The translations under genes were made by a program, and so were the position numbers. Positions 1 through 15,951 of a stretch of DNA of 15,951 nt are shown here, in pieces. The first letter of the stretch is position 1. The number at the start of each line of letters is the position of its first letter. The notes under the pieces were generated by a model that saw nothing but the letters and a program-made list of their open reading frames with translations, had not been told where the DNA came from and did not search any database. Source of the stretch: Candidatus Aenigmatarchaeota archaeon (GTDB lineage: Archaea; Aenigmatarchaeota; Aenigmatarchaeia; CG10238-14; SCSR01); contig JAWBTW010000004.1 in the NCBI GenBank assembly GCA_039000165.1, forward strand, positions 32,470-48,420, in the 5' to 3' direction.

Positions 1-30
1 ATCACTTATTCTTTATAATTAGCTCATGCT

Positions 31-543
31 TTAAATTTTTAATTGTTTTTTGCATTTTTCACAAATATTTTTTGTTTTTCTATCGACGTCGAAAACTGTG
101 TTGGAAAAGCTCATCACGCACTCAGGATTATCACAATGTTTAAGCCCAAAGACATGACCCATTTCATGTATTGCTTCTTTCACCGCCCTTTTTACTAAAA
201 TCTCTTCATTATAAACTTGTTTGTAGAAAGTCGGATTAAGTCTTGCTATAGAAACTATTGCAACCCTTCCGTTAAGTTGGGCTTGGCCGAAGACAAAATT
301 TAAGTCTTCTGCGTATAAATCCTGGTCTGTTATACCTAAAATTCTTCCCTTAAAATTTCTCGAAAGAAAGTCTAGAATTTGAGGAGCTACATATTGATGT
401 CTGTAAGGATTGTAATAATCTTTCGGCAAACCTTTTTCAGGAAGAATTTCTGAAATTAAGCCAAAGGTGTCTCTTAATTCATCTTTTATGTTGTTTAAAA
501 CTTTTTCCGGAATTTTCCCAAATGGTATTATTGTTAATTTCAT
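31..543 (-). CDS. amzA: Archaemetzincin, zinc metalloprotease (peptidase M54)
   Basis: HEMGHVFGLKHC zinc motif (HEXXHXXGXXH) followed by C-x4-C-x-M and a distal CxxC (CDNPECVM...CEKC), plus FVFG and SIARL motifs. Confidence 0.93.
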   Translation of the reverse strand: MKLTIIPFGKIPEKVLNNIKDELRDTFGLISEILPEKGLPKDYYNPYRHQYVAPQILDFLSRNFKGRILGITDQDLYAEDLNFVFGQAQLNGRVAIVSIARLNPTFYKQVYNEEILVKRAVKEAIHEMGHVFGLKHCDNPECVMSFSNTVFDVDRKTKNICEKCKKQLKI

Positions 544-746
544 AATTAAATAATGGTTAAAAGAATAAAAAGAATTAACTAGTTAAAATTTTTTAGTAGT
601 TTTAAAACAATAAAAAATTATGCATTCAAAAATTGAAACTTGTTATGAAAAAATTTGTAAAATAGCAAGAGTTGCCTCAAGCGTTAATAGAGAATATGTA
701 TAAAAACTTATGGGACAGGAGGGATTTGAACCCTCGACACACCGGT

Positions 747-758
747 AACCGCTTAGTT
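747..758 (-). other. 12-nt tRNA intron at canonical position 37/38
   Basis: AACTAAGCGGTT lies between G37 and A38. The central helix is imperfect (C32-G, U33-G, G34-C, A35/G mismatch), so the BHB/BHL is relaxed. A boundary shifted by 1 nt gives the same product. Confidence 0.8.
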
Positions 759-787
759 CTTCAGCCGGTTGCTCTCCCGGGCTGAGC

Positions 788-804
788 TTACAGCACATTA
801 GTGA
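788..804 (-). other. 17-nt BHB tRNA intron at non-canonical position 9/10
   Basis: Central helix ACAG(4-7):CTGT, bulges TA|T and AA|G, intron helix CAC:GTG with TAAT loop, exon helix GGG(1-3):CTC(11-13). Confidence 0.85.
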
Positions 805-1585
805 TACTGTCCCTACGACTGTCCCATTTCCTACATAATAAAATGGTTTCTAATTTATTTTGCTTGTTTAGATTTTGAAATCCTATCTCCTCTTTTAAAT
901 TAATTAATGAATTTAACCTTTTAATACGTAACCTTATTCCACAAGTTATTACCCCATCCTTTCGTACATTGAATGTGTTTGATATAAATATTGTTGATTT
1001 TATATTAAAGAATTTTTCAAGACCTTCTTTAATCTCATTTAAGAATTGGAAACCATTATCAAGTAAATTTTGGGATTTCCACATTTCCAAACCTATAAAT
1101 GGGTTGTGTTTGCTGATGTCGACCGTGCCTTCACAATTGAAAACCATCCTAACAAAACTTCTGAAACACTCTTTTTTATTTTTAATCCAAGTTGGTACAG
1201 AAAACTCTTGCATTACCTTACAACCTTTTGGAACCCCTACTAAATGAAGTACTCTACTCAACAATTTACAATTCACACCAAAATTGAAAGTTTTTCCAAA
1301 TTTGTTTCCCTTACAAGGCCTCACTCTTCCTTTGATACCAAACAAATTAAAAATTTCATTTCCAAATATTTCTAACTCTTGGAGATCTTTTGAAGTAAAA
1401 TCAAATCTCCATTTAGGTTCACCTTGGAGATGCCCATCACACATCAAGGCTGCAACTATAGATGCTAGTTGTGGAGAAGAACGAACAGGAAACCAATTGC
1501 TATGTAAATTAATTGAATTTATTGCATGATCTCTCGATTTGAATAACTTTATTACATCTTCTTCAGTTACTAAAATCTCACTCAT
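788..1585 (-). CDS. Free-standing double-motif LAGLIDADG endonuclease (intein/DOD-type); 3' end overlaps tRNA-Phe
   Basis: Motifs LASIVAALMCDGHL and FRSFVRMVFNCEGTV keep the acidic catalytic residues. C-terminal EEIGFQNLNKQNKL resembles intein block H. No splicing (Hint) termini. ATG at 1585, alternative GTG at 1594. The stop TAA is the last 3 nt of the 9/10 intron. Confidence 0.88.
   Translation of the reverse strand: MSEILVTEEDVIKLFKSRDHAINSINLHSNWFPVRSSPQLASIVAALMCDGHLQGEPKWRFDFTSKDLQELEIFGNEIFNLFGIKGRVRPCKGNKFGKTFNFGVNCKLLSRVLHLVGVPKGCKVMQEFSVPTWIKNKKECFRSFVRMVFNCEGTVDISKHNPFIGLEMWKSQNLLDNGFQFLNEIKEGLEKFFNIKSTIFISNTFNVRKDGVITCGIRLRIKRLNSLINLKEEIGFQNLNKQNKLETILLCRKWDSRRDSITNVL
807..825 (-). 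repeat. Tandem duplication of the tRNA-Phe acceptor 5' strand (12-nt period)
   Basis: GGGACAGT-CGTA-GGGACAGT on the minus strand, with 7-mer copies at 819-825 and 807-813. Confidence 0.9.
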
Positions 1586-1645
1586 TTTTAACACAAAATA
1601 AATAAGAGATAGCCATTTATTTATCTTTCGAAATTTTAGTTCCGG

Positions 1646-1668
1646 TAAGTTCTTCTTTTAAGAACTTA
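1646..1668. repeat. Perfect 9-bp inverted repeat upstream of the LAGLIDADG gene
   Basis: TAAGTTCTT-CTTTT-AAGAACTTA. Function unknown (terminator, operator or element end). Confidence 0.55.
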
Positions 1669-1685
1669 GAATCTCTACAAACTAT

Positions 1686-2366
1686 TTATTTCTTACCGAG
1701 TCTAAACTTTATTCCTTCTTTCAGAATAAAAATTAAAACTCCTAAAACAACTCTTACTCCTCTTATTATTCCACTTTTTTTCTTGTACAAAACTTTAACC
1801 GGAACTTGTTTAATCTTAAGCCTATTTTTTAAGGCTTGAATAAACAAAGCATTTTCTATTATGTAGCCTCCATAAACAGCTTTGCTTAAAGTTTTAATTT
1901 TGTTTCCAGCTATAGCTATTAAACCACAGTTGGTATCTTTAAAGTTGGTCCCAAAAAGCAAGTTAAAAGAGCTTTTCCATACAAAATTCCCAAGCTTATG
2001 CCTAAACGGAATTTTTCTGAAATCTCTGTAGCCTGTAACAAACTCAGCTTCTTTTGCTTCTATGGGGGCTAAAATTTTCAAAGCTTCTTCTGGTGAATAC
2101 TGCAAATCAGCATCAAGGAGAACAACAGCCTTAATGTCATTTCTTTTTTTCAAATAATTGAAACCTGTTTTTAAAGCTTCACCCTTCCCTTTGTTTATTT
2201 CATGCCTTAAAACTATGGCTCCAGCCTTTTTTGCTAGTTCATAAGTTTTATCAAAAGAACAATCGTCTATAACCACAGGTACAATTCCTAACTTTTTAGT
2301 CCTTCTCACAACTTCATAAATAGTTTTCTCCTCGTTGTACGCTGGAATTAAACTATAAACTTTCAT
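1686..2366 (-). CDS. Family 2 glycosyltransferase (DPM1-like, polyprenol-phosphate glycosyltransferase)
   Basis: IPAYNEE, VIDDCSFD, NKGKGEAL, LLDADLQY (DxD) and DTNCG motifs. Confidence 0.9.
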   Translation of the reverse strand: MKVYSLIPAYNEEKTIYEVVRRTKKLGIVPVVIDDCSFDKTYELAKKAGAIVLRHEINKGKGEALKTGFNYLKKRNDIKAVVLLDADLQYSPEEALKILAPIEAKEAEFVTGYRDFRKIPFRHKLGNFVWKSSFNLLFGTNFKDTNCGLIAIAGNKIKTLSKAVYGGYIIENALFIQALKNRLKIKQVPVKVLYKKKSGIIRGVRVVLGVLIFILKEGIKFRLGKK

Positions 2367-2635
2367 AAATAGCTTAAGAAAAAATAAACTTTTAAACTTA
2401 AACTTCTATAACTTCTGCTTGCCAGTAGAACCTATTTAAATCATGTTTGTAAAAGATTGAAAACTTTTTTTTGAGTTAAAAAAAATCCTAAAAACATCTT
2501 TAACGCAAAACACATAAATTTTTTTCTTTTGACTTGATAGGTGATATTATCTTTTAATTCAAACAAAACTCTACTTGTATATTTGGTTTTTTTATCTCAC
2601 TCATCAAAGACAATAAAATTTTGTAGAAAAATATT

Positions 2636-3166
2636 TTATTTTTCAACTAGTTTTTTTAATGTATCTTCAAAAATTTTGTAAGTTTCTGAATCATAAAGAA
2701 AGAAAGTAACTTTTTCCAATTTTGTTTTTCCTTTGAGGTAATTTATTACGCTAGAAAGCATTATTCTTGCACATCTTTCTTTTGGAAAGCCAAAAACACC
2801 TGTTGAAATAGCAGGAAAGGCTATATTTTTTAAGTTATACTCCTCGGCAAGTTTTAAACTATTCAAAGTTGCGTTTTTTAACTTTTCGTCTTCATTTCCC
2901 TCCCCGTAAACAGGACCAACAGCATGAATCACATATTTTACTTTTAGGTTTCCTCCTGAAGTTATTCTTGCTTCTCCAACAGGACAAAATCCTATTTTAT
3001 CGCATTCTTCTTGAATTTTTGGTCCGCCTTTTTTTCTTATTGCTCCTGCTACTCCTCCACCAAGTTTGAGTTTAGAGTTAGCAGCATTAACTATTGCATC
3101 GCCTTCAAAATCTGTTATGTCACCTTGAACAATTTCCAAAATGCTTTTGTTGATATTTACTTTCAT
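2636..3166 (-). CDS. Macrodomain protein (MacroD-type ADP-ribose / O-acetyl-ADP-ribose hydrolase)
   Basis: GDIT, DAIVNAAN, GGGVAGAI, VIHAVGP and AFPAISTGVFGFP motifs. Start taken at ATG 3166, because the track's GTG at 3196 overlaps the tRNA-Asn discriminator base. Confidence 0.95.
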   Translation of the reverse strand: MKVNINKSILEIVQGDITDFEGDAIVNAANSKLKLGGGVAGAIRKKGGPKIQEECDKIGFCPVGEARITSGGNLKVKYVIHAVGPVYGEGNEDEKLKNATLNSLKLAEEYNLKNIAFPAISTGVFGFPKERCARIMLSSVINYLKGKTKLEKVTFFLYDSETYKIFEDTLKKLVEK

Positions 3167-3195
3167 TTCTAACCCTATAATTCTCAAGACAAGCA

Positions 3196-3282
3196 CGCCC
3201 TCGCTGGGATTTGAACCCAGGACCTACCGGTTAACAGCCGGGTGCTCTACCACTGAGCTTTCCTCGTAATTACTACGAGGGC
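3196..3282 (-). tRNA. tRNA-Asn(GTT) with a 15-nt intron at 8/9 (3260-3274)
   Basis: Minus strand reads GCCCTCG T [AGTAATTACGAGGAA] A GCTC AGTGGTA GAGC A CCCGG CT GTT AA CCGGT AGGTC CTGGG TTCAAAT CCCAG CGAGGGC G. G73 fits Asn. One C27/U43 mismatch. Confidence 0.92.
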
Positions 3283-4033
3283 TGCGAGGGCTTAATATAT
3301 TTTTTAACAACTTGTTTTCATCAATTAAATATTCTTCTATACTTTTATAGAATTTCCTTAAATTATTAGGCGTTATAACAAAAACTTTATAACCTCTTTG
3401 TTGTAAATCCTTTATCTTCTTTTTTAATTTCATAGCTTTATCAAAACCTTTCCACATGCTACATTCTACAATAAGGTTACCAACCTTGAAATCTGGGAAA
3501 TAATATTTTTTATTGACATTTATACAAGGTTCGTATTGATAATTTATTCCAAATTGAAATAATGTATCAGCAATTTTCTTTTCTAAAGTATTTCTGACGA
3601 GTTCACCACGTTTGGTTTTAAATTTGTAGCTTCCAATCTTCTTAAACCGTTCATATTGCTCTAAGAAATATTTTTCACCTAATTCTTTTCTAAGTTTTTT
3701 ATGTAACCTGCTAGAAGCTTTTTTCATCTTAATTAGATTTTTTCTGAATGTTTTGCTTCTAACCTTCTTTAAGTAGCTGGCTTTACCACCAATCCTTTGT
3801 TTCCAGTTTTTATCTAACCGTTTTTGAATAATTTGCTCGATATCAACTTCTTCTAAACCTAAAAATTTCATGAGTTTGTTAAGAACATATCGAGAAATAG
3901 GTCTACCTTTATGTTTATAATAATATATTGCAGATTTCACTACATTTAAGGTTTTTGCCAACTTTCTTTCACTACCAGCCTTTTTTATGGCCATGTTAAT
4001 TATGTTTTTCTGATCTTTTAATTTAAAATACAT
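3224..4033 (-). CDS. HTH plus PD-(D/E)XK (Vsr/DUF559-like) putative endonuclease; 3' end overlaps tRNA-Asn
   Basis: N-terminal HTH-like SERKLAKTLNVVKSAIYYY, a Lys/Arg-rich linker, and C-terminal GELVRNTLEKKIADTL..GINYQYE..YFPDFKV..LIVE. The ORF reads through the tRNA 5' half and stops at tRNA nt 43-45. Confidence 0.75.
   Translation of the reverse strand: MYFKLKDQKNIINMAIKKAGSERKLAKTLNVVKSAIYYYKHKGRPISRYVLNKLMKFLGLEEVDIEQIIQKRLDKNWKQRIGGKASYLKKVRSKTFRKNLIKMKKASSRLHKKLRKELGEKYFLEQYERFKKIGSYKFKTKRGELVRNTLEKKIADTLFQFGINYQYEPCINVNKKYYFPDFKVGNLIVECSMWKGFDKAMKLKKKIKDLQQRGYKVFVITPNNLRKFYKSIEEYLIDENKLLKNILSPRSPRSNYEESSVVEHPAVNR
3260..3274 (-). other. 15-nt BHB tRNA intron at non-canonical position 8/9
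   Basis: Central helix CCTC(3-6):GAGG, bulges GT|A and AA|A, intron helix GT:AC with AATT loop, exon helix A(-1)G1C2:G10C11T12. Confidence 0.8.
3276..3291 (-). repeat. Tandem duplication of the tRNA-Asn acceptor 5' strand (9-nt period)
   Basis: GCCCTCG-CA-GCCCTCG-TA, with copies at 3285-3291 and 3276-3282. Translates as SPR-SPR in the nuclease ORF. Confidence 0.9.
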
Positions 4034-4066
4034 AATAAAAACTTTGTTTATTACTATTTAAAGTTA

Positions 4067-4088
4067 CTTCCAACTGAGCTACGAGGGC
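4067..4088 (-). pseudogene. Orphan intron-less 5' fragment of tRNA-Asn (about nt 1-22)
   Basis: GCCCTCGTAGCTCAGTTGGAAG. The first 16 nt are identical to the predicted spliced tRNA-Asn 5' end, followed by a D-loop-like TGGAAG, after which the similarity stops. Confidence 0.88.
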
Positions 4089-4139
4089 TTTTTAAACTAC
4101 TAATATATTATTAGAAAAAATTTTAAAAGTAAGTTTAAT

Positions 4140-6626
4140 CTAAGGTAAGAAGTCTTTTTTCTCTATTTTTTCTGGCAAATAGTTTTCTGTTATAAATTTC
4201 AGGCCTTTTCCTGATAAAGCTTCTAATTCAGCTTTTATCTTTCTTTCAATCATAAGTTTTAATTCCTTTTGCCAGGCTGGGTGTTTGAACCATTCATAAT
4301 TCAGCATTTCTTTTGCTCTTTTTATGTCAACCTCTTCTGCTTTTATAGTAAAATCTTTTAAGCCAAATTTATCTATATCACTTATCGTTAAACCTAAAAA
4401 TTTTGCGTTTGGTGTTCCTAATCTATCAGAAACATGAGCCAGACTCATCGAACCGTATTTTATAACTGAATAAATATACCATCCATAACTGTTATGGAAA
4501 ACTATACCATTTCCACCTATAAAAGAATTAGAAACTGGAACAGCAAGATCAAAAACATCACCTTCATATTCTACTTCCTCTATTTTCTTTATTTTAACTA
4601 GAGTTATCATGTTTTCAAAAGGTTTTAAATTTTCAAAATCTTCCTTAAACTTTTCAGGAATTCCGTACTCTCTTACAGAATCTATAAATCTATCTTGATT
4701 AATCAACCTAGCTTTAACTGAATAAGGTACACCAAAATTATTCATAAGATTTGTTAAAATTCCTTTTACGTTTCCTTCATTCGGTAAACCATAAATTGAA
4801 TCATTGGTATAACATAATTTTGAACTTGGAGAAATCCCAAGTTTTTCTTTTATTTCTTCGCTCATTCTTGTATAAGGTATTCTTACATAGTAACCTTTAG
4901 AGTAATAAATTGTTGGCATTACTCCGAAAGATAAAAGAAGAAGAGAAAGTTGTTTTGCTAGCATCTCACTTTTTGTGAAATAAACTATATTATTATACTT
5001 ATCTATATAGCCGTCTCCTTCTATTAGACCCTTAATAAATGCCATTTGAACCTCGAAAGGAGAATTAAAAATGAAAGGAAGAATTTGTTTTTCTGAGGCT
5101 CCTGATTTTAAGCCGAAATAAGAAAATATTTTAGAAAGAATGGAACTTCCTACCGAAACCCTTATCCCTGTTTTCTTCCTTCCTTCTAAAGACAAAGAAA
5201 AGTTAAGATTTAACTTTTCCTTTAAAATTCTTTCAATTTTTTTTATCTTTTCTTCTTCCTTAGAAGACAAACTAAAAATGACATACCTTGAATACAAAGA
5301 GCCTTCTGCAACCCACAACCCAAGTAACCAAGCCAAATCTTCGTCTATTTTTATTTTATTTACTATTTTTTGTTTTCCTTTCACATGTCTTACAAACTTA
5401 GCTTTTCTTACATTCTTTGCTTTGGAAAGGGTTTGTATTTTTCCGTCCTGATAGATCAGCTCTATTCTATTCCATTTATTTTTCGGCAAGATTTGCCTCA
5501 AAATCTCACTTACGTAAAAAACTTTTTCCTTTCCGTCAAACCTTGGAAAACTTTTAGAAACAACCAGATAATCTCCTTCTTTAAGTTCTGAAGCCCTAGC
5601 AACTACTATCTTACCATTCTTAAAACTAAAGAGAGAGTGGTGAGGCGTAACTTCTATGATTCCCCTTCCTCTTGTAAAAATTCTTAGTAATTTACCTTTA
5701 ATTTTATGACGATAAGCATATTCAACCTCTTTCCATTCAATTATACCATCACTTCTCATAGAAAGAGTTTCCCAAGGGACAAAAATTATCTCCTTACTTT
5801 TTTCTTTGTTTAAAAATTTTTCTAAAAGTTTACCTATTGGTGCAGCAAAAACTTCCTTAGTATTCTTATCTCTAACCACAACAACTTCAGAAGGAGGTAT
5901 AGAATCTGCATCAGTAAAAACATACACTGGAAGGTTAAACTCTGTAGCCAATCTTTGAATTAATCTTCTTGTCCCTCTTGCAGCCTGACCTTGAGTTGTG
6001 ACTAAAATACACTTGTGTTTTTTCCAAAACTTATCCTCATGCAACCTTTCAAAAGCTGCGTTCTTTTCTATAACAAGAATAAAATTGGCGTTAACTTTTT
6101 TAAATTCTAAATCTTCTACGTTGCTTGGGATAGCCCAACCCCCTGAACCAAGCTTTGACCAATCAATAGTATCTCCTCTATCTCTAATTATCACATCACC
6201 TACAACTCTTCCCCTTACGTCAGCGTTTAAATGTAGTTGCTCTCTTAAAACATCTAGCATAACTTCTAAATCAACAACTATAGGATCAGATTCATTTTGT
6301 TCGTTGAATGTGTTTTCCTGAGAGTTTGGTAAAGTTCTTTTCAAGGCATAAAACAAATCTCTTAGGCTTGTATGAAGGTTTTGGTCTAACAATTCCTTAC
6401 AAAAAGCAGCAACTAACATAGTTTGCATAAACTTCTTTGCATGTCCAGTGTGAAACAAAAATCTTTTTGCAGTTTTTTTTCCCAAGGTTAGCATTCCTGT
6501 TTTTTTATCGTAAATTATGTTAGAAAGCGAACGAATAGGAACTTCTATGTTTGGATTCTCTTTTTTCTCTATATCACTTAAAACCTTTTTTCCTAAATCT
6601 TCAAGTTTTTTCTTCGTTTCTTTCAT
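4140..6626 (-). CDS. top6A: DNA topoisomerase VI subunit A, intein-containing
   Basis: SLRDLFY (catalytic Tyr), VIEKNAAFERL, TDAD|SYGWYIY, KAELEAL. Exteins total about 357 aa. The ATG at 6626 is preceded by GAGGT (the track's start is TTG at 6632). Confidence 0.96.
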   Translation of the reverse strand: MKETKKKLEDLGKKVLSDIEKKENPNIEVPIRSLSNIIYDKKTGMLTLGKKTAKRFLFHTGHAKKFMQTMLVAAFCKELLDQNLHTSLRDLFYALKRTLPNSQENTFNEQNESDPIVVDLEVMLDVLREQLHLNADVRGRVVGDVIIRDRGDTIDWSKLGSGGWAIPSNVEDLEFKKVNANFILVIEKNAAFERLHEDKFWKKHKCILVTTQGQAARGTRRLIQRLATEFNLPVYVFTDADSIPPSEVVVVRDKNTKEVFAAPIGKLLEKFLNKEKSKEIIFVPWETLSMRSDGIIEWKEVEYAYRHKIKGKLLRIFTRGRGIIEVTPHHSLFSFKNGKIVVARASELKEGDYLVVSKSFPRFDGKEKVFYVSEILRQILPKNKWNRIELIYQDGKIQTLSKAKNVRKAKFVRHVKGKQKIVNKIKIDEDLAWLLGLWVAEGSLYSRYVIFSLSSKEEEKIKKIERILKEKLNLNFSLSLEGRKKTGIRVSVGSSILSKIFSYFGLKSGASEKQILPFIFNSPFEVQMAFIKGLIEGDGYIDKYNNIVYFTKSEMLAKQLSLLLLSFGVMPTIYYSKGYYVRIPYTRMSEEIKEKLGISPSSKLCYTNDSIYGLPNEGNVKGILTNLMNNFGVPYSVKARLINQDRFIDSVREYGIPEKFKEDFENLKPFENMITLVKIKKIEEVEYEGDVFDLAVPVSNSFIGGNGIVFHNSYGWYIYSVIKYGSMSLAHVSDRLGTPNAKFLGLTISDIDKFGLKDFTIKAEEVDIKRAKEMLNYEWFKHPAWQKELKLMIERKIKAELEALSGKGLKFITENYLPEKIEKKDFLP
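4491..5903 (-). mobile_element. Intein with LAGLIDADG homing endonuclease (471 aa) in top6A
   Basis: N-terminal SIPPSEVVVV, block B VTPHHSLF, endonuclease motifs LLGLWVAEGS and FIKGLIEGDG, block F VFDLAVP, C-terminal VFHN followed by Ser+1. Confidence 0.95.
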
Positions 6627-8268
6627 TTCCAACTACCTCTTTTAAAGTTGTCTGCTTTACCTTTTTAATTTTTTCCTCTTGCTTTTCTTTTTCAATTTCT
6701 TCTTCAGCTTTACTTTCCATTTCCTCTATCGTTAAATCAACTTTTTTCTTTATCATTTCTTCCAATTTCTTCAAAATAGTTTTGTAATCTTTATTTGTAA
6801 GTTTTGCCACTGCTCTCGCAACTTCTGGCACATACCTTTCGAATATTTGTCTTCTTAAAAGCCTTTCTCTTGCTTTTCTCTTTTGTCTTATATAGCTTGC
6901 AAGTTTTCTTCCTGCATCTTGTAAAGCAAGTTTTATTTCTTTAACAATTTCTGGATAGTTAGCTATTGCCTGCTTTCCTTCAGAAGTAAAAGGAACCCAA
7001 ACAGAAGCAAAATGAACAAGAATTGCTAAAGGTCCTACAGGTAAAGAGCCTGTTGATTGTTGTAAGCCATATCTTCTCCAATCAACTTCTGCTATTGCTT
7101 CTGTTATCGCACAATCTCCTTGATGGTAAAGTAAAGGAACCTTATTCGCAAACCTTAAAATTTTTGCAGTTTCATTTTCTTGTAACTTTCCTCCATAGGC
7201 TAAACCACATTCAACTAAAAATGGATAACCTCTATAAACTGTTGGTGGTCTAGAAACAGCAACATAATACTCAGCTTCTATTTCTTTTTTCAAACCTTCT
7301 TCTATCAACTTTTCTGTCAGCGGAGATAGGCAATTTGTTGGTGGAGACATAAGCTTAACCATTTGCATAGCTTTATGTAATCTTTCAGATTCTTCTGGAG
7401 TAAGGTCTTGTGGTTTTCTGTTGAACTCAATTTTTGCTAGCTTACAAATTTGCTCTGCAGAATTTTTCCCAACTCTACAAAATTCTGTTGTTAAGAAGTT
7501 AAGCATGTTCTTTGCTTTTGTACCCTTAAGCATTCTTCTCAAAATTCCAAGCTCAACACCATAAGGATGAGGTTTAATTTCCTTAGGTTGAACAGGTATT
7601 TCATTTGTTGCTCTTTTAAATTCTACTTTTCCGTTAGGACCATCAAAAATTATTGTAGCATAAGGATTGGCTATTGCTGTTTGTTTTATGTATTCTAAAA
7701 CAGAAGGTGGTTTTTCTGTATACCTTCCTTCTATTTCCATCTCTATTCTTACACCATGCCATTTTTGTGGATTTTTTTCTTTCTTGAAAGAAATTATGTG
7801 AGGCTCATTTTTTGCAACGTCTATCATAAGTTCAAAAATTGTAATATCTTTGCCTGTACTTGTAATAATTTTTGTTGGTTTGCCTGTAGTTAATTGAGAA
7901 TATAGAATTGCACCATGGATGCCTAAACCTTGAACTCCTCGACTTTGTCTAAGCCTATGGAATTTACTTCCATACAAAAACTTACCAAACGCATAAGGTA
8001 CTTTTGATTCAACTACCCCTGGACCATTATCTTCAACTATAACTTTAAACCTATCGATACCAACTTGCTTAACTGAAACATAAATTTCTGGTAAAATGTT
8101 TGCTTCATTGGTGGCATCTAACGCGTTATCTAAAGCTTCTTTCACTACTGTAATCAAACTTTTTGTTGGATTTTCATAACCTAGCAAATGCCTATTTTTC
8201 TCGAAAAATTCTGCTACACTAACTTCTCTCATTTCCTTTGCCATTTTTTCAGCAATACTCTCTTCCAT
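6601..8268 (-). CDS. top6B: DNA topoisomerase VI subunit B
   Basis: SVAEFFEKN, GHKL motifs KEALDNALDA, VEDNGPG and QSRGVQGLG, plus IKPHPYG, RFANKVPLLY and VPFTSEGK. Confidence 0.97.
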   Translation of the reverse strand: MEESIAEKMAKEMREVSVAEFFEKNRHLLGYENPTKSLITVVKEALDNALDATNEANILPEIYVSVKQVGIDRFKVIVEDNGPGVVESKVPYAFGKFLYGSKFHRLRQSRGVQGLGIHGAILYSQLTTGKPTKIITSTGKDITIFELMIDVAKNEPHIISFKKEKNPQKWHGVRIEMEIEGRYTEKPPSVLEYIKQTAIANPYATIIFDGPNGKVEFKRATNEIPVQPKEIKPHPYGVELGILRRMLKGTKAKNMLNFLTTEFCRVGKNSAEQICKLAKIEFNRKPQDLTPEESERLHKAMQMVKLMSPPTNCLSPLTEKLIEEGLKKEIEAEYYVAVSRPPTVYRGYPFLVECGLAYGGKLQENETAKILRFANKVPLLYHQGDCAITEAIAEVDWRRYGLQQSTGSLPVGPLAILVHFASVWVPFTSEGKQAIANYPEIVKEIKLALQDAGRKLASYIRQKRKARERLLRRQIFERYVPEVARAVAKLTNKDYKTILKKLEEMIKKKVDLTIEEMESKAEEEIEKEKQEEKIKKVKQTTLKEVVGNERNEEKT

Positions 8269-8272
8269 TTTA

Positions 8273-8767
8273 TCATGCCCTTTGTTTTTCTAGAAACCTA
8301 TAAACTGAGGAATGTAAGCTTCCTGATAAAAGCATTTCTATTGCTTTTTTTGCAATCATTATTTTGTCCCACTTTCCTATTATACTTATTGTTTTTCCGT
8401 AAATTGAAATTTTAACATCAGCATACTTTTCAATTAACTTTTTGGTTTTTCCTTCTGTTCCTATAACCCTTCCTCTTAAGGTTATCATTCTATTTCTAGA
8501 CTTTTTTGAATAATCTTTTATGTCAATTATCTCAAGATAGTAATCTTCGTCTAAAAGGTTTAGAGCAACGTTGAAATCAAAACCTCTTCCAAAAGCTTTC
8601 AAAACTTCCTTTATTCTCATAAGCCTTAGAGGATCCTCGCACTCTATCGAAATTTCTTCGTTTATTTCAATTTTTGAATCAGTAAATTTTTCAAGTTGTT
8701 CTATAAGCTTCTTGTTTTTTCTCAAAACTTTTAACCTTTCTTCTGGAATTGCTATGTAATCTATCAT
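8273..8767 (-). CDS. KH-domain RNA-processing protein (Pno1/Dim2-like)
   Basis: KAFGRGF, RGRVIGTEGKTK, AIEMLLSGSLHSSVY. Conserved position between RIO1 and top6B. Confidence 0.92.
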   Translation of the reverse strand: MIDYIAIPEERLKVLRKNKKLIEQLEKFTDSKIEINEEISIECEDPLRLMRIKEVLKAFGRGFDFNVALNLLDEDYYLEIIDIKDYSKKSRNRMITLRGRVIGTEGKTKKLIEKYADVKISIYGKTISIIGKWDKIMIAKKAIEMLLSGSLHSSVYRFLEKQRA

Positions 8768-9498
8768 TTCTCCATCAACTCCAAAAGCTCTCCAAAAATT
8801 TTTTGCTCATCTTTCACTTTAACTCCAACCTTTTTGAAGTATGAATTAATATTTTTTATATCTCTAAGTAAAAATTCTTTTGCTAAAGGGTGAGAATGAG
8901 GCACAGCCTGACTAAAATCTATTAGGTAAGGCTTTTCAAAGATTAGGATATTGTAAGGACTTATGTCTGAATGAATCAAGCCTGAGCTAACAATTTTTCT
9001 TAATTCTTCAAGAAGAAGGTTGTAAATATAATCTGCATCCTCAAGCTCAAGTTGAGTATCGATCAACCTTGGTGCTAGGTTTCCATTTTCTCCTATAAAC
9101 TCTAAAACCAAAACATTTTCCTCTAGAGCAATAGGCTTAGGGCAGCTTACTTGAGCTTCGTAAGCTATTTTTAAATTCTTAAACTCTCTCTTTGCCCAAT
9201 TAAGAACAACAGCTCTTCTACTTTTTTTAACGTTAAAAAATCTTGGGTCGCCAACCAAATACTTCCACATGCTTTTAAAATCGCAATACTCGTAGCGATA
9301 AACTTTAAGAGCAAGCCAATTGTTATTCTTATCTTTTGCTGATAGCACTACAGACTCCTTACCTTCCTTGGCTATACTTTCAACAGTTTTAACTATTCCT
9401 TTGTTCAAAAGTCTGTACAAAGCCATTAAAGTTCTTTCGTCAAAAATTTTTCTTTCTATCTTGAATTCTTTCACATCTTCAAGTCTTATCTTTGGCAT
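8764..9498 (-). CDS. rio1: RIO1-family serine/threonine kinase
   Basis: GKESVV, ALKVYR, YLVGDPRF, WAKREFKNL, IHSDISPYNIL and IDFSQAV motifs. Confidence 0.95.
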   Translation of the reverse strand: MPKIRLEDVKEFKIERKIFDERTLMALYRLLNKGIVKTVESIAKEGKESVVLSAKDKNNNWLALKVYRYEYCDFKSMWKYLVGDPRFFNVKKSRRAVVLNWAKREFKNLKIAYEAQVSCPKPIALEENVLVLEFIGENGNLAPRLIDTQLELEDADYIYNLLLEELRKIVSSGLIHSDISPYNILIFEKPYLIDFSQAVPHSHPLAKEFLLRDIKNINSYFKKVGVKVKDEQKIFGELLELMEK

Positions 9499-9539
9499 AT
9501 CATCACTAATTAGGTTTAGAAAAAATAAAAATTAGGAAA

Positions 9540-9866
9540 TTATTCAATAGAAATACTCTTAACAAAACCTTTTCTTTTAAGCCAGTTCGCTTGAGTAGGG
9601 GTATACCTAAAAATTATATCCCCTCTTTCATTGCTTTGAACATTCCAAGGCTGGATTAAAATTAAATCTCCAACTTTTATCCAAACTCTTTTTCTTAGCC
9701 TACCGGGAATTCTGCATATCCTTACATTACCGTCATCACACTTTGCTCTCACTTTATCAGCCCCCAACATCATCTCAACAACTCCTAAAACTTCACCTTC
9801 TCTTGGGATTCTTATTCTTGCTACCTCTAGCTCCTCTGGCGTAGGCTGATACTTTTTCTTACCCAT
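9540..9866 (-). CDS. eif1a: Translation initiation factor aIF-1A
   Basis: GVVEMMLG, CDDGNVRICRIPGRLRKRVWIKVGD, RGDIIFRY motifs. Confidence 0.96.
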   Translation of the reverse strand: MGKKKYQPTPEELEVARIRIPREGEVLGVVEMMLGADKVRAKCDDGNVRICRIPGRLRKRVWIKVGDLILIQPWNVQSNERGDIIFRYTPTQANWLKRKGFVKSISIE

Positions 9867-10544
9867 TCAATCACTTAATGAAATTAGTATCGTATCTCTA
9901 TAAACCTTTTTTCCTTTAATTCTTCCTGCAAATTTTCTAGAAATTTTAATTTTCGCTTTATATTTTCTCTTAATGTTTTGAGCTACTTGATGAGCAACTT
10001 TTTTTGAACCTATGAAAATATCAAAACCTCTTTTCTGTTTTTCTGTTTTTGAAATAAAAGAAAGGTTATCATAACTTCTAAAAAAATCGACAAGATTTTC
10101 TATATCTTTGGAAATATTTTCTAAAAGATTTTCAGGAGCTCTAACTTGCAAAATTGCTTGATAATAGCCTAAGGATTTTAAAGAGCAAGAATTGCAAGTA
10201 ATGTTTTTTACAATTAGCTGAGATTCTTTTTCTTCTGCTTTTTCTAAATTTTCAACTTTGAAGTTTAAAGTTATGCTAACTTTATTGTTGTAAATTCTGT
10301 AATTAATTGATTGAATTTTATTTTCTTCTAAAATTCTAGCAAGCATTTCACCTACAGCCTCTTCTAAATTTTCAAAAGCTTTTTCATCGTAGAAAAATTT
10401 TTCACAAGACTTACATTTTCTAATTATAATTTTTTCTGGAATCTTTTCAAGAAAAGAGATTTTTTCTAGAAAACAATCTCTACACAAACTCCCATAAAAC
10501 TTTTCTGTTTCTTTTCCACACTTAGGGCAAAATCTTTTTACCAT
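9867..10544 (-). CDS. NMD3-family protein
   Basis: FCPKCG..LCRDC..CKSC..TCNSC Cys pairs followed by GYYQAILQVR and GFDIFIGS. Confidence 0.88.
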   Translation of the reverse strand: MVKRFCPKCGKETEKFYGSLCRDCFLEKISFLEKIPEKIIIRKCKSCEKFFYDEKAFENLEEAVGEMLARILEENKIQSINYRIYNNKVSITLNFKVENLEKAEEKESQLIVKNITCNSCSLKSLGYYQAILQVRAPENLLENISKDIENLVDFFRSYDNLSFISKTEKQKRGFDIFIGSKKVAHQVAQNIKRKYKAKIKISRKFAGRIKGKKVYRDTILISLSD

Positions 10545-10553
10545 AATTAAAAC

Positions 10554-11462
10554 TTATTTTTTACTTAAAAGAACTACTCTACTTGGCAAATCCTCATCTT
10601 TTATTTCATAGCCTGTGTGGAAAGAAAGCTCTTTTGCAAAATCCTTTATATCTTCCATAAAGGGCATAGCTTCTTTTGGTAATCTTTTTTGACTTTCACC
10701 AACCCACATGTATGCTTTAACTTCGAGAAAATTTGGTTCTGCTTTCAAAATTAATTTTGCATACTTTTCCGGTTCTTTTAAATTGAGGTTTTTAACTAAA
10801 GTTAACCTAATAACTTTTCTACAACTAAAACTTTTCATCAATTCCAAGCTTTCGTTTAACCTTTTCCAGCCATCAGGAATTAAAGGATTGTGAACTTCAA
10901 GATATGTTTTTTCATCAGGAGAGCATAAACTAATATAAAGTTGAGTTGGTTCCTCCTCAAGAGAAGAAAGTCTTTCTGGCCTAGTTCCGTTAGTTACCAG
11001 AAAAGTCGTCATTTTTCTTTTGTGAAATTCTTCTATAAGTTCAGAAATTCTTGGGTAAAGTGTTGGTTCGCCTGCTAAGCTTATGGCTGCATGAGTTGGT
11101 TCATTAGCTTCTTCCCACCTCTTTTTATCAACTTTTTCAAAACCTTTGAAACCTGTTAACAATAATCTTCTTGCTTCTATACATCCGTCTACAATTTCTT
11201 TTGGATCGTCAGGCTTTGGTTCGCCTAAAACAGTAAATTCAAGGGGACGCCAACAGAATTTGCATTTGTGAGTGCACCAAATTAAAGCTGGTGTCATTTC
11301 TAGACAACGATGAGACTTGATTCCATAAAACTTTTCCTTATAGCAAACCCTTCCTCTTCTCAAACTTTCTTTTGTCCAGTGACAAACCTCAACTGCTGAA
11401 TGATTCCCAACTATTCTATAGCCTGCTTTGAAAAATCTTTCTTTTGCTTCTTCTGAAATCAT
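10554..11462 (-). CDS. taw1: 4-demethylwyosine synthase (radical SAM, tRNA-Phe G37 modification)
   Basis: HSAVEVCHWT, CYKEKFYGIKSHRCLEMTP, CTHKCKFCWR (CxxxCxxC), AISLAGEPTLYP. The true start is ATG 11462. The longer track ORF runs antisense through tRNA-Thr. Confidence 0.95.
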   Translation of the reverse strand: MISEEAKERFFKAGYRIVGNHSAVEVCHWTKESLRRGRVCYKEKFYGIKSHRCLEMTPALIWCTHKCKFCWRPLEFTVLGEPKPDDPKEIVDGCIEARRLLLTGFKGFEKVDKKRWEEANEPTHAAISLAGEPTLYPRISELIEEFHKRKMTTFLVTNGTRPERLSSLEEEPTQLYISLCSPDEKTYLEVHNPLIPDGWKRLNESLELMKSFSCRKVIRLTLVKNLNLKEPEKYAKLILKAEPNFLEVKAYMWVGESQKRLPKEAMPFMEDIKDFAKELSFHTGYEIKDEDLPSRVVLLSKK

Positions 11463-11480
11463 AATCTCACAACTATAAAG

Positions 11481-11505
11481 TTTAAAAAGTAAAAATTTAT
11501 ATAAA
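11481..11505. promoter_or_regulatory. Candidate divergent TATA boxes for tRNA-Thr and taw1
   Basis: TTTAAAAA at 11481-11488 (+ strand, suits tRNA-Thr) and TTTATATAAA at 11496-11505 (self-complementary, spacing suits taw1) in a 56-nt divergent spacer. The AT-rich background limits certainty. Confidence 0.45.
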
Positions 11506-11518
11506 GAGTTTAGTTTAA

Positions 11519-11591
11519 GCCCCGGTAGCTCAGCTGGTAGAGCATCTGACTTGTAATCAGAGGGTCGGGGGTTCAAATCCCCCCCGGGGCT
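11519..11591 (+). tRNA. tRNA-Thr(TGT), intron-less
   Basis: GCCCCGG TA GCTC AGCTGGTA GAGC A TCTGA CT TGT AA TCAGA GGGTC GGGGG TTCAAAT CCCCC CCGGGGC T. Confidence 0.98.
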
Positions 11592-11628
11592 TGAAATACT
11601 TAAGTTCTTAATTTTCCAGAATAAGAAT

Positions 11629-12453
11629 ATGGAGTTAGTCGGTCTAAAAATTGGCGGTTCTATAGCTACTTACAAAAATGTTGAGAGCTTTCCTTTAAAC
11701 TATGAAGAAATTAAAGAAAAAGCTTTGAATTACATAAGAGAAGAAAATTTAAGGAGAATTGGAGAGGAAGAAATTCGTCCAGTTTTAGATAAAATTTCAC
11801 TTTTTATTGGCCTAGGAGTAGGACCTTTTGGTCATTATTTGGTTGAAAACTGGAAAAAATTGGAAGATAAAGAAGTAGTTCATAAATCTGTTTCTTACTA
11901 TTGTAAAATTTCTACGAAAATTTTGAAAGAAGTAGGTTTGCCTGTAAGCTATGAAGAAAAATTTTCACCAAGAAGAACTTGCTATTATGAAAATGGAAGA
12001 TTGAATGTAGAGAAATTGGAAGATTGGGTTTCTGGAGAAATTGAAAAAGGAAGAATACCAGTTTTCCATGGGGATATGATTCCTTGCAAAGGAAGAAAAG
12101 GTTTTGATGGTTTAGATGTTTTATCTGCTGATCGAGCTCTACCAAAAATTGCTATAGAACTAAAAGCAAGAAGAATTGTTGCTGCAACTTGTGAGGATGG
12201 CTTATACACAGAAGATCCAAGAAAAAATCCTCAAGCTAAATTCATTCCTTTGATAAGAGTGAACGAAGAAATTGAATTGAAAAGAGATAAAGGAAAAGGA
12301 GATGTAACAGGAAGGATGCCTCAAAAACTTGAAGAATTAAAAAAAGCTGCAAAGTTTGGAATAGAAGCAAGGATTGTTAATGGTCTGGTAAAAGGAAGGA
12401 TAAGAAAAGCGTTGATTGGAGAAAATTGTAAGTGTACCTTAATACTTCCCTAG
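11629..12453 (+). CDS. Amino-acid-kinase-fold protein, isopentenyl phosphate kinase-like
   Basis: LKIGGSIATYK, GVGPFGH (compare IPK GxGSFGH), PVFHGD, LSAD, DVTGRMPQK. Neighbours are isoprenoid genes. Confidence 0.78.
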   Translation: MELVGLKIGGSIATYKNVESFPLNYEEIKEKALNYIREENLRRIGEEEIRPVLDKISLFIGLGVGPFGHYLVENWKKLEDKEVVHKSVSYYCKISTKILKEVGLPVSYEEKFSPRRTCYYENGRLNVEKLEDWVSGEIEKGRIPVFHGDMIPCKGRKGFDGLDVLSADRALPKIAIELKARRIVAATCEDGLYTEDPRKNPQAKFIPLIRVNEEIELKRDKGKGDVTGRMPQKLEELKKAAKFGIEARIVNGLVKGRIRKALIGENCKCTLILP

Positions 12454-13479
12454 TAAATCCATGTTTAAAAAATAAGCAAGTTTGTAAAGTTTAAGGTTGA
12501 GAAAAATTTCAAAAAGGATTTTGTTTCCTGAAAAACGAGAAAAAATTTTTTTCAAAATCAAACCTTTTCTTATAGGCCAAGCTAATTCTTTCTTCCATTT
12601 TTTCTCGTAATTTTCTAAGAAAAAGCTTTCAGAAAAATCATTTTCTTCCAAAGCTTTTACGCAAGCTTTTGCTGCATACTCTGCTCCAATCTTTCCATAA
12701 ACTAAACCGCCAGCTGAAAAAGGTTTAATTTGACAAGCAGCATCTCCAACCAGCAAAGCATTATTTGTTACAGACTTTTTAATAAGACCAATCCTTATAA
12801 TATCTCCTAACTTATTTACTTTTTTTGTCTTGCCTATTCTTTCTTTCAAGAATTCTTCAAAACAAAGAACTGGATTTTCCTTTGTGATTAAACCAACTCT
12901 TGCAACTTTTTCACTTTCTGGAACAACCCAAGCAAAAAAATCTTTAGAAAACCTTTTATCAAACCAAAGCTCTACACAATCTTTTTCAAACTCAGAAAAA
13001 GCATTAACCTGTAAAGCGTAGAATAAATTTTTTGGTAATTCTAAACCCAAAGCTTTTGCAACACTAGAATTTGGGCCATCAGCCCCTATTAAAATTTTTG
13101 TTTGATAGTTTCCTTGAGTAGTTATTACCTTAGAATTTTTGAAATCTAAAAATTTTGTGTTGAGTTTGAATTTTGCTCCAGCTTCCTTTGCTTTCTCTGC
13201 TCTAAACTTGTCATATTTTTCCCTATCTATAACAAAAACTTTTTCTCTTGACTTGATCTCAAAACTTTTTTTAAAACAAAAGAACTTAGCTCTTTTTATT
13301 TTATTCAAGATTATTTCTTCAGGAATTTTTCCTATTCTTTCGCTTACTAAGCCTGTACACTGAACAGGTTTTCCAATTTCCTTATGCTCTTCTATTACCA
13401 AAACATCATAACCTTCTTTTGCTATAAGCTCGCTAGCTATGCAACCAGAAGGACCTGCTCCAACTATAACAACATCCAT
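12439..13479 (-). CDS. Geranylgeranyl reductase family flavoprotein (DGGGPL reductase-like)
   Basis: IVGAGPSG, IGKPVQCTG, IGADGPNS, FAWVVP, LVGDAACQIKPFSAGGL motifs. Confidence 0.9.
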   Translation of the reverse strand: MDVVIVGAGPSGCIASELIAKEGYDVLVIEEHKEIGKPVQCTGLVSERIGKIPEEIILNKIKRAKFFCFKKSFEIKSREKVFVIDREKYDKFRAEKAKEAGAKFKLNTKFLDFKNSKVITTQGNYQTKILIGADGPNSSVAKALGLELPKNLFYALQVNAFSEFEKDCVELWFDKRFSKDFFAWVVPESEKVARVGLITKENPVLCFEEFLKERIGKTKKVNKLGDIIRIGLIKKSVTNNALLVGDAACQIKPFSAGGLVYGKIGAEYAAKACVKALEENDFSESFFLENYEKKWKKELAWPIRKGLILKKIFSRFSGNKILFEIFLNLKLYKLAYFLNMDLLGKY

Positions 13480-13492
13480 TTAACCACAAGAA

Positions 13493-14209
13493 CTATTTTC
13501 CAAAATTTCTTTGGATTCTGCTGTACTTTTTAATACAGTTTATTAAATCTTGTTTGGTAAAATCTGGCCAAAGTTTTTTTAATGTTATTATCTCAGCATA
13601 ACTTGCCTGTAAAAGCATAAAGTTTGAAAGCCTGTTATAGCCTCCTGTCCTTATAACTAAGTCAAGAGGAACAGGAACTAGCAAGTTTTCTTGAATATCT
13701 TTTTCTGAAATCTCTATAGTTCCTTTTTCCAAGCATTTTTGAACTATTTTCTTAACAACTTCCTTTATTTCAAAATGACTTCCGTAAGCTACCAAAAGGT
13801 TAAGAAACCTTTTCTGATATTTTGCAGTTTTTTGCATGAGCTTTCCCATAAGCCTAACAAGTTTTTTTGGCAATCTGCTCAAATCACCAATAAACCTTAC
13901 CCTTACTTCATACTTATCTAAAAAGCCATCTTTTTTCTTTTCCCATTTTTTCAAGTAGTTATAATAAATTCTGAAAAGCTCTTCAAGCTCGCGCTTTGGT
14001 CTGTTTAAATTTTCGGTTGAAAGAGTAAAAATTGAAACATGAGGAATGTTGAGTTCTAAACACCATTTCAGAAAATTCTCAAGAGTTTTTGCTCCGTAGC
14101 GATGACCATACCAAGGAGGCATACCTCTTTCTTTTGCCCATCTTCTATTGCCATCAATTATTATTCCAAGATGGTTTGGAATTATCAAGCCATTCGGCAA
14201 ACTTTTCAC
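13493..14209 (-). CDS. uppS: cis-prenyltransferase (polyprenyl diphosphate synthase)
   Basis: HLGIIIDGNRRWA, LSTENLNRP, DLVIRTGGYNRLSNF, LWPDF, RNFGK motifs. GTG start. Confidence 0.95.
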   Translation of the reverse strand: MKSLPNGLIIPNHLGIIIDGNRRWAKERGMPPWYGHRYGAKTLENFLKWCLELNIPHVSIFTLSTENLNRPKRELEELFRIYYNYLKKWEKKKDGFLDKYEVRVRFIGDLSRLPKKLVRLMGKLMQKTAKYQKRFLNLLVAYGSHFEIKEVVKKIVQKCLEKGTIEISEKDIQENLLVPVPLDLVIRTGGYNRLSNFMLLQASYAEIITLKKLWPDFTKQDLINCIKKYSRIQRNFGK

Positions 14210-14294
14210 CTAATTTTAGATTTCATAGGTAAGCTTAAATAGATTTTAAGCTGAAAAATTTAAAAATTAAATATTCTCTATAATTAATCTAAGT

Positions 14295-14404
14295 GGGGTT
14301 GTCAGCTAGTCTGGTTTAGGCTGGCAGGCTCCAGTTCATCTGGAGCTATGAAAAAAGATGAATGAAGAAACCTGCTCACGTGGGTTCAAATCCCACCAAC
14401 CCCA
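14295..14404 (+). tRNA. tRNA-Trp(CCA) with a 35-nt intron at 37/38 (14335-14369)
   Basis: GGGGTTG TC AGCT AGTCTGGTTTA GGCT G GCAGG CT CCA G [35 nt] A CCTGC TCAC GTGGG TTCAAAT CCCAC CAACCCC A. Confidence 0.94.
14335..14369 (+). ncRNA. tRNA-Trp intron, candidate minimal box C/D guide for Cm34
   Basis: CTGGAGCT (14340-14347) is complementary to tRNA nt 30-37 (GGCTCCAG) and is followed by D-like ATGA. The N+5 rule lands on C34. A C-like ATGAAGA sits at 14362-14368. Confidence 0.6.
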
Positions 14405-14411
14405 TTTAAAC

Positions 14412-15317
14412 TCAAACTTCTTTTTTTCTTTCTTCTGCTTTGATAGAATAGTAGTAAGCTGTTGGAAGAATTAGAGATAAAGGTGTGAAAACTAGATAAG
14501 TTATAACTTGACCTATGAAAGGAGCAAACACAAACAAAATTCCTAGAAGATTGAAAGGAAGCTCGACCATGCTTTGAATCATTCCAACTATTAACCCCAT
14601 AACAACATTAACAAAAAATATTGACCAAAATTTTCCTTTCGTTATCCTCCAACTTTCTTTCACGCTTTCGATACAACCTCTTTTTTCCAACATAAAAACA
14701 GGAATGGAAAGCCAAATTCTAAAGTTGACGTAGCCCAGAATAATTCCTAAAACTATTACTAAGAGAATTAAGTAAGGTAAAAGAGAAAAAACATAGCCAG
14801 GAAAGATTTCCATGCTAGTTGGTTTTATAAAAGGTAATATTGATAAACCTGTTACTGAAACACCAACAGGCGAAATATTTGGAATAGCTGATTTCTGAAA
14901 CAAAGGTACAAGCAAAATAAAAACTATTAAAGTTATTAAAGCTGCAATGGTAATCAAAGGTAAAGATTGAATGATGCCAACAACCAATATTTTGTGAGAA
15001 ATCCTAAAACATTCTTTAAAAATTTCTATAATTCCAATTTTCTTTTTTTCTTTTGCTCTTTTAACCATCAAAGAATAGCCTGCAAACTGAACATAATTTA
15101 AAACTAAGAGCAAAACAAAGCCTGAGCCTGCGATTAAAATAAAAGGAATCAAACCTAGCGGAAAAGAAATAAAAAACAAGAATAGCGCCCCAACTACAAT
15201 TATAAAACCGGCTAAACCATTAAGTGTAAGAAATAAAAGTTGATAAAGAAAAATCTTGGAGAAGTTTTCTTTCCAAAACTCAAAAGTATAGCTTAACGAA
15301 TCTGCAAACAAACTCAT
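14412..15317 (-). CDS. Multi-pass membrane protein of unknown function
   Basis: About 6-7 hydrophobic segments. The GCIESVKESWRITKGKFWSIF pattern is typical of DUF975 / GDPD-membrane-anchor-like proteins. Confidence 0.7.
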   Translation of the reverse strand: MSLFADSLSYTFEFWKENFSKIFLYQLLFLTLNGLAGFIIVVGALFLFFISFPLGLIPFILIAGSGFVLLLVLNYVQFAGYSLMVKRAKEKKKIGIIEIFKECFRISHKILVVGIIQSLPLITIAALITLIVFILLVPLFQKSAIPNISPVGVSVTGLSILPFIKPTSMEIFPGYVFSLLPYLILLVIVLGIILGYVNFRIWLSIPVFMLEKRGCIESVKESWRITKGKFWSIFFVNVVMGLIVGMIQSMVELPFNLLGILFVFAPFIGQVITYLVFTPLSLILPTAYYYSIKAEERKKEV

Positions 15318-15951
15318 TTTTCTCTAATTTTTATTTGTTTTTTTATGTTTTTAACTTTTTTCACACCATACTTTCCTTCAAGCTCAAGGAAAACAACTGG
15401 ACCTAGATTTTTAGTTTTTATTTTATCATTTTTCTCAAGATAAATCAAATCTTGACCAAAAGCAGTTATTACAGGGGAAATTAGTCTCCCTCCCTTTTTT
15501 AATTGTTCAATCCAAGGCTTAGGAATCTTTGGGGCAGCTGCAGTAGAAATTATAGCATCATAAGGAGCATCTTTCTCATAACCCAAAGAGCCATCACCTA
15601 AAACAACTTTTACATCTTTATAACCAGCTTTTTTCAAATTTTCTTTTGCAAACTCATAAACTTCTGGATTAATTTCTATCGTTACAACTTTTCCTTTTTT
15701 TACTATTTCTTTTATTAAAGCTGCTCCGTAACCTGAGCCTGCACCTATTTCTAAAACTTTTTCTCCTGGCTTAAGCTTAACTGCTTCAAGCATTATAGCA
15801 TACATGTGCGGAGCAGAAATAGTTGCTCCCGAAACTATTGGTAAAGGGGTGTCAAGCCAAGCCTCGTTTTTGTATTCTGGCAGAACAAAAAGCTCTCTTT
15901 TTACTTTAAGCATAGCCTCTATTATTTCTTTGCTCTTAAGTCTTCCTTCTT
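15314..15951 (-). CDS. pcm: Protein-L-isoaspartate O-methyltransferase (5' end outside window)
   Basis: TISAPHM, VLEIGAGSGYGAA, GDGSLGY, APYDAI, EQLKKGGRL motifs. The frame stays open to the window edge (EGRLKSKEIIEA precedes the track's Met). Confidence 0.94.
   Translation of the reverse strand, partial: EGRLKSKEIIEAMLKVKRELFVLPEYKNEAWLDTPLPIVSGATISAPHMYAIMLEAVKLKPGEKVLEIGAGSGYGAALIKEIVKKGKVVTIEINPEVYEFAKENLKKAGYKDVKVVLGDGSLGYEKDAPYDAIISTAAAPKIPKPWIEQLKKGGRLISPVITAFGQDLIYLEKNDKIKTKNLGPVVFLELEGKYGVKKVKNIKKQIKIREK

Follow-up and report, generated by a model that had tools for sequence, protein, structure and literature searches.

How do archaeal tRNA genes gain non-canonical introns, and how do they break into pieces? 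This old open question is posed in a concrete form by a locus of Candidatus Aenigmatarchaeota, where the 5' end of a tRNA-Asn(GTT) gene is present twice: once in the gene itself and once as a stranded piece 0.8 kb upstream, with a gene for a 269-aa protein (ORF269) between the two. We analysed this locus in a stretch of 15,951 nt (in the following referred to as the window) from the genome G000, together with related genomes. An earlier note, made from the letters of the window, had taken the piece for the ancestral start of the tRNA gene, severed from the remainder when a cassette entered the D-arm and brought its own intron-bearing 5' end. Here we ask how this proposal fares against relatives with and without the cassette, what the cassette encodes, and by which process the arrangement could have arisen.

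Layout of the locus

All features are read from the minus strand (Table 1), and the plus strand of the window shows the reverse complement of the 22-mer. The fragment lies 51 nt past the stop codon of top6A, just after which the earlier note had placed it, and its end is 33 nt ahead of the ATG of ORF269. Its nt 1-16 are identical to the 5' end of the downstream tRNA-Asn(GTT) once a 15-nt insert is removed from the latter; beyond nt 16, the fragment reads TGGAAG where the tRNA-Asn gene has GGTAG, so that the 16 identities in 16 positions followed by a differing D-loop, as noted before, were recovered on the minus strand. The 16-mer has one occurrence in the window at two mismatches or fewer, compared with 0.01 expected, and a match appeared in one of 200 shuffles. 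The whole 783-kb assembly contains one exact match, namely the fragment, and one match with a single mismatch, which falls within a tRNA-Leu gene called by ARAGORN.

Table 1. Features of the tRNA-Asn locus, with positions counted along the window
Feature	Position	Strand	Remarks
top6A (DNA topoisomerase VI subunit A)	6632..4140	-	830 aa with intein; Pfam TOP6A-Spo11_Toprim 2e-58, TP6A_N
Native spacer ahead of tRNA-Asn	4139..4089	-	presumed tRNA promoter region; homologous by eye in G003 and G005
Stranded tRNA-Asn 5' piece GCCCTCGTAGCTCAGTTGGAAG	4088..4067	-	nt 1-16 as in the working gene; D-loop-like end TGGAAG
TATA-like box TTTAAATA	4062..4055	-	about 22 nt ahead of the ATG of the nuclease gene; putative promoter
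ORF269	4033..3224	-	Cro/C1-type HTH N-terminal, helical middle, PD-(D/E)xK nuclease fold C-terminal
Acceptor 5' strand repeated in the leader, GCCCTCG	3291..3285	-	read from the sequence
tRNA-Asn exon 1 (nt 1-9), GCCCTCGTA	3282..3274	-	cassette-borne
Mini-intron, 15 nt, after about nt 9	3273..3259	-	central helix of BHB type between its CGAG and tRNA nt 4-7
tRNA-Asn exon 2, GCTCAGTGGTAGAGC...CGAGGGCG	3258..3196	-	nt 10 to discriminator; Rfam RF00005
Macro-domain protein gene	3166..2636	-	ATG at 3166; Pfam Macro 2.7e-44; downstream flank

The top6A gene contains an intein of ~469 aa with a LAGLIDADG domain (Pfam Intein_splicing, LAGLIDADG_3) that is absent from G001, G003 and G005, and the spacer behind it agrees with that of G001 at 50 of 50 aligned bases, with one 1-nt indel. 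Direct repeats of a tRNA segment, 16-22 nt long, lie at both borders of the cassette, the right copy being split by the mini-intron. TATA-like boxes directly after the fragment are also found in G147, G023, G085 and G109 (five lineages together with G000), the last three of which have more diverged ORFs. As such a box lies within the cassette and is similar in five lineages, the earlier suggestion that the nuclease gene captured the promoter of the tRNA is not needed. A scan for sigma-70 promoters and terminators was disregarded, the host being an archaeon.

Filled and empty sites among relatives

In G003 and G005, which belong to the same genus, the stop codon of top6A is followed by a homologous spacer of ~50 nt and then by an uninterrupted tRNA-Asn 5' half, the intact start of which occupies the position of the fragment in G000. 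This is the synteny that had been predicted for relatives; ORF searches gave no match to the nuclease gene in either genome, and neither keeps a fragment apart from its tRNA. The top6A locus is therefore filled in G000 and G001 and empty in G003 and G005. A second site pair, in another genomic context, consists of G147 (filled) and G024 (empty), both from another genus. The order in G147 is AsnRS, fragment, cassette and tRNA, with the cassette beginning directly after the stop codon of the gene for asparagine-tRNA ligase (NF003037, 511 bits). Its similarity to G000 spans from about the first base of the fragment to about the last base of the tRNA, in two pieces of 87.5% and 89.6% identity, and the flanks of G147 gave no alignment to those of G000. 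In G024, an intact and intron-less tRNA-Asn follows a gene that ends in the same C-terminal codons. Close relatives thus differ in the presence of the cassette at one and the same site, its boundaries being clean, and the entry of the cassette into the D-arm with an intron-bearing 5' end of its own is supported by the empty sites of G003 and G005 as well as by the G147/G024 pair.

The cassette is more alike than its flanks. Between G000 and G001, the stretch of fragment, ORF and tRNA has 1 mismatch in 893 nt, compared with 32 mismatches in 353 (90.9% identity) in the C-terminal part of top6A and a nucleotide identity of 86.5% in the macro gene; the top6A proteins are 98-99% identical, beside the 90.9% of the C-terminal part in nucleotides. 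Together with the occurrence in two genomic contexts, this points to lateral spread of the cassette.

Despite its different context, the fragment of G147 is identical to that of G000 at 22 of 22 positions, and TGGAAG and the ensuing TAA.TTTAAATA after nt 16 are identical too; because of this identity, these elements are concluded to travel with the cassette. The view of the fragment as the ancestral tRNA start accordingly holds for its position, which matches that of the intact tRNA in G003 and G005, but not for its TGGAAG end. Judging from these alignments, only nt 1-16 need be ancestral. Fragments carrying the acceptor 7-mer of their own tRNA-Asn are found in G023, G085 and G109, and all stop at the same tRNA position. 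In G075, a family member lies between AsnRS and an intron-less tRNA-Asn without a fragment, so the fragment is not universal.

The distribution of the cassette is patchy: ORF269 was matched in only 5 of 61 relatives, and decayed copies occur, the G147 copy having lost 264 nt in frame and that of G119 containing stop codons. A scan of the genome collection for the left junction returned two records only, the counterparts of G001 and G147. Metagenome contigs from four DNA runs, matched at 88% likeness and possibly belonging to related species, showed only variants of the population, namely a G147-like deletion, a G001-like insert after the tRNA and one contig lacking the ORF. In metagenome contig X8, the top6A flank of which is ~90% identical, the leader copy and the mini-intron are apparently present without ORF or fragment; this allele would fit either an earlier arrival of the mini-intron or a later loss of the ORF.

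The tRNA-Asn gene and its mini-intron

From about nt 17-23 onward, the tRNA-Asn gene downstream of ORF269 is the resident part; its exon 2 encodes no CCA. The split gene is missed by ARAGORN with default settings, and the match to Rfam RF00005 covers only 3259..3204 (model positions 9-63, 48.9 bits). By default tRNA finders, the genome would hence seem to be without tRNA-Asn. With introns allowed, ARAGORN reports a 'tRNA-Leu with an 800-nt intron' that extends from the fragment to the tRNA end, an artefact with the wrong anticodon. The only GTT anticodon arm of the assembly and its only T-arm with CGAGGGC next to it both belong to this gene, so that we find no different split tRNA to which the fragment could be assigned. 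A split, trans-spliced tRNA was rejected as well, since the downstream gene is complete, one matching T-arm exists in the assembly and flank complementarity is not conserved.

In a bulge-helix-bulge (BHB) motif, a 4-bp central helix between exon and intron is flanked by short bulges that hold the splice sites. In each of the ten tRNA genes that are interrupted after nt 9, a 4-mer complementary to nt 4-7 sits 2-4 nt ahead of exon 2 (GCTCAG), and five distinct combinations of pairs are represented. The inner helix is clear in tRNA-Phe and weak in tRNA-Asn. The junction of the 15-nt insert can be written as 8/9, 9/10 or 10/11, with the same product each way, and a gene for the splicing endonuclease EndA is present in G000 (PF01974, 95 bits). 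From these sequence features we infer that the insert is a BHB-type mini-intron and that it is spliced. A metagenome-wide scan for the exact mini-intron junction gave no match. When the pre-tRNA is folded to minimum free energy, the leader sequence GCCCTCG is base-paired to the 3' acceptor strand, and a leader copy of the acceptor strand is exact in seven of nine comparable tRNA leaders.

ORF269 and its family

The conserved part of ORF269 stops near 3300; its last ~25 codons read through the 5' part of the tRNA to a TAG at 3226..3224. Tails resembling a translated tRNA 5' end are a common trait of the family (83 of 100 full-length members). In comparison with G023, pN is 0.22 and pS 0.80 over 244 codons, which indicates that the protein is constrained. 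G000 has no paralogue of it, and no Pfam or NCBIfam family passes its cut-off.

The best sequence link to a characterized protein is the match of a 33-member profile to T7 endonuclease I (2pfj; E 2.9e-5). In the structure model (pLDDT 91), residues 6-72 align to HTH repressors, and the C-terminal domain is predicted to have a restriction-endonuclease-like core fold: with VIA-align, residues ~146-251 match Bax1 (Z 9.2), I-Bth0305I (8.4), PspGI (8.2), TnsA (8.0) and Vsr (7.8), values of 8-9 being only modestly over the tool's stated background of 7-8. Foldseek against the PDB yielded weak matches to solved nucleases (best E 2.4e-3). E151, P180, D181 and E190 are invariant among the 33 sequences and align with the motif region of T7 endonuclease I. 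The canonical (D/E)xK lysine is missing at its usual place, with E190-C-S in ORF269 and E-C-T in the consensus, and the nearly invariant K206 could be a candidate substitute.

The family is spread over DPANN archaea, with 214 clusters at E <= 0.001, and all source names seen are 'hypothetical protein' or 'Uncharacterised protein'. Ten of the 18 family loci inspected lie directly upstream of a tRNA gene (Asn 6, Lys 3, Pro 1), while one is inside 16S and three are inside 23S rRNA genes as confirmed by Rfam (L046, L051, L052 and L054); L057 and L058 are 23S-like by eye only, and L055 and L062 are without class. The 16S-borne member has a short complementary pair at its two junctions, as expected for a BHB intron. 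We found no report of an HTH plus PD-(D/E)xK nuclease beside tRNA-Asn in DPANN in a search mostly outside subscription journals.

Proposed mechanism

We consider it probable that the insert is a homing-type cassette of ~0.85 kb, which interrupts the single tRNA-Asn(GTT) gene found in the assembly within its D-loop/D-stem, after nt 16-22. Such a cassette would bring, besides the TATA-like box and the HTH plus PD-(D/E)xK nuclease gene, the acceptor-strand duplicate of the leader and a new 5' end to replace that of the tRNA; this end would comprise nt 1 to about 16-22 and be split after about nt 9 by the BHB-type mini-intron. The working tRNA would then consist of the cassette-borne 5' end and the resident 3' two-thirds, with the mini-intron being removed from the pre-tRNA by the cell's splicing endonuclease, and the resident 5' end would be stranded as the 22-nt fragment.

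As to the movement of the cassette, we infer nuclease activity of ORF269, its target site and the immunity of carriers. The cut of the nuclease would fall near the D-loop of a tRNA-Asn gene that is still uninterrupted, and a cassette-bearing copy would serve as template for the repair. Homology would be provided by the tRNA-derived direct repeats, with the fragment as left arm and the resident tRNA part as right arm. Carriers would be spared, as of their two tRNA-like copies the fragment is truncated and the mini-intron interrupts the other. In G000, as the earlier note had stated, tRNA-Asn nt 1 to ~25 no longer exist as one continuous copy. The left homology arm would measure only 16-22 nt, a length that counts against homing. 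A further difficulty is the acceptor 7-mer, which is shared by the fragment and the working copy in G000, G085 and G109: for foreign donors, one would additionally have to assume that their tRNA sequence was the same or that gene conversion followed.

A bolder version, which we regard as possible but tentative, would make the stranded piece a working part of a self-contained homing unit with no homology arms other than pieces of the tRNA, the 5' piece as the left arm and the resident 3' two-thirds as the right one. The DPANN-wide nuclease family could in that case move from one tRNA-Asn gene to another irrespective of the neighbouring genes, planting a new intron and shedding a fragment each time. 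Two additions to this version may be considered. By analogy to I-TevI, which is known for autorepression, the HTH domain of the nuclease may use the fragment, which adjoins the TATA-like box, as its operator, and the duplicate acceptor strand in the leader may take the place of the genuine strand while the BHB of the mini-intron forms.

Comparison with known systems

The architecture has already been described by Sugahara et al. 2012 (PLoS One 7:e32504), and the tRNA-Asn case is a variant of it. In the published description of tRNA-Thr(GGU) of Caldiarchaeum subterraneum, a 5' fragment (nt 1-27) lies upstream of a 1,868 bp insert with a repeated 545-bp region; directly beside the tRNA and in the same orientation stands an 813-bp ORF, assigned by a classifier to a putative DNA-binding/recombination protein; an additional intron (24/25) is located within the duplicated part of the reconstituted tRNA, and filled and empty alleles coexist in close relatives, for which an integrase-type integration was proposed (PMC3293823). 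By this description, both loci have in common the 5' fragment, the insert, the same-strand ORF beside the tRNA, the extra intron and the filled and empty alleles. The present case differs in its 0.85 kb insert with a single nuclease-fold gene, its DPANN host, the tRNA concerned (tRNA-Asn), the extra intron after about nt 9 and the occurrence of the same cassette in two genomic contexts. SSV1/pNOB8-type elements, as described in the same source, likewise carry a copy of a tRNA part and leave the displaced piece and the reconstituted gene as direct repeats, but they possess their own integrase and measure many kb, whereas we found no integrase here and a single nuclease gene (PMC3293823).

In the accounts of collaborative homing (cyanophage F-CphI/psbA intron; T4 mobE/I-TevIII), the gene of a free-standing homing endonuclease stands beside, and not within, a short ORF-less intron that interrupts its presumed target, an arrangement resembling the one here (PMC6083498, PMC2790892). 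Carriers would be immune and gene and intron would move together, as we presume for the tRNA-Asn cassette; however, those introns are self-splicing group I introns of phage protein genes, whereas here we deal with a 15-nt putative protein-spliced BHB intron in a cellular tRNA gene, part of the target gene being duplicated. Homing endonucleases of archaeal rRNA introns, as described from Thermoproteales 16S (PMC4496867), are LAGLIDADG proteins, unlike the HTH plus PD-(D/E)xK family of ORF269. Distant members of the latter also reside inside 16S and 23S rRNA genes, although at the tRNA-Asn locus the nuclease gene lies outside the spliced intron. ORF269 shares its fold with the catalytic domain of I-Bth0305I (PDB 3r3p; Z 8.4, rmsd 3.1 over 89 residues). 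Another PD-(D/E)xK-fold homing endonuclease, I-Ssp6803I of a cyanobacterial tRNA-fMet intron, is known to target a tRNA gene. No significant sequence similarity of ORF269 to these enzymes was found, and the N-terminal HTH and the helical middle are specific to its family.

Alternative explanations

An arrangement like this could also be the relic of an integrase-mediated integration, in which the attP of a plasmid or virus mimicked the intron-bearing 5' part of the tRNA and most of the element was lost afterwards, so that a single ORF between direct repeats is all that persists. This explanation accounts for the direct repeats of a tRNA part that flank the insert and has a precedent in the same architecture of tRNA-Thr in Caldiarchaeum, as far as the published description goes (PMC3293823). 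We nevertheless regard it as unlikely. The 0.85-kb insert holds ORF269 alone, with its nuclease fold, and the scan of 17 window ORFs against Pfam returned no match to integrase families, none being found in the cassette either, in agreement with the earlier note. Moreover, G000/G001, G147, G023, G085 and G109 all have this minimal cassette of one gene, with no other element genes in the stretches inspected, and family members occur in rRNA introns, which is typical of homing endonuclease genes.

The presence of family members in 16S and 23S rRNA introns is, on the other hand, compatible with the fragment being a working 5' exon, either with the nuclease gene inside a BHB-type intron of ~0.8 kb or as an alternative exon 1 that is joined at about nt 9 to the 3' splice site of the mini-intron. 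The fragment could pair through nt 3-9 with UACGAGG of the mini-intron like the nearby copy (G000, G147, G023), and its acceptor 7-mer matches or wobble-pairs with the 3' strand of its own tRNA in all lineages inspected. Such an exon is hardly required, however, as the downstream tRNA-Asn gene is complete by itself, and the empty-site alleles identify the fragment as the old start of the gene. Duplexfold in five lineages revealed no conserved helix between the 3' end of the fragment and the region ahead of the D-arm, only the pairing of the nearby copy being seen, and for G085, pairing as good as that of the real sequence was obtained with 123 of 200 shuffles. In the D-stem strand of the G085 fragment, moreover, two bases are altered (GATA in place of GCTC), and the CTC to which its own D-loop intron would pair is absent; the G023 fragment has a G at the gene's A14. 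The long ORF-bearing intron, which the earlier note had set aside, therefore stays very improbable in our view. We give still less credence to a cassette that is no longer, or never was, selfish and encodes a domesticated DNA- or RNA-binding factor for the tRNA locus, with the duplication being due to a local rearrangement and the pattern among genomes to vertical descent and loss. The strong purifying selection on ORF269, its HTH domain and its missing canonical catalytic lysine would suit such a factor, but the cassette occupies two unrelated contexts with unrelated flanks, is 99.9% identical where the flanks differ by 9-13%, includes decayed copies (G147, G119) and is matched in so few of the 61 relatives. 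Homing of a one-gene cassette into the tRNA-Asn gene thus remains the reading that we prefer.

Implications

The 2012 population study on Caldiarchaeum tied the disruption of a tRNA gene to a mobile insert, the mover of which is not named in the published description (PMC3293823). The tRNA-Asn locus represents a cleaner case, with a one-gene cassette, two independent pairs of filled and empty sites and a candidate enzyme. If ORF269 cuts intact tRNA-Asn genes, it would represent a new family of archaeal homing endonucleases and would offer a concrete way in which tRNA genes gain introns and become fragmented. And if the cassette is indeed a self-contained homing unit, it would directly give rise to disrupted and split tRNA genes of the sort that characterize these archaea.

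Layout of the tRNA-Asn locus

The tRNA-Asn gene of the source genome (G000) reads GCCCTCGTA, then a 15-nt insert GTAATTACGAGGAAA, then GCTCAGTGGTAGAGC and on to CGAGGGCG; it was missed by default ARAGORN, and Rfam gave a match only to model positions 9-63 (48.9 bits). The earlier note had claimed that a fragment stranded upstream copies the first 16 bases of the spliced tRNA, and this was borne out: after removal of the insert, nt 1-16 of both are equal, and the only exact match to this 16-mer in the whole assembly is the fragment, against a chance expectation of 0.01 per window for matches with up to two mismatches. The assembly (783 kb, 25 contigs, 33% G+C) holds introns in many of its tRNA genes and has its splicing endonuclease gene just beyond the window edge; the DNA runs that contain this stretch carry the label of hot-spring metagenomes. 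As G000 was found to have no second GTT anticodon arm, the split tRNA-Asn gene must be functional, as far as an assembly that is 91.6% complete can tell. Default ARAGORN also missed the tRNA-Trp of the window, which gives a weak 'tmRNA' match in Rfam.

Features of the locus and of the other tRNA genes discussed
Feature	Position	Strand	Remark
top6B	8268..6601	-	
top6A	6632..4140	-	830 aa including intein with LAGLIDADG domain
AT-rich spacer		-	51 nt, between top6A and fragment
Fragment	4088..4067	-	22 nt, GCCCTCGTAGCTCAGTTGGAAG
TTTAAATA box	4062..4055	-	
ORF269	ATG at 4033, stop 3226..3224	-	269 aa
Leader copy GCCCTCG	3291..3285	-	two bases 5' of the tRNA-Asn gene
tRNA-Asn(GTT)	end at 3196	-	
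Macro-domain gene	3166..2636	-	
LAGLIDADG-like ORF	1594..788	-	268 aa; reads into tRNA-Phe, stops at mini-intron end
Leader copy GGGACAG	825..819	-	tRNA-Phe
tRNA-Phe(GAA)	813..711	-	17-nt BHB mini-intron after nt 9 (804..788); second intron in anticodon loop
tRNA-Trp(CCA)	14294-14405	+	35-nt intron (ARAGORN with introns allowed)
Further leader copies			loci L042, L048, L049, L076, L077

The length of top6A is due to an intein of ~469 aa (aa ~245-713; window 4490-5900), which is absent from three genomes of the same genus (G001, G003, G005), where aa 1-244 are joined directly to 714-830. With it, a second selfish element, only 50 nt away from the tRNA cassette, is polymorphic for its presence in this genus.

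Empty and filled sites

In G003 and G005, where no match to ORF269 was found, the top6A stop is followed first by a spacer with visible homology to 4139..4089 and next by GCCCTCGTAGCTCAGTGGTAGAGCA..., the beginning of a tRNA-Asn gene with an uninterrupted 5' half and introns in the anticodon arm only. The fragment therefore occupies precisely the position at which tRNA-Asn starts in these empty alleles. Contiguous tRNA-Asn 5' halves occur in 14 further relatives. The synteny of top6A, intact tRNA-Asn and macro-domain gene expected in relatives was thus recovered on the top6A side and not on the other, where G003 and G005 carry a different downstream gene.

A second genomic context is provided by G147, from another genus of the same family. 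Here an asparagine-tRNA ligase gene (NF003037, 511 bits) ends one base before a fragment identical to that of G000 (22/22), which is followed by a TATA-like box, an ORF with an in-frame 264-nt deletion, leader copy, mini-intron and tRNA. Similarity to G000 extends from about the first base of the fragment to about the last base of the tRNA, in two aligned pieces (87.5% and 89.6% identical); the flanks of the two loci do not align, and the G000 counterparts of the genes flanking the G147 locus lie on another contig (69-75% identity). In G024, a gene whose C-terminal codons agree with those of the G147 ligase gene is followed by an intact tRNA-Asn without introns. The deletion in the G147 nuclease gene (L069; window 3638..3914) took out the last part of the HTH together with the helical middle, and the same junction is present in a contig of the metagenome run X8.

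Both contexts share the fragment's D-loop-like end, TGGAAG, which is unlike the resident D-loop and is therefore cassette sequence, so that resident sequence would need to account for nt 1-16 only. The earlier reading of the fragment as the ancestral tRNA start is accordingly supported for nt 1-16, given the empty sites, and does not extend to the cassette-borne D-loop end.

Recent and older copies

G001 shares the layout of G000, with a single mismatch in 893 nt from the fragment to the tRNA end and a spacer identical at 50/50 positions apart from one 1-nt indel. The C-terminal coding part of top6A differs at 32 of 353 nt (90.9% identity), and the macro gene is 86.5% identical. As the top6A proteins are 98-99% identical, the flank differences are mostly silent; the cassette block is far more similar than these adjacent silent sites, which points to recent exchange by gene conversion and not to constraint. 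In G001 (L004) and in a contig of run X6, the macro gene is separated from the tRNA-Asn 3' end (window 3166..3196) by some 550-575 extra bases.

The order of fragment, TATA-like box, ORF and tRNA-Asn recurs in G023 (ORF 64% identical to ORF269), G085 and G109 (profile E ~1e-95). Each of these older fragments agrees with its own tRNA in the acceptor 7-mer (GCCTTCG with one wobble, GCTTGGG and GCTCTGG, respectively), and the fragments all stop at one tRNA position, after GG(A/T)(A/G)G. The short intron of the working copy in G085 and G109 is located in the D-loop, exactly at the fragment-end position, and not after nt 9. The D-arm parts of the fragments have decayed (GATA for GCTC in G085, G for A14 in G023), which argues against the fragments being tRNA exons.

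In G075, a more distant family member (L045) has codons resembling the C-terminus of asparagine-tRNA ligase on one side and, on the other, an intron-less tRNA-Asn whose D-loop is unusual (AGTTTGGTGGAGC). It has no stranded fragment, and may show the element at a free-standing stage or else a target that resists it.

ORF269 and its family

Neither Pfam nor NCBIfam has a family above cut-off for ORF269, which gave weak HTH matches only. A search of 1.84 billion representatives returned 214 representative clusters at E <= 0.001 (32 at E <= 1e-30), named 'hypothetical protein' or 'Uncharacterised protein' where a name is given, from Micrarchaeota, Woesearchaeota, Pacearchaeota, Diapherotrites and uncultured archaeon records. 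A 33-member profile matches T7 endonuclease I (2pfj, E 2.9e-5) across the stretch with E151, P180-D181 and E190, all invariant in the profile. In the predicted AlphaFold structure (pLDDT 91), residues ~146-251 align with PD-(D/E)xK nucleases (Z scores: Bax1 9.2, I-Bth0305I 8.4, PspGI 8.2, TnsA 8.0, Vsr 7.8) and residues 6-72 with Cro/C1-type repressors; the (D/E)xK lysine is missing from its usual place, which reads E-C-S. Comparison with G023 (pN 0.22, pS 0.80, saturated) shows that ORF269 is under strong constraint.

Among 18 family loci that were oriented and read, ten have the ORF just 5' of a tRNA gene, usually reading into it (Asn 6, Lys 3, Pro 1). One lies within a 16S rRNA gene: Rfam places exons to its left and right, its two junctions hold a short complementary pair, and nothing is duplicated; three lie within 23S rRNA (Rfam), two more are alike by eye, and two are unclassified. 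C-terminal peptides as from a tRNA 5' end (..GTAGCTCAG.., ..CCnnnGTAG), in one of three frames, occur in 83 of 100 full-length members, a count taken from the peptides and not from the members' DNA. The family is patchy (5/61 relatives; 39/371 genomes of the class), with decayed copies in G147 (deletion) and G119 (stop codons). The rRNA-intron and tRNA-adjacent sites, the patchy distribution and the decayed copies all fit a homing endonuclease gene.

Mini-introns, leader copies and ORF-less alleles

Inserts after nt 9 were seen in ten tRNA genes (Asn x3, Lys x3, Phe x4), and all ten contain a 4-mer complementary to tRNA nt 4-7, located 2-4 nt before GCTCAG. The pairs (CTCG/CGAG, TTCG/CGAG, CCCA/TGGG, TCCA/TGGA, ACAG/CTGT) covary across three tRNA identities and hence support a putative BHB-type central helix, with short bulges that would hold the splice sites; in the tRNA-Phe of the window the motif is completed by an inner helix CAC/GUG. 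Cleavage of a BHB follows a rule for the site inside the bulge; the mini-intron junction (8/9, 9/10 or 10/11) is not fixable, because all three yield the same product. In the minimum-free-energy fold of pre-tRNA-Asn (-43.2 kcal/mol, z -3.9) the leader copy is base-paired to the 3' acceptor strand and the intron hairpin takes up the real 5' acceptor strand; the copy may be a stand-in acceptor strand in splicing.

Where a tRNA gene has its mini-intron after nt 9, the leader nearly always holds an extra copy of the acceptor 5' strand (exact in 7/9). The tRNA-Phe gene was missed by ARAGORN and has only a weak 'tmRNA' match in Rfam; its leader copy and mini-intron occur without an ORF in G003 and G004, and with the LAGLIDADG-like ORF in G000 and G001 (99% identical).

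An X8 contig with a ~90% identical top6A flank has 4141 joined to 3301 via 25 other letters and keeps 72 nt holding leader copy, copy 2 and mini-intron. Judged from contig coordinates, it looks like a third allele type, which has the mini-intron but neither ORF nor fragment. By eye, the 25 letters together with AATATATTAAG are similar to native spacer; the allele could be a deletion from the full cassette between two AATATATTA(A)G repeats, or an older state. Mini-introns may be either older than the nuclease genes or left by them.

Origin of the cassette

The cassette architecture has a published precedent in the tRNA-Thr locus of Caldiarchaeum (Sugahara 2012, PMC3293823), and integrase-type integration is the model for that very similar locus. 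For tRNA-Asn we disfavour it: the insert holds a nuclease-fold gene only, and no recombinase was found in the window. Alternatively, the insert might be a long ORF-bearing intron, or the fragment an alternative exon, and since the fragment could pair with the 3' half of the mini-intron in G000, G147 and G023, rare exon use may occur. The doubt already expressed about a long intron is strengthened by a complete downstream tRNA-Asn gene, the lack of a conserved junction helix, the decayed D-arms and the existence of empty sites, and this explanation is likewise disfavoured.

These comparisons show that a cassette was inserted, where it begins and ends, that it has spread and what it is made of; for its movement we propose homing. 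The nuclease would recognise the 5' third of a tRNA-Asn gene in its uninterrupted form and cut near the D-loop, and break repair would copy the cassette from a carrier, with the fragment as left and the resident tRNA part as right homology arm. Such tRNA-derived arms would explain the same cassette in tRNA-Asn genes with different neighbours, and carriers would be immune, because one tRNA copy is truncated and the other split. In function, this comes closest to collaborative homing, in which a free-standing endonuclease moves with an ORF-less intron.

A literature search, with most subscription journals outside its scope, found no published description of the HTH + PD-(D/E)xK family. New relative to the precedent are the minimal one-gene form of the architecture, two independent filled/empty site pairs, a cassette that is nearly identical between genomes whose flanks have diverged, the definition of the mini-intron after nt 9 by covariation, and the assignment of the gene to an unannotated HTH + PD-(D/E)xK family across DPANN, tied to tRNA 5' ends and rRNA introns.
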